Shown here in pieces: positions 1-64,000 of a stretch of DNA of 64,000 bases. The translations under genes were made by a program, and so were the position numbers. Every line of letters starts with the position of its first letter. Positions within the stretch are counted from its first letter, which is position 1. The notes under the pieces are model-generated. The model saw only the letters and a list, made by a program, of their open reading frames with translations, did no database searches and was not told the DNA's origin. Source of the stretch: Malacoraja senta (Eukaryota); NCBI GenBank assembly GCA_038087875.1, contig CM075977.1, positions 20,026,001 to 20,090,000 on the forward strand, written 5' to 3'.

Positions 1-69
1 TCGAATCCTCTACCCTGGGAAAATACCTTGAGCATTCACTTTATCCATGCCTCTCATGATTGTGTATAC
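1..69 (-). mobile_element. CR1 LINE relic, interrupted by the LTR element and resuming at ~1670
   Basis: CTCTCATGATTGTGTATAC...CTCAATAAG matches the minus-strand CR1 3' ORF2 sequence seen at ~4230-4260. Confidence 0.6.
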
Positions 70-304
70 TGTCCCGCCACCCGGTGTTTAGGCCACTTAC
101 TATGCGAACCCTCGGCAGTCGGGGGTAGGGTCACGTGACTGGGTAATGGCGGGAAAGAGTTGTCATGAGGTTTAGGGGTGTGCCCTAGTGTAAGTATGGA
201 GCCCCGGGTCACCTTCCCCCATTCGCATGTGTGTTGTTCTCTTTACTTCAACAATAAAGATCTCTTTGATTCACTACGTGTGGCATGCTTCTTCGCCCAC
301 CATA
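70..304 (+). repeat. 5' LTR
   Basis: Direct repeat of 1440-1669 (roughly 10% diverged by eye); GTCACGTGAC E-box at 130-139; AATAAA at 253-258. Confidence 0.9.
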
Positions 305-305
305 T

Positions 306-319
306 TGGTGACCCCGACG
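306..319 (+). promoter_or_regulatory. Primer binding site complementary to tRNA-Trp 3' end
   Basis: TGGTGACCCCGACG directly after the LTR; reverse complement of the vertebrate tRNA-Trp(CCA) end ...CGTCGGGGTCACCA. Confidence 0.88.
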
Positions 320-399
320 ATAAGAAATGGTCATTTTGAATTTCAATAATATTTGCAGCCAATGATCAACCTCAACAGCACGAGGTCGCTGTCAATCCG

Positions 400-1390
400 G
401 CCCTGCAGAACGCTGTCTCCCTGAAGCTGCCCATGTTCTGGACATCGCAGCCCCAGGGTTGGTTCCAACAAACCCAGTTCCACATTCGACGCATAATGGC
501 CGACGACACCCGGTACTACTACGTGGTCAGCACGTTGGATCAGGAGACGACTGGTCACCTTGTCCGTTACCTACATGTGCTGCCGTATCAGGACAAATAT
601 GAGGGCATTAAAGTGATGCTTTCGGGTCTGAGCTGCCGGGACCGCACAGCGCGGCTCATGCATATTGGCGGCCTCGGCGATCACAAGCCGTTGGAGATCA
701 TCAGCGAGATGCTCACCCTCATGGATCTGCATTGGCCCTGCCTGCTTTTCGAGCATGCCTTTTAGGAGCAGATGCCGGAAGACATCCGCCTGCTGCTCAC
801 CGGTGAGGATTTCGCAGACCCCCTGCTGCTAGTGGAATGTGCGGGCGAGCTGTGTCAAGCCAAGCAGCAGGGAGGTGGCTCAATCGATCGAGTATCGGCG
901 GTGCCTTGGAGGGCCCAGAATCCAGGCCCTGCGTCCACTGGGAGTTCAGCTGCGCCACCTGTCCCAAACGACCCCGGTAAGGGGAAGTGGCGTTACTACC
1001 ACCAGCCCATCAGTGCCGCCTGCCCTGCTCGTATCCGGGAAATGCAAGGGTCAGCTGCCAGTAGTTGCTGCGGCGGTCGGCCTGAAACATCGCCTCGACG
1101 CGTGGGGTCGACACTCAGGACAATGGTCCTTGGTCTATACGGGAATGGAGGTTAGCATTTTACCCTTGTTGGGGGTGGACACTCGTTCTGGCAAGTGGGG
1201 GCCTTCACTGACTGCAGTCAATGGCAGGTCTATACTGGACTTATGGAGTTTGCACGATCCCACTTATCTTTGGTCCGTGCCATTTTACCTGGACCTTTAC
1301 AGTGGCTGACGTTTCCCAGACATTGCTGGGCGCAGATTTCATATGGGCCCAATCCCTGTTAGTGGATGTCCAGGTCCAACGTCTCGTTCG
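400..1390 (+). pseudogene. Disrupted Gypsy gag and aspartic protease
   Basis: KLPMFWTSQPQGWF..QFHIRRI..DDTRYYYVV (Gypsy gag N-terminus); LVYTGMEVSILP (degenerate LVDTGA active site), LTAVNG, LLGADFI; stops and frameshifts; no RT/RH/IN. Confidence 0.85.
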
Positions 1391-1439
1391 TCTACCCTTT
1401 CGCTTTTGTGCCTCTGGTTCTGGGGGGGGGGGGGGGTCC

Positions 1440-1669
1440 TGTGGCGCCACCCGGTGGTTAGGTCACTTACTATGCAAACCCTTGGCCGTCAGGGGTAGGG
1501 TCACGTGACTTGGTAATGGCGGGAATGAGTTGTCACGAGGTTTAGGGGTGTGCCCTAGTATTAATATGGAGCCCCGTGTCAGCCTTCCCCTATTTGAGTG
1601 TGTGTTGTTCTCTTTACTTCAACAATAAAGATCTCTTTGATTCACCACGCTTGCTTATTCACCCGCCAT
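1440..1669 (+). repeat. 3' LTR, preceded by a G15 polypurine tract (1422-1436)
   Basis: Direct repeat of 70-304. Confidence 0.9.
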
Positions 1670-3951
1670 TATACCTCAATAAGTAAACCTAATCTAACAG
1701 AAGATTTTTGCCAATTTCTTTATGCTGGATCAATCTAATGGCCATGGTCAATCTATTTATCAATTCTTATATCAGCAAGGTTCCCTATATTGTTGCAAAC
1801 ATAAATTATTTATCGCATGTAAAATATTCAGCTCCAGGAAAGGCACAGTAAATCAACGGTGCATCACTGGCTACCTGTGCTTTTTGTGAAATGTTACAGT
1901 GCATTTGGTCCAGGACTTTTATGTTCGCAATCAGGCCTAACACCCTCACTCAAAGCATATTGTAAGGTCTTTGAGCATTCTGTCACAATGTTCTTGTGGG
2001 TGGGTGATGGATTCAGGGATTATAATCATATTATAATCAATTTATGAATGAAACGTTCATAAAAGAGTTGTCAAAATCCAACTAGCACCGATTCCGAGTG
2101 CAAGACTCTACAGCCAGGGACCAATATCCTGCCTAATGAACTGTGAAGCAGGGGTTACGTGCTACAAAAGCCTGTTTCTACATCTGTTTCCTACTCCATC
2201 AGTTGTCATGAAAATTATTATGATTATCCAGGCATGTGTGGTGCGTCATTGGATGCTGCTTCAGATATCCACACGCTTTCTTTGTATCTCCAGGTTTGGA
2301 GTACAATGGAACTGGAAGGAATATGGCGTCTCTTTGATGTAAGTCCATACTTTAACCTCAATTACATTTTCTTCATAAATGTGGTGCCATGTCGGGTATA
2401 TGCATCTGTTTCACAGCAGAAATTCTGATTTCTTAAAGGGAAACTATTGCGACTGAAGCAGGAGATGTGAGTTATTCTACCTGTGAATCTGACCTGGGCA
2501 GAGTGAAGAATGCCACAGCAGTGGCACGAAGCCATGCTCTGAATATTGCACAAGAGGTTCTATGGAGGTGATAGGAACGAGGAAGCATCTTGTTCAAAGT
2601 AGTAAATGGCAAATGATGTCCTGTAGTCACAAAATGAGATGGTCGTAAAAACCAGTAACCGTGGAGATCAGCATCACCAAGTATCAGAAGCAAGTGCTGC
2701 AAGAAGTGTAATGGACTTACATGGACTGTCATAGTCAGGGCATTCACTGCAAAAACCTACCAACAGAACTGTAAGCCTCTATATATCACCATTCATCACT
2801 TGCCAGGAATTATATAATTATGTATCATTTTTTTATGAAACAGGTCTCAAAGCAGAACTCATGCCTTCCCATTAACACACACGTTTAGAGAGTTTACAAG
2901 TGCTAAATTAATATTTCACAGCTTACATAGGGTGCCAGCTTCATGCCTAGAACAGCCACTTCACACACCTCAACATATCACACAGCAATCAAAAGCACCA
3001 TTCTTTCTTTCGTTCAGAAGGAGATGATACCCAACTGAAGGATAGAAGGAACCACCTGGAAAGACAGAATAACTGATGACTTGTTTGTCTTGGAGAGATG
3101 GTGCTGGCAATGAAGGGTGGGTAGATCTGAAGTATTTAGGAGTTATGGTATCTGCACAGTTTATAATCTGCCAGCCATCTCACTTTCTGATTAAAATGAG
3201 CATAATTCTCATGAAACAGCCTGAACAGTGATTACTTGACCTCCATGAATAAACCGGGAATAATGACCAAAAGCTAATTACATGTCTCCTGACATTAATG
3301 GTGTTAAACCAAATTGCAGTGGTGCCTACTCTTGACCTCAGCAAAAAGTACAGGGATTGAACCTCAACAAAATTGCATGCATTTACCCACTCAGGCAATA
3401 AGGACATACACTGCAAAGTTATTTACTGCAATTACTCATACCAGGACTCTCTTTCACTCTTTTATCAGTCAGCCCTTAGCTCTTATTTCCACATTAATAA
3501 GTTTACGCATAATTTTTGACAGGTCTAATTGAGCATGATTTTGTGGCAAGAGCAGAGATGATTAGTTGTGATTTTATTTTGCATTCCATGGATCTAGAAA
3601 TAAAACTTGTTTTAGAATACATAATTTGCAAGTGGCATGAACGGTAATGGTAATAAATAATATTGTTAAATAGTGATCCATATTTTGTCAGGAAATGTCA
3701 GCATTTAGCCCCATATTGCTTATATTTCCCCATATCATTACCTTTGTGATTTCCATGTGAACATGGATGTCCCAGATCTGCTGACAGAAGGCTGCAGTTG
3801 TTTTATGTCTTAATGGACTCAGACACAGGATACCTCAATTTGTTTAGCTGATTTGCATAGGCATAGTGGTGAGCATCCTATCCTCAACCTCAATTCAATC
3901 AATTATTTCAATGAAGGGATCCAGTTGTAAGGGATTATGTTAATAATAAAT

Positions 3952-3953
<2 letters not shown>

Positions 3954-4035
<82 letters not shown>
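3954..4035. repeat. (AT)n microsatellite
   Basis: Perfect dinucleotide run. Confidence 0.99.
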
Positions 4036-4038
<3 letters not shown>

Positions 4039-4224
4039 AACTATTTACATAATTTTAGTGCTTCAGGTGTAGATTTTTTTAAATGTTTGAATATGTTTTT
4101 TTTTTAATTTTCAATAGTTGTTAAATACATCATTCAATGCCACTAAGCTAGCTGTCAATTTGCAAAAACTTTTCTGGCCCTGAATGTTCTCCTGCCCAAC
4201 CACACCACTACCCCCCCCCCTTCT

Positions 4225-4725
4225 ATTCCCCTCATGATTGTATACACCTCTATAAAATCACTCCTCAGTCTCCTGCGCTCCAGGGAATAAAGTCCTAGCC
4301 TTCCCAACCTCTCCCTTTAGCACTGGCCCTTGAGTCCTGGCAACATCCTCATAAATCTTCTTTGCACTCTTTCCAGCTTAACAACCTGCTTCCTATAGCA
4401 TAGTGACCAAAGCTGAACACAATACTCCAGATGTGACCTCACCAAAGTCTTGCACATCGGTAACATAACATACCAATTTCTAATCTCAATACCCTGGTTG
4501 ATGAAGGCCAATGTACCAAAAGCCTTCTTGACCACTCTATCTACCTATGATGGAATTTTCAGGGAAGCATGTACTTGCACTCCTAGATCCCACTACTCCT
4601 CATAGCTCTCCAGGGCCCAGCAATTCACTGTGAAGGTCCTGCATTAGTTTGACTTCCCAAAATGTATCACCTCACATTTATCTGTATTAAACTCCATTAG
4701 CTTTTCCTCAGCCTAAATGCCCTAC
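4225..4725 (-). mobile_element. CR1 LINE ORF2 3' fragment
   Basis: VKKAFGTLAFI...LVRSHLEYCVQLWS...ERVQRRFMRMLPGL (ORF 4317-4535). Confidence 0.9.
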
Positions 4726-5377
4726 ATTTTCATAACCATATGTAACAGAAGGAAGGCCATTCCTACTGTATCTAATTTATGTTTGTAGCTTTGCACCTGA
4801 ATACCTGTACAGTAAACAAAGTTTGTTTATTTACCATTTGATGTAGATTCTCAAAGCCAGATGCTAGAATATTACTATTATATCTTATCCCCAGATGTCC
4901 CAATATCAAGTCTTGTGATTTTGGCTGAGCTATTGTCTTTTCTTGGGTCCAAAGAGTGATCCTCACGGGAATATCTGGATTACAAGGTGTGCCAACTGGC
5001 AAAATGCAGTAAATGATGACAATATTTTAGAGCCTCTTTGGTGAATCATGAATGGCAAAATTCTGGTCTGTTAAATGGTCTGGATACTCATCTTAACTGC
5101 TCGTACTGGCACTGCAGAATGGACAGAAGCTTGGAGAGAGGTGAAGATCTAGGGACAGCAACCCTTGACTCCAAATGCAAGCATAAGGTGACAGCTGAAA
5201 AATGTCAGGCACCACGAGGCACCTTGAGGAAAAATAAGCCATAGGAGGTCTGTAAAAACAGTTAGCATGATGAAGATTTCCTTTCTCGATCAGGAAAGTG
5301 ATGGATGTTCAGGAAGTGACATCTTTTAGGATTCCTGAAGTATCCTGGGTCATATGTGCCCGACTGTCCAACAAACG

Positions 5378-5640
5378 AGCAGCTCAGTGGTACAGTGGTA
5401 AAGGAGCAACTTTACAGCTCCAGAGATCCAGATTCGATCCTGACTACGGGTGCTGTCTGTGTGATCTCCCTGTGACCACATGGGTTTTCCCTGGGTGCTC
5501 CGGTTTTCTGCCACATTCCAAAGACATGCAAGTTAGTAGGTTAATTGGTTTCTGTAAATTGTCCCTAGTGATTGCTGGTTGGCGCAGACTTGGTGGGCCG
5601 AATGGTCTGTTTCCATGCTCTATCTCTAAACTACCTAAAA
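5378..5640 (+). mobile_element. tRNA-derived V-SINE (HE1-like)
   Basis: A/B-box-like head (TGGTACAGTGG, ATTCGATCC), V-core GGGTTTTCCCTGGGTGCTCCGGTTTTCTGCCACA, CR1-like 3' tail GGGCCGAATGGTCTGTTTCCATGCT. Confidence 0.85.
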
Positions 5641-5944
5641 AGTGATTGGATTTTCCTTCAGACAGTACGTGCTATTTACAGAAAGCCTAGGAATGCCTTA
5701 TGCTAAGAATAACTAGTTGTTGCATTTTCTGCAATGAGATTCAAACATTGTATTACAGTGATTTATGTCCACCCTGATTGTCCCATACGCTATATATGTC
5801 AGCCTGCCACATGCGTAGATGTGCCTGTATCAATCTCACATTCTGTACACAGAGTACGATTTTACTGGTTTGCATAATGCGTGTAATGAAATAGTACATG
5901 GTATAACTCTAAAAAGGTAATATCTTGGAAGAGGATTTTGTTAA

Positions 5945-6260
5945 AATGCACAATGTGTTGGAAATGTTCAGCAGGTCAGACAGTTCCTATGAAGCGAGAA
6001 ACAGCATTAACATTTTAGATTGAAAACTTCTCATTAGAAATGGAAATAAGAGAAAACAAGTGTGCTTTAAGTTGCAGAGAAAGTCAGAGGGGTGTGGGGC
6101 TTGGGACAGAACAAAGGGAACATCTGTGATACGGTGCAGTCAAAGATTGTCCATGCGACACAAATGCTGATGATGCTAAGTGCGAGCTATGAATGGTTTT
6201 AATCACAGCTAATATGCCTGGGGGAGTGTAATTGGAGGGAGATGAATGAGGTTTTGAATA
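5945..6260 (-). mobile_element. Highly degenerate Penelope terminal repeat
   Basis: Weak similarity to the ACACAAAATGCTGGAGTAACTCAGC...CTTCTTCAGA unit found elsewhere in the window. Confidence 0.5.
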
Positions 6261-6674
6261 GAATTTCCAGGACCGACTTACTCTGTGTCGCAATCTATCA
6301 TCTTGTTCTATACTAATAGTGACATTTTCCATTACAACCCCTTCATGAATATTGTATTATAATTCCTTTTCTTTCTAGTTTTTGTTTTTCCAAGGGTTAC
6401 AAGAATTTGTTCCTAGCTCAGTCAAGGTGGTGGAGAATACTGGCCTGAACCATGATGGGCACAATCTTCATACATTGTGCAGTACCTATTCTGTATGGGT
6501 AGTTACTTTGTGAATTATGTACATGAGATGCCAAAGCAACTCAGCCCTCCATTGGGGAATGAGTTACCCAACCGTCTTCAACCAATCAGACTGAAAAAGT
6601 ACTACTTGAGATCTGCATAATCCAAATCAGAATATTTCATTTAAACTTATACCTTATAGTTTACGAACACAACT

Positions 6675-6990
6675 GACTTGAAGGAGATTGCAAAATATGG
6701 TAAACACTGCCTAGTCCATCATGGGTACTGACCTTCCCACCATCAAAGGGATCTAAAGGAGACGCTGCTACAAAGGCGGCCAACAACATCAGAGACCCAC
6801 ACCATCCTGGCCATGCTCACATTTCACTCCTGCCATTGGGAAAAAGGTACAGAAGCCTAAAAACGGTCAGAGCCAGGTTTAGGAGTAGCTTCTTCCCAAC
6901 AACTAGCAAGCTATTGAACACTATGAACTCTAACTAAACTCCGAACTACAAACAGCCTTGATTGCACTAGAGTCTTGGGGATTTTGTTTT
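6675..6990 (+). mobile_element. Rex1/Babar LINE 3' fragment
   Basis: Encodes degenerate DPHHPGH..LLPLGKRYRSL..RFRSSFFP, as in the C-terminus of the intact ORF at 52816. Confidence 0.8.
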
Positions 6991-7074
6991 CGACTCTGCT
7001 CTATATGGTTTGTTTGTTTTTATATATTTTATATATTGATAGTGAGTCTTGGTGAGAACATGGTCGAACAGTAC

Positions 7075-7172
7075 GAGAGTCTGAAATCGGCTCGCTGCCT
7101 TAAATGTCGCCTGCCCATTTCCTCCACAAATGCCATCTGATCCATTGAGTTCCCCCAGAGCTTTGTGTTTTG
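7075..7172 (+). mobile_element. Degenerate Penelope terminal repeat
   Basis: AGTCTGAA..AAATGTCGCC..TGAGTTCCCCCAGAGCTTTGTGT resembles the pLTR consensus. Confidence 0.55.
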
Positions 7173-7283
7173 ATAAGGATAGAAAAAACAATTTGGTATA
7201 TACTCATCAATCTGCTTGACCATTGTGTGTCACCATACACAAATAACATTACTAGTGCACACAGATGTCATGGAGGCAGAACC

Positions 7284-7345
7284 ATTCAGATTCAGATTCA
7301 GATTCAACTTTATTGTCATTGTGCAGTGTACAGTACAGAGACAAT
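7284..7345 (-). mobile_element. Extreme 3' tail of the Rex1 family that is intact at 52812-56181
   Basis: Reverse complement of ~56120-56181 including the (GAATCT)n tail. Confidence 0.85.
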
Positions 7346-8029
7346 GTTATCACATTCAGAAACGACTCCACTACCTTCGACCAAAATTAGGTGAATCCAG
7401 AAGTTTGTCACAGTTTAAAACCGTGCATACATGAGACACCATTTATGTGCCCTGGTGAATCTTTGGAATTCTCTACCCAATAAAACTGTAGACTTTCAGT
7501 TGCCGGGATAGATTAACTTGGATTTTTGATGCTACTGTATGAGAATCAGGAAATATTCATGGAAAGCAGGGAGTTGACTTTGAGGTGAAAGACTGGCCTT
7601 GACTTTATTGAATGGCAAAACAGGCACAAGGTGCCAAATTGCTAGTTCTCTCATAAGAAAATAAGAATATATTTCTTATATTCTTATTGAACAGAGCTCT
7701 CTCCCCAATAAAAGCACCCATTTCCCCATTCATCATAAATCGTCTACAAAACATAACACCCTCTTCACTCCCCACTCCCCACATTAATTAAACATCCTTC
7801 CCCACTAAACGCAAACCTGTATCCATTTAACACAATCTTCTCCAGAAAATATAATCATTCACCAGTCACCAGGACCGTTTCCACATTCCTCTTTCACACT
7901 AAGCATAACCATTTTTCTATTAAATGAACCCCTCCCCATTAAACACAATTTCTTCTGACTAAGTGCAATGCTACACCCAACTTCTTCCCCAATTACCACA
8001 ACTGCAAACCCAAGAAATACTAGTTTGAT

Positions 8030-8905
8030 TGTGCTTTAAAGAGTACTGGATAAAAACGAATCCATCCATACTTAAGTAACAAGCTGAAAGAAAAAGCTTT
8101 CAACATTGCAAAGAATGTATATAGACTTGGGAATTGGGAGAATGTGAGAAACTAGCAAACAATGCCTAAAAAATGATTAGATTGGAAATAAATATAAGAG
8201 GAAACAATCTAGGATTATAAAAACTGTTTTTTAAGATGTTCTAGAATTATGTAAAAATAAAGTATAATAAAAAGTATTTATGGTCCTTGTTTTGGACTGA
8301 TGCAATATTTATAAACATGCAAAATGCTCTGTGGTTCTGAAAGAATCCCAATAAAATGAAAGCTGCAAGGCAATAACGCCATTCCAGAATGAGAGTTGAA
8401 AGAATAATAAAAAACTACAACTAGTTCAGTACTTGTCATCATGAAATATTTGGATGCATTATTAAGGATGTGTTAGCAGAGCACTAAAAAAAGCAAAACA
8501 TGAGTCAAAATTGTTTTATGATATGAAAATGATGTTAAACAAATTGATTTGTTCTTTGCAGACAACAAGCCAATGCATTTAACACATTTGGATTTCATGA
8601 AGTTAATCCATGAGGTTTCACAACACCATGATGGCATATGGGGTTGTAGGTAATTGTATGAATAAGGGTTCGGCTAACAAACAGTAAGAAAATAGGGATA
8701 AATTAATGATTATCAAGTTTGCAATTCATTTGGTTCCTCTCTGGTTTTATGGGTTCCAAGTCATTGATGGGACCAAAGAGGAAATCACAGACGTTTTTGA
8801 TTAGTACAAGTGTCATGGGTTATGGGGAGAAGGCAGGAGAATAGGGTTAGGAGGGAGAGATAGATTGGTCATGATTAAATGGTGAATGGGCCGAATGGCC
8901 TAGTT
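8030..8905 (+). mobile_element. Old degenerate CR1 fragments
   Basis: Remnants of CR1 ORF2; CR1 3' UTR (TATGGGGAGAAGGCAGG...GGGCCGAATGGCCT) at 8790-8905. Confidence 0.55.
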
Positions 8906-10040
8906 CACGGTTCAAGGTCAGTTTAATGTCACATGTACCAATTAAGGTACAGTGAAATTTAAGTTACCATACAGCCATACCAAGTAAAAAGCAACAAGAG
9001 TATTGTGTGTAGTTTTGGTTCCCTAATTTGAGGAAGGACATTCTTGCTATTGAGGGAGTGCAGCGTAGGTTTACAAGGTTAATTCCCGGGATGGCGGGAC
9101 TGTCATATGCTGAGAGAATGGAGTGGCTGGGCTTGTACACTCTGGAGGTTAGAAGGATGAGAGTGGATCTTATTGAAATATATAAGATTGTTAAGGGTTT
9201 GGACACGCTAGAGGCAGGAAACATGTTCACGATGTTGGGGAAGTCCAGAACCAGGGACCACAGTTTAAGAATAAGGGGTAAGCCATTTACAACGGAGACG
9301 AGGAAACACTTTTTCTCACAGAGAGTTGTGAGTCTCTGGAATTCTCTACCTGGTGGAGGCAGGTTCTCTGGATGCTTTCAAGAGAGAGCTAGATAGGGCT
9401 CTTAAAAATAGCGGAGTTAGGGGATATGGGGAGAAGGCAGAAGGTACTGATTGGGGATGATCAGCCATGATCACATTGAATGGCGGTGCTGGCTCAAAGG
9501 GCCGAATGGCCTACTCCTGCACCTATTGTCTATTGTCTATTGTCTATTGACACACAACCACGTAAAAGTCAAAATAAACAGTGGAGTCCACATTCTTCAC
9601 TGTGATGGAAGGCAATAAAGTTCAGTCTTCTTCCTTTTTGTTCTACCATAGTAGGGGCAGTCAAACCTTCCGCAGTCAGGATGATCAAAGCCCCCGCAGC
9701 CAATGATCGAAGCCCCCGTCGGGGTGATCAAAACTCCCATGTTGGGGCATTTGTAATTCTCTCCACAGCATGGAGCTCCCGAGTCGGCCTCTTCTTGCCA
9801 GAGACCGCGGGCTTCACGATGTTAAAGTCCACAGGCACTGCGGTTGGAGCTTCGATCCCTGGCAAAGGGATCGCAAGCTCTGCAATGTTAATGTACCGCA
9901 GACTCCCACGACTTGGACCAACCTTCGATCTCCAGGAAAGGCCGGCAACTCCACGATGTTAGGCCGCAGTGCGGACCGAGATACGATACGGAAAAAAATC
10001 GCATCTCCGTCGAGGTAAGAGATTGAAAAAAAGTTTCCAA
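8906..10040 (-). mobile_element. GC-rich non-coding interspersed element with LINE-like 3' tail, split by a CR1
   Basis: Shares the CAGTG..TCACTGTGATGGAAGGCAA block and GC-rich body with 33560-34360 and 45900-46672. Confidence 0.65.
8998..9548 (+). mobile_element. 5'-truncated CR1 LINE
   Basis: [21 protein letters not shown] (ORF 9028-9396); CR1 3' UTR and (CTATTGT)n tail. Confidence 0.93.
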
Positions 10041-10043
10041 CAA

Positions 10044-10896
10044 CTGTCCCACTTAGGCGATTTTTCAATCGACTGCTGGTGACTGTCAAGGCCACTGCCG
10101 GTGACTGCTGGTGACTGTCGGTGACTCTTCCCTAAAAAAACGGCAACTGGATCGCTGATGTCAAAGTGGAACACAAACACATCGCTTCCTTCACCAGCCC
10201 GTTATGCAGGCGGGGGACAGGGCAAGCGGGGGGAGCACTGGCTGAGTGAAATTCACATGGTGCAAAGCCAATGTGATAAAGACACACACCGTGATGAACT
10301 GGAAGGTTGGCACTGTAATTAAGTAGCTAAAAAGCATTGTGTATGGTAGGTCCTTTAAAAGAGGGGGCGGGGGGAGAGGTGGGAGAAGGGGGAGAGAGGG
10401 GGGAGAAGGAGTGGAGATAACTTTTAAGAAGCCAGAGATACACGGCTGTGAAGCTCGGCGGACATTTAACATTACCGGTCGGTTATCCTCGGTTCTGAAA
10501 ATTACTGCTTATGTTTTTTTCCCCAATGAACCAATGAAATTCACCAGTCAGCACCGGCTACAACCTACGAGAACCTAAGAGAACCTTCGACCTCCTGGCA
10601 ACCCACTAGGACCACCTGGTGACCCACCTACAGCTTGAGAATTCTCTCTACTCTCCATGGCAGCTTCATTCTCGTGGCCGTTAATTCTGGAAGAAGATTC
10701 TATAGCCGCTAATTTTTCAACATGTTGAAAAATTCGTGGCGACCATAATGAGGCCGCGACTAGTTTCCAGAATGCGGAAACTCATCACGATCATGAAGGC
10801 TACTCCATGGCAACCACCCGCGAACATGTGGCGACCATATGGCGACTGCATAGTCTCCTGTAGTCACCGAAAAAGTTGCCTAAGTGGGACAGGCCC
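10044..10896. mobile_element. Non-autonomous DNA transposon (MITE), probably PIF/Harbinger-like
   Basis: Terminal inverted repeats CTGTCCCACTTAGGCGATTTTT (10044-10065) and AAAAAGTTGCCTAAGTGGGACAGGCCC (10870-10896); left end lacks the outer GGGC; no transposase. Confidence 0.75.
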
Positions 10897-11579
10897 ATAA
10901 ATGTCTGACATCTTTGAAGTGCTGTGCATAGTATTCAGCCAAAAACACCTGCTTGAGATTGGAGTAGAAATTTGATTTTGTTTGCATATTTAGCAGCCTA
11001 TTGCACTCTGGCAGAATTTTTTGCATAATATGGTTTCTGTTTCAGTGGAATTTAAATCAAATTAAATTCAATCTACCTGTTCCTTTAACATCCTTTATAC
11101 TCTTATTATCCACAACTTTTGTTGCTTTGTTATATTTTGCACTCTCTAAGTATTTCATATTGACTATAATCATTGCCTATAGTATATTTCTAGTAATCAG
11201 CTCCTCCATTTATATTTATCTCCTCCAACCATATAGCCATGTTTAAAATCATCTTTCTGGCATCTCACTCCTTTTCCTTTTTCAACCTCAATGAGTTTAA
11301 CTCAGCAGTTTTTCACTAATCAATAACTACCCTGCATTCATTTAAGGGGTGTGGGCTACCTTGCAGTGAATCTATTCACACACCAAATGTGATCACTGGG
11401 TCATCTGTTAATGAAATAAGCTATCATTGTAGGTAAACCGATTCTATCAGATGGTGCTGAAGTGAATGAAGAACTGGAATTGTGCATCTCTCATTCGATT
11501 TCTTGCCCTGTTAGACAACTCTCCAAAAAATGATTGGGATGAAGTGAGTGTGTGAACACAATCCTGTCCTCGTCAATTG

Positions 11580-12510
11580 GTTATCAGCTTCATTTCCAAG
11601 GCATCTATATCACCAGTAACTTAAACGGGTCTCTTCACACTGACACGCTGATCAAGAAAGTACATCAACATATGTATTTTCACAGGCTTCTGTCAAGATT
11701 CAGCATGTCTACTAGGATTCCCACGAATTTCTACAGCAGCTTTATAGAAAGCATTCTCATGGCATGCATCTCAGCCTGGTATGGCAACTGATCTGTTCTT
11801 GAACACATGAACCAGTAAAGAGTGATCAATACAGCCCAATCCATCATGGGCTCATCACATCCATCCTTCCTTCCATCACATCCCACCTTCACAGGTAGTT
11901 TGCATCAGGAAGGGTGGAAGTCCTGTTAAGGATGTCGATCATCCTGCCCATTCCCTTTTTTCTCTACAACCTTCTGGAAGAAGATGCAGGTGATAGGTTG
12001 GACATCCATACTTAAGTACAGCTTCTTTCCCACTGTTATGAGACTCCTGAACCAATCACCTCTTTGAGAGGTTGGACATGCATACTTAAGTACAGCTTCT
12101 TTCCCACTGTTATGAGACTCCTGAACCAATCACCTATTTGAGAGGTTGGACATCCATACTTAAGTACAGCTTCTTTCCCACTGCTATGAGACTCCTGAAC
12201 CAATCACCTCTTTAACACACCATTCTCAGACGTGTTACCATGTACTCTTATTCTGAACTCTACCTCTTTGGGTTATTGCAATATTGTACTTACATTTTAT
12301 TTGCATTTTGAACCACTATCTAGCACCATTCTACTGGTTTGCATTTGTTGTATTTATTGTATTTATCATTAGTGAATGTACATGGTTTACTTTGTGAGCT
12401 TGGTGTTAATTAGGCATTCATCACACTTTCATGTACATGATGACAATACTCTAATCTTATTTTACCTAATCTAATCAAATCTAATCTAATCGAATCCAAT
12501 CTAATCTAAA
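11580..12510 (+). mobile_element. Degenerate Rex1/Babar 3' fragment
   Basis: LIKKVHQHMYF..NFYSSFIESILMACISAWYGN; (CTAAT)n tail near 12465-12510. Confidence 0.8.
11995..12213. repeat. Three tandem copies of a 74-bp unit
   Basis: AGGTTGGACAT starts at 11995, 12069 and 12143. Confidence 0.95.
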
Positions 12511-13470
12511 TGGTTATCCAAATTCTGTTGAAGCTATATCATACAGTCAGCTATTGAGTCACTTTGTCTTCCAATAAAACACAAATAATCACAGAGTTAG
12601 GCAGGGTAACAATCCCATTCTGTTTGAGATGGTCAGCAATTCTGATCAGAGGGAGTTACTTTGGAATAATCAAGTTATTATTATAAAGGAGTGCTCATCT
12701 GGGAGAACTGTGGGGATTTGCTGAATATGTCTATAGAATGAACACATCAAAGGACGGATAGATAAGAAATGTTTAGGTCTGGTACCGATGTCAAGCTAGT
12801 GCGAGAAGCATTAATATGTAGCAGGGATGTCGTCATGGAGATCAGAAACTTATTTCCACTCTTTCTGTCAAACCATCTGCCCTATCTCTGTCAATTATTA
12901 AATTTCTTCTCCGCAGGAATTTTCCAATTTACATTGCACTTGCATTGTTTTAAGGTAATTGGCTCACTGGTATTGAATGATAATTAAAATTCAAATAATG
13001 CATTTCCTCGTGAAAGACACATCTCTAAGTTTGAAAGGAAGGGGAATTTTCATAAAGTTGAATGTTCCAATATATTTAATGGCAGTATATCTTGCATATT
13101 ATACATCTTCAGAGAAAGCAAACTATTGCTAATCTATGTGAACTGTAACGACCTACTGAAATTTCTGTATTTGAGCATTTTACATGTTGCACTCGAAATA
13201 TCACATTTAGTTTAATAAGTTTTCGAGAAAATTGCTTGGCTTAGTGAATTACGTTTTTGAGGAGTGGCCTTTTTAATTTGGGAATTTGATTATATTTTTT
13301 AACAATGCATAACATAGGGAATTGTAAATGAAATTAACAAACGCATGAGGAACCTGGCAAACAGAACAGAAATAACCCATTTCCCTTGCAGCAGATGTCA
13401 ATAGGAGAGGAGACAGACCTAGGTCAATTGGCAGGGGGATGGATGCACACAGAATATTGAACAGTACAAT

Positions 13471-16400
13471 CTTCTCTGTGGATTGTCACCTTGTCATGGT
13501 GGAGAAGCTTGTGTGGTCCTGAGATCCTGAGAGCGATGCCGTCTGGAGCTATGCTCCTGGTAGGGCCACCCATGGCGGTAAGGTCGAGGGGGAGGTCTCT
13601 GACAAAAAGTAATCCAACCAAGACCTCAATGGTGGAACAGGCGGAGGATGATGGCACACTTTAGTGGAACGTCACAATGGCTGGGAAAGCGGAAGAAGGC
13701 TGCAGCAGAAAAGGGTCTCCAGTCGTCTTGGACTACATGCCACTGGATCCTGACCCAGATCTGTCAAGAACCATGTGGTGGCTGTCTGTGCACCAGTCTC
13801 CCCACGTTAAACAAAGTCACGCACAGGCATCTTCCATATAGGGAATCCACCTAACACCCTGGATTAAATCCTATGGCGATCAGCAAGTGGCAACGGGGGC
13901 AGAATTGTAAGGTCTGGATGCCCCTAGTCATGAGCTGGAAAATCAGGCGGTGGGTGCTAGATTCAGTCACTTGACTCTTGGAATGAGGCAGAAGAGCCCT
14001 TTGGCAGCTGCACCCATGACTCAGCAGTCCTCTTTAGGATCCACTCTGCTCACCACACTTGGAGAAAGGGCTAGAAAAGGTGCCCTAAAAATAGCCTGCC
14101 TCAAACTTCCCAACTGGATTCCAGAGGTATCACAGGGTCAGAAACACAAAAATATGAATATGAACTTTGGAGCATGCAATGTGCGCACATTGATGGATAG
14201 TGCAACCAGTAACAGACCAGAGAGGAGAACCGCGATCATCGCAAGAGAACTGAGAAGATTGCGGGTTGACATAGCTGCGCTTTCTGAAACCCGGCGGGCA
14301 GACGAAGGACAACTGAAGGAGGAGAAGAGTGGCTACACTTTCTTCTGCAAAGGAAAAGCTGCTGATGAGCCCAGGATCCATGGGTCTCGACCCGAAACGT
14401 CGCCTATTTCCTTCGCTCCATAGATGCTGCCTCACCCGCTGAGTTTCTCCAGCATTTTTGTCTACCAGGATCCATGGTGCTGGGTTTGCCATCAGGAACC
14501 AGCTCATCAGCCACCTCTCTGAACTTCCTGTAGGAATCAGTGAGCGTCTATGGCCATCCGTCTGGTGCTTGCCAACAACCAGATGGCAACAGTTGTGAGT
14601 GCCTATGCCCCTACTTTAGACTCTGAAGAGGAAGTAAAAGAGACCTTCTATGCCTGCTTGGACGAGACACTGTCTAAAATCCCCAGGGAGAATAAGATTA
14701 TTCTCCTAGGAGACTTCAACGCCAGGGTCAGCCGGGACCAACACCTCTGGAAGGGTACCATAGGAAAGGAAGGCGTCGGGAACATCAACTCCAATGGGGC
14801 TCTGCTTCTCAGCAAATGTGCTCAGCACGACCTCATCATCGCGAACACCCTCTTTCACCAGAAAAACAAACTAAAGGCATCTTGGAGACACCCACACTCC
14901 AAACAGTGGCATTTCATTGACTGTCATTGTACATCACAAGGGCCATGATCGATGCAGATGACTGCTGCACAGCTCATCGCCTCATCTGCTCCATGATGTC
15001 CATCAAACAAGAGGAAGAGGAGGATTCAAAGGAAGCAGATCCGGCCAAGGCTGAACTTTGAAAGCCTGGAGGAAACTTCCACCCAGAAGTGATTTCATGC
15101 TTCTCTTGGGGAAAGCCTCCAACAGGAATATTCTGATGATATTGAAGGGCACTGGAGCCGGCTCAAATCCACCATCCTTGATGCCTGTAAAAACATCCTT
15201 GGGTGCAAGACCAGAAAACACCAGGACTGGTTTGACAAGAACGACACAGAGATAGAACAGCTCATCTCCAAGAAAAGGAAAGCCTTTTGTGCCTGACAAT
15301 ATTATGTAACCTGCCAGGGCAAAAGAGCGGCTCACTCCAGAGCCAAGGTGGATGTCCAAAGCCGGGTGGGGGAGTTTAAGAACTCTTGGTGGACAATAAG
15401 GCCCTGGAAATCCAGAAACTGGCAGTCTCGGGTGACACCAGAGGCTTCTTCAGTGCTACGAAGGCCGTCTATGGCCCAAGCTACTGCGGCTTAACGCCCC
15501 TGCGCTCAAAGGATGGATAAGAACTGCTGAAGGACAATGAGTCCATTAATGCCCAATGGGAAGAGCACTTCCAGGAACTCCTCAACCGTGACGGCATAAC
15601 TGAACCAGATATTATCCACCGCTTCCCCCAGAGTCCCATCAGAGAAGACATGGAAGAACCTCCCACTATGAAAGAGGTTCAAGATGCCATCAAGAGCTAG
15701 AAGAACAACAAGGCCACCATTCCAGATGGGATCCCAGCTGAGATCTTCAAGGAAGGTGGACTGGAGTTCCTGTACCACATCCACGCCCTACTCCTCAAGG
15801 TCTGGGAAAAAGAAGAACTTCCCTCAAAACTCAGGGATGCACTAATAGTGACCATTTTCAAGAAGGGAGACAAGGCTGAATGTGGAAACTACAGGGGCAT
15901 CTCGCTCCTGTCAACAACAGGCAAAGTCCTAGCTCGTGTCCTCACAAACCGACTTCCACCACTGTCTGCGGATATACTCCCAGAATCACAGTGTGGTTTC
16001 CGCCCAACCAGAGGTACAGCAGACATGATATTCACAGCACGCCAACTCCAGGAAAAATGCTGTGAACAAAGGCATCCTTTGTACATGGCCTTCATAGACC
16101 TGACAAAGGCTTTTGACTCAGGAGACCGCCAGGCTCTTTGGAGCATACTATCAAGGTACGGTTGTCACGACAAGTACATCAGAACATTGAGGCTTCTACA
16201 TGATGGCATGTCGGTCACAGTGCTCAGCAACTGCGGCTCTGAGTCCGAGTCCTTCATTGTGGAAACGGGGGTCAAACAGGGATGCATCATCGCACCCACC
16301 CTGTTTGTCGTCTTCATTGCTGCCATACTTCACCTTATTGGTGAAGAGCTGCCACAGGGGATCCCAATCCTCTACATAACTGACAGTGGGCTCTTTAACC

Positions 16401-17408
16401 TTAACAGGCTGCCATCATGGAGCTTCAGTACGCAGATGACTGCACCATTGCAGCACACTCTGCAGAAGACCTCCAGGGCATCCTGAATGCCTTTGCCAAG
16501 GCATACAGAGCAATGGGCCTAGCCTTAAATATCAAGAAATCCCAGGTCCTACATCAACCTCCATCCAACCAGCCATCTACCCAGCCCAATATAAAAGTAG
16601 ACGACACCACTCTTGAAAACGTTGACCACTTCCCCTACCTTGGCAGCATTCTTTCCTCAAAAGCTGACATCGACTCTGAGGTCAACCATCGCCTCAGTAT
16701 TCTTTGAAGACCGAGACCTAAAGGCTCAAACAAAACCGCTGGTCTGCAGAGCTGTTGTCCTCTCCACCCTGTTTAATGGAGCCGAGTCATGGAACACCTA
16801 CAGCAGGCACCTGAGAGCCCTGGAACCATACCATCAAAGATCCTGCCGAAAGATTCTGAGGGTCAGCTGGGAGGACAAACACACCAACATCAGCGTTTTG
16901 GAGGAAGCCAACATGACCACCATCACCACCACAATAATGCAGCACCAACTTCGATGGACTGGCCATGTCATCCGCATGTCCAACACACGTCTCCCTAAAC
17001 AAATCCTATACTCTCATTTGAAGGAAGGTCGGCGAGCCCCCGGTGGGCCAAATAAACGCTTCAAGGACAACATCAAGAACAGTCTGAAGAAATTCCACAT
17101 CACATCAAGCAACTGGGAGCACATTGCACTGGACAGGTGCTCCTGGAGGAAATCAGTGGAGGAAGGAGCTGCACTTCACGAAATGGAACTACGCCATGTC
17201 GCAGAGACAAAGCAACAGCACCGTAAGGACAGAGAGAAAGGGGCTCGACGACTACCAACCACCGCCAGTCTTCACTGCCCACATTGCACCAAGGTGTGTG
17301 GATCATGGATCGGCCTCTATAGACATCTGCAGACCCATAAGTGGATAACCCTATGGAGAGGAGAGGACAGTCATACTCGTTTCGTGTGACTGCCGATGAT
17401 GATGATGA
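13471..17408 (+). mobile_element. Near full-length, multiply disrupted RTE (BovB-like) LINE
   Basis: APE motifs (ACNVRTL, ALSETR, AYAPT, GDFNARV), RT motifs (NYRGISLL, ESQCGFR, FIDLTKAFD, GVKQGC, YADD), C-terminal CPHC..H..H finger, (GAT)n tail at 17397-17408. Confidence 0.95.
14384..14464 (+). mobile_element. Short Penelope pLTR insertion inside the RTE endonuclease region
   Basis: TCTCGACCCGAAACGTCGCC...TGAGTTTCTCCAGCATTTTTGTCTA flanked by CCAGGATCCATGG at 14371-14383 and 14465-14477. Confidence 0.88.
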
Positions 17409-17424
17409 CAGCACAGGAACGGGC

Positions 17425-17624
17425 NNNNNNNNNNNNNNNNNNNNNNNNNNNNNNNNNNNNNNNNNNNNNNNNNNNNNNNNNNNNNNNNNNNNNNNNNNNN
17501 NNNNNNNNNNNNNNNNNNNNNNNNNNNNNNNNNNNNNNNNNNNNNNNNNNNNNNNNNNNNNNNNNNNNNNNNNNNNNNNNNNNNNNNNNNNNNNNNNNNN
17601 NNNNNNNNNNNNNNNNNNNNNNNN
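17425..17624. other. Assembly gap (others at 41638-41837, 42725-42970, 63416-63635, 63642-63875)
   Basis: N runs. Confidence 1.
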
Positions 17625-18950
17625 GATAAACAGGGGCTGATTAGGAACAGTCAACATGGATTTGTGCCTGGAAGGTCATGTTTGACTAATCTTCTTGAAT
17701 TTTTTGAAGAGGTTACTCGGGAAATTGATGAGGGTAAAGCCGTGGATGTTGTATATATGGACTTCAGTAAGGCCTTTGACGAGGTTCCTCACGGAAGGTT
17801 GGTTAAGAAGGTTCAATGGTTGGGTATTAATGGTGGAGTAGCAAGATGGATTCAACAGTGGCTGAATGGGAGATGCCAGAGAGTAATGGTGGATGGTTGT
17901 TTGTCAGGTTGGAGGCCAGTGACTAGTGGGGTGCCACAGGGATCTGTGTTGGGTCCACTGTTGTTTGTCATGTACATCAATGATCTGGATGATGGTGTGG
18001 TAAATTGGATTAGTAAGTATGCAGATGATACTAAGATAGGTGGGGCTGTGGATAATGAAGTAGATTTTCAAAGTCTACAGAGAGATTTATGCCGGTTGGA
18101 AGAGTGGGCTGAAAGATGGCAGATGGAGTTTAATGCTGATAAGTGTGAGGTGCTACATCTTGGCAGGACAAATCAAAATAGGACGTACATGGTAAATGGT
18201 AGGGAATTGAAGAATGCAGGTGAACAGAGGGATCTTGGAATAACTGTGCACAGTTCCCTGAAAGTGGAATCTCATGTAGATAGGGTGGTAAAGAAAGCTT
18301 TTGGTGTGCTGGCTTTTATAAATCAGAGCATTGAGTATAGAAGTTGGGATGTAATGTTAAAATTGTACAAGGCATTAGTGAGGCCAATTCTGGAGTATGG
18401 TGTACAATTTTGGTCGCCTAATTATAGGAAGGATGTCAACAAAATAGAGAGAGTACAGAGGAGATTTACTAGAATGCTGCCTGGGTTTCAGCAACTAAGT
18501 TACAGAGAAAGGTTGAACAAGTTAGGGCTTTATTCTTTGGAGCGCAGAAGGTTAAAGGGGGACTTGATAGAGGTCTTTAAAATGATGAGAGGGATAGACA
18601 GAGTTGACGTGGATAAGCTTTTCCCACTGAGAGTAGGGAAGATTCAAACAAGGGGACATGACTTGAGAATTAAGGGACAGAAGTTTAGGGGTAACATGAG
18701 GGGGAACTTCTTTACTCAGAGAGTGGTGGCTGTGTGGAATGAGCTTCCAGTGAAGGTGGTGGAGGCAGCTTCGTTTTTATCATTTAAAAATAAATTGGAT
18801 AGTTATATGGACGGGAAAGGAATGGAGGGTTATGGTCTGAGCGCAGGTATATGGGACTAGGGGAGAATACGTGTTCGGCACGGACTAGAAGGGTCAAGAT
18901 GGCCTGTTTCCGTGCTGTAATTGTTATATGGTTATATGGTTATATGGTTA
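17625..18950 (+). mobile_element. Young CR1 (HER1-like) LINE, 3' part; open RT frame 17664-18860
   Basis: GRSCLTNLLEFF, YMDFSKAFD, GVPQGSVLGP, KYADD; (ATATGGTT)n tail; 5' part runs into a gap. Confidence 0.96.
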
Positions 18951-18954
18951 CATA

Positions 18955-19295
18955 CAAATTGGAGGAACATTACCCCTCCTTCTTTCCCCTCTTCCTCCAC
19001 TAAAAGTCTGTTAACCAGTTTCACAGTTCACAACGATGTATCCCACTTGAGCTCACACTATATCAAGGAATCTCCTTGCCTGAGGTCATCTGTTATCAGC
19101 CCAGATTTGTTCTGTTTTTTCCCCCATTTCCAGTTCCACCCCCCCCCACCCCCACCCACTACAATCAGTCTGAAGAATGGTCCAGACCCAAAACTTTGCC
19201 TATCCATTTTCTCCAAAGATGCTACCTAACCTGTAGAGTTACTCCAGCATTTTATGTCTATCATTGGTATAAACCAGCATCAGCAGTTCCTTTTT
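18955..19295 (+). mobile_element. Penelope 3' region and pLTR
   Basis: CAGTCTGAAGAATGGTCCAGACCCAAAAC..GAGTTACTCCAGCATTTT..AAACCAGCATCAGCAGTTCC. Confidence 0.75.
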
Positions 19296-20602
19296 ATTCC
19301 AGAGAGATGAGGAACGTTGTAACCGCAGCAAGAAAAAGGTTCTTATTCAGTACCTTTCTTTTATTAGGACATACAGAAAGATTACAATTTCCTTCTATTT
19401 ATTTATCTTGTCTTTGTTTACCTTGTATTATTTTCTATCACATTAGATTGAATTCATTTTTTGATCATGTATAAGCTTTGAGTGTTTGTCCAAAAAATTG
19501 AAGCTATTCTCACTGGGTGATTGATGTTATATTATTTTATTGGCTTTTCTTTAGAGCAGTGAATTTCTTGCTAGGTAAGAGTATTTTATTCCTGCAGTTT
19601 AGATGGATTTGTTTTTGGCAAATTTGTATTTGATTGGATTTTGCTGGGAACAAGTATTAACGTGTATGAATAAAACATGATAATTCGTAGAACGTATGAC
19701 TGTTCAAAATTCCTTCGTGCTTAGAGCTTTCTCAGAATAGCATGTGTATTGGAATCACATTGCTCCATTAGAGCAGGTCACAGCCTCTGTCCATTGTGCT
19801 CTGAAAGATTCGTTTTACTAATTCCAGATTACCAAACAGAGGTCCTCAGGTCAACAACAAAAGCTTATGATTGCCAACAGCTGAAATTACTTGGCAGGAA
19901 CAAATCTCTTTGCATACTAAATCAACAAACACAAAGTGGGAGAGGATCCTTTTGGGTGGAAGAATTAGCAAAACTTTCAGCAATGTATTTAGATGTTTAG
20001 AAAATCAAGTCTGCTTCCTGCTCTCAGAGGATGGGGGCTCACAGGAGATGATCTCTTTTAAGCCAAATCTGCCCTGTGGCAGATATATTTTAAACCCGGG
20101 CAAAAGGTGCAGCACTCTAACCCCCCTCCCCTCTCCAACCCCGCCTACTTATTTCATGAACATTGGTTTCTGTAAGTATTATTTAATTTTTGATTTAATT
20201 TGGTTTGAATTAGTTTAATGAACTTTAGCGTGGTGTGTTATTTTTTGCTCTATAGCAGGGGCCGGCAACCTATGGCCCCGGCAAGGAGGCCTGCGCTGGC
20301 GTCCGCAATTGCGGAGCCGCCAAGCGCCACCGAAAGCTGAGCGCCGAGCGCCGCCAAGAGCCGAGCACCGCCGAGAGTCGACAGAAACGTCATCCATTCC
20401 TTCTCTCCAGAGTCGCTGCCTGTGCCGCAGAGTTATTCCAGCAACTTGTGTCCATTCACGTACTCTTTGTATCTCTGTGGAATATAGACCCCGTGGAGGC
20501 GTTGGATGGAATTATATAACTGGTTTGGACTGATGTTGGGATGCCAGAGGTGGAGAGTCTGCTGCCCATATGCTTTCTGTAAGAGCAGCTGATTTACTGC
20601 CA

Positions 20603-21150
20603 ATAGACAATAGACAATAGGTGCAGGAGTAGGCCATTCGGCCCTTCGAGCCAGCACTGCCATTCAATGTGATCATGGCTGATTATCCACAATCAGTACC
20701 TCGTTCCTGCCTTCTCCCCATATCTTTAAGAGCTCTATCTAGCTCTCTCTTGAAAGTATCCAGAGAACCGGCCTCCACCGCTCTCTGAGGGAGAGAATTC
20801 CACAGACTCACAACTCTCTGTGAGAAAAAGTGTTTCCTCATCTCCGTTCTAAATGGCTTACCCCTTATCTTAAACTGTGGCCCCTGGTTCTGGCCTCCCC
20901 TAACATCGGGAACATGTTTCCTGCCCTAGCGTGTCCAAACCCTTAACAATCTTATATGTTTCAATAAGATCCCCTCTCATCCTTCTAAACTCCAGAGTGT
21001 ACAAGCCCAGCCGTTCCAGTCTCTCAGCAAAAGTCAGTCCAACCATCCCTGGAATTAACCTTGTAAACCTACGCTGCACTCCCTCAATAGCAAGAATGTC
21101 CTTCCTCAAATTAGGGGACCAAAACTGCACACAATACTCCAGGTACACAA
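20603..21150 (-). mobile_element. 5'-truncated CR1 LINE inside the hAT element
   Basis: [26 protein letters not shown]; tail; TACTGCCA repeated at 20595 and 21151. Confidence 0.92.
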
Positions 21151-21432
21151 TACTGCCATTGTTTATGTATCTACCGTACCCTATTTCAGTTCAGATCCTT
21201 ACCAAAACATAAAATTATACATAAATTGTACAAGACAGTGAAAAGAAAAAATACTGTGCAATGAAATCAAAACATTAGATCAAACTGCCCAAACTCCAGT
21301 GCAACCTGTTCCACCTTAATCCCTCTGCCTACGATGATTTTGAACCATATCTCCTCTCAGCCTTCGCTCCTACTAAAAGACATTCTCCAGCATTGCAACC
21401 AAATTTCCAGGTCGCAGGGCTGTTCTAAGAAA

Positions 21433-21653
21433 TAAACACAAAATGCTGGAGTAACTCAATGGGGCAGGCAGCATTCCCGGAAAGAAGGAATGGGTGATGT
21501 TTCAGGTCGAGACCCTTCTTCAGACTGAAGAAGGGGTTCGATCCGAAACGTCACCCATTCCTTTTCTTCAGAGATACTGCCTGTCCCGCTGAGTTACTCC
21601 AGCAATTTGAGTCTACCTTCGATGTAAACCAGCATCTGCAGTTCCTTCCTACA
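21433..21653. mobile_element. Palindromic (inverted) Penelope pLTR pair
   Basis: Arms of ~90 bp inverted around CTTCTTCAGACTGAAGAAG; hammerhead-like core on both strands. Confidence 0.85.
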
Positions 21654-22361
21654 TTGTTCTAGTAAATCTTGTCTGCGCTCTCTGCCGTGCTTTCGCGCTG
21701 TATACTGCAGTACGCAATATCCCAGCCTTAATGATACCAATGTTTTAACAAAGTTCAACACAACCTCCTGGCCTTGTACCCAGCACCTTCAATTACAAAC
21801 CTGTGCAAATGGTTGGCATTGTTGATACTGCATATTTGGTATAGTGTATATACTGCATAGTGGAGTATCTTGCTCCGCCAGTGCTCCCGGTGGCGTCCTT
21901 GAAGGGGCGGGATCTATGTGACATGTGATTTGTTGCCTGCCATCCGGGACGGGATGGGGGCAGGATCCATGTGTGCACGTGATAGATGTGGCCCGCCATC
22001 AGCTTACAGATATGCGTCCCAGCCCCTATGCAGAAGAAGGTTGCCGACCCCTGCTCTATAGAGGCAAAGATCGCAAAGAAATCAGTTACAGTATTTTTAA
22101 AACAATATTACTATTGTTATTAGAAATGCTGCAGACTATTTAGCAGTATCTATCAGTCCTGAGAAAGAGTATGTCACAGCCTGGATTTGATGGTCGCTGG
22201 TTGTGCATAAAACATTGTGGAACATCTGCTGGAATGTCACATTTCCTACAGTCCAATACCTGTGCCAATGAATAAGTTATAGCTAGATAAGTATTTAGCT
22301 TTCTGTGAAAAGCAACCACTGGTGCTTACATTTACACCGTTAGTAACCCTCAGCAAGTGTG

Positions 22362-22580
22362 GGATCAAGGGTCAAGAGTTAATAGTCATGGATATGTCAT
22401 TATGTACCAACTATGGAACAATGACATTCTTACTAATAGCAGCGTAAGAGGCCTGTAGTTGCTAAATATACAGATAATATATAATAAACAAAAAAATCAA
22501 TATATTAATACCACAATACTAGCATGGAAAACTCAAAGTCCGTACTGAAACCAAAACCTGTCCATAGAAGTTCATAACTC
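22362..22580 (-). mobile_element. Rex1-type LINE 3' tail
   Basis: Reverse complement resembles the Rex1 3' UTR at 38200-38277. Confidence 0.55.
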
Positions 22581-22899
22581 AATTGCTGCCCACCTGCATC
22601 TGAGCTGAGCTGTCTGCTCCAATGCAGCCCCCCCCCCCCCCCTGTGCAGTCATTCATGTGGAGTCTGTGTCCCAGAACTACAGTATGTTTGATGAGGTAT
22701 CATTTGGACAAGCAGCCAACTAAATTCCCCTTTGATTGTTGGTGATGCCCTATCTCCCTCCTCCCCCCAACCCACCCTTCCCTTCAACCACCAGACCCTG
22801 TGGGGTTGTCAGGACTATTGAGTTGAAGATTGATTGAAAGATACAGCAGATCCACTGTAGTAGAACCAAAGGTGCTTCACAGCAGAAATCCTGGGGGGA

Positions 22900-23250
22900 C
22901 ACTCCCCCCCCCCCCCTGATTTGAGAAGTGGGGGGACGATCCTCTCCCATGTTTTGTAATCCGGACTTTATCAGCCGCTTTCTAAGGGCTGAATTGGACC
23001 ATTCGCGGGGCCTTTCAATGCCCAGCGCGGCTGAAAATCAAACTGCTGCATCGAGGCGATCAAGGCTCCCGATGTTGAAGCCCCCGCCAGCCGATGAAAG
23101 ACCCCATGAAAGGGCCGATTCAAGCCCCACGATTCGGGGCGGACGAAGCTGCTGTTGCTGGAGTTCGGAGTCGGTCACCAACCAGATCAGCTCCCAATGT
23201 TACCGTCCACAGGGCCGACGGCCGAAGCCTTGCATGTGCGCGTGGCCGCC
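22900..23250. mobile_element. Fragment of the GC-rich non-coding element family
   Basis: GAGGCGATCAAGGCTCCCGATGTTG and CGTCCACAGGGCCG similar to 46115-46140 and 46320-46340. Confidence 0.55.
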
Positions 23251-24734
23251 AAGAAATTTAGTCCCCCGCATGTTTTGATAGCGATTTCTGTGCCTGGTTG
23301 GGGAGAGGAGGGAGACAGGGCATCACCAATTATCAAAGGGGAAATTGGCTGCTTGTCTGAATGGTACCTGGTCAAACATAGTTCTGGGACTCAGATTGCA
23401 CATGAATGACTGCACAGGGGTCTGCATTAGATCAGACAGCTCAGCTCGGACACAGATGTTTTTGGGTAACAGATGATCTGAGAGTATTTATTTATAATGT
23501 AATGTTTCAATCAACAATGTTAATTAATTAACAATGTTAAGGATGTAAACTCATCACTGTGCCATGAATAAATTTGAATGTGCCTCTTCGAAGTCATTAA
23601 AATATATAATTAATAGCATGCATCCAAACCAAATACTTGAGAGACGGTACTATTCACATCAGCCAATTACAATACCTTTCTATTACAGTCTCTGCAATCT
23701 CTGGCTCAGTCACACTGCTAATTTTTTAATTAGTCCTCATAAGAATTGGCATTAAACTCTAATCTCATGTGAGCGTGTCAAAGAGAGGCCTTCTGGAAGT
23801 CATATGATTAGCGACCAGTGCATGTTTCCTTATTCACTGCGTTACTTGCTTCTTCAAAATATTCAATTAGTTGCATCAGGCATGACCCGAGTATGAAAAT
23901 CCGATTAAAGATCTGCATCAGTGTTCACTCCAGCAGAGTGGAAGCAGTGGGTTGTAAATCAACCATGAGAGAGATGACAGTGACAGAGCATCCTGAAGCT
24001 GGAATACCAAGCAAAGTACTTCCAATTCTCACTGATCAGCTGCACCTGACACAGACATTGTGCTGTATCATCCCCTATTACCGACACAGGTTCAGACGAA
24101 GCGGACCACCAGTTCCACTTTAGTTCCACTATTATTGAACAGCAATGAGAGGTTGTCGATGTCCGCAAAAACTCCATCCAGTTGATCTGCATAGGCTTTA
24201 AGAACAGGGCCAGGTATACCATCAGGTCCAGTCACTTTTTGAGGGTTCGCCTCCCGAAGGATTTTCTGACGACAGCCTCTGTGACTGAGATTGAAATACC
24301 TTCGGAGGCTATGGGGACCTGGGATGGCACATCATGGTTCTCCCGATCAAAGCATTCCGTAGAACACATTGAGATCATCTGGGAGTTATGCTTCACTGTC
24401 GCTTGAGCTGCCCCCTGATTTCACTTTGTAGAAAGTGATGTCATGCAAGCCCCAACATAGCTGTCAAACATCTGCCTCATCCTCCAATTCAGAGGGAAAA
24501 TCCCTTTTAGCCTTTTTGATGGGCTTATCAAGGTCAGGTCTGTGCAATGACTGTTGAGGGTTCGCTCTTCAGTCGCTGCCTATGTGCAGGAAGAAAGAGC
24601 ACTGCCGAGTGGTCGTCTTTCCCACAGTGACGGTGAGGGATGGAGCGATATGCATTCTTGATGGTGTTATAGCAGTGGACAAGGGCGTTTGGTCCTCTGG
24701 GGCTGCCAATTTATTCTCCCCACATTCCTCCTAC

Positions 24735-25152
24735 CTTTCACTCAAGCACTAGGGGTAAGTTACAGTGGCTGATTAATCTTAGTCTGCACGAGTTTGGAAT
24801 GCAGGAGGAAACTGGAACACAAGGATGAAATCCATGCAATCACCGGGGGAATATGGGACTGCATGTGGACAGCACCAGCGTTTCACTGGAGGTGTGCAGC
24901 AGCAGCAGCAGCAGCAGTTTTATTAGCCATGCCACTGGAGGTGTGCAGCAGCAGCAGCAGCAGCAGTTTTATTAGCCATGCCACTGGAGGTGTGCAGCAG
25001 CAGCAGCAGCAGCAGCAGCAGTTTTATTAGCCATGCCACTGGAGGTGTGCAGCAGCAGCAGCAGCAGCAGCAGCATTATTAGCCATGCCACTGGAGGTGT
25101 GCAGCAGCAGCAGCAGCAGCAGCAGCATTATTAGCCATGCCACTGGAGGTGT

Positions 25153-25183
<31 letters not shown>

Positions 25184-25262
25184 TATTAGCCATGCCACTG
25201 GAGGTGTGCAGCAGCAGCAGCAGCAGCAGCAGCAGCTTTATTAGCCATGCCACTGGAGGTGT

Positions 25263-25300
<38 letters not shown>

Positions 25301-25415
25301 TTTATTAGCCATGCCACTGGAGGTGTGCAGCAGCAGCAGTTTTATTAGCCATGCCACTGGAGGTGTGCAGCAGCAGCAGCAGCAGCAGTTTTATTAGCCA
25401 TGCCACTGGAGGTGT

Positions 25416-25446
<31 letters not shown>

Positions 25447-25559
25447 TATTAGCCATGCCACTGGAGGTGTGCAGCAGCAGCAGTTTTATTAGCCATGCCA
25501 CTGGAGGTGTGCAGCAGCAGCAGCAGCAGCAGCTTTATTAGCCATGCCACTGGAGGTGT

Positions 25560-25597
<38 letters not shown>

Positions 25598-25623
25598 TTT
25601 ATTAGCCATGCCACTGGAGGTGT

Positions 25624-25676
<53 letters not shown>

Positions 25677-25702
25677 TTTATTAGCCATGCCACTGGAGGT
25701 GT

Positions 25703-25739
<37 letters not shown>

Positions 25740-25806
25740 TATTAGCCATGCCACTGGAGGTGTGCAGCAGCAGCAGCAGCATTATTAGCCATGCCACTGG
25801 AGGTGT

Positions 25807-25843
<37 letters not shown>

Positions 25844-25867
25844 TATTAGCCATGCCACTGGAGGTGT

Positions 25868-25913
<46 letters not shown>

Positions 25914-25938
25914 TATTAACCATGCCACTGTGCCACCC
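24735..25938 (-). mobile_element. V-SINE (HE1-like) with an expanded minisatellite in its tRNA-like head
   Basis: GGAGGAAACTGGAACAC (reverse V-core) at ~24805; CCACTGTGCCACCC (reverse of SINE 5' start) at 25925-25938. Confidence 0.75.
24884..25930. repeat. Compound minisatellite: 19 x [CACTGGAGGTGTG (CAG)4-17 NNTTATTAGCCATGC]
   Basis: Counted directly; 28-bp constant part plus a variable CAG tract. Confidence 0.97.
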
Positions 25939-25992
25939 AATGAATATCAAGCTATGTAAGAATTGCTGAAAATGAAAGTCTACCATTGTAAG

Positions 25993-26185
25993 GTACAAGG
26001 AATTGTAGATTCTGATTTAAACAAAAAAAAAGACAAAGTTCTGGAGTACCTCAGCAGGTCAGGCAATATGTATAGGCGACGTTTGGGTCAAAAACCTTCC
26101 CCAACCCAAAACGTCGCCTAATAAACCAACTAAACCATGTTCTGCCTGACCCGCTGAGTTACTCCAGCACTTAATGTCTTTTTTA
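25993..26185. mobile_element. Degenerate inverted Penelope pLTR pair
   Basis: CTGGAGTACCTCAGCAGGTCAGGCA..TAGGCGACGTTT / AAACGTCGCCTA..TGCCTGACCCGCTGAGTTACTCCAG. Confidence 0.75.
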
Positions 26186-27089
26186 GCATAAAATGTTGCT
26201 TGTGCCAAGGTTATTCCATATGGGCTCATGAGAAATTGTCATATTAATCCTTTTATTTTGGAAAGACCCCATAACTATTAATTATTTTCATCACTTCATC
26301 ATGTTCATTATCAGCTGCTGGGAGCAAGGGCACCTATACATTATTTGATGATCATGAAGAAATAGGAACAAATGGAGAGATGGTGATTAGGGTTAGGTGG
26401 TTGGTTGCTGTGTGTGAATGTAACAGAGTACAGGATGGAAGAGGGGATTTAGGTCCTCTAGTACAAATTAAGTAAAATGCCCCAGAAATTGTGGACCCAT
26501 GTGGTTAAAAGAACATTTTGAAGTCCAGAGCCATAGTTGTAACAGGTAATTTTTAAGCATGAGTTAACATTCAGGGAAAGCCATGTGCAAGAATCTCCCG
26601 AAACCTAAAAGGTCTAGTTGCTACACTTGTAAGGAACAAAGATTCTAAATAGTAATCAGGTTCAAGTTCAATAGCCTCATGGGATGGTTATCTTCATATT
26701 TTGGGTATGGACAAATGGTTCCTTCAAATTATCTCTTGACAAGTAGGAGTACAGTTTAAGTGACAAGACTAGTTATGAATATTCAAACAACTTTTTTGAG
26801 TCAAAATAGTTTATGGTAATCTTCTAAAAGCTTGCAGCAATGAAAGAAAACACAGACATCCAAAACATATTTATTTTACAACGACATGGAGGCATGGCTC
26901 TCTGGACACACAGACACAACAGGTATTGATGGACAGAACAAATATAAACATAATCAGTTTTGAGGTGATAGTTAGCAGAATAGCCAGTCTGAAACTTCCC
27001 CTGTGCATATACAGGGCCACTTTGTTTAAAATCATAATGGCAAAGAAGAATCTTTGAGCAACATATCTGATGCCCCAATCTAATGACCA

Positions 27090-27320
27090 GACATTTGCCC
27101 TTCATCAGGTTGATTGTAGTAGGGGGTGAAAGCTGGAAGAGAGGTGGGGGTGGGACAAATCCAGGCTGGTGAAATGTAGATATAGGGGAGGGGGGCAGAT
27201 GGGTGAAAAGGATCAAAGATGGGAAAAATGACAAAAGGCTGTGAGATACGGAGAGAGGAGGCGCAAAATGTGAAGCCAGAGGAAAAGGATGTAGGTGGAA
27301 GGGGAAAGGGTTGTTATTGA
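27090..27320 (-). mobile_element. Penelope 3' region
   Basis: CCCTTCATCAGG (reverse CCTGATGAAGGG) followed by the purine-rich 3' UTR. Confidence 0.65.
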
Positions 27321-27639
27321 TTAGTTACATAAAAGCAGCTCAGCCTTCCATCGATCAAGCATGCACAAAGGGAGATACAGCTACTCGGGAGGCATCTCAC
27401 TCTCTTTCCTATCTTTCTTCCTCTCTCTTTCCCTTAACCTCCTGACTAGAACTGCTTTGGATATAATGAGTAGGGTTGATGAAGTGCAAGTGAGTTGATT
27501 TTGTAATTATATAGAACTGTTGCTCCTCTGGCTCAGTCCAGAGCATTGTCCAGGGTACCAGTGTATTCCGGCAGTCAGGCGCTGTCTATTTTGCTGGTCC
27601 CCAGTGCCTCCTGGCCTGTCTGCCGTAGGGATGAGACGT

Positions 27640-28260
27640 TGTCACAGAAGCCACATCGGGAGCACCGAATATAGTAGATGAGGTTGGAGGAGGTGCACGT
27701 GAACCTCTGTCGCACATGGAAGGTCTGCTGGGGTCCCTGGATGGATGTGAGGGTAGAAGTATAGGACCGGTGTTACATTTTCTGCGGTTGCAGGGGAAAT
27801 ATCTGGGGAGGGGGTATTATGGTTGCAAACAGATGAGTGAACCGAGGATCTGTGAAGGGAGAGGTCTCTAGGGAAAACAAAAAGAGCAATGGGAAGATGT
27901 GACTTGTGGTGGGATCACATTGAATGTGGCAAAAAGATCAGAGTGCGATGTATTAGATGCAGAGACTGGTGGGGTGAAAGGTAAGGACAATGGGAACTCT
28001 ATCCTTGTTCCGTCTGGTGGGGAGGGGGGATGAGAGCAGAACTATGCAACACAGAGGAAGTGTGGCTGAGGGATCCTTCTACGGCAGCATGAGGGGGTGT
28101 GGGGGAGATCCCCATTGACTAAAGAGAGAGGACATCTCGGATATGAACCCAATGGTATGATCATTGAATTCTCCAATTTTAGTAACTAACCAACAACCCT
28201 TTCCCCTTCTTCCATCCCCTTCCACCTATACCTTTTCTTCTGGCTTCACATTGTTCCTGC
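27640..28260 (-). pseudogene. Penelope-like (Neptune-type) linker/GIY-YIG endonuclease fragment with an inverted 3' piece from ~28145
   Basis: Minus strand reads FPCNRRKCNT..YTSTLTSIQGPQQTFHVRQRFTCTSSNLIYYIRCSRCG; plus strand after ~28145 reads PNGMIIEFSNF, the usual ORF end. Confidence 0.8.
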
Positions 28261-28699
28261 TCTACCATTCAATAAAATCAGTTTTAACTTCTACTCCAGC
28301 ACTAACCTCCTCTATTCCTTTAGTACTTAAAAATGGATGATACTACTATATATTCATGTAATTGAAAATGGGTATTGAACCTCCACAGCATTCTTGAGGA
28401 GTAAATTGCAAAGGTACACTTCCCTTTGGTGAAGACATTTCTTCTGAATGTTCTGACTATTATGGGACCATGACCCCGAGTTTAAATTTCGGTAACAAGT
28501 ATAGTTACTTCTTATTGTATTAACATGTCTTTTACCTTAAATTCATAATGAATCGTTATTAAACTTCTGTGACTATCAGAGAGATCTAAAGGCTGTTAAA
28601 AGGCTTGTGACAGCAGCCCAGATTGGGCAGTGGTCATTCTGAGGATACCCAGGGCCTACTTGCTGCTTCGAAATTGTTCGACTTTAACAGCTGGACTCC

Positions 28700-30530
28700 A
28701 AATAGTGCAAGGAGTCATTTTGTCCAGCTTTGTGCATCCAACACAGTGGACAGAGTCTGGGACAATCCACCCATTATAAAGTTATCATGGATTTGTTAAG
28801 GGCAAACATTACTTGATTTGAAGTGACAGTAGGGGAGCAGTTTGGGATCAGTAACCACAGTTCTATTTGCGTTAAAGTAATTACGGATAAGGACATGAGA
28901 TAGCACTGGCAGATATGATTGAGGAGAATCCAAAGATATTTTATATTAAAGAAAAAAGGGTAACCAGAGAGAGAATAGGGCCCCTCAGGAACTAAAGTGG
29001 TCTTCTACATGTGGAGCCACAGGAGATGTGCAAGGTCATCAATGAATATTTCTCCTCTGTTTTTGAAACTGAGCAAACCTGGGAAAGTTAATAGCGATGT
29101 CTTGAGGACACTCCATATTACAGCTGAATGTCCTAAAATGAATGAATGTAGATTAATCTCCTGGGCCTGAATAGCTATATCCAAGAGCACTGTTGGAAGC
29201 TAGAGAATAAATTGCAGGAGCGCTGGATGATGTATATAAATCATCGTTAGCCATAATTGAGGTGCCAGAAAAACTGGAGGGTAACTAATGTAACGACTCT
29301 GTTTATGGAGGGCTGCAAGATAAACCTGGCAACTATTGGCCAATAAGCCAAACATCAGTGGTAGGAAAGTTACTGGATAGGATTCTGAAGGATAAGATAT
29401 ACATGCACTTGGAAAAACTGGGGTTGATTAGAAATAGTCAACATGGTTTAGTGCGTGGGATATTGTATCTCACAAATTTGGTTGAGTTTTTTGAAAAAGG
29501 TTTATGAGGGCAGAGTCATTAATGCAGTCTTGCATCTGCAAGGTCGTTTTATAAGAATCTGCATTGTAGGCTATGCTGGAAGTTTAGATCACATGGAATC
29601 CAGGGAGAGTTAACTAACTGGATATGGAATTGCCTTGGTGACAGGAAGCAGAGGAAGGTGATGGAAGATTTTTTTTTGGACTTGAGGAATATGACGTTAC
29701 ATGTCTCGGTATTCATGCTAGATCTATTGCAATTTAGCATTTGTATCAATAATTTGAATGAGAATATATAAGGAATGATTAGTAAGTTTGCAGATGATTC
29801 AAAAATAGGGGGTATCATAGACAGCAAAAGATAGCTCTGGCAGATAATATTAAGGAAAATTCAAAGAAATTTGCATTTTGAGAAATCAAACCATGGGCAG
29901 GACCTTCACGGTGAATGGCAGGGTCCAGGAGAGTAGTGTAGAGCAGAAGGATCTAGGAGTGCAGGTACATAGTTCCTTGAAAATGGCATTGCGGATAGAA
30001 CAGGGAAGATAGCTGGATAGGGTGGTCAAGAAAGCTTTCGTAACATTGGCCTTCATCAGTCAGGGTGTTGAGTATAGAAGATGGATGTCATGTTGCTGTT
30101 ATACAAGATGTTGGTGAGGCCGCATTTGGAGCATTGTGTTCACTTTTGGTCATCCTGCTATAGGAAGGATTTTGTTAAGCTGGAAAGAATGCAGAGAAGA
30201 TTTACAAAGATCTTCCAAGATTTGAGGGCCTGTGTTATAGGGAGAGATTCTTGGATTGGACTTTATTTCATGGAGAGCATGAAGATGAGGGGTGATCTTA
30301 TAGTGGTGTATAATATCATGAGGGAAATAGATAGTTTAAATAGGTAGATGGAACAAGCTGCCAGATGAGGTATTTGAGGCAGGCACTATAACACATTTAA
30401 AAGGCATTTAGACAGGTATGTGGATAGGAAAGATTTAGCGGGATATGAGCTAAACACAGGCAGGTGGGACAAGTGTAATTGGGGTATCTTGGTTGGCATG
30501 GGTAAGTTGGGCCGAAGGACCTGTTTCCAT
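28700..30530 (+). mobile_element. Old CR1 LINE ORF2 and 3' UTR (tail resumes at 31619-31641)
   Basis: Degenerate RT motifs (AAGTTTGCAGATGAT), LVRPHLEHCVHFWS; tail split by a younger CR1. Confidence 0.85.
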
Positions 30531-31618
30531 AGATACATAGATACATAGAAAATAGGTGCAGGAGTAGGCCATTCGGCCCTTCGAGCGTGCACCGCCATTC
30601 AATATGATCATTGCTGATCATCCAACTCAGTATCCCGTACCTGCCTTCTCTCCATACCCCCTGATCCCTTTAGCCACAAGGGCCACATCTAACTCCCTCT
30701 TAAATATAGCCAATGAACTGGCCTCAACTACCCTCTGTGGCAGAGAGTTCCAGAGATTCACCACTCTCTGTGTGAAAACGTTTTTTCTCATCTCGGTCTT
30801 AAAGGATTTCCCCCTTATCCTTAAGCTGTGACCCCTTGCCCTGGACTTCCCCAACATCAGGAACAATCTTCCTGCATCTAGCCTGTCCAACCCCATAAGA
30901 ATTTTGTAAGTTTCTATAAGATCCCCTCTCAATCTCCTAAATTTTAGCGAGTATAAGCCGAGTCTATCCAGTCTTTCTTCATATGAAAGTCCTGACATCC
31001 CAGGAATCAGTCTGGTGAACCTTCTCTGCACTCCCTCTATGGCTATAATGTCCTTCCTCAGATTTGGAGACCAAAACTGTACGCAATACTCCAGGTGTGG
31101 TCTCACCAAGACCCTGTACAACTGCAGTAGAACCTCCCTGCTCCTATACTCAAATCCTTTTGCTATGAAAGCTAACATACCATTCACTTTCTTCACTGCC
31201 TGCTGCACCTGCATGCCTACTTTCAATGTGGAGTGAGCATTTGAGGAAAAGCACAACACCGTAAATTGGAGGAAATGCACCTCATAATTCCGCTTGGGCA
31301 GTCTACATCCTATTGGCTTGAACATTGAATTCTCCCAATTCTGCTAGCCCTTGCTGTCCCCTCCCCTTCATCAGCCCTCTGGTTGTCTCCTCCCCTCCCC
31401 CAGCCCTCGGGCTCCTCCTCCGCCTTTTTCCTTTTTTCCTTTCTTCTCCCCACCCCCTATCAGTCTGAAGAAGGGTTTCGGCCCGAAACGTTACCTATTT
31501 CCTTCGCTCCATAGATGCTGCTGCACCCGCTGAGTTTCTCCAGCATTTTTGTGTACCTGCCTACTTTCAATGACTGGTGTACCATGACACCCAGGTCTCG
31601 CTGCATCTCCTCTTTTCC
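30531..31618 (-). mobile_element. 5'-truncated CR1 inserted in the tail of the older CR1
   Basis: ORF 30627-31325 [29 protein letters not shown]; tail at ~30531-30550. Confidence 0.92.
31229..31557 (+). mobile_element. Penelope 3' end insertion with 15-bp TSD
   Basis: TGCCTACTTTCAATG at 31214-31228 and 31558-31572; ORF end LGSLHPIGLNIEFSQF; hammerhead-like core at 31465-31492. Confidence 0.9.
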
Positions 31619-32281
31619 TGCTGTATGACTCTATGGCTCTTAGTGACAAGGAGATTTAACGCGGATATAGTGGTTGATGTTTTATTCATGACTTTTCAAT
31701 GTCTCAAAATGTATCCCAATCAGTTGCATTAAATGTGCTACATTGCAAGCACATGTAACCTGATACTTTTAAAAATTCAGTTCCATTAAAGTGATGGAAA
31801 ATTTCCCTTGCACTTACTGTAACTAGGTGATAAAAAGTATTGCATTGTAAAAGATTCTTGCTGCTGCTGCATCATTAGCTGCATAGTGAAACAGAATGAA
31901 GACAGATTATCTTTGACTCATTACAATGGACTATTACTTCAGGATGTGAAACATGCATTAAATAGACAGGTGACTCACCAAATGGATTGTCACAAGCCAT
32001 TTTATTTGAGAATACCTGAGCATATTTGCATGTATATGTCATTAAATAATGTGCTTTGTTTAGAAATCTTAAATATATTTTAGGCTTTCATTCAAGATTG
32101 TATACATTTCTGCATGAACTGTGAATAATCTTCACTCAATTGTGCAGATAATAATAATAATTACATTGTATTGAATGGATTATGGTTTAATGTTTTATTT
32201 TATCAATTAACTGTGTACCTGATCTGTGTACCAACATTAGAAATAATATTTGTTCCGTGAAGGAAATACAGTTATTGTGTG

Positions 32282-32475
32282 TTGGAAAGAACTGCAGATG
32301 CTAGTTTAAATCGAAGGTAGACACGAAATGCTGGTGCAACTCTGGAAGGAATGGGTGACGTTTCGGGTCGAGACAGGATCTCAGGTCTGAAGAAGGGTCT
32401 CGACCCGAAGCGTCACCCATTCCTTCTCTTCAGAGATGCTGCCTGCCCCGCTGAGATACTCCAGTATTTTGTGTC
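32282..32475. mobile_element. Inverted Penelope pLTR pair
   Basis: GAAGGAATGGGTGACGTTTCGGGTCGAGAC / GTCTCGACCCGAAGCGTCACCCATTCCTTC; flanked by TACAG(T/A)TATTGTGTG at 32267 and 32476. Confidence 0.85.
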
Positions 32476-32899
32476 TACAGATATTGTGTGATCTCACTGC
32501 AGGGAAATTGCACTCATATCATTGTCACCTGGCTCGTGGCCTTTAAAGTAAGCATCCATATTCAAATTGCAGGAATGTTACATTTATTCTGTATATACAG
32601 TATTTTACTGAAGTCTGAAGATCTCAGAAAGAGGAGAAAGTAAGTCAGCTTTTCAATTCAGCAAGATCATGGCTGCTCAACACCACTTCCCTATACAAAC
32701 CCCATTTCCTTGGATTCCATTAATAAACCTTCCTTTAGCTTTATGGATTAACTAATTACTCATTATAAATTATGGGTGATGTTTCTCCACCAACCTTATT
32801 TTCAAAGTGGGCATATAATCTTTTGAACTCATTGGGGAGGAACCCACTGTTGCCTGCGATACTACCCAATTTTGGTTGCCAGTCAACCTCGACCATGGT

Positions 32900-33182
32900 T
32901 TTATGATCTGCTTCGTTGTCACCTTCTCCGAGCTACCAATGATCTATAATACATTGTCCTTGAACCTCATCCCCTTTGATGTCTCATTCTCACACCTTAC
33001 ACTTCCTTATCTATGTGTCTCTCTCTCCCCTAACTCTCAGTCTGATGAAGGGTGTCCACCTGAAACATCACCCATTGCTTCTATCCAGACATGCTGCCTG
33101 TTCTGCTGAGTTACTCCAGCTTTTTGTACTGTATCTACAATATCTTCGGTGTAAACCAGCATCTGCAGTTCCTTCCTACACA
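32900..33182 (+). mobile_element. Penelope 3' region and pLTR
   Basis: CAGTCTGATGAAGGGTGTCCACCTGAAACATC..TAAACCAGCATCTGCAGTTCCTTCCTACA. Confidence 0.8.
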
Positions 33183-33254
33183 TGGTTCCTATATGTTATT
33201 CAGGGCTCCTACAGTTTCTTCTCTGGTTTTGCATGGATTCCTTTGATATACAAA

Positions 33255-33380
33255 GTAGAGATAATGCATAGAAACAGGCCCGTTGGCCCAGCGAAACTAT
33301 GCCCATCATTGATCACCAATTTTCACTAGTTCTGCATTATCCATCTTTCTCATCTGCTCCTTACACACTTGGGGCAATTG
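33255..33380 (-). mobile_element. V-SINE 3' fragment
   Basis: AGAAACAGGCCC..CACACTTGGGGCAATT, reverse of the SINE tail. Confidence 0.55.
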
Positions 33381-33559
33381 GAAGGACTGGAAGTCTGTGG
33401 GCAGTGGTGCACTGAAGGGCTTGGACCATTGTTGTTGTACATCTTGATGATTTGGATGCGAATCGGAGGTACAATCTGCAAGTTTTCAAATTACATGAAA
33501 ATTGGTGTTGTTGAGATGGCAATGAAGGTTGTTTAAGGCATTGAACCTCAGAGAGGCTC

Positions 33560-34360
33560 AAACGAAACTCTGTTTCCACAGTCATACAAACAAAACAATT
33601 CCTACAAGACACACAAACAATTCAATTTACAGAAAAACATCCATCACAGTGAATCTCCTCCTCACTGTGATGGAAGGCAAAGTCTTTTCTTTCCCCTGCA
33701 CCATTTCTCTCCCGATGTTGATGCCCCAAGCGGGTGATGGTGAGTCCCACGGCCGTTGAGGCCGTGCCGGGCGATGCACGGCCCCGCTCCAGTCCAAAAG
33801 TCACAAAGTTGGAGCCCCCGGCGGGCGCTGGAATGTCCCGCGGCCATTAAAGCCGCGCCGGGTGATGTACGGCCCTGCTACGTGTTGTTACAACCCCGCG
33901 ACACGAGCTGGAGAAGTTGCGTTGCGGGAGCTCTGGAAAGCGGTCTCCCACCCGGACCCGCGAGCTCCCGATGTCCCAGTCCACCGGTCTGCAGCTGGAG
34001 CCTCCGTGCTCCGGAGTGAGCAACGAGCCACCCCCGCTCCCCACGATCCGAGGCCGGCCAGCCCCACGAGGGTGAGTCCGCAGCTCCGCAGGCTCCGGGA
34101 CTGGAGCCCCCAGGTCGTTCTGGTTGGAGGCCTCTCCACAGATTTAGGCCCCAACGACAGCAGAGACCCGACAGGGAAAAGGTCGGGTCTCCTGTGCAGG
34201 GAAGAGATTTTAAAAGTTCCCCCCTCCCCCCACATATACACAGTTAAAACAGTACAAAAAACCCCACAAACAACTACATTTAACTAGACAAAAATTAAAA
34301 AAAACCAGACAGGCTGTAGGGGCCGCTGCAGTAATCCCACATCGCCGCACTCTTCTACCG
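33560..34360 (-). mobile_element. GC-rich non-coding element family member
   Basis: 12-bp hairpin CCATCACAGTGA/TCACTGTGATGG (33641-33673), CpG-rich body, A-rich block near 34240-34310. Confidence 0.7.
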
Positions 34361-34399
34361 CACTCACCGCAATCCCCACCTGCCTTAAGAAAACTACTA

Positions 34400-36450
34400 T
34401 CATCCTGTTGCCAAATAAAGGTAAGGTGGTGTGTTAATGAGTACCGTCTAGTGGTAATGACATCCACCACCATGATGTGCTTTGAGAGACTTGAGACAAC
34501 ACACATTAACTCCAGCCTCCTAGGCAGCCATGATCCATTGCAGTTTGCCTAGCGTCGCAACAGATCCATGGCAGTCAAGTCAAGTCAAGTCAAGTCAATT
34601 TTATTTCTATAGCACATTTAAAAACAACTCTCGTTGAACAAAGTGCTTTACATTAGTGCAGGTACTAACTTGCTACAAACAGTGGTACATAGATCAACAA
34701 TACATACATAAATACATACAGCACTCCCTCAAAGGACCTCAAGAAAGGCTTGAGAGTAGAAATAAGTTTTAAGTCTAGACTTAAAAGAGTTGATGGAGGC
34801 GGCAGTTCTGATGGGAAGAGGGATGCTGTTCCATAGTCTAGTTCCTTCTTCTCCCTGGTCCTACACTCATCTCTGGAACCCGTGTACAATAAGGACACCT
34901 TTGTTAGACTCCTATTTATCAAATATAACTCAACACCATAATCCCATCCAAACTCAGCTCCAAACTCCTGAACCTAGGAGCAAGCACTCTGCCACTGGAT
35001 CCTCAAATTTCTGACCCACAGATCAATCTGTGAGGATAGGTGATAACTTAATAATTCTATAATAATAATAATCATATTAATAATTCTCAACATCGGTGTC
35101 CTGCAAGGATATGTTCTCAGTCCCCTACTATACTCCCTATGCACTCATGACTAATAGGCCAAATTCAGCTCTAACTCCATATACAAGTTTGCAGTTGATA
35201 CCACAGAAGTAGATCACGAGCAATGATGAAACAGAATACAGGAAGGAGATATAGAGCTTGGTAACATGGTGCCAGGGCAACAATCTCACCCTCAATATCT
35301 GCAAGACTAAGGAACTAGATGTCGACTTCAAGATGCATGGTGGAGGATTTACTCCAATTGGCATGAATGGTGCCGAAGTAGAAATGGTTGAGAGTTTAAG
35401 TTCCTTGGCATTAATATTACCAATGATCTGCCATGGCCCAACCACAATGAAGAGACAGCCAAGAAGGCACCAACGCATTTACTTCCACAGGAGACTGAAG
35501 AAATTTGATATCTCCAAAGACTTTTATAAACCTGTACAGATGCCCATTGAATGCAGATTGTCAGTGTGTCTCACAGCTTGATTTGGAAACAGCTCTGCCT
35601 AAGATCGCAAGAAATTGCAGAGACTTGAGGATGCAGCACAGTTCATCACGAAGACCAGACTCCCCATCACTGACTCCATCTACACTTCACGATGCCTCAG
35701 GAAGCAACCAAAATAATCAAAGATTAAAATAATCCTGAACCCCAAAAATGTCTTTCAAATTTTGTAAATTGGTAGTTTTGTGGTCAAACCTACTTCTTTC
35801 TTCTACATATAATAAGTTTAATTCCACATGTCAGGCTAGGAATTGCAAATTAATGTATTAAAGCATTACACATGTAGCCAGTGCTCATATAACCCGAGTG
35901 AGAGTTAGTTTGAGAAAGGTTCAGCCAAAGACTGCAAGCATTTGCAGAGAGTTGTGGATGTAGCCCAATCCATCACACAGACCAGACTCCCCACCATCGA
36001 CTCAATCTACAGTTCACGCTCCCTTGGAAAAGAAGCCAACATAATTAAAGACCTTCCCCAACTTGGTCATTCATACTTTCTCCGTTTCAGCAGAAGATAC
36101 AGAAGCTTGAGAGCCCACACCACCATAATTAGGACCAACTTCTGTCCCTCTGTTATCGGACTTCTGAATGGTTCTTCCATAAGCTAGAGTCTAATTGTAC
36201 AGATCCAATTCTCCAATCTACCTTATTGCGGACATTAGACTTTTTTTATCTGGAACTGGTGTGCCACAATGCTAACAATTATAATCTGCACTCCTTTTGC
36301 TCCTATTGCGCCTTTTGTTCTACCTATAGTACTTAGGTTTGTCTTGATTGTATTTATGCACAATATTATCTGATTTTTTTGGGTAGTATGCAAAACAGAG
36401 CTTTTCACAGTACCTTGGGACACATGACAATGATAAACCTAAACCTGAAT
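34400..36450 (+). mobile_element. Degenerate Rex1/Babar RT and 3' fragments
   Basis: VTWCQGNNLTLNICKTKEL.VDF; QRVVDVAQSITQTRLPTIDSIY; (TAAACC) tail; interrupted. Confidence 0.8.
34573..34840 (-). mobile_element. L2-like LINE 3' end
   Basis: (AAGTC)n tail, ATTTTATTTCTATAGCACATTT..AAAGTGCTTTACA, minus strand TTTAAGTCTAGACTTAAAAC. Confidence 0.6.
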
Positions 36451-36454
36451 TTCA

Positions 36455-37825
36455 ACAGGACTGAAGGATGGCTGGTGTAATGCCTTTAGTTAAGATCAGC
36501 TGCAAAGAAAAATCCGGTAACAATGGACCAGTGGTCCTAACATTTGCAGTATGTAAGTCACTGGGGGATATTTTGATGGATAAGTAATACATGCTTTTGG
36601 AAAGATAGGGGGTGATTAGGAATAGTGAGCATAGTTTTGTGCAAGGGGATTGTGTCTCACAAATTAAAATATGTTGTTTGAAGAAGTAATCAAGAAAGTA
36701 GGTCGGCATAGAAAGGCATAGTCTATATGGAGTTTAGCAAGGCCTTTGATAAGATTATGCATGGTATGCTGCTCTGGAAGGTTAGATTGGATGGGATCCA
36801 GGGAGAACTAGCTCATTTATCATCTAATCAACAATTTGGATGAGAATGTATAAGGCATGATTAGCAAGTTTGCAGTTGGAACTAAAATAGGTAGTATCAT
36901 AGATAGTTATCAAGAATTTCAGCATGATCTTGATCAACTGGGCAACTGGGCTGAGGAATATGAAATCAAGTTTAATTCAGATAAATGTGAGGTATTGCAG
37001 TTTGTGAAGTCAAACCATCTACACAGTGAGCAGTAGGGCTCTGTGAAGTGTTGCAGAGCAGATCATGGAGTACAAGTATAGTACAAAGTTACCTGAAGGT
37101 GGCATCATAGATTGATGGTGTAGGGAAGAAGGGTTTTTGCAACCTGGTCTTCACCAGTCAGAGAATTAAGTATAGAAGTCGAAACATTATATTACAGTTG
37201 CACAAGTATTTGCTGAGACTGCGCTTGTGGTGTTGAATTCAGTTTTTGTCACTGTGCTCTGTGAAAAATGCAATGAAGGTAGATGAGTGCAGAGACAATT
37301 TATGTGGATGTTGCCAGCACTTGAAGGCCTGTGCAACAGGGAGAGAGTGGTCATGGAATAAAGCCTAGGAGTTTATTCCTTGGAATGGGGTAGACTGAGG
37401 GGTGATCATATGGAGGTGTATAAATTCATGAGGGCATAGATAGGGTGAATGCACATTGCTTTTTCCCCCCATGATAGGTGAATTAAGAAATAAATTATAT
37501 AGGTTTGAGTTGAAAGGGGAAAGCAGCCTTCCAGAGCAGCCTACCATACATAATCTTATCAAAGTCGGAAGATTTGAAAGGAACATGAGGGCAACCTTTT
37601 CGTATAGAGGGTTGTGGGTATATGGAACGAGCTGCCAGAGGAAATTGTTGAGACAGGTACAATTACAACATTTAAAGCCATTGGACAGGTGCACAGATAC
37701 ATAGATAACGTTTAGAGGGAGATGTGCCAAACATGGGCAAATGGGATGAGCTTAGACAGAGCGTCTTGGTCGGCATGGACCACTTGTACCAAAGAGCCTG
37801 TTTGCATGCTGTATGACTCCATTAA
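36455..37825 (+). mobile_element. Old degenerate CR1 LINE
   Basis: TTTAGCAAGGCCTTTGATAAG, AGCAAGTTTGCAG, CR1 3' UTR CTGTATGACTC. Confidence 0.8.
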
Positions 37826-37924
37826 TCTGGATCAGCTCCACGATCTCTCTGGTCTTAGCATGAGGGAGGCAACTTACCTTTCTTGCTTTTCATAGAAACA
37901 TCTGCCTTTTCTCCTGTATTGGAG

Positions 37925-38277
37925 TGTGTCAATATCATCAAAGATCCTCACTGTCTTGGCCATGTTCTCATCTTACTATTCCAGTGTGAAAATGGTACAG
38001 GAGCCTGAACACCGTGACCTCCTCGATCAAAAACAACATTTTCTCGGCAACCATCAGGTCCTTGAATAATGCACAAAACTACCCAGCAACTATGAACGTC
38101 TATAGACTTTGTTTTTCGTTGCACTACAGACTTTGGTTTTGAACTATTATGGTCTGATTAGCTGGTATTACTGTTTATGATTTCACTGTATCATTGATTA
38201 ATGAATATTTCTTTGTGTGTTATTGCTTTAATGGGCTGTTGAGCTGTAGCAAGTAAGGATTTCATTGTTCTATTTCT
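37925..38277 (+). mobile_element. Rex1-type 3' fragment
   Basis: ATCATCAAAGATCCTCAC..GGTACAGGAGCCTGAA..GCAAGTAAGGATTTCATTGTTC. Confidence 0.65.
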
Positions 38278-38356
38278 GGGGGGGGGAGGAGAGGGGGGGA
38301 GAGGGGGGAGAGGGGGGAGAGGGGGGAGAGGGGGGAGAGAAAGAGAGAGAGAGAGA
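38278..38356. repeat. G/A-only repeat, (GAGAGGGGG)n then (GA)n
   Basis: Direct reading. Confidence 0.95.
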
Positions 38357-38360
38357 TATC

Positions 38361-41300
38361 CAAGATGGCGGCGCCCGCGGTGATGCTTGCGTGAGTCCCG
38401 GGGACAAACGCAAGCATCACTGCGAGGCGACATAACAGCCCAGCCAGGGTCGCCACTGCCCCCAGCCCATCATTCCAGCCACAGCCACGGATCACCTCGA
38501 TGGGAGAGATCAGGCAGCTGCTGCACACCCTTTGTTCCCACCTCCTATGGTAACAAAGGATACAAATATATAAACAGTCCCTTCCGAGTGACTGATAAAA
38601 ACAGCATATGATTGCACTGAATTAGTACTGTTGATATTGTTGATATGTTTGCACTGAATTAGTACTGTTGATATTGTTGATATTGCTATTAATACTGTTG
38701 ATATTGCTATTATTAATATAGTTATTATTACTAGGTGGCAGTACGAGTCTGCCTTACCATAGCATACAAAACTTTACCTAACATTCCCCAATTATGGAAA
38801 AAAAAAACTAGTGCTTTCGCACCTGTCCCGCAAAATAGGTTTTATTTAAACTAAAAATGAAAAGAATATAAATAGAAAATAAATGAGTTCATTTCATATA
38901 GGATGTTGGAATATCCAGGGTCTCTACTCTTCAACCTTCGGGATGAAGACTGGGAACCCTGAGTTCCTAAAGTCTATAGAAGACACTGATATAATGATAT
39001 TAACGGAAACATGGTACCGAAAGGATACGTTCATTCACTGCCCCTCAGGGTACCATGAAGTCATGGTGCCCTCAGTAAAAACTACTGATATACGTAAGGG
39101 CAGAACCTCTGGGGGGGTCTTGGTGTGGTACAAAGAAGAACTAGACAGTCACATTACATCAATAAAACAGGGGAAATCACATATATGGTTGAAACTAGAT
39201 AAAACAATTGGAATAACTGGAAAAGATATATATCTATGTGCCGCCTACATACCCCCAATAGAATCGCCATATTTTGAAGAGGATATATTTGAAACTCTCC
39301 ACATGGAAATCAATCATTTCCAGGCCCAGGGAAATGTGCTACTATGTGGAGACCTGAATGCAAGGACCGGATGTGAACCCGATTCCATAGACCCACAGGG
39401 CAACAACCATGTGTTCGGTCAAACCCCCTTGTATGTCACACCAACTATCATTAACCGGAACAACCTGGACTGTGAAATAAATAAAAGTGGTAGAGAGGTA
39501 GTGCATCTCTGCCGAGCCTTGGGCCTGTTCATAGTTAATGGTAGGCTCAGAGGGGACTCGATGGGAAGGTTTACATATTCCTCAGCTCTTGTGTCTAGCG
39601 TGGTAGACTACGCAATTACTGACATAGACCCCTGCACTATCAGTGCATTCACTGTTAGGCAGCAGTCCCCTCTTTCAGACCATAGTCAAATCAATGCGTA
39701 CCTAAAATTTCCTCTTCAAACTAAAGATGTAAAAAAGGAACCAAGTAAGCTGTATGAACTAAATCAGACTTACAGATGGGCTTCAGATAGCGGAGATAAA
39801 TTCATCGTGGCCCTGAATTCACCTGATCTCACAAATAAAATATTGAAATACAAGACTAACCCATATGAGACTACTAGAGATGGTGTAAACATGGCTATAA
39901 AGGACATTAATATGACCTTTCACAAGGCAACTATCAAATCTGACCTTGTGAAACAGAAGAGAAAAATTAACAAAAAAAACAACCATGAAAAATGGTTCGA
40001 CCACGAGTGTAAAAATGTCAGAAAAGATCTGAGGAAAATATCGAACCAAAAACACCGTCAACCAAACAATCCAGACTTACGCATTAGATATAATGAAACT
40101 CTTAAAAGGTATAAACACACGATTAGGAACAAAAGACAAAATCACACTCACAAAAGACTTGAAGAAATTGAAAATTCCATAAATCAAAACCAATTTTGGG
40201 ATATGTGGAATAACCTGAGCACAACAAAACTACAAACATTACCAATTCAAGACGGTGATATCTGGAGAGCACACTTCAAAAATCTATATAAAGATATCCC
40301 AATAAATAAAATAAACTCAAATCATTCTCATATCAAAGAAAAACTCCAAACACTAGAAATAGTAATTAAAGATTATCAAAACCCCCTTGATTTCCCAATT
40401 ACTTTGGAAGAACTGACATTAAAAATAAAATCTCTTCACTTAAAGAAAGCCTGTGGTCCAGATAGCATTAAAAATGAAATGCTCAAGTACAGCACTCCGG
40501 AGATGCAGGACATAGTGCTTAGGCTGTTCAACATCATACTACGTTCAGGTTATTTCCCTGATATTTTGTGCCAAGGGCTTATTTCACCCATTTATAAGAG
40601 TGGAAACAAACTAGACCCAAATAATTATCGCGGCATCTGTGTCAGTAGCTGCCTAGGGAAGTTATTCTGCAGTATCATAAATAACAGAATGCAGGATTTC
40701 CTTAACAAACACAATATTCTCAGTAAAAACCAAATTGGCTTCCTCCCAAAACATCGTACCACTGAGCACATTTACACCCTCCACACTCTCATTGAAAAAC
40801 ATGTACACCAAGCAAAAAATGGAAAAATATTTGCCTGTTTTATTGACTTTGAGAAAGCATTTGACTCTATTTGGCATGAAGGGCTCTATTACAAACTCCT
40901 CTGTTGTGGTATAGGAGGAAAGGTATATGACCTTATCAAATCAATGTATCTGAATAATAAATGCGGTGTTAAAATTGGGGACAAACGCACTGATCTCTTC
41001 ACCCAGAGAAGAGGCGTCCGGCAAGGCTGCAATCTGAGCCCGACACTGTTTAATTTATATATCAACGATTTGGCAATAAAGCTGGACCAGAGCACTGCGC
41101 CGGGCCTCTGTCTTCTGGACGGAGAGGTAAAATCTCTGTTTTATGCGGATGACTTGGTTCTGCTGTCCCCCACAGAACAGGAACTGCAGCAACAGTTGGA
41201 CCTACTTGATGAGTACTGCCAAAATTGGGCCCTGGCAGTAAATCTAAAGAAAACCAACATCATGATTTTTCAGAAAAAACCCAGATGTCAGGAAGATAAA

Positions 41301-42724
41301 TAGAAATTTACTCTCAATGGTATTATTATCGAACACACTATGAGCTATACTTACCTTGGTCTAACTGTTGCAGCATCAGAGAGCTTCAATATGGCAGTGA
41401 ATGCACTAAAAGAGAAAGCTCGAAGAGCTCTCTACGCAATAAAAAGAAGATTCTACAACATCCAAATTCCAATTAAAATCAGGCTTAAAATATTTGACAG
41501 TGTAATCCAGCCTATTGCGCTTTATGGTAGTGAAGTATGGGGGGCCGCTCAGTCACCATAGTTATAGTAAATGGGAAAAACATACAACGGAGGCCCTGCA
41601 TGCGGAATTTTGTCGGAACATCCTCCGCATCCAAAGGNNNNNNNNNNNNNNNNNNNNNNNNNNNNNNNNNNNNNNNNNNNNNNNNNNNNNNNNNNNNNNN
41701 NNNNNNNNNNNNNNNNNNNNNNNNNNNNNNNNNNNNNNNNNNNNNNNNNNNNNNNNNNNNNNNNNNNNNNNNNNNNNNNNNNNNNNNNNNNNNNNNNNNN
41801 NNNNNNNNNNNNNNNNNNNNNNNNNNNNNNNNNNNNNAAGCCCTTAAAACACAAGAGGGGAGCCCAGAAAAGTGTTCCCTGTGTCAGTTGGTACTGAGAC
41901 TAACTACCCCCATTCAGTTAAACCCTATCCAGTTAAATCCTGACCAGTCTCAGATCAATACTGATCCCCAATCACCAGTTAGAGTGAACCAAATTATCAA
42001 ACAATGTAAAGAAACATATTTGGAACATTGGGATAAAGAAACCAAAAGCCAAAGCAGATTAGAATGCTACCGTGCCCTAAAAAGAGATTATAAATTGGCA
42101 GACTATCTCTCAACTGTTAGAGACATGAAACAAAGGCAGACCCTCACCAAATACAGGTTAAGTGACCACTATTTGGCAGTTGAAAAAGGAAGACAGAAGA
42201 GATTCTGGCAACCAAGAGAAAACAGAATATGCGGCCACTGTTTGACAGATGAGGTTGAAACAGAGGTGCACTTTCTCCTAAAATGCAAAAAATTTGACAA
42301 AACAAGGAAAACATACTTTGACAAACTCAGTCAGTCAACCCCTGATTTTAAAGAACTAGATGATACATCAAAACTAAGAATAATCCTTGGTGAAGGAAAT
42401 GCGGCACATCTTGGTGCACAATACGTAACAGCATGCCATAACCTGAGAGACGGTGAATGCCCAATATGCACATATGTACGCACACACTAATTGACATTAA
42501 CTGACACTAAGAAATTAATATTGAATTGCTAAACTTGCTATCCTGTTGTACTGCTTACAGCTGCAAGAACGTGTAGAAATCAATAAAGGGCTATAGGCCT
42601 CTTGCGAGTTTATGTACAGGGACATATCTATCTATGCATTGTATACTTGTATTTATACTTATGCATTTTAAATATGTATGTCATGTTTTATACTTTGGCA
42701 ATATAACAATGTATTTTTTATCAT
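38361..42724 (+). mobile_element. RTEX (RTE-X)-type LINE, ORF1 mostly deleted, ORF2 nearly intact
   Basis: ORF1 C-terminal remnant ending EIRQLLHTLCSHLLW* (38404-38553); ORF2 from 38883; 3' UTR runs into a gap. Confidence 0.8.
38883..42490 (+). pseudogene. RTEX ORF2: APE endonuclease, RT and C-terminal CCHC finger
   Basis: WNIQGL, LTETW, GDLNAR, SDH; NYRGI, QIGF, FIDFEKAFD, GVRQGC, FYADD; RLSDHYLAVEKGR..C..C..E.HFLL.C; premature TAG at 41301 and a frameshift near the G run at ~41540. Confidence 0.92.
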
Positions 42725-43827
42725 NNNNNNNNNNNNNNNNNNNNNNNNNNNNNNNNNNNNNNNNNNNNNNNNNNNNNNNNNNNNNNNNNNNNNNNNNNNN
42801 NNNNNNNNNNNNNNNNNNNNNNNNNNNNNNNNNNNNNNNNNNNNNNNNNNNNNNNNNNNNNNNNNNNNNNNNNNNNNNNNNNNNNNNNNNNNNNNNNNNN
42901 NNNNNNNNNNNNNNNNNNNNNNNNNNNNNNNNNNNNNNNNNNNNNNNNNNNNNNNNNNNNNNNNNNNNNNCTATGGCCGGCGACTACTATCCCCCATCAA
43001 ATCTGAAATCAGACCTTCCATTACCAAACCACTCTCTCTCCAATCTCCCATCAAGCCCAATTTATTTCTGGTTGACTTATTTACTTTAGTTTGTTCCACA
43101 GCACATAAAAGAATATATGTAGCATGGGTCAAGTCGCACCATGGAGCAGGGGTCTGAGGTGCCCCTGAAGTCTGCTGTGTGGAGAGGAACCTAGGGCAAG
43201 ATCCAACTCATCTATTTCCAGTCATCGGTGTGCTGTGCAATGACATATTGAATGCCTTTTAGGGAACACACTAAATATTTAGGCCATTATTTGTACAACA
43301 TTCCAATGATATCCCAGTTTCAATTTGTGTCAATAGGCTCCTTTGTGGTTAGTGTTGTGCTTTATTACAACAAAGAAAGTAAAATTATATTACCCAGGAC
43401 AGTTATAACCTAATTACTTCGGTCACTATCTGACAGCAACTATGTGGAGTGAAATACAATTCATTTGAACTGTTGAAATTTATTCATGTCCATAAGTCAA
43501 ACATAAAAATGTTTGCAGTTATGTTGCCAATCAGGTCCCTATACACATGATCATACAGTAATGCATTAATTGAGTTGTTTTCAGATACGCTGTGAATGCA
43601 GCAGAAGATAGTTTCTAAGAACAAATGAAGTTCTTGCCATAAATCCCCCGGTTTGATTTGCAATACTTTTAGAGTCTGGAACAGGTGATATAATCATGAC
43701 AAATGGAGTATTTGGAATGTTGGAAGATTATTTGTAGTATTGTGTTCAGTTCTGATCACCCCATTGCAGGAAGGATGTGGAAGCTTTGGTGAAGTTGCAG
43801 AAGAGGTTTACCAGAAGCTGCCTGAAT

Positions 43828-43996
43828 CAGAGTCATTCATCAACACCATTACTGATTTCATCACTTCCGACTCTCTGCCCTCTAAAGTCTCCAACCTTAT
43901 CATTCCCCAGCCCCGCACGGCCCGATTTTATTTTCTCCCCAAAATCCACAAACAGAACTGTCCTGGCAGACGTATTGTTTCTGCTTGTTCATGTCC
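43828..43996 (+). pseudogene. Penelope reverse transcriptase N-terminal fragment
   Basis: PRTARFYFLPKIHKQNCPGRRIVSACSCP matches the PLE F-Y-x-L-P-K-I-H-K...R-P-I-V-S motif. Confidence 0.85.
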
Positions 43997-44510
43997 GCGC
44001 TGGTCGATGCTCCGACTTTGGCGACCTCGTCGTGAGATCCCAGGCTCCGCGGTGTTTAAAGCTCAGCGCCGCCCGCGGCTGGAAGCTCCGCAGACCGCTG
44101 ACCGCAGACCGCAGACCACAGACCGCAGCTCCGCGATGTTGGTGCCGGCTGTCACAGCACGCCGGAGCTTGCTGCACGGCGACCCGGGTTAGGCATCACC
44201 CGCTCCGCGATGGTGCTTCAGCACTGTGCCGCCGCCGAAGCTGAAGTCCTGGCCGGTCCCGGCAGGAAAACGCTGCTCCAGTCTGCCCGTAGGCCGCGAG
44301 GAAGGGGCAAAGATACGACTCGGAGAAAAGCCGCAACTCCAACCAGGTAGGTACTGAGAAAATAGTTTCCCCCTTCCCCCCCCCCCCATACCCCACATAA
44401 AAAGACTAAAAGACCTCCAAAACAAACACTTTCAACTAACTAAAAATAAAAAATAAAGGGTGAAAAGACTAACAGCTGCTGGCAGGGCAGCCATAATCGA
44501 CGGCGCCCCA
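43997..44510 (-). mobile_element. GC-rich non-coding element family, 5' part
   Basis: CpG-rich body, AGTTTCCCCC..CCCCACATAAAA..CTAAAAATAAA block shared with 34210-34300 and 46530-46620. Confidence 0.6.
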
Positions 44511-45274
44511 GATGGTGGGATGGATATTGCGTCATCATTGATAATACTTCCATCATAAAGTCAGAATCAAAAATGCCCATTGCTGGTTGAACAGTGTTCA
44601 ACACCACAGGAGAGGAAGAGATCCATGCCTCCATGCATCAAGATCTCAACAACATTTGGGCCACAAAATTATCAGGCAATGACCATTTCCAACACATGGG
44701 AGATTGGCCACATGATTAGCCACCAGCTTGTTAATGCTAATTCAGTGATATTACTGTCGCCTGGTATTTTCCAAAAATATCCTTCAGATTACCATTGAAA
44801 AGGATGAGCTACATAAATTCTGTGGCTAGGCGAGCAAGTCAGCTGTTTGGTTTCCTGTGGTGTTTGATTCATTTTCTTACACCTCAAAGCCTTTCCACAT
44901 CTGCAAAGATTGTCATAAATGGAAATGACCTACTCCCTACGTGCCTTGATGAATGTGGCTCCAGCAACACTTAAAAAGCTCAACATCACACAAGGAGGGG
45001 ATCCCATCCACCAACCAAAACATTTATTCCCTCTATCTGCAGTGCACAATGTGTGCTGTGTGTCTCTCTACAAAATACAGTACAGTCACTCAGGCTATTG
45101 CCGCTGCACAAGAACACCAAAACGTACACGTTCGCAAACCATCCTGATTTGGGAATATTTGAATGTTCATTCATCATTATTATGTTTAAACGTTGGAACA
45201 CTTTCTCCAATTGCATAATGGGTATATCTGAAGTATTCCTAAATGGGTATAACCTGAAGACCTGCAACACCATG

Positions 45275-45445
45275 TGTCACAGTGGCGTAACTGTTAGAGC
45301 TGCTGCCGTACCAGAGACTTGGGTTTGATCCCGACCTCAGGCGCTGTCTGTGTGGAGTTTGTACGTTCTCTCTGTGACCGTGTGAGTTTCCTCTTGGTGC
45401 TCCGGTTTCCTCCCACATCCCAAAGACGAGCAGGTTTGTAGGTTA
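45275..45445 (+). mobile_element. V-SINE 5' half (3' half at ~50628-50766)
   Basis: GGTTTGATCC B-box, GGTGCTCCGGTTTCCTCCCACATCCCAAAGAC V-core; continues after the CR1. Confidence 0.85.
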
Positions 45446-45899
45446 CAGTTTGTAGTTTGCATCTCCTCAAGGACCGAGTCAGGGAACTGGAGCAGCAGCT
45501 GGATGGCCTGTGGTCCATCTGGGATGACAAAAACTTCCTGGACAGGATCTACAGTCAGTTCGTCACTCCAAGAGTGCAGGAGGTGTGACGTGTAGGGCTG
45601 GAAAGAAAGGGGATGAAGCGAGTGCAGAAGACCTTGGTGGAAGTGCAGGTACCTTTTGAAAACAGATACACCCTCTTGGGTGCTGTCGGGTCTGATGACG
45701 CTTTCAGTCCAAGCGGCTGACAAGTCTGTGACTCGAATTCTAGCGCTGAGACTCGACCGGCGAGATCGACATCAATCAGAGCCATAGTGGTGGGTGACTC
45801 CATTTTCCGAGGTGCGGACAAGAGATTCTGTGGCGACAGGCGAGACTCGAGGAAGGTGTTTTTCCCTCCAGGGTCCAAGATGGACTGACTTAAAAAAAA

Positions 45900-46672
45900 A
45901 GTCAAAGTCAAAGTATCCTTTATTGTCATTCAGACTTTATAGTCTGAACAAAATTTCGTGCCTTGCAGTCATAACATAAAATAAAATAACAAAACACACA
46001 ATGAACACAGATTTATCATCCACCACAGTGAATCTGCCAGGCACCTCCTCACTGTGATGAAAGGCAAAAGTCTTAAAGTCATTGTCTCTTCCCTCCTTGT
46101 TCTCCCTTTGCGTTGAGGCGATCCAGGCTTCCGATGTTGTGACCCCGCCGGGTGATGGTAAGTCTCGCGGCCGAATCCGAGCTCTGCAAATGGGCCGGTT
46201 CACACTCCGCGGCCCGGGGCGGACAAAGCTGCCACCCTCCATTCCAGCAGACTAAGCTGTTGTTGTGGGAGCTCCGGAGAACAGGTCATCAACCTGGGAC
46301 CTGCGAGCTCCCGACATTGTCGTCCACTGGGCCCGCGGCCGAGCCTCCGAGGCTCCGGTCGGGTCGCCGCCGCTGCATCGCCACCACAACCCCGAAGTCG
46401 GCCAGCCCCGCGTTGGTAAGTACTGGCTCTGCCTCCGGAGCCTCGAGGTCGGTCCCAGTTGGAGGCCGCCAGCTCTGCTATTAGGCCTCAGCGCAGAAGA
46501 TTGCTTCCCCCCCGAAGGAAGAGACTAAAAACAAGTTTCTCCCACCCCCCCACACATACACAACTAAAATAAACTGAATAAACTAAAACAACAGGACAGA
46601 AAACAAAAAAAAAGAAAAGACAAACGCCCTGCAGGCGAGCCGCAGCTGCAGGGCAGCGCCGCCACTTCTGGG
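45900..46672 (-). mobile_element. GC-rich non-coding element family member, apparently complete
   Basis: (CTTTGA)n tail and AATAAA on minus strand at 45900-45925, hairpin CACAGTGA/TCACTGTG at 46025-46056, CpG-rich body. Confidence 0.75.
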
Positions 46673-47272
46673 TTATAACCATATAACCATATAACAATTA
46701 CAGCACGGAAACAGGCCATCTCAGCCCTTCTAGTCCGTGCCGAACACTTACTCTCACCTAGTCCCATCTACCTGCACTCAGACCATAACCCTCCATTCCT
46801 TTCCCGTCCATATACCTATCCAATTTATTTTTAAATGATAAAGTCGAACCTGCCTCCACCACTTCCACTGGAAGCTCATTCCACACAACTACCACTCTCT
46901 GAGTAAAGAAGTTCCCCCACATGTTACCCCTAAACTTTTGTCCCTTCATTCTCAAATCATGTCCTCTTGTTTGAATCTTCCTTACTCTCAATGGAAAAAG
47001 CTTATCCACGTCAACTCTGTCTATCCCTCTCATAATTTTAAAGACCTCTATCAAGTCCCCCCTTAACCTTCTGCGCTCCAAAGAATAAAGACCTATCTTG
47101 TTCAACCTTTCTCTGTAACTTAGTTGCTGAAACCCAGGCAACATTCTAGTAAATCTCCTCTGTACTCTCTCTATTTTGTTGACATCTTTCCTATAATTTG
47201 GCGACCAAAATTGTACACCATACTCCAGAATTGGCCTCACCAATGCCTTGTACAATTTTAACATTACATCCC
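46673..47272 (-). mobile_element. 5'-truncated young CR1, same subfamily as 17625-18950
   Basis: WDVMLKLYKALVRPILEYGVQFWSPNYRKD; (ATATGGTT)n tail. Confidence 0.94.
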
Positions 47273-50200
47273 AGATGAAGAACATCCTCGAGAGGGAAGG
47301 TGAGCAGCTGGAAGTAGTTGTGCATGTAGGCACAAATGACTTGGGTAAGAAGAGGAAGGAGGTTCTGCACCATGAGTACAGAGAACTAGGTTGGAGGCTG
47401 ATAAGCAGGACTTCTAGGATGGTTATCTCTGGGTTGCTTCCAGTACCTCGTGCTAGTGAGGGTAGGAACAGGGAGATAGGGGATCTGAATGTGGCTGAGG
47501 GGTTGGTGCAGGGGGCAGTGATTTAGATTTCTAGATCACTGGAATCTCTTCTGGGGCAGGAGTGACCTGTACAAAAGGGACGGTTGCACCTTAATATGAA
47601 GGGGACCGACATTCTGGCAGGCAGGTTTGCTGGTGCTACAAGGGTGGATTTAAACTAAACAGTGGGGGGGTCACAATGTGGATGCGTATGTGTGCAGTTA
47701 ACGGGAAAGAGAGTGTAGGAAAGGTCACGTTTAAACTAACAGGGCAGGGGGATGGGACCCAATGCAAGGAGACAGAGGGCCATAAAAGGAGGACAGAAGC
47801 AAAAGGTAGAAGGGAGTTAAGTAAAACTAACCTGAAAGCATTGTTCCTTAATGTGAGGAGCATTCGAAATAAGGTGGATAAATTGAATGTGCAGTTAGTA
47901 GTTAAGGTATATGATATAGTTGGAATTACGGAGACATGGCTCCAGGGTGACAAAGGCTGGGAGTTAAACATGCAGGGGTATTCGATATTCAGGAAGGATA
48001 GACAGAAAGGAAGAGGTGCGGTGGCATTGCTGGTTAAAGAGGAGATTAATGCAATAGCAATGAGAGACATTAGCTTGGATGCTGTAGAATTGGTATGGGT
48101 AGAACTGCAAAATAGCTAAGGGCAGAAAAAGCTGGTTGTAGTGGTATCCAGACCACCAAGCAGCGGTAGGGAGGTTAGGGATAACATCAAGCAGGAAATT
48201 AGGGATGCGTGTGGCAAAGGTACAGGGGTTATCATGGGTAACTTTAATCTACATATAGTATAGATTAGGCCAACCAAATTGGTAACAGTGCTGAGGAGGA
48301 GGATTTCCTGGAATGTATATGGAATGGGTTTTTAAACCAATATGTAGAGGAACCGACTAGAGGGCAGGCCATCCTAGACTGGATATTGTGTAATGAGGAA
48401 GGATTAGTTAGCGATCTTGTTGTGCAAGGCCCCTTGGGCAACAGTGACCATAATATGGTCGAATTCTGTATTAGGATGGAGAGCGACACGGTTAATTCAG
48501 AGACGAGGGTCCTGAACTTGAATAAAGCTGCAATAGACTGGCAAATTATACTTAAAGGGTTGACAGTGGAGATTCAATGGCGAAGATTAAAAAACTGCAT
48601 GGATGAGCTCCAGAAATTGTTCATCCTTGTCTGGCGAAAAAATAAAACTGGGAAGGCGGCGAAAAACTGGAAAACTGACGAGGGAAGTCAAGGATAGTGT
48701 TAAAGCCAAGGAAGAGGCATATAAATTGGCCAGAAGAAGCGGCAAACCAGAGGACTGGAGACATTTAGAACTCAACAGAGGACAAAGGGGTTAATTAAGA
48801 GGGGGAAAGAAGAGCATGAAAGAAAGCTTGCGGGAAATATAAAAGCTGACTGTAAACGTTTCTATAGGTATGTAAAAAGGAAAAGATTACTGAAGACGAA
48901 TGTAGGTCCCTTACAGTCAGAGACAAGTGAATTTATAACGGGAAACAAGGAAATGGCAGAACAGTTAAACGAGTACTTTGGTTCTGTCTTCACTAAGGAA
49001 GACACAAACAATCTCCCAGTAATGCTAGGGGACCAAGGATCTAGTGGGAGAGAGGAACTGAAGGGAATCCACATTAGTCAGAAAATGGTGTAAGTAAACT
49101 GTTGGGACTGAAGGCAGATAAATCCCCAGGGCCTGGTGGTCTGCATCCCAGAGAACTCAAGCAGGTGGCCCTAGAAATCGTGGCTGCAATGGTGATCATT
49201 TTCCAGTGTTCTCTCGAATCTGTTTCAGTTCCTGTGGACTGGAGGGTAGCCAATGTAACTACACTTTTTAAGAAAGGACGGAGAGAGAAAATGGGAGATT
49301 ATAGACCAGTTAGCCTTACATCGGTAGTGGGGAAGATGCTGGAGTCGATTATTAAAGATGTTATAGCAGCGCATTTGGAAAGCAGTGATGGGATCGGTCA
49401 ACTTCAGTATGGATTTATGAAGAGGAAATCATGCTTAACTAATCTTTTTACATTTTTGATGATGTAACAAGTAGAATGGATAAAGGAGAGCCAGTGGATG
49501 TGGTGTATCTGGACTTTCAAAAAGCCCCACACAAAAGATTAGTGTGCAAAATTAGAGCACATGGTATTGGGGGTAGGGTATTGACATGGATAGAGAACTG
49601 GTTGGCAGACAGGAAGCAAAGAGTAGGAATTAACGTGTCCTTTTCAGGATGGCAGGCAGTGACTAGTGCGATGCCATAAGGCTCGGTGCTGGGACCCCAG
49701 TTGTTTACAATATATATTAACGATTTAGACGAGGGAATTAAATGTAACATCTCTAAGTTTGCAGATGACACAAAGCTGGTTGGCAGTGTGAGCTGCGCGG
49801 AGGAAGCTATGAGGCTGCAGGGTGACTTAGATAGGTTGGGTGGGTGGGCAGAAGCATGGCAAATGCAGTAAAATGTGGATAAATGTGAGGTTATCCACTT
49901 TGGTGGCAAGAACAGGAAGGCAGATTATTATCTGAATGGTGTCAGATTAGGAGAAGGGGAGGTGCAACGGGACCTGGGTGTGCTTGTACATCAGTGACTG
50001 AAAGTAAGCATGCAGGCACAGCAGGCAGCGAAGAAAGCCAATGGCATGTTGGCCTTCATTGCGAGAGGATTTGAGTTTAGGAGCAAGATGGTCCTACTGC
50101 AATTGTACGGGGCCCTGGTGAGACCGCACCTGGAATATTGTGTGCAATTTTGGTCTCCTAATTTGAGGAAGGACATGATTGCGATTGAGCGAGTGCAACA

Positions 50201-50873
50201 TATGATGAAAGAATGGGTTGACTGGGGTTGTATTCAGTGGAATTTAGGATGAGAGGGGATCTTATAGAAACATATACAATTCTTAGAGGATTGGACAGGG
50301 TAGATGCAGGAACAATGTTCCCGATGTTGGGGGAGTCCAGAACCATGGGTCACAGTTTAAGATTAAGGGGTCGGAATAGGATGAGGAAAACGTTTTCACC
50401 CAGAGAGTTGTGAATCAATGGAATTCTCTGCCACAGAAGGCAGTGGAGGCCAATTCACTGGATGTTTTCAAGAGAGAGTTAGATTTAGCTCTTAGGGCTA
50501 ATGGAATCAAGGGATATGGAGAAAAAGCCAGAACGGGGTATTGATTTTGGATGAACAGCCATGATCATATTGAATGGGGATGCTGGATCGAAGGGCCGAA
50601 TAGCCTACTCCTGCACCTATTTTCTATGTTAATTAACCTCTGTAAGTTGCCCCTAATGTGCAGAGAATGGATGCATAGCACCGATGTGAAAGGGTAATTG
50701 ATGGTCCGTGTGGAAGCAGTTGGCAGAAGGGCCTGTTTCTATGCTACATTGACTAAGCTAGACTAAAGTCCCCTCACTACCAGCTTCTCATATGCAGATA
50801 GGGAAAGGAATACGTTTCTTGGAAAATGATTGTTAGGATCAGGATCAGTGACACTTCAAAGAGCCAAAGGTTC

Positions 50874-51422
50874 ATAGAAACATAGAAACATAGAAAATAG
50901 GTGCAGGAGGCCATTCGGCCCTTGCAATCATGGCTGATCATCCCCAATCAATAACCCGTGCCTGCTTTCTCCCCGTATCCCTTGACTCCACTAGCCCCTA
51001 GAGCTCTATCTAACTCTCTCTTAAATCCATCCAGTGATTTGGCCTCCACTGCCCTCTGTGGCAGGGAATTTCACAAATTCACAACTCTCTGGGTGAAAAC
51101 GTTTTTTTCTCACCTCAGTCTTAAATAGCCTCCCCTTTATTCTAAGACTGTGGCCCCTGGTTCTGGACTTGCCCAACATTGGGAACATTTTTCCTGCATC
51201 TAGCTTGTCCAGTCCTTTTATAATTTTATATGTTTCTATAAGATCCTCCCTCATCCTTCTAAACTCCAGTGAATACAAGCCTAGTCTTTTCAATCTTTCC
51301 TCATATGACAGTCCCGCATCCCAGGGATCAATCTCGTGAACCTACGCTGCACTGCCTCAATCACAAGGATGTCCTTCCTCAAATTAGGAGACCAAAACTG
51401 TACGCAATACTCCAGATGTGGT
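50874..51422 (-). mobile_element. 5'-truncated CR1
   Basis: RLGLYSLEFRRMREDLIETYKI; (TTTCTATG)n tail. Confidence 0.92.
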
Positions 51423-52189
51423 TCAGCAGGTCACCTGCTGCAGGTGGATCAGAAAGCAATGGAATAGCCTCAAGAAAATCACAGTATTATTTGACAGAGT
51501 CAACACAGTTTTATGAAGAGAAATCAAGGTTGACAAATCCCTCAGTGGTCTTTGAGTTTGTGGCCAACAGAACAGTTATGGGGAAACCAACAGATGTGTA
51601 CAGCTGGATTTTCTAAAGGCATCACAGAATAAATTGTTTCACAGGATTAAGACTCATGAGACAATGAGTGATATATTTGGATGGATTAAGGCTTGCTCAA
51701 AAACCAGAAAACAGAGGATGTATTAAATGTGTCATTATTAAAGAGGCTGGATGTAACACTGTGGTGTGCAAGGATCTGTTCTGTGGCCTCAGCTGTTTAT
51801 AATTCTTATCAATGGCTCAGATAAAGGATGATTCTAATATACCAGATCTTGAATATTTCAAAAACAAATGAATTTTTCTGTTTTTATTTTGTTCCAACGT
51901 TAGCAATTTTTCCAAACATTTTATTAATGTTTCGGAAAATTGGTTAATTTGCTTAGTAATAAAGCTCAATTAAAAGGTGCACCAACTTCCACTCTTTTAT
52001 ACTGCCTGAGAGCAGCATGCTAAATGTGATGAGCAATGTTGCAAGAGAGAAGGGATTGCACACTTCTGCATTCTCCTCACTAGCAAGTACAAAATTATGA
52101 ATTCAAAAGGGAAATAGGTGACTTGAGGATGGGAGATGAGCACGTGGAAACAGGGAAAGAACTTTCCCAGTCCCTCTCTTTACCATGCT

Positions 52190-52625
52190 CCCTCATATCC
52201 CAGTGTGCACATATTTCTCCCATTGTCTCAAACCCCCCCAGCCACCCCAACCCACCCTACTTCTTCCCATCCCCGAGTCACCTGCTTTCCTTCCACCCCT
52301 CTTTCCCCTCTCCCCTGTCTCTTTCCACCTCTTTCTCCCCTTCAGCTTTACATTTCACTCTTCGTCTTCTCTCCTCATCTGACAAAATTTTGTTTCATTT
52401 TCATCTCTTGTCACTTATTCCATCCATCTGCCAATCACCTCTCCCCCCCCCCCTCTTCCATTCACCTATCACTTGGCGGCATTGTTCCATCCCCATCTCT
52501 CTTTTCCAACTTTCTCTCTTATTCCAATCAGTCTGAAGAAGGGTCTCAATTAGAAATGTTGTCTGCTTATTCCCCCCACAGAAGCTGCCTGATGTGCTGA
52601 CTTCCTCTAGCACTTTGTGTTTTTG
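52190..52625 (+). mobile_element. Penelope 3' region and pLTR
   Basis: Pyrimidine-rich UTR then CAGTCTGAAGAAGGGTCTCAATTAGAAATGTT..CTAGCACTTTGTGT. Confidence 0.7.
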
Positions 52626-52815
52626 CTTTGTTGTTGAACATTGGCTTAACCAATGCTCAACAACAAAGCTCATGTTCATGTTTACTCAAACAACTCTGCT
52701 TTCCCATCACCGTATTCTGTGAAACCATGTAAATGGATGACAGACATTCAGACTGCATACCTTGTCCTTACTGATGAATTTGATGACATCAAACATACCT
52801 GTGAAAGTAAATAAG

Positions 52816-55800
52816 ATGGCGGCGGCGCGGGCACATCGCGACGCCCCGTGTCTCCCAAGAACCCGAGAAATTGGAAAAATAGCGACAATTCCCCTACCTG
52901 TCTCAAGGCTGCTCACACGGAGCAGTCTTGCATTCCTTTCGTACAGCCGACAGGAACTTCTGGACTTCGGTTCCTGCGGCTGCAACAACTTTCTGCTCGA
53001 TCTCCGTCTCGCTCCTGAGCTAGTCAGAGCAGTGGAGCAGCGGAGCCGCGGGGCGGTAGAACGGCAGCGAAACCGCGGGGCGGCAGAACGGCAGTGGAGC
53101 CGCGGGGCGGAACAACGGCAGCGGAGCCGCGGGGCGGTAGGCCAGCGGAGCCGCGGGGTGGTAGAACACCAGCGGAGCCGCGGGGGCGCGGGGCGGCAGA
53201 ACACCAGCGGAGCCGCGATGCTGCGGGGCGGCAGAACACCAGCGCGCACCAAGCCAGCTCGGCCGACCGGAAGCACCAACAGACGGCGACGTGAACGAAA
53301 GCACCGCCGGGGACGCAGAGGTGGGTTAAAGGCCAGGTTAGAGCTCGCCCCACACAGGCTAGCGATTCCTAGCCTTTTCCTCGCCAACGTGCGCTCACTG
53401 GTTAACAAAATGGACGAACTCCGGCTAAGGATCACCTCCCACAACTGGATCAAAGACTGCAGCATCTTGATCCTCACTGAAACTTGGCTCAACACCGACG
53501 TTCCTGACAGCGCCATCCAGCTAACGGGGCGGCATTTACTCCGAGTGGACAGGACAATTGACTCCGGTAAGACCAGAGGTGGAGGTCTGTGCATTTATGT
53601 AAACAAAGCATGGTGCACGGAAACCACCATCATCGAGAGTCACTGCTCAGCTAACCTAGAGTTCCTCTTGGTTAGATGCAGACCGTTCTATCTGCCCAGA
53701 GAGTTTACCTCCACTGTTGTGACTGCAGCCTATATTCCTCCTGATGCTAATGCCAAGCTTGCAATGAAAGATCTGCATTCTGCCATTAGCAAACAACAGA
53801 CTCACAACCCCGAGGCAGCCTTCATTGTTGCGGGTGACTTCAATCACTCCAACCTGAAGACTGTACTCCCCAAATTCCACCAACATGTCTCCTTCGCCAC
53901 TAGAGAAGGCAAGACACTGGACAAAGTCTACACCAACATGGCCGAAGCTTACAAAGCCGTCCCCCTCCCCCACCTTGGACAGTCTGATCACCTCTCATTG
54001 TTCCTGCTCCCAAAGTACTCCCCACTCATCAGACGGGTTAAACCCACTGTGAGGACAGTTAAAGTCTGGTCAGAGGATGCGGACTCCACACTTCAGCAGT
54101 GTTTTGGAAACACTGACTGGAAGGCGTTTGCAGCCCAGGCCACCCTTGACTCCCACACGGACATTGACTCCTATACATCATCTGTTCTGGACTTTATAAA
54201 CTCCACCATCAACAGCGTCACCTCCCTCAAACAGGTGACCATATTCCCGAATCAGAAGCCATGGATGAACAGCGAGGTCAGGCTACTGCTGAAAGCACGG
54301 GACACCGCTTTCAGGTCAGGCGATGCCCGAGCCTATAGTTCATCCAGGGCTAACCTGAAGAAGGGCATAAAGAAGGCCAAGCACTGCCATAAACTCAGGA
54401 TTGAGGAGCACTTCAACAACAACTCCGACCCCCGACGCATGTGGCAAGGCATCCAGGCCATCACGGACTTTAGACCCACCAACACCACCCCCACATCCAG
54501 TAACGCCTCCTTCCTTGAGGAGCTCAACCACTTCTATGGCCGTTTCGATAGGGACAATCGGCAGTTGGCCATCAAGGCGGTGCTCCCTGCCGATCACCAG
54601 CCCCTCTCACTCACCCCCTTCGACGTGTACGTGGCACTGAGTAGGACTAATGCACGTAAGGCTGCTGGCCCCGACGGCATCCCCGGGCGCGTCCTCAGGG
54701 CCTGTGCTGCGCAGCTGACAGACGTCTGGACTGACATCTTCAACCTGTCACTTGCCCAAGCAGTTGTGCCCACGTGCCTTAAATCCACCTCCATCGTGCC
54801 GGTGCCAAAACACTCCACTGCGGCAAGCCTCAACGACTTCCGCCCAGTTGCACTTACTCCCATCATCGCCAAGTGCTTCGAGAGGCTGGTCCTGGCACAC
54901 CTCAAAGGCTGCCTACCCCCCACGTTGGATCCCTATCAGTTTGCCTACCGCAAGAACAGGAGTACGGAGGATGCCATCTCAACGGCACTTCACTCCGCCC
55001 TCTCCCACCTCGACAACAGAGACACTTACGTAAGAATGCTGTTCATCGATTACAGCTCAGCATTCAACACCATCATACCCTCTAAACTGATCACCAAACT
55101 CGGTGACCTGGGCATCGACCCCTCCCTCTGCAACTGGATACTGGACTTTCTAACCAACAGACCCCAGTCTGTTAGGTTAGACAAGCACACCTCTTCAACC
55201 CTCACCCTGAACACCGGCGTTCCACAGGGCTGTGTGCTGAGCCCACTCCTCTACTCCCTCTTCACCTACGACTGCACACCTGTACATGGTACTAACACCA
55301 TCATCAAGTATGCAGATGATACAACGGTGATTGGCCTCATCAGCAACAACGATGAGTCGGCCTATAGGGAGGAGGTCCAGCTCCTAGCAGCATGGTGCGC
55401 TGACAACAACCTGGCCCTTAACTCCAAGAAGACCAAGGAGCTCATTGTAGACTTCAGGAAGTCTAGGGGCGGCATGCACACCCCCATCCACATTAACGGG
55501 AGGGAGGTGGAACGTGTTTCCAGCTTCAGGTTCCTGGGGGTCAACATCTCCGATGACCTCTCTTGGACCAACAATACCTCAACTCTGGTCAAGAAGGCTC
55601 ACCAGCGTCTCTTCTTCCTGAGGAGACTAAAGAAGGTCCATCTGTCTCCTCGGATTCTGGTGAACTTCTACCGCTGCACCATCGAGAGCATCCTTACCAA
55701 CTGCATCACAGTATGGTATGGCAACTGCTCTGTCTCCGACCGGAAAGCACTGCAGAGGGTGGTGAAAATTGCCCAACGCATCACCGGTTCCTCACTCCCC

Positions 55801-55998
55801 ACCATTGAGTCTGTCCAAAGCAAGCGTTGTCTGCGAAGGGTGCTCAGCATCGCCAAGGACTGCTCTCACCCCAACCACAGACTGTTTACCCTCCTACCAT
55901 CCGGGAGGCGCTACAGGTCTCTCCGTTGCCGGACCAGCAGGTCCAGGAACAGCTTCTTCCCTGCGGCGGTTACACTACTCAACACTGTACCTCGGTGA
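52816..55998 (+). CDS. Rex1/Babar APE endonuclease-reverse transcriptase polyprotein, 1060 aa from the first ATG inside the element
   Basis: Uninterrupted frame: [28 protein letters not shown]; [41 protein letters not shown]. Confidence 0.93.
53038..53245 (+). repeat. About 7 imperfect 24-35-bp tandem units (27-bp core) inside the ORF
   Basis: CAGCGGAGCCGCGGGGCGGTAGAACGG-type units encoding QRSRGAVER-like repeats. Confidence 0.9.
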
Positions 55999-56181
55999 CT
56001 GCCAATCACACCCCCCCCCCCCCCCCGGACACTCCTCCCACCAGGATTTATTAGATTAGATTTATTTATTTACTGCTCATATTTATGTCGCTCTTCTAGG
56101 GAGATGCTAACTGCATTTCGTTGTCTCTGTACTGTACACTGCACAATGACAATAAAGTTGAATCTGAATCTGAATCTGAAT

Positions 56182-56320
56182 CATAGACATAAAAAGCTGG
56201 AGTAACTCAGCGGGCAGACAGCATCTCTGGAGAAAGGGAATAGGTGACATTTCGGGTCAAAACTGTTCTTCAGACTGAGAGTCAGGGGAAAACAGAACAA
56301 GAGATATAGATGGTGATATA
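56182..56320 (-). mobile_element. Penelope pLTR
   Basis: AGCTGGAGTAACTCAGCGGGCAGACAGCATCTCTGG..TTCTTCAGACTGA. Confidence 0.8.
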
Positions 56321-56402
56321 GAGGGTACCCGGACGTGGCGTCGAAGGACGAGAAGCCGAAGCAAAGAAGTGGAAGCCAAATAACTGAACGGAAGCTAAGC
56401 CG

Positions 56403-56575
56403 AAAAGCCAACTAACCGAAAGGGTGGGACGCGTAAAAGCCAACTCACCGAAAGGGCGGGACACGTAAAAGCCAGCTCACCGAAACGGCGGGACGCGTAA
56501 AAGCCAGCTCACCGAAAGGGCGGGACGCGTAAAAGCCAGCTCACCGAAAGGCCGCTGTGCCAAAAAGCCAAATAA
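56403..56575. repeat. About 5 x 32-bp CpG-rich tandem repeat
   Basis: AAAAGCCA at 56403, 56435, 56467, 56499, 56531 and 56563. Confidence 0.93.
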
Positions 56576-57253
56576 CGGACATGACATTGCCGGGGGGGGT
56601 GGGACTTGTCAGCAATTGGTCCAGAACCCCGTGTCCATCACATCACTGGCCGGGGGAGATGGGAGGTGGGGGTCATTTTCCCACACAAGACCGCACTGGG
56701 CTGGAGGGTGACTGGGCACTCTGAACCCGAGCACCAAGTTGTAAGCGGCCAAAGGAGCGCATCCCTCGCGACAACCCCCACACTCCCATGGCCACGGCCA
56801 TCCTCCACCTCGTCTCCCCCATGCGGCCGCACTGTGACGGGCTGTCAGTCAGTAGCGCACACACACATGGGGCCGGGTGAAGCAGAGTTGGGGACAGTCT
56901 TGTCCCTCCGTCCACCCAGAGTCACTGACCGTGATGCACTGCCACCGGACCCCAACCCCCACACCAGGGTGATTCACCCCCCGACCCCCGGACCCCGACA
57001 CCCACACCAGGTGATTCACCCACCACCCCCCCCTTGCCACGGGGGCAGACGGCTCGGGGCATTGGCAGCCATAGTAAATCGTTTTTAAAACACGGGGGGA
57101 CACACAAAGTCCCTGGCGGGCCGAAAACAAATGTGCATGACAATGAACAATTTTATCTCCTCCCATTCACCCCCCCCCCCCACTTGACAACAAGAAGCAC
57201 ATTTTATTTATTGTTTAAACACAGTAATACTGTCTGGTTTAAACACCTTGCCT

Positions 57254-60200
57254 CAAGATGGCGCTCCTGAGAGGGCGACGTCGCGGAGCTCTCAGAGTCA
57301 ACCTGCTTTTTTGTCTGTCTTTTGTTGTTTTGTGCCATACTACGGTAATATCAGTAGCAATTAGGAACAGTCAACATGGATTTGTGCCTGGAAGGTAATG
57401 TTTGACTAATCTTCTTGAATTTTTTGAAGAGGTTACTCGGGAAATTGATGAGGGTAAAGCCGTGGATGTTTTATATATGGACTTCAGTAAGGCCTTTGAC
57501 AAGGTTCCTCACGGAAGGTTGGTTAAGAAGGTTCAATGGTTGGGTATTAATGGTGGAGTAGCATGATGGATTCAACAGTGGCTGAATGGGAGATGCCAGA
57601 GAGTAATGGTGGATGGTTGTTTGTCAGGTTGGAGGCCAGTGACTAGTGGGGTGCCACAGGGATCTGTGTTGGGTCCACTGTTGTTTGTCATGTACATCAA
57701 TGATCTGGATGATGGTGTGGTTAATTGGATTAGTAAGTATGCAGATGATACTAAGATAGGTGGGGCTGTGGATAATGAAGTAGATTTTCAAAGTCTACAG
57801 AGAGATTTATGCCGGTTGGAAGAGTGGGCTGAAAGATGGCAGATGGAGTTTAATGCTGATAAGTGTGAGGTGCTACATCTTGGCAGGACAAATCAAAATA
57901 GGACGTACATGGTAAATGGTAGGGAATTGAAGAATGCAGGTGAACAGAGGGATCTTGGAATAACTGTGCACAGTTCCCTGAAAGTGGAATCTCATGTAGA
58001 TAGGGTGGTAAAGAAAGCGTTTGGTGTGCTGGCTTTTATAAATCAGAGCATTGAGTATAGAAGTTGGGATGTAATGTTAAAATTGTACAAGGCATTGGTG
58101 AGGCCAATTCTGGAGTATGGTGTACAATTTTGGTCGCCTAATTATAGGAAGGATGTCAACAAAATAGAGAGAGTACAGAGGAGATTTACTAGAATGTTGC
58201 CTGGGTTTCAGCAACTAAGTTACAGAGAATGGTTGAACAAGTTAGGGCTTTATTCTTTGGAGCGCAGAAGGTTAAGGGGGGACTTGATAGAGGTCTTTAA
58301 AATGATGAGAGGGATAGACAGAGTTGACGTGGATAAGCTTTTCCCACTTAGAGTAGGGAAGATTCAAACAAGGTGACATGACTTGAGAATTAAGGGACAG
58401 AAGTTTAGGGGTAACATGAGGGGGAACTTCTTTACTCAGAGAGTGGTGGCTGTGTGGAATCAGCTTCCAGTGAAGGTGGTGGAGGCAGGTTCGTTTTTAT
58501 CATTTAAAAATAAATTGGATAGTTATATGGACGGGAAAGGAATGGAGGGTTATGGTCTGAACGCAGGTATATGGGACTAGGGGAGAATACGTGTTCGGCA
58601 CGGACTAGAAGGGTCGAGATGGCTGTTTCCGTGCTGTAATTGTTATATGGTTATTATATGGTTATATAGCATGGTCAGCCAACGGCGTCTATGACCGGGC
58701 GACCCTACTACGGCTGAGAGAGTGCAGTCCTTTTGGACATTTAGACCCGAGCACGTTTAACCCCTACCCCTACCCTGAGCTAATACGCTACGGCGACTCG
58801 ATGCTAGGCCGACACCCGGACAACGACAGGCCCAGGCGGAGACGCGGCAGATGGGGAGGGGCCAAACGACGACTCCGGCGCTTGGTTAGCAGTGGAAGGT
58901 TAGCCCTCCCGGTCATACTGTTTGCTAACGTCCAGTCTCTGTTAAATAAGATGGATGAGCTCCATGCTCGGATCTCCACGCAGAGGGACTTACAGGACTG
59001 CTCCATGCTGTGCTTCTGTGAAACATGGCTGGGGGAAAGGACACCCGACGAGGCGATAACACCAGACGGCTACACGGCCTTCAGGGAGGACCGGAGCGCA
59101 ACGGACAGCGGCAAGATCCGCGGCGGAGGAACGGCCGTCCTCGTCAAACAAAGTTGGTGTACCGACTGCAAGCTTATATCTAAATCTTGCTCTGAGAATG
59201 TGGAGTATCTAACTGTGAAGCTACGGCCGTTTTATCTACCCAGAGAACTGCAATGTATTATTGTGAGTGTCGTGTATATTCCCCCTTCCGCCAAAGAAGA
59301 GGGTGCACTCAGGGAGCTACACAACATGATCAATGAGCATGAAAACAAATATCCTGATGCTGCTTTTATTATTCTGGGAGACTTTAATCATTGCAACCTC
59401 AAGAAAAACATACCAAAACTGTATCAGTTTGTGACTTTTCCAACTAGAGGAAATAAGATACTGGACCACTGCTACAGTAATATCAGAAATGCTTTTATAG
59501 CTGAACCAACACCCCACTTCGGCAAGTCTGACCACCTGGCAATTCGGCTCAAGCCCACCTACACCAAGAGGCTTAAGGCACAGCCAGTCACAGTCAGAAC
59601 TGTTAACACCTGGACGGACAGTGCACAGGCTAGCCTGCAGGGATGTTTAGAGGCTACAGACTGGAACATCTTTAAGGTGGCCACAGATGACATTCATGAA
59701 TACACAGAGGTGTGAGTGACTACATCAGCTGGTGCACATCTATATGTGCCCCTCCCAGAACTGTGCGTGTGTTTCCAAACCAGAAACCTTGGTTCAATGG
59801 AAAAATAAAACAGAAGATCAGGAAAAGGCAGGAAGCTTTTAAGTCATGAGATCAAGGGGAGTACAAGAAAGCCCGGTTCGAGCTACAGAAGTCCATCAGA
59901 GCTGCAAAGAGGGCATATTCCCCAAAACTTGAAAGCTTTTACCTAATTAACAACACACGCAGTATGTGGCAGGGAATCCAAGCAGTCACAAACTACAAGA
60001 AAACAGTACCAACCACAGACCCCCAGGATGTCACCTTCCCAGACAGCCTTAATACCTTCTATACCAGGTTTGACAGACTGAACACAGACACCCCCTCAAA
60101 AGCCCCCTGCAACCCCACAGACACTGTCTTTCAGGTGACACCCATACAGGTCCTGAAAGCTCTGAGGCTGGTGAACCCCCACAAGGCTGTGGGACCAGAT

Positions 60201-61865
60201 GGCATCCCTCCTAAAGTTCTGAAGGCCTGTGCAGAACAACTCACTGGAGTGTATGTAGACATCTTCAATCTGTCTTTAAACCAAGCAGTGGTCCCCCGTA
60301 TTTTTTTATTTTCCACCATCATTCCAGTTCCAAAAAAAACAAATCCATCCACCCTGAATGACTTCAGGCCAGTGGCACTCACACCAGTTGCCATGGAGTG
60401 TCTAGAAAACTGGTTCTCACACATATCAATCACATGGTCCCGGGCACGATCGACCCCCTCCAGTTCGCCTACCGCCCCAACCGCTCAGTGGACGACGCAG
60501 TGGCCATTGTTCTACACCACATCCTGCAACACCTGGACAGCAGAGGAACATACGTCAGAACGCTGTTCCTGGATTACAGTTCGGCTTTTAATACCATTCG
60601 CCCGGGCAGGCTGACTGAGAAGCTGACAGACCTCGGTGTCCCGACTCCCACCTGCAACTGGATCTTGGATTTCCTGACTGAAAGACCACAGGTGGTGAGG
60701 ATGGGAAGGAGGGTGTCTGCAGAGCTCACTGTCAGCACAGGATCACCACAAGGCTGCTGTCTCAGTCCCAAACTTTTCACCCTGTACACACATGACTGTG
60801 TCTCCACCCAGGAAAATACCATCATTATTAAGTATGCGGATGACACCACCATCCTGGGCCTCATCAAGGGGGGGGGGCGAGTCGGGCTACAGGAATCTGG
60901 TGAACGACATTCTTGCCTATGGTGAGGTGAACGACCTAAGCCTCAACACAGACAAGACAAGAGAAATAATAATGGACTTCAGAAAAATTCCAACCCCCCT
61001 GCAGCCCCTCATCATCAAGTGGACTGTGGTGGAGAGGGCTGACAGTTACAGATACCTGGGATTACAAGTAACATCAGATCTGAACTGGACTTTGAACACT
61101 GCCGCAACAGTGAAAAAATCCCAGCAGAGACTGTACTTCATCAGGCTGCTCAGAAAAGCTGGTCTGCACTGTCGCCCTCTCACCCAGGTCTACAAAGGAC
61201 TGATAGAGAGCATCCTCACCACAGGCATCACGGTGTGGTATGGAAACACCACACAGACAGAGAGGAAGGCTCTGCAAAGAGTCATAAATACTGCAGAGAG
61301 GATTATCAGAACGGAACTTCCCTCCATGGAAACAATCTACACACAGCGCTGTCAAAAAAGAGCAGAGAGAATCATCAGAGACACACTACATCCAGCTCAC
61401 TCCCTGCTCAAACACAAAAACTGCACATACAACCTCAGGCACAGACGAGCGGACAGCATCGCCACAAACAGAACACGCTTTTTCAAGAGCTTCTTCCCTG
61501 CCACAGTGAGACTCTTGGCCAAAACAAAATGAACTGATGTCCTGACCCACCTCATAACATATCATATTATATCATATTATATTGTCTCCTGGGCCTTTGC
61601 AATTTACAATGCAATCGACACTTTTATATAAGGTTTGTGTAATTTACAATGCTCTTCACTTCCCCTTTATATAGGGTTTTAGGCACTTTCTTTCTTTCTT
61701 TCTTCTTTTTTTATTCCTAGAGAAGTATATGTTTTTATAGATTATGTGTCTTTCTGTGTGTCTTTAACTTGACTTGACTTGACTCTCTGAACAACCGCAC
61801 AAGAGTTCCTATGTGTGTAAGCACAAATGGCAAATAAAGTTTTTTGATTTTGATTTGATTTTTGG
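57254..61865 (+). mobile_element. Full-length but disrupted Rex1/Babar LINE of a second family, with a CR1 in its 5' end
   Basis: Starts CAAGATGGCG; APE ([27 protein letters not shown]) and RT (KAVGPDGI, QFAYR, KYADD) in four frame-shifted pieces; (TTTGA)n tail; candidate TSD TTGCCT at 57248-57253 and 61866-61871. Confidence 0.9.
57360..58666 (+). mobile_element. 5'-truncated young CR1
   Basis: Colinear with 17640-18950 (about 17 differences by eye, three creating stops); TAGCA duplicated at 57355-57359 and 58667-58671. Confidence 0.95.
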
Positions 61866-61924
61866 TTGCCTGCGTAATGCACACAACAAGCTCCCACGCA
61901 CAAAACACCAGATAATCTGTAATC

Positions 61925-62140
61925 TGTTTTAACCAAAGATGGACACAAAAGCTGGAGTAACTCAGCGGAACAAGCAGCATCTCTGGAGATAAGGAATGGG
62001 TGACGTTTCGGGTTGAGACCATTCTTCAGACCTGAAGACTGAGTCTGAAGGGCCTCAACCTGAAACGCCACCCATTCCTTCTCTCCAGAGATGCTGCCTG
62101 TCTCACTGAGTCACTCCAGCCTTTTGTGTCTAGCTTTGGT
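61925..62140. mobile_element. Inverted Penelope pLTR pair
   Basis: GACACAAAAGCTGGAGTAACTCAG..GCATCTCTGGAGA / TCTCCAGAGATGC..CTGAGTCACTCCAGCCTTTTGTGTC. Confidence 0.87.
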
Positions 62141-62509
62141 TTGACAGTTGTCTCATTTCATCGGCTTCATGTATTGTGCGCATGGAAGAGACGCATGACG
62201 TTTACATGCCGCTTGCATCTATTCATCCAATTGTGCTCTTAATGAAATCTCACATCTTTGCGAGGGAGGGATGGAATGGATGTAACCACCAGCTAAAGCA
62301 AAAGCAAAGCTAGGACAGGGAAATTAGGCTGTGGGCCGAGCATCGAAAATGTGTCTAGAAATGAACTTTCGTGACCCATGTCTCGGAACTACATGAAGTT
62401 TTGCACAGATTTAGATAAAATATAATTGAGAAGGAAGTCGTAACTCGTCAGTGCCAAAAGTTGCACATTAATTAATTAAACTAATTAGAAAATTAGATTG
62501 AAAAAGTAA

Positions 62510-62524
62510 GCGCCATCTAGTGTT
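62510..62524 (-). promoter_or_regulatory. Candidate CTCF site
   Basis: Minus strand AACACTAGATGGCGC, close to the CTCF core CCACYAGRKGGCGC, in non-repetitive sequence. Confidence 0.5.
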
Positions 62525-62717
62525 ACACCTTTGGGAAAATATTTCCACGCTGCAGTGTCTTTAACATATGTTATTATACCATATATATATGACGTGAATA
62601 TGACTGTAATCATATATATTTATGTATAATTATATTATATAAAAATAATATAATGAATATAATTGCGAGTGTGTATTTTGAATGAGACTGCCGCAGAGGT
62701 CTGGCTCCTGAACCAAC

Positions 62718-62842
62718 CTAATTAATGAGTGGGGGCAGTTCCTGTGGGTTCCCCCGTTTACTGAACCCCACTGACTGCCAGTGTGCAGAGTGGGGATCAT
62801 GGCCATAGTGGGACTGGGGCAGTGCCAGGCTGGGGGACGGTC
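62718..62842 (-). CDS. Candidate exon of an unidentified host gene
   Basis: Acceptor CTTTTTACTCTTACAG; GC-richer unique 125 bp; either terminal (PSPSLALPQSHYGHDPHSAHWQSVGFSKRGNPQELPPLIN*) or internal with donor AG|GTTGGT. Confidence 0.35.
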
Positions 62843-63049
62843 CTGTAAGAGTAAAAAGTCTTATTTCTGATGTAAATGTCACATCCTGACCAAGAATCAA
62901 ATGCTCTGATGTTTACCCGATGAGTATTCATTTTAATTTACAATGACTCTATATTTATGTTAGAGACCCCTCCATGGTGCCTTTGTAAATGAGGGCTATT
63001 ACCTTTAACCTAAAAGAACCCCAAAAGTGTTGCATTGTTTGTGTATCTG

Positions 63050-63415
63050 TATGATGTGTGTGTGTCTGTGTATACCTGTCAAACGTGTATCTGTAGATGT
63101 GTGGATGTATGTGTGGATGGGTGTGTGGATGGATGTGTGTGTGTGTGTGTGTGTATGTGTGGATGAATGAATGTGTGGGTGGTTGTGTGTGTATGTGGAT
63201 GGATATGTGGATGGATGTATGGATGTGTATGTGGATGGGTGTGTGGATGGGTGTGTGGATGGGTGTGTGGATGGATGTATGGATGTGTGTGTGGATGGGT
63301 GTGTGGATGGATGTATGGATGTGTATGTGGATGGGTGTGTGGATGGGTGTGTGGATGGGTGTGTGGATGGATGTATGGATGTGTGTGTGGATGGGTGTGT
63401 GGATGGATGTATGGA
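63050..63415. repeat. Compound (GT)n/(GGAT)n simple repeat running into a gap
   Basis: Repeated GTGTGGATGGGT / ATGGATGT units. Confidence 0.97.
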
Positions 63416-63875
63416 NNNNNNNNNNNNNNNNNNNNNNNNNNNNNNNNNNNNNNNNNNNNNNNNNNNNNNNNNNNNNNNNNNNNNNNNNNNNNNNNNNNNN
63501 NNNNNNNNNNNNNNNNNNNNNNNNNNNNNNNNNNNNNNNNNNNNNNNNNNNNNNNNNNNNNNNNNNNNNNNNNNNNNNNNNNNNNNNNNNNNNNNNNNNN
63601 NNNNNNNNNNNNNNNNNNNNNNNNNNNNNNNNNNNTGTGTGNNNNNNNNNNNNNNNNNNNNNNNNNNNNNNNNNNNNNNNNNNNNNNNNNNNNNNNNNNN
63701 NNNNNNNNNNNNNNNNNNNNNNNNNNNNNNNNNNNNNNNNNNNNNNNNNNNNNNNNNNNNNNNNNNNNNNNNNNNNNNNNNNNNNNNNNNNNNNNNNNNN
63801 NNNNNNNNNNNNNNNNNNNNNNNNNNNNNNNNNNNNNNNNNNNNNNNNNNNNNNNNNNNNNNNNNNNNNNNNNNN

Positions 63876-64000
63876 AGTCAAGAGAGTTTATTGTCATGTG
63901 TCCCAGATAGGACAATGAAATTCTTGCTTGCTGCAGCACAACAGAATATAGTAAGCATAAATACAGAATAGTTCAGTGTGTCTATATAGAATAGACCATA
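63876..64000 (-). mobile_element. Rex1-type LINE 3' tail
   Basis: GTTTATTGTCATGTG..ACAATGAAATTCTTGCTTGCTGCAGC, reverse of the Rex1 3' UTR type at 38240-38277. Confidence 0.65.

Follow-up and report, generated by a model that had tools for sequence, protein, structure and literature searches.

A YY1/TISU-like motif at the very 5' end of Rex1 retrotransposons suggests how a compact LINE may carry its own on-switch

The promoters of LINEs must lie inside their own transcript. The window analyzed here, which is the whole stretch of 64 kb, contains two Rex1 elements and one RTE-like element that appear to open with the same short block, in which an ATG is embedded in a sequence resembling both a YY1 site and the TISU element. 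This raises the question of how a LINE may combine the start of its transcription and the start of its translation within its first few bases. The sequence-only reading of this DNA had answered that these LINEs compress promoter and start codon into one 12-bp element and have almost no 5' UTR. In this work, the proposal was examined within the window and in Rex1 copies from other genomes.

Results

The 5' block in the window. Over the 64 kb scanned, AAGATGGCG matches exactly only on the + strand, at 38362, 52813, and 57255. These three matches compare with a mean of 0.21 in shuffled sequences, and none of 100 shuffles gave 3. Each match corresponds to an inferred LINE 5' end, so that the proposed sharing of a 5' YY1/TISU-like block by Rex1 elements 1 and 2 and the RTE-like element was confirmed by exact matches (Table 1). 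One-mismatch matches were present in a chance-level count and were found within CR1 bodies, not at element ends: those at 18113, 18896, and 57833 were dismissed as CR1-internal sequence, and one at 62511 (- strand) was dismissed because there is no element at this site. No further copies of the three 5' regions were detected elsewhere inside the window.

Table 1. Positions of the features of the three LINEs within the window
Feature	Position	Strand	Details
12-mer at apparent 5' end of RTE-like LINE	38361..38372	+	CAAGATGGCGGC, TISU 12/12; putative boundary, seen in one copy
9-codon uORF from motif ATG, RTE-like element	38365..38394	+	
Main EN+RT ORF, RTE-like element	38883..41303	+	~520 nt downstream of motif
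5'-terminal YY1/TISU-like block, Rex1 element 1	52812..52823	+	TAAGATGGCGGC, TISU 11/12; ATG at 52816
Intact single ORF (1060 aa), element 1	52816..55998	+	N-terminal leader, APE-type endonuclease, reverse transcriptase, PF09004-like C-terminal module
CpG-island-like 5' coding region, element 1	52812..53330	+	GC 0.66, CpG o/e 1.10; candidate internal-promoter body (inferred)
CpG-rich tandem repeats (27 and 35 nt) in leader coding region, element 1	53037..53244	+	
3' UTR ending in (GAATCT)n tail, element 1	55999..56182	+	SINE adjoins at 56183; repeat-boundary loose ends 56183/56196
Left copy of candidate target-site duplication TTGCCT, element 2	57248..57253	.	
5'-terminal YY1/TISU-like block, Rex1 element 2	57254..57265	+	CAAGATGGCGCT, TISU 10/12; ATG at 57258
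First 34 codons of ORF (MALL... leader with hydrophobic stretch), element 2	57258..57359	+	Open reading
Nested 5'-truncated CR1 (1312 nt)	57360..58671	+	RVT_1 fragment; TAGCA duplication 57355-57359 and 58667-58671
ORF continuation, element 2	58672..59715	+	YDRATLL motif, basic stretch, endonuclease domain; frame-compatible with 57258
Right TTGCCT copy	61866..61871	.	Directly after short tandem-repeat tail of element 2

Rex1 element 1. The claim that the ATG at 52816 is directly in frame with the endonuclease was borne out by an ORF that runs uninterrupted to 55998 and contains Exo_endo_phos (191-392), RVT_1 (663-911), and PF09004 (917-958) domains. Its protein is 50 to 83% identical to teleost proteins, and the nearest full-length teleost ORF, with 987 aa, is 73 residues shorter, a difference that may lie in the tandem repeats at 53037..53244. 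The first bases of element 1 are T/AAG, not CAAG, and copies from Tautogolabrus, Merluccius, and Triplophysa align with it from AAGATGG onward. The CpG o/e ratio of approximately its first 520 nt is far above that of the flank (0.16) and of the remaining ORF (0.48 to 0.58). The element closes with the (GAATCT)n tail at 56159-56182, and a search for a target-site duplication around it found none, since a SINE adjoins this tail.

The names Rex1 (CR1 group) and RTEX are putative assignments. In agreement with the Rex1 clade, a single ORF with an APE-type endonuclease and a reverse transcriptase but without ORF1 was found, and the 3' UTRs of elements 1 and 2 end in short tandem repeats. The most similar proteins come from teleost elements of matching architecture that have only generic names or none. 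As the ORF starts 4 to 5 nt from the element end, there is no space for an ORF1, which according to PMC13343379 is absent from every Rex1.

Rex1 element 2. Once the 1312-nt CR1 (1 mod 3) is discounted, the motif ATG of this element, at 57258, is by arithmetic likewise frame-compatible with the endonuclease piece, as had been claimed. The left edge of the CR1 at 57360 is backed by a repeat-boundary loose end in three runs, and downstream of 59715 the ORF is broken by stops and frame changes. MALL-type N-termini were found again in relatives, and the relatives L012 and L013 carry CCAAGATGGCGCT at the corresponding place. L012, the closest uninterrupted relative of element 2, has kept the motif, but with the ATG one base out of frame with the leader; it is neutral on the question of frame, because it is a decayed copy with a 231-aa product. 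The candidate TTGCCT duplication does flank the element, its right copy following a TTTGA-like tail, and such a pair is expected by chance with a probability of about 1.2% within a 60-nt window.

The RTE-like element. This element, called RTEX in the sequence-only reading, also appears to start with the motif, and the reading frame opened by the ATG at 38365 ends after 9 codons, as had been noted. The motif ATG is thus a short uORF and not the start of the main ORF, unlike in most TISU genes. Consequently, the proposal of an almost absent 5' UTR stands for Rex1, the copies of which start 4 to 5 nt before the ATG, and was abandoned for the RTE-like element with its leader of about 520 nt. In the latter, the 12-mer probably serves only in transcription initiation. 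A long hairpin is located 3' of the motif in this element.

Rex1 copies in other genomes. Fourteen Rex1 loci from other assemblies were compared. Similarity between copies starts at (C)CAAGATGG, and the DNA upstream is unrelated. Three Cirrhinus (carp) copies that are 97 to 99% identical share sequence from CAAG on and nothing upstream. Target-site duplications stop 4 to 8 nt before the ATG, namely, ACAGTATA in L003, GATAT in L008, ACTCTAG in L010, and TTGCCT in element 2. Judged from element ends and duplications together, the ATG is at +5/+6 within the Rex1 element, and this common 5' terminus with unrelated flanks is seen in independent copies from at least 8 assemblies. Full-length copies reaching further upstream were looked for and not seen, and the ATG is in frame in six to seven intact ORFs from other genomes. 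The observation of a start block is therefore confirmed and, judged from these alignments, extends well beyond this window: the Rex1 5' end is 4 to 5 nt before the ATG here and in many bony fishes. The 3' tails of the relatives consist of GACTTT or CTATT repeats.

Since the loci were picked through predicted proteins, this set is biased to copies with an intact first ATG. Of the 77 non-truncated relatives, 43 start MAAR-like, and where relatives are predicted further upstream, the M mostly follows a K encoded by AAG. Not every Rex1 has the full motif, because some lineages lack the AAG, with TGGTG leaders in L004 and L016 and AAGT in L003, or have a different N-terminus (MDI...YDRQ). L005, which is the L004 protein from a human-gut metagenome sample, was left out. 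A metagenome pattern scan (leader motif without AAGATGGC) gave four matches, of which one was a true Rex1, namely L016; the other three were dismissed as GC-rich unrelated DNA. Many database proteins do not begin at the true ATG but before or after it.

Conservation and selection. The conservation profile was derived from 11 loci that represent at least 7 lineages. Averaged over all pairs, identity was 0.26 at -40 to -6, 0.60 at -5 to -1, 0.76 at +1 to +12, and 0.33 at +13 to +40, with positions +4 to +8 being the best conserved. Compared with the TISU consensus SAASATGGCGGC (PMC3177215), L001, L006, L007, and L008 match at 12/12 positions, as does the RTE-like element, followed by element 1 (11/12), by element 2, L002, L004, L012, and L013 (10/12), and by L003 (9/12). 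The sense-oriented YY1 core ATGGC (complement GCCAT) is found at nt 5 to 9 of the RTE-like element and of every one of the 11 Rex1 loci. The second codon of all 11 loci is GCG, which accounts for 13.6% of Ala codons, while third-position identity between lineages at fourfold sites is 0.25 to 0.53 and synonymous sites are saturated. From these comparisons, the block is conserved at the nucleotide level and under selection.

The region that follows the ATG is, on the evidence of its substitution pattern, coding and selected as protein, with a dN/dS of 0.30 to 0.58 (codons 5 to 60). In the element 1 subfamily, M1 is the sole in-frame ATG ahead of the conserved YxRxxLL motif. Intact ORFs and protein-level selection on the leader hence uphold the motif ATG as the true start of the Rex1 ORF. 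Because copies begin at the motif, GCG is fixed, and the leader is coding, the predicted Rex1 RNA leader is about 4 to 5 nt long and has a TISU-type start codon.

Discussion

A proposed dual role of the block. We consider it reasonably likely that single-ORF Rex1 elements have an RNA leader of about 4 to 5 nt and that (C)CAAG followed by ATGGCG(GC) unites YY1 core, TISU, and start codon, with a double role in promoter function and translation. By analogy with the human L1 YY1 box, the block would form the end of an internal promoter for Pol II and would fix initiation at the first bases of the element, so that the promoter would travel in every full-length copy. The bases around and after the AUG, as in host TISU genes, would allow scanning-free cap-dependent initiation on a 5-nt leader, on which ribosomes would pass over an AUG in an ordinary context. 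The 12-mer as promoter, YY1 site, or transcription start is putative, and the wording that everything is compressed into one 12-bp element is probably an overstatement, because the CpG island of about 520 nt is the likelier body of the internal promoter; the remaining promoter would thus probably lie within the CpG-rich leader coding region.

Alternative explanations. It is rather unlikely that the block is a YY1-type transcription element only, with the ORF opening as a by-product and a short-leader translation that is inefficient or leaky and involves no TISU mechanism. Such a reading would fit the RTE-like element, which has the identical 12-mer at its end with an ATG that opens a mere 9-codon uORF, the non-initiator ATG that is likewise held by the L1 YY1 box, and the retention of ATGGCGGC in two lineages that lost the upstream AAG. 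However, conservation of the leader as protein and the lack of an earlier in-frame ATG in the element 1 subfamily require an efficient use of the cap-proximal AUG, and the best conserved positions, +4 to +8, are those tied to short-leader ribosome binding (PMC3177215).

Still less probable is that only the Met-Ala-Ala-Arg start of the protein and a favorable AUG context are conserved, with transcription by read-through or from promoters elsewhere. MA- starts are widespread, and A at -3 and G at +4 satisfy the Kozak rule (PMC2518114), but neither would account for the fixation of synonymous positions, as seen for GCG against its low usage and the saturation elsewhere, nor for the recurrence of the 12-mer as noncoding sequence in an unrelated LINE clade. 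Read-through, in turn, would not yield the sharp common 5' ends observed.

We regard it as very improbable that these sharp ends result from RNA processing of longer cotranscripts, one route to which would be a self-cleaving ribozyme at the 5' end like those of R2, L1Tc, and some RTE elements. HDV-like ribozymes occur at the 5' ends of other LINEs (PMC3383444), the 5' region is GC-rich, and the RTE-like motif precedes the hairpin mentioned above. Nevertheless, a scan of 52600-53400 and 38200-39000 with Rfam ribozyme families (E up to 10) gave no match in either 5' region and only sub-threshold miRNA-like hairpin noise, and the conserved block of 12 to 15 nt, beyond which identity falls to the value given above, is far below ribozyme length.

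That the motif arose by chance, or that the copies are slightly 5' truncated and true full-length elements reach further upstream, is scarcely credible. 5'-truncated copies are the majority among LINEs, the relative L011 lacks its first ~8 nt, and contig depth along element 1 rises from 5' to 3', but the common terminus of the independent copies, with their unrelated flanks and duplications, and the motif count far over expectation do not support this reading. Contigs of the 24 runs also end near 52805/52817, but contig ends do not show transcript starts.

Relation to known systems. The dual role considered for the Rex1 block has parallels in several systems, and in the literature searched no link of YY1 or TISU to Rex1 or to other fish LINEs was found. 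In human L1, initiation from the 5' end is under the control of a YY1 box at nt 9 to 20 of the 5' UTR (Becker 1993; Athanikar 2004; both as summarized in PMC11602158); the site sets initiation at the first base, so that new copies retain the promoter. Rex1 resembles L1 in having a YY1 site of the AAGATGGC type, in sense orientation, among its first 20 nt. However, the L1 site is placed about 8 nt deeper, with a long 5' UTR and ORF1 behind it, its ATG being a non-initiator, whereas the Rex1 motif begins at nt 1 to 2 and its ATG opens the only ORF. With its long leader, the RTE-like element resembles L1.

The TISU element is located close behind the transcription start (up to +30) in a single orientation, is bound by YY1 and required for transcription, and supplies the start codon of the ORF in 64% of TISU genes; initiation there is cap dependent and scanning free and works on a 5-nt leader (PMC2518114, PMC3177215). 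Rex1 shares with TISU genes the consensus at 9 to 12 of 12 positions, the ATG as ORF start, and, as predicted from its element ends, a very short leader. They differ in that TISU genes are cellular, mostly mammalian genes with a median leader of 12 nt, whereas Rex1 is a fish mobile element with a predicted leader of 4 to 5 nt and putative TISU activity.

Promoter information downstream of the start site, and hence copied with the RNA, is also a feature of the insect LINEs jockey, I factor, and Doc, which have an initiator and a downstream element in the first ~30 to 40 nt. There, Inr/DPE and not YY1 are used, real 5' UTRs and ORF1 are present, and the start codon is outside the promoter element. 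Another LINE whose 5' terminus carries a short module with two functions is trypanosome L1Tc, in which the first 77 nt (Pr77) act as internal promoter and HDV-like ribozyme (PMC3383444, PMC4748587). However, the second function of Pr77 is RNA self-cleavage and the L1Tc transcripts are poorly translated, whereas the scan described above gave no ribozyme signal.

Significance. The Rex1 arrangement, with almost no 5' UTR, no ORF1, and the start codon within a motif of known dual function in host genes, appears to be the smallest yet seen. More tentatively, three unrelated LINE clades of vertebrates, Rex1, RTE-like, and L1, may have the YY1/TISU 12-mer as a common start module, which in Rex1 would be fused with the start codon, giving a near-leaderless mRNA and a promoter inside the coding sequence. 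YY1 and the TISU translation route are housekeeping machinery conserved across vertebrates, and such a module could therefore work in any new host and may aid horizontal transfer, which has been reported as unusually frequent for Rex1.

The block is an exact marker of full-length Rex1 copies and useful in annotation. If the proposed function is true, TISU would no longer be confined to housekeeping genes of mammals but would extend to mobile DNA and to fishes, the YY1-box strategy would be common to three LINE clades, and Rex1 would provide a clean system for translation on 4- to 5-nt leaders. The motif suggests how a compact Rex1 may carry its own on-switch, which would then be a candidate reason for the success of Rex1 across species.

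Results

At the 5' ends of Rex1 LINEs, a YY1/TISU-like block marks the element boundary, contains the start codon and is conserved at the nucleotide level. Within the whole window, the 9-mer AAGATGGCG of this block matches exactly at three + strand positions (38362, 52813 and 57255), as compared to a mean of 0.21 in dinucleotide-preserving shuffles, and none of 100 shuffles contained three. Each match is located at the apparent 5' end of a LINE. When one mismatch was permitted, 10 occurrences were found in the window versus 9.6 expected, which corresponds to chance level, and the inspected extras were within CR1 bodies or featureless DNA. The features of the two Rex1 LINEs (elements 1 and 2) and the duplications at Rex1 loci of other assemblies are listed in the table.

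Features of Rex1 elements 1 and 2 and target-site duplications at related loci
Feature	Position	Strand	Details
Rex1 element 1	52812-56182	+	motif, ORF, tail
Exo_endo_phos domain, element 1 ORF	residues 191-392		
RVT_1, element 1 ORF	residues 663-911		
PF09004-type module, element 1 ORF	residues 917-958		
Rex1 element 2	57254-61865	+	motif, split ORF, flanking TTGCCT
Nested 5'-truncated CR1 in element 2	57360-58671		flanked by TAGCA at 57355 and 58667
Duplication at L008			GATAT, then CCAAG
Duplication at L009			ATTA, then CAAG
Duplication at L010			ACTCTAG, then four extra bases, then CAAG
Duplication at L003			ACAGTATA, then AAGT

Element 1 begins with T or A, not C. Its ORF runs without interruption from the ATG at 52816 through 55998 and includes the endonuclease, so that the proposal of the sequence-only reading that this ATG is directly in frame with that domain was borne out. 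A (GAATCT)n tail closes the 3' UTR. No target-site duplication was found at the ends of this element because a SINE adjoins its tail. This SINE family (core GCTGGAGTAACTCAGCGG) is found at 56183-56290, at 61940-62130 and at many other places, with at least 11 copies in the window, and its contig coverage was the highest in the stretch examined. The first ~520 nt of element 1 form a CpG island inside the coding sequence (GC 0.66, CpG o/e 1.10), whereas CpG o/e is 0.16 for flanking DNA and about 0.5 for the remainder; element 2 follows the same trend. The leader coding region, which precedes the endonuclease, also contains CpG-rich tandem repeats of 27 and 35 nt (53037-53244) that encode QRSRGAVE-like units. 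These are reminiscent of the promoter monomers arrayed in tandem in mouse L1, but those of element 1 are in coding sequence. The nearest full-length teleost ORF among the matches listed is 73 aa shorter than that of element 1.

In element 2, the ATG at 57258 is followed by 34 open codons, to 57359, just before the nested CR1. The left edge of this CR1 has independent support, since many contigs of its repeat family, from three runs, diverge before 57360. The insert comprises 1312 nt, or 1 mod 3, which is the remainder required to bring 57258 and 58672 into one frame. The predicted continuity with the endonuclease after removal of the CR1 is thus upheld by arithmetic, the two pieces having been translated separately by reference and not as a joined sequence. 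From 58672 to 59715 the frame is open and encodes the YDRATLL motif and a basic region as well as the endonuclease domain, and stops and frame changes are present further 3'. The TTGCCT pair suspected to place the start of the element just 5' of the ATG was found at 57248, directly 5' of CAAG, and at 61866, directly 3' of the tail (chance ~1.2% in a 60-nt window).

The third LINE, an RTE-like element, carries at its end the same 12-mer as the Rex1 block, but, as had been noted, its ATG opens a uORF of only 9 codons; the ORF for endonuclease and reverse transcriptase is at 38883, about 520 nt 3' of the uORF. This 5' end is known from a single copy with simple repeats just upstream. A near-perfect long inverted repeat (38372-38429) is located directly 3' of the block, and Rfam returned only sub-threshold miRNA-like matches for this hairpin. 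The names Rex1 and RTEX are provisional with respect to reference libraries; the architecture, tails and lack of ORF1 agree with a published description of Rex1 (PMC13343379).

The element 1 ORF, used as the query of a word search, retrieved at least 120 relatives, nearly all from teleosts, with 50-83% identity. Among the 120 matches listed, 35 have a MAAR-like N-terminus at the protein start and 8 more have it a few residues inside the prediction, where it is preceded by K in 6, as expected from an AAG codon ahead of the ATG. Of these matches, 43 are plainly N-truncated gene predictions, and MAAR-type starts are present in 43 of the 77 non-truncated proteins, plus a few near-variants. When the leader and endonuclease piece of element 2 served as the query, N-termini of the same kind turned up in further lineages (MALL, MAPL, MAAR, MAVR and others), with K-M-A in every prediction reaching upstream.

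DNA was read at 13 loci, which were reached via predicted proteins, a route biased towards copies whose ATG is intact. L005 was left out; this complete fish Rex1 ORF, which matches the protein P0030 exactly, was assembled from a human-gut metagenome sample and presumably derives from dietary fish DNA. The copies of the element 1 subfamily in Tautogolabrus, Merluccius and Triplophysa resemble element 1 from AAGATGG onward, with unrelated DNA ahead of it. The Cirrhinus mrigala assembly contains three members of a single family that are 97-99% identical between CAAG and their tails and have nothing in common upstream. Target-site duplications end 4-8 nt 5' of the ATG. In the Cirrhinus copy L010, the extra bases ATGG between duplication and CAAG (L010:993-1000) repeat part of the motif and may reflect an addition at the 5' junction or slippage of the template. 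Among relatives of element 2, L012 and L013 have CCAAGATGGCGCT preceded by unrelated flanks, and L011 is without the first ~8 nt. A metagenome scan with a pattern purposely lacking AAGATGGC yielded one further copy, L016, of the L004 family; the two have common sequence only from TGGTGATGG on, corresponding to a 5-nt leader of different sequence. This family has TGGTG in place of CCAAG ahead of ATGGCGGC (L004:263-272, L016:640-650), by which the GCCAT core is kept and the AA reported as mattering to YY1 binding, not to TISU transcription, is lost. Mean pairwise identity across 11 loci was 0.26 at positions -40 to -6 relative to the motif ATG, 0.60 at -5 to -1, 0.76 at +1 to +12 and 0.33 at +13 to +40. 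Since copies break at the motif, share no DNA upstream of it and have duplications just 5' of it, full-length Rex1 copies do not extend further upstream, in keeping with the initial claim that the motif is the very 5' end of the element. The full motif is widespread, not universal, as some lineages have other bases at the four positions ahead of the ATG or another N-terminus (MDI...YDRQ).

The claim that Rex1 ORFs start at this ATG likewise held, as it opens intact ORFs at seven loci of different genomes. Members of the element 1 subfamily have no other in-frame ATG ahead of the conserved YxRxxLL motif. Between three teleost copies, dN/dS at codons 5-60 was 0.30-0.58, which indicates translation of the leader in this frame. 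Conservation of the block extends to the DNA level, beyond the protein level: codon 2 is GCG at 11 of 11 loci versus 13.6% of Ala codons in these ORFs, and between lineages the identity at fourfold third positions is 0.25-0.53, at or near saturation. Most Rex1 leaders surveyed (window 52816-52960 and 57258-58720; proteins P0002-P0239) share a layout of MA.., a hydrophobic stretch, Y-x-R-x-x-L-L and an Arg/Lys-rich stretch ahead of the endonuclease.

Many Rex1 transfers between rays and teleosts have been described (PMC13343379). Protein identity between element 1 (52816-55998) and teleost ORFs is 70-83%, and identity at fourfold sites with L002 and L007 is only 0.39-0.41, so any transfer involving these two loci would not have been recent.

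Discussion

The TISU consensus is SAASATGGCGGC, and the Rex1 blocks match it at 9-12 of 12 positions. YY1 is the main TISU-binding protein, positions 5-12 matter to transcription and translation alike, and at a cap-to-AUG distance of 5 nt only TISU maintains efficient and accurate initiation (PMC2518114, PMC3177215). TISU genes have a median leader of 12 nt, and in 64% of them the ORF starts at the TISU ATG (PMC2518114, PMC3177215), whereas Rex1 leaders, judged from the element ends, would measure 4-5 nt. The known arrangements nearest to that of Rex1 are the YY1 box of L1 and host TISU. A search of published papers, as distinct from Repbase and Dfam notes, turned up none that connects Rex1, or a fish LINE of any kind, to YY1 or TISU, and the Rex reviews consulted are silent on promoter or start codon. 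The structure of a YY1/TISU-type start in Rex1 is well supported, and its function is a candidate by analogy.

Contig depth in the sequencing runs rose from 5' to 3', as is typical of LINE families with 5' truncation. Ribozyme processing as the source of the Rex1 5' ends was not supported by Rfam. Target-primed reverse transcription copies the RNA as far as its 5' end, so the sharp ends common to Rex1 copies would, from LINE biology, correspond to the 5' terminus of the RNA. Analogy with L1 and host TISU suggests that the YY1/TISU block would fix the start site at the first bases of the element and would allow ribosomes to initiate at an AUG located 5 nt from the cap, and that the CpG-rich leader would supply the rest of a putative internal promoter.

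What the first reader, a model, noticed from the sequence alone, without database searches (positions are those of the whole stretch)
52942..58710. eIF4E-binding-like motif (YxRxxLL) conserved in the N-terminal leader of two divergent Rex1 families
Seen: YSRQELL (52942-52962) and YDRATLL (58690-58710) occupy equivalent positions upstream of PEL(V/I)R, the basic RRGRxGG patch and the APE domain, while the rest of the two leaders shows no clear similarity. Known: YxxxxL-hydrophobic is the canonical eIF4E-binding motif (4E-BP YDRKFL, eIF4G YDREFLL). Inference: the nascent LINE protein could bind cap-bound eIF4E or 4EHP on its own mRNA. That would give cis-preference or translational shut-off in a LINE that has no ORF1. 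The motif is short and could be a structural coincidence.
Basis: partly seen in the sequence, partly recalled or inferred. Interest (0 to 1): 0.75.

Follow-up and report, generated by a model that had tools for sequence, protein, structure and literature searches.

The report
eIF4E-binding-like motif in LINE leaders
A short tyrosine-leucine motif near the start of a jumping-gene protein is real, is conserved from molluscs to fish and looks like the docking site for the cell's mRNA cap-binding factor eIF4E, but binding has not been tested.

Summary
YSRQELL (52942-52962) and YDRATLL (58690-58710) are in frame with the endonuclease domain. Each lies 75 residues upstream of it once a copy-specific tandem-repeat insertion is discounted.

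I retrieved relatives by the endonuclease domain alone, blind to the motif. Y-x4-L-hydrophobic sits at that position in 54 of 70 and 36 of 59 leaders, against about 1% expected. The hosts named for proteins carrying it are teleosts, a snake, a limpet and a crinoid; the window's host is reportedly a skate.

Y and the Arg two residues later are the only columns at least 90% conserved upstream of the basic patch. dN/dS at the motif is 0.15, against 0.12 in the endonuclease and 0.45-0.53 in the flanking leader. The leader is therefore translated and the motif is selected as protein.

Two profiles of the motif, searched against all PDB sequences, returned almost only eIF4E ligands: 4E-BP1, 4E-BP2, CUP and Leish4E-IP1. 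Some families carry YSREFLL, the core of a published peptide that binds eIF4E at about 100 nM. AlphaFold2 shows an isolated short helix in a disordered leader.

Binding is unproven. About 70% of leaders have a signal-peptide-like segment just upstream, which could place the motif in the ER lumen. I found no prior report.

The parts
52813..52824 (+). Start context AAG ATG GCG GCG of copy 1 (TISU/YY1-like). The element's 5' edge lies at most a few tens of nt upstream.
   Evidence: The 5' flanks of five related loci are unrelated right up to AAG|ATGGCG. DNA depth jumps from 13.7 to about 5850 between 52795 and the 52796-52869 bin.
52816..55998 (+). Copy 1: an intact single ORF of 1060 codons (leader, APE endonuclease, RT, C-terminal domain).
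   Evidence: Pfam Exo_endo_phos, RVT_1 and ALKBH8_N. AF2 body pLDDT >90. Best structural matches are human LINE-1 ORF2p.
52942..52971 (+). [10 protein letters not shown], the canonical-type eIF4E-binding-like motif of copy 1 (core 52942-52962).
   Evidence: AF2 helix 45-53 with pLDDT about 61 in a leader otherwise below 50. dN/dS 0.15.
53002..53028 (+). LRLAPELVR, the second conserved hydrophobic block, 20-28 aa after the Tyr. A candidate auxiliary (non-canonical-type) contact.
   Evidence: Helical with pLDDT about 68 in the P0110 model.
53037..53244 (+). 27-bp and 35-bp tandem repeats that insert 69 aa of Arg/Gly/Gln-rich leader, specific to this copy or lineage.
   Evidence: Seen as a gap in all teleost relatives. 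Low read depth there. pLDDT below 50.
53281..53325 (+). Arginine-rich basic patch [15 protein letters not shown], a probable NLS and/or RNA-binding arm.
   Evidence: dN/dS 0.16. Weak REV-like arginine-rich Pfam hits in relatives.
53374..54075 (+). APE-type endonuclease domain of copy 1.
   Evidence: Pfam PF03372 at residues 191-392. AF2 and Foldseek match to the LINE-1 EN domain.
54802..55548 (+). Reverse transcriptase domain of copy 1.
   Evidence: Pfam RVT_1 at residues 663-911, E 2.7e-33.
57258..57360 (+). True N-terminus of copy 2: MALLRGRRRGALRVN followed by a hydrophobic run, again starting at AAG ATG GCG. The end coordinate is approximate.
   Evidence: tblastn with the nearest relative P0280 and direct translation.
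57361..58668 (+). Nested 5'-truncated LINE (RT C-terminal half, (TTATATGG)n tail) that splits the leader of copy 2. Boundaries are approximate.
   Evidence: Pfam RVT_1 on 57606-58373. Tail repeat at 58643-58665..
58690..58719 (+). YDRATLLRLR, the motif of copy 2 (core 58690-58710). It matches the extended consensus, including Arg at position 10.
58765..58788 (+). YPYPELIR, the second block of copy 2.
58834..58860 (+). Basic patch RRRRGRWGG of copy 2.
58915..59715 (+). APE domain of copy 2 up to its first break. The rest of the copy continues in shifted frames to about 61532.

Best explanation
The motif is a translated short linear motif, Y-[S/D/T/N]-R-x-x-L-L-x-[I/L/V]-[G/R]. It is strongly selected and lies in the intrinsically disordered N-terminal leader of a large clade of single-ORF, APE-type LINEs (Rex1/Babar-like).

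Most likely it folds into a short helix on the dorsal surface of an eIF4E-family cap-binding protein, as the canonical motifs of eIF4G, 4E-BPs, CUP and Leish4E-IP1 do. The conserved hydrophobic block 20-30 residues downstream may add a second contact.

The ORF starts within a few nucleotides of the element's 5' end. The eIF4E on the cap of the element's own mRNA would therefore be the nearest target when the motif leaves the ribosome. This could tether the new protein to its own RNA (cis-preference) and compete with eIF4G to reduce further initiation.

Shown here: the existence of the motif, its position, conservation and protein-level selection, its disordered and helical context, and its sequence match to proven eIF4E ligands.

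Inferred: binding itself, which eIF4E paralogue is involved, and the consequences for the element.
For: (1) Conservation blind to the motif: 54/70 and 36/59 leaders. Named hosts of proteins carrying it are teleosts, a snake, the limpet Patella and the crinoid Antedon; the window's host is reportedly a skate.
(2) Y and the R at +2 are the only columns at least 90% conserved upstream of the basic patch. L at +5 is 89%, a hydrophobic residue at +6 is 97%, and I/L/V/F at +8 is about 95%.
(3) dN/dS is 0.15 at the motif, 0.12 in APE and 0.45-0.53 in the flanking leader, with similar dS throughout. The two window copies differ at synonymous sites in all four key codons.
(4) It fits the published extended consensus YX(R/K)X2L-phi-X2(R/K/Q) at positions 1, 3, 6 and 7 (PMC8558276).
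(5) Profile searches against 177,635 PDB sequences. The short profile's four best hits are 4E-BP1, Leish4E-IP1, 4E-BP2 and 4E-BP1. The long profile gives only four hits, namely CUP, 4E-BP1, Leish4E-IP1 and 4E-BP1.
(6) The YSREFLL core of several families is identical to the eIF4G1-D5S peptide (Kd about 100 nM, against about 520-580 nM for wild type). Ser or Thr at +1 raises affinity, and peptide residue 12 (= +8) packs on eIF4E (PMC3477164).
(7) AF2, two families: an isolated helix at the motif (pLDDT about 61-62) in a leader otherwise below 50. It was not predicted with confidence, as a helix packed on the body would be; contacts could not be inspected.
(8) No ORF1, and an ATG at the element's 5' edge.
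Against: - There is no binding data.
- The E-values of the PDB hits are marginal (0.09-1.1), as expected for a motif of about 10 residues.
- A Pfam scan of 62 leaders found no 4E-BP or 4E-T family, so any relation is motif-level convergence, not homology.
- Position 10 of the extended consensus is Gly in 63% of teleost leaders. R/K/Q appears in about half of the divergent set only.
- About 70% of leaders carry a hydrophobic run (median 12 aa) ending about 8 aa before the Tyr, and it looks like a cleavable signal peptide. If it works as one, the motif would enter the ER lumen, away from eIF4E.
- Some lineages keep Y and L but have R/H/Y at the hydrophobic position (P0146, P0153, P0186, P0239).
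- Y-x4-L-hydrophobic is necessary but not sufficient for eIF4E binding.
Confidence: 0.42

Rival explanations
1. The motif is a helical docking site for a different partner, working together with the signal-peptide-like segment. The hydrophobic N-terminus would target or anchor the nascent protein and its mRNA at the ER. The adjacent amphipathic helix would bind a membrane, a chaperone or a lumenal or ER-surface factor. The likeness to eIF4E ligands would then be coincidental.
For: 50 of 72 leaders have an uncharged hydrophobic run (median 12 aa) starting near residue 13 and ending about 8 aa before the Tyr, often followed by small residues typical of signal-peptidase sites. The hydrophobic arc of the helix (Y0, L5, L6, I8) is wider than eIF4E contact strictly needs. 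Some lineages lose the hydrophobic +6 residue but keep Y, L and +8.
Against: The hydrophobic run is absent or weak in about 30% of leaders that keep the motif, including the intact window copy 1. An endonuclease/RT has no known business in the ER lumen. No alternative partner motif fits the register: LIR, YxxPhi, dileucine, BH3 and NES were checked by inspection. The PDB profile searches returned no other ligand class.
Confidence: 0.3
2. The motif is a structural or self-association helix of the leader. It would pack on the element's own APE/RT body, form a small helical hairpin with block 2, or mediate oligomerisation or RNA chaperoning together with the basic patch. This would be an ORF1-substitute function with no host partner.
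For: Two short helices (motif and block 2) separated by a conserved spacing of about 7-20 aa are predicted at moderate confidence (pLDDT 62 and 68 in P0110). The Y-to-block-2 and Y-to-APE distances are conserved. The arginine-rich patch lies next to them.
Against: AF2 with 56-57 diverse sequences does not predict the leader with confidence, as it would a segment packed on the well-predicted body. The leader stays below 50 pLDDT apart from the two short helices. The flanks evolve fast (dN/dS 0.45-0.53) and differ in length between families, which is typical of a linear motif and not of a folded domain.
Confidence: 0.17
3. The conservation is at the nucleic-acid level (internal promoter or 5' RNA structure), and the amino-acid motif is a by-product.
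For: The region lies within 130 nt of the element's 5' end, where LINE internal promoters sit. The very N-terminal MAAR/MAL residues do follow a DNA motif, AAGATGGCG.
Against: dS at the motif (0.96) is as high as in APE (1.06), while dN is 6-fold lower than dS. The key codons differ synonymously between copies: TAC/TAT, CGA/CGG, CTT/CTA, CTG/CTA. The motif is kept across phyla with unrelated nucleotide sequence, and the frame is maintained through indels.
Confidence: 0.03
4. The two copies match a loose pattern by chance.
For: The pattern is short. It occurs about once per 3300 positions in these proteins.
Against: 90 of 129 independently retrieved leaders have it at the same place, against about 1% expected.
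Confidence: 0.01

Closest known systems
Canonical eIF4E-binding motif of eIF4G and 4E-BP1-3 (YDREFLL / YDRKFLM; extended consensus YX(R/K)X2L-phi-X2(R/K/Q))
   Same: Tyr, Arg at position 3, Leu and a hydrophobic residue at positions 6-7. Frequent basic residues upstream. Located in a disordered region and predicted to be a short helix. A hydrophobic block follows downstream, as non-canonical motifs do.
   Different: No homology outside the motif. Position 10 is mostly Gly. The motif sits at the N-terminus of a 1000-aa transposon enzyme, usually just after a signal-peptide-like segment. Binding is untested.
Affinity-optimised eIF4E peptides eIF4G1-D5S (KKRYSREFLLGF, about 100 nM) and VL-PHAGESOL (KKRYSRDQLLAL, 37 nM), PMC3477164
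   Same: The core YSREFLL is identical in LINE proteins P0110, P0113, P0114, P0119, P0121, P0213 and P0264. YSRDQLF, YSRQDLL and YSREQLL occur in others. The LINE preference for Ser/Thr at +1 and Leu/Ile/Phe at +8 matches the substitutions that raise affinity.
   Different: The peptides are synthetic 12-mers tested on human eIF4E. The natural leaders have Asp/Glu-Ile/Val-Gly after the core, not Gly/Ala-Phe/Leu.
Message-specific eIF4E-interacting proteins: Drosophila CUP (4AXG) and Leishmania 4E-IP1 (5WB5)
   Same: These are among the best PDB matches of the LINE motif profiles: SYTRSRLMDI and MYTREELLRI against LINE SYTRQELLDI and YTRSSLLDL. These proteins hold particular mRNAs in a repressed, cap-bound state, the kind of role proposed here.
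   Different: They are cellular regulators brought to mRNAs by other RNA-binding proteins. Here the binder would be encoded by the very mRNA it captures.
Human LINE-1 ORF2p
   Same: Same enzyme architecture (APE endonuclease, RT, C-terminal domain). Top Foldseek hits have E about 5e-29. It faces the same need for cis-preference.
   Different: From general knowledge, L1 ORF2p starts directly with the endonuclease and has no comparable leader. L1 also has an ORF1p, and its cis-preference is attributed to co-translational binding at the poly(A) tail. The clade studied here has no ORF1 and a 110-190-aa leader.
Single-ORF APE-type LINEs with 2A-like sequences in the N-terminal leader (PMC3708506)
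   Same: That work also concludes that the N-terminal region of single-ORF LINEs (Rex1, L2, CR1, Crack, Ingi) carries separate, ORF1-replacing functions that affect translation.
   Different: No 2A motif is present in the window copies or the relatives examined. The paper does not describe a Tyr-Leu motif or any link to eIF4E.

Membership tests
eIF4E-interacting proteins with a canonical 4E-binding motif | Core Tyr-X4-Leu-hydrophobic | tested here: met
   Both window copies. 54/70 and 36/59 relatives retrieved blind to the motif.
eIF4E-interacting proteins with a canonical 4E-binding motif | Arg/Lys at motif position 3 (salt bridge to eIF4E; PMC8558276) | tested here: met
   R/K in 59/62 aligned leaders and in 33/36 of the divergent set.
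eIF4E-interacting proteins with a canonical 4E-binding motif | Arg/Lys/Gln at motif position 10 | tested here: inconclusive
   Gly in 39/62 and R/K in 11/62 of the teleost-rich set. R/K/Q in 19/36 of the divergent set. Copy 2 has Arg and copy 1 has Gly.
eIF4E-interacting proteins with a canonical 4E-binding motif | Motif in an intrinsically disordered segment that forms a helix on binding | tested here: met
   AF2, two families: a short helix at the motif with pLDDT about 61-62 and flanks below 50, not predicted with confidence as part of the folded body. This is a prediction only.
eIF4E-interacting proteins with a canonical 4E-binding motif | Non-canonical motif 12-30 aa downstream that contacts the lateral surface of eIF4E | tested here: inconclusive
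   A conserved hydrophobic block (LRLxPEIxR, IPxEIAR or LGLLRRP) lies 11-29 aa after the Tyr in those leaders that match the P-x-[E/D/G/N]-hydrophobic pattern (19 of 54 and 19 of 36; mostly 22-27 aa), and is helical in P0110. Whether it touches eIF4E cannot be told.
eIF4E-interacting proteins with a canonical 4E-binding motif | Physical, Tyr/Leu-dependent binding to eIF4E and competition with eIF4G | not testable with these tools
   No complex prediction or assay was available. Indirect support only: the core is identical to a peptide measured at about 100 nM.
4E-BP (PF05456) / 4E-T (PF10477) protein families | Sequence homology to the family profile | tested here: not met
   Neither family appeared in a Pfam scan of 62 leaders at E<=10. 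The likeness is confined to the motif.
Rex1/Babar clade of APE-type LINEs | Single ORF with an N-terminal APE endonuclease and an RT, and no ORF1 | tested here: met
   Pfam domains. Fold match to LINE ORF2p. 5' flanks unrelated up to the ATG. Repeat-depth step at the ATG. The upstream ORFs at 52123-52600 have no family and are separated from the element by single-copy DNA.
Rex1/Babar clade of APE-type LINEs | Placement inside the Rex1 clade in an RT phylogeny with reference elements | not tested
   No reference Rex1/Babar sequences were available in the tools.
Rex1/Babar clade of APE-type LINEs | Match to the standard Rex1 PCR primer sites (RTX1-F1/R1, PMC3728117) | tested here: inconclusive
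   No DNA match within 3 mismatches; 7 and 11 mismatches at the homologous sites. The encoded peptides agree: YSSAFNT against FSSAFNT, and QRLFFLR against SRLFLLR.
Cleavable ER signal peptide | Positively charged n-region, 7-15-aa hydrophobic h-region, c-region with small residues at -1 and -3 | tested here: inconclusive
   50/72 leaders have a hydrophobic uncharged run (median 12 aa) with a net +1 N-flank. No signal-peptide predictor was available. The run is weak in window copy 1.

The most novel reading that the evidence does not exclude
LINEs of this clade encode their own 4E-BP-like module. The nascent polyprotein would seize the eIF4E sitting on the cap of the very mRNA being translated, whose AUG lies only a few nucleotides from the cap. 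This would give an ORF1-less LINE its cis-preference. It would also switch the RNA from translation to use as a reverse-transcription template by displacing eIF4G. The signal-peptide-like segment might add SRP-dependent pausing or ER localisation. That would make it a transposon-encoded, self-directed cap-capture mechanism conserved across Bilateria.
Probability: 0.2. Interest if true: 0.9.

Novelty: new variant of a known kind. Interest (0 to 1): 0.74.

Why it matters
How LINEs that lack an ORF1 protein secure their own RNA (cis-preference), and how any LINE RNA passes from being translated to being reverse transcribed, are open questions.

A motif that is conserved across phyla, selected as protein and matches high-affinity eIF4E ligands gives a concrete hypothesis that can be tested by mutation. 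The test is a peptide-binding assay plus two point mutants. It would also be the first host-factor docking motif defined for this large LINE clade, which is abundant in fish genomes.

If the motif binds something else, it still marks the most constrained site of an otherwise fast-evolving leader. Together with the signal-peptide-like segment, it points to an undescribed co-translational step in the life cycle of these elements.

Tried and rejected
- Single-peptide phmmer of a leader segment against PDB gave no hits. Only profiles were sensitive enough.
- A Pfam scan of 62 leaders gave no 4E-BP or 4E-T family, only weak arginine-rich (REV-like) matches.
- An ESM Atlas feature search of the leader gave nothing at 0.9 or above and no informative family.
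- A DNA search for the Rex1 PCR primers gave no match within 3 mismatches, so clade membership rests on protein-level likeness only.
- Laying RNA reads gave low two-stranded coverage of the leader in poly(A) RNA of related species, and no transcription start could be called.
- Literature searches for a 4E-binding motif in a retrotransposon protein, for signal peptides in non-LTR elements and for descriptions of full-length Rex1/Babar found nothing relevant.
- Other linear-motif classes were considered by inspection and rejected because the register does not fit: YxxPhi sorting signal, acidic dileucine, LIR, clathrin box, BH3 (which needs Y-x3-L), class-1 NES (seen in one family only), and the 4EHP-specific YxYx4L-phi (the -2 position is not conserved).
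- The DNA-level explanation was rejected on dN/dS and synonymous codon differences.
- Packing of the leader on the enzyme body is not supported by AF2 confidence.
Copy 2 was read only in its separate open pieces.

Full report
**What is in the window**

Copy 1 is an intact ORF of 1060 codons (52816-55998, + strand). Pfam finds an Exo_endo_phos (APE) domain, RVT_1 and the ALKBH8_N signature. Its AlphaFold2 model is confident from residue 181 onward, and its best structural matches are human LINE-1 ORF2p (E about 5e-29).

YSRQELL is encoded at 52942-52962, residues 43-49. Downstream come LRLAPELVR (53002-53028), a 69-aa insertion made by 27/35-bp tandem repeats (53037-53244), the basic patch [15 protein letters not shown] (53281-53325) and the APE start (53374).

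Copy 2 is degraded. Its reading frame is broken several times after 59715. Its leader is split by a nested 5'-truncated LINE at about 57360-58668, which carries the C-terminal half of an RT and a (TTATATGG)n tail. Its real start is the ATG at 57258, encoding MALLRGRRRGALRVN followed by a hydrophobic run.

YDRATLL is at 58690-58710, followed by YPYPELIR, RRRRGRWGG and the APE start at 58915. The Tyr lies 75 residues before the APE start in copy 2, and also 75 in copy 1 once the repeat insertion is removed. BLASTP aligns the two copies only from the basic patch onward, at 47% identity.

**Is it more than chance?**

I retrieved relatives using only the APE region, so that the motif could not bias the sample.

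With copy 1's APE as the query, 70 proteins had at least 95 residues before the APE start. Of these, 54 have a strict Y-x4-L-[LIVMFW] 71-94 residues upstream, and 7 more have a conservative variant (F for Y; I, V or M for L). Most of the rest are gene-model fusions.

With copy 2's leader-plus-APE piece (348 aa, of which about 21% is leader) searched against 1.84 billion cluster representatives, 36 of 59 leaders have the strict motif.

In the bodies of the same proteins the strict pattern occurs at 3.0e-4 per position, and at 3.2e-5 with R/K at position 3. That is about 1% expected per window.

Named hosts include many teleosts, the snake Ahaetulla, the limpet Patella and the crinoid Antedon. 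The motif is thus ancient within this LINE clade.

**What is conserved**

In a 62-sequence leader alignment, Y and the Arg two residues later are the only columns at least 90% conserved upstream of the basic patch. Position by position:

| Position | Residues |
|---|---|
| 0 | Y, 58/62 |
| +1 | S/D/T/N only (helix N-cap residues) |
| +2 | R, 58/62 |
| +3, +4 | free |
| +5 | L, 55/62 |
| +6 | L/I/F/V/M, 60/62 |
| +8 | I/L/V/F, 59/62 |
| +9 | G (39) or R (9) |

A second hydrophobic block follows: LRLxPEIxR, IPxEIARPPGSPW or LRDLGLLRRP. Where it matches the P-x-[E/D/G/N]-hydrophobic pattern (19 of 54 and 19 of 36 leaders) it lies 11-29 residues after the Tyr, mostly 22-27.

**Is the leader translated?**

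Codon alignments of copy 1 with five related loci fetched with their DNA give the pooled values below.

| Region | dN/dS |
|---|---|
| N-terminal 38 residues | 0.45 |
| Motif | 0.15 |
| Linker and block 2 | 0.53 |
| Basic patch | 0.16 |
| APE | 0.12 |

dS is similar everywhere, at 0.56-1.06. The two window copies differ synonymously at all four key codons. The constraint is on the protein, not on DNA or RNA.

The 5' flanks of these loci and of both window copies are unrelated right up to AAG|ATGGCG. In a DNA run the depth jumps from single-copy (13.7) to about 5850 between 52795 and the next bin. The element therefore begins at most a few tens of nucleotides before the ATG, and there is no ORF1. 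Poly(A) RNA reads of related species cover the leader, including the motif, at low depth on both strands. No start site could be called.

**How like an eIF4E-binding motif is it?**

A published review gives the extended consensus YX(R/K)X2L-phi-X2(R/K/Q), with the position-3 Arg/Lys making a salt bridge to eIF4E (PMC8558276). The LINE motif meets positions 1, 3, 6 and 7. It meets position 10 only in part.

As a blind test I searched two profiles against all 177,635 distinct PDB sequences.
- The 25-column profile returned, in order, a 4E-BP1 peptide (E 0.094), Leish4E-IP1 (5WB5; E 0.11), 4E-BP2 and 4E-BP1. One unrelated enzyme and two eIF4E chains followed. The identity of 5WB5 was confirmed.
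- The 54-column profile returned only four sequences: Drosophila CUP, 4E-BP1, Leish4E-IP1 and 4E-BP1.

The E-values are marginal, as they must be for ten residues, but no other ligand class competes.

A phage-display and peptide study (PMC3477164) measured these affinities for eIF4E:

| Peptide | Kd |
|---|---|
| KKRYDREFLLGF (wild-type eIF4G1) | about 520-580 nM |
| KKRYSREFLLGF | about 100 nM |
| KKRYTREFLLGF | about 105-110 nM |
| KKRYSRDQLLAL | 37 nM |

In that study peptide residue 12 (our +8) packs on eIF4E. Several LINE families carry exactly YSREFLL (P0110, P0113, P0114, P0119, P0121, P0213, P0264). Others carry YSRDQLF, YSRQDLL, YSREQLL, YDREQLL or YTRQELL. The LINE preferences at +1 and +8 thus coincide with affinity-raising choices. 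The Pfam scan shows no homology to the 4E-BP or 4E-T families, so this is a motif-level likeness.

**Structural context**

AlphaFold2 was run on full-length copy 1 with 57 sequences and on P0110 with 56 sequences.
- In copy 1 the leader is below pLDDT 50, except for a short helix over the motif (residues 45-53, about 61).
- In P0110 the motif helix scores about 62 and a second helix over block 2 scores about 68.

Neither helix is predicted with the confidence expected if it packed against the enzyme body; contacts could not be inspected. This is the usual picture of a binding motif that folds on its partner.

**The main difficulty**

About 70% of leaders have a strongly hydrophobic 15-residue window. 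In 50 of 72 there is an uncharged hydrophobic run (median 12 residues) that starts near residue 13 and ends about 8 residues before the Tyr, often followed by small residues. This looks like a cleavable signal peptide. If it is one, the motif would be translocated away from eIF4E.

The run is weak or absent in about 30% of leaders that keep the motif, including intact copy 1. The motif's selection therefore does not depend on it. The two features may belong to one co-translational mechanism or to competing fates, and I cannot decide which.

**Verdict**

- About 0.42: the motif's selected function is to bind an eIF4E-family protein.
- About 0.30: it binds another partner, in concert with the signal-like segment.
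- About 0.17: it has a self-association or structural role.

I found no paper that links a retrotransposon protein to a 4E-binding motif or describes this leader. The earlier 2A study reached the general idea that the leaders of single-ORF LINEs carry ORF1-like functions.

Noticed in passing
window 52813-52824 and 57255-57266; L001, L002, L004, L005 at 1498-1512: Both window copies and four teleost relatives start their ORF in AAG ATG GCG (G/A/C), a TISU/YY1-like context. The upstream flanks are unrelated right up to it, so the 5' UTR is only a few nucleotides long. The conserved MAAR N-terminus probably reflects this DNA motif.
   Followed up: partly
window 57258-57360; leaders of P0001-P0009, P0138, P0142-P0148, P0195 and others: Most leaders have a signal-peptide-like segment: a basic n-region, a hydrophobic run of 9-14 aa and small residues after it. 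It ends about 8 aa before the Tyr motif. This is odd for a nuclear endonuclease/RT. It is weak in intact copy 1.
   Followed up: partly
window 53037-53244: 27-bp and 35-bp tandem repeats lie inside the coding leader of copy 1 and add 69 Arg/Gly/Gln-rich residues without breaking the frame, although 35 is not a multiple of 3. They are absent from all teleost relatives and poorly covered by reads of related species.
   Followed up: partly
window about 57361-58668: A 5'-truncated LINE of another clade (RT C-terminal half, FFTQRVV-type end, (TTATATGG)n tail) is nested in the leader of copy 2, between the hydrophobic segment and the Tyr motif.
   Followed up: partly
window 52816-55998 against P0001, P0003, P0004: Copy 1, in what is reportedly a skate genome, is about 70% identical in protein over its full length to elements of teleosts (hake, carp relatives, loach). 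This is high for hosts that diverged so long ago, and horizontal transfer of this lineage is worth checking.
   Followed up: no
window 56159-56182 and 61552-61583: Short tandem repeats, (TGAATC)4 and (TCATA)n/(ATATCATATT)n, lie just after the 3' ends of copy 1 and copy 2. They are probably the elements' microsatellite-like tails.
   Followed up: no
window 56403-56571: A 32-bp tandem repeat (4.7 copies, 94% match) and further repeats at 56945-57030 lie in the roughly 1-kb spacer between the two LINE copies. Their nature is unknown.
   Followed up: no
window 52500-52647: A different, very high-copy repeat (DNA word depth above 20,000 in run X15) ends about 170 bp upstream of copy 1. It overlaps ORFs at 52123-52600 that match no Pfam family.
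   Followed up: partly
P0146, P0153, P0186, P0239: Some divergent lineages keep Y-S-x-x-x-L but have Arg, His or Tyr at the position that must be hydrophobic for eIF4E contact. These are natural variants that could help discriminate between partners.
   Followed up: no
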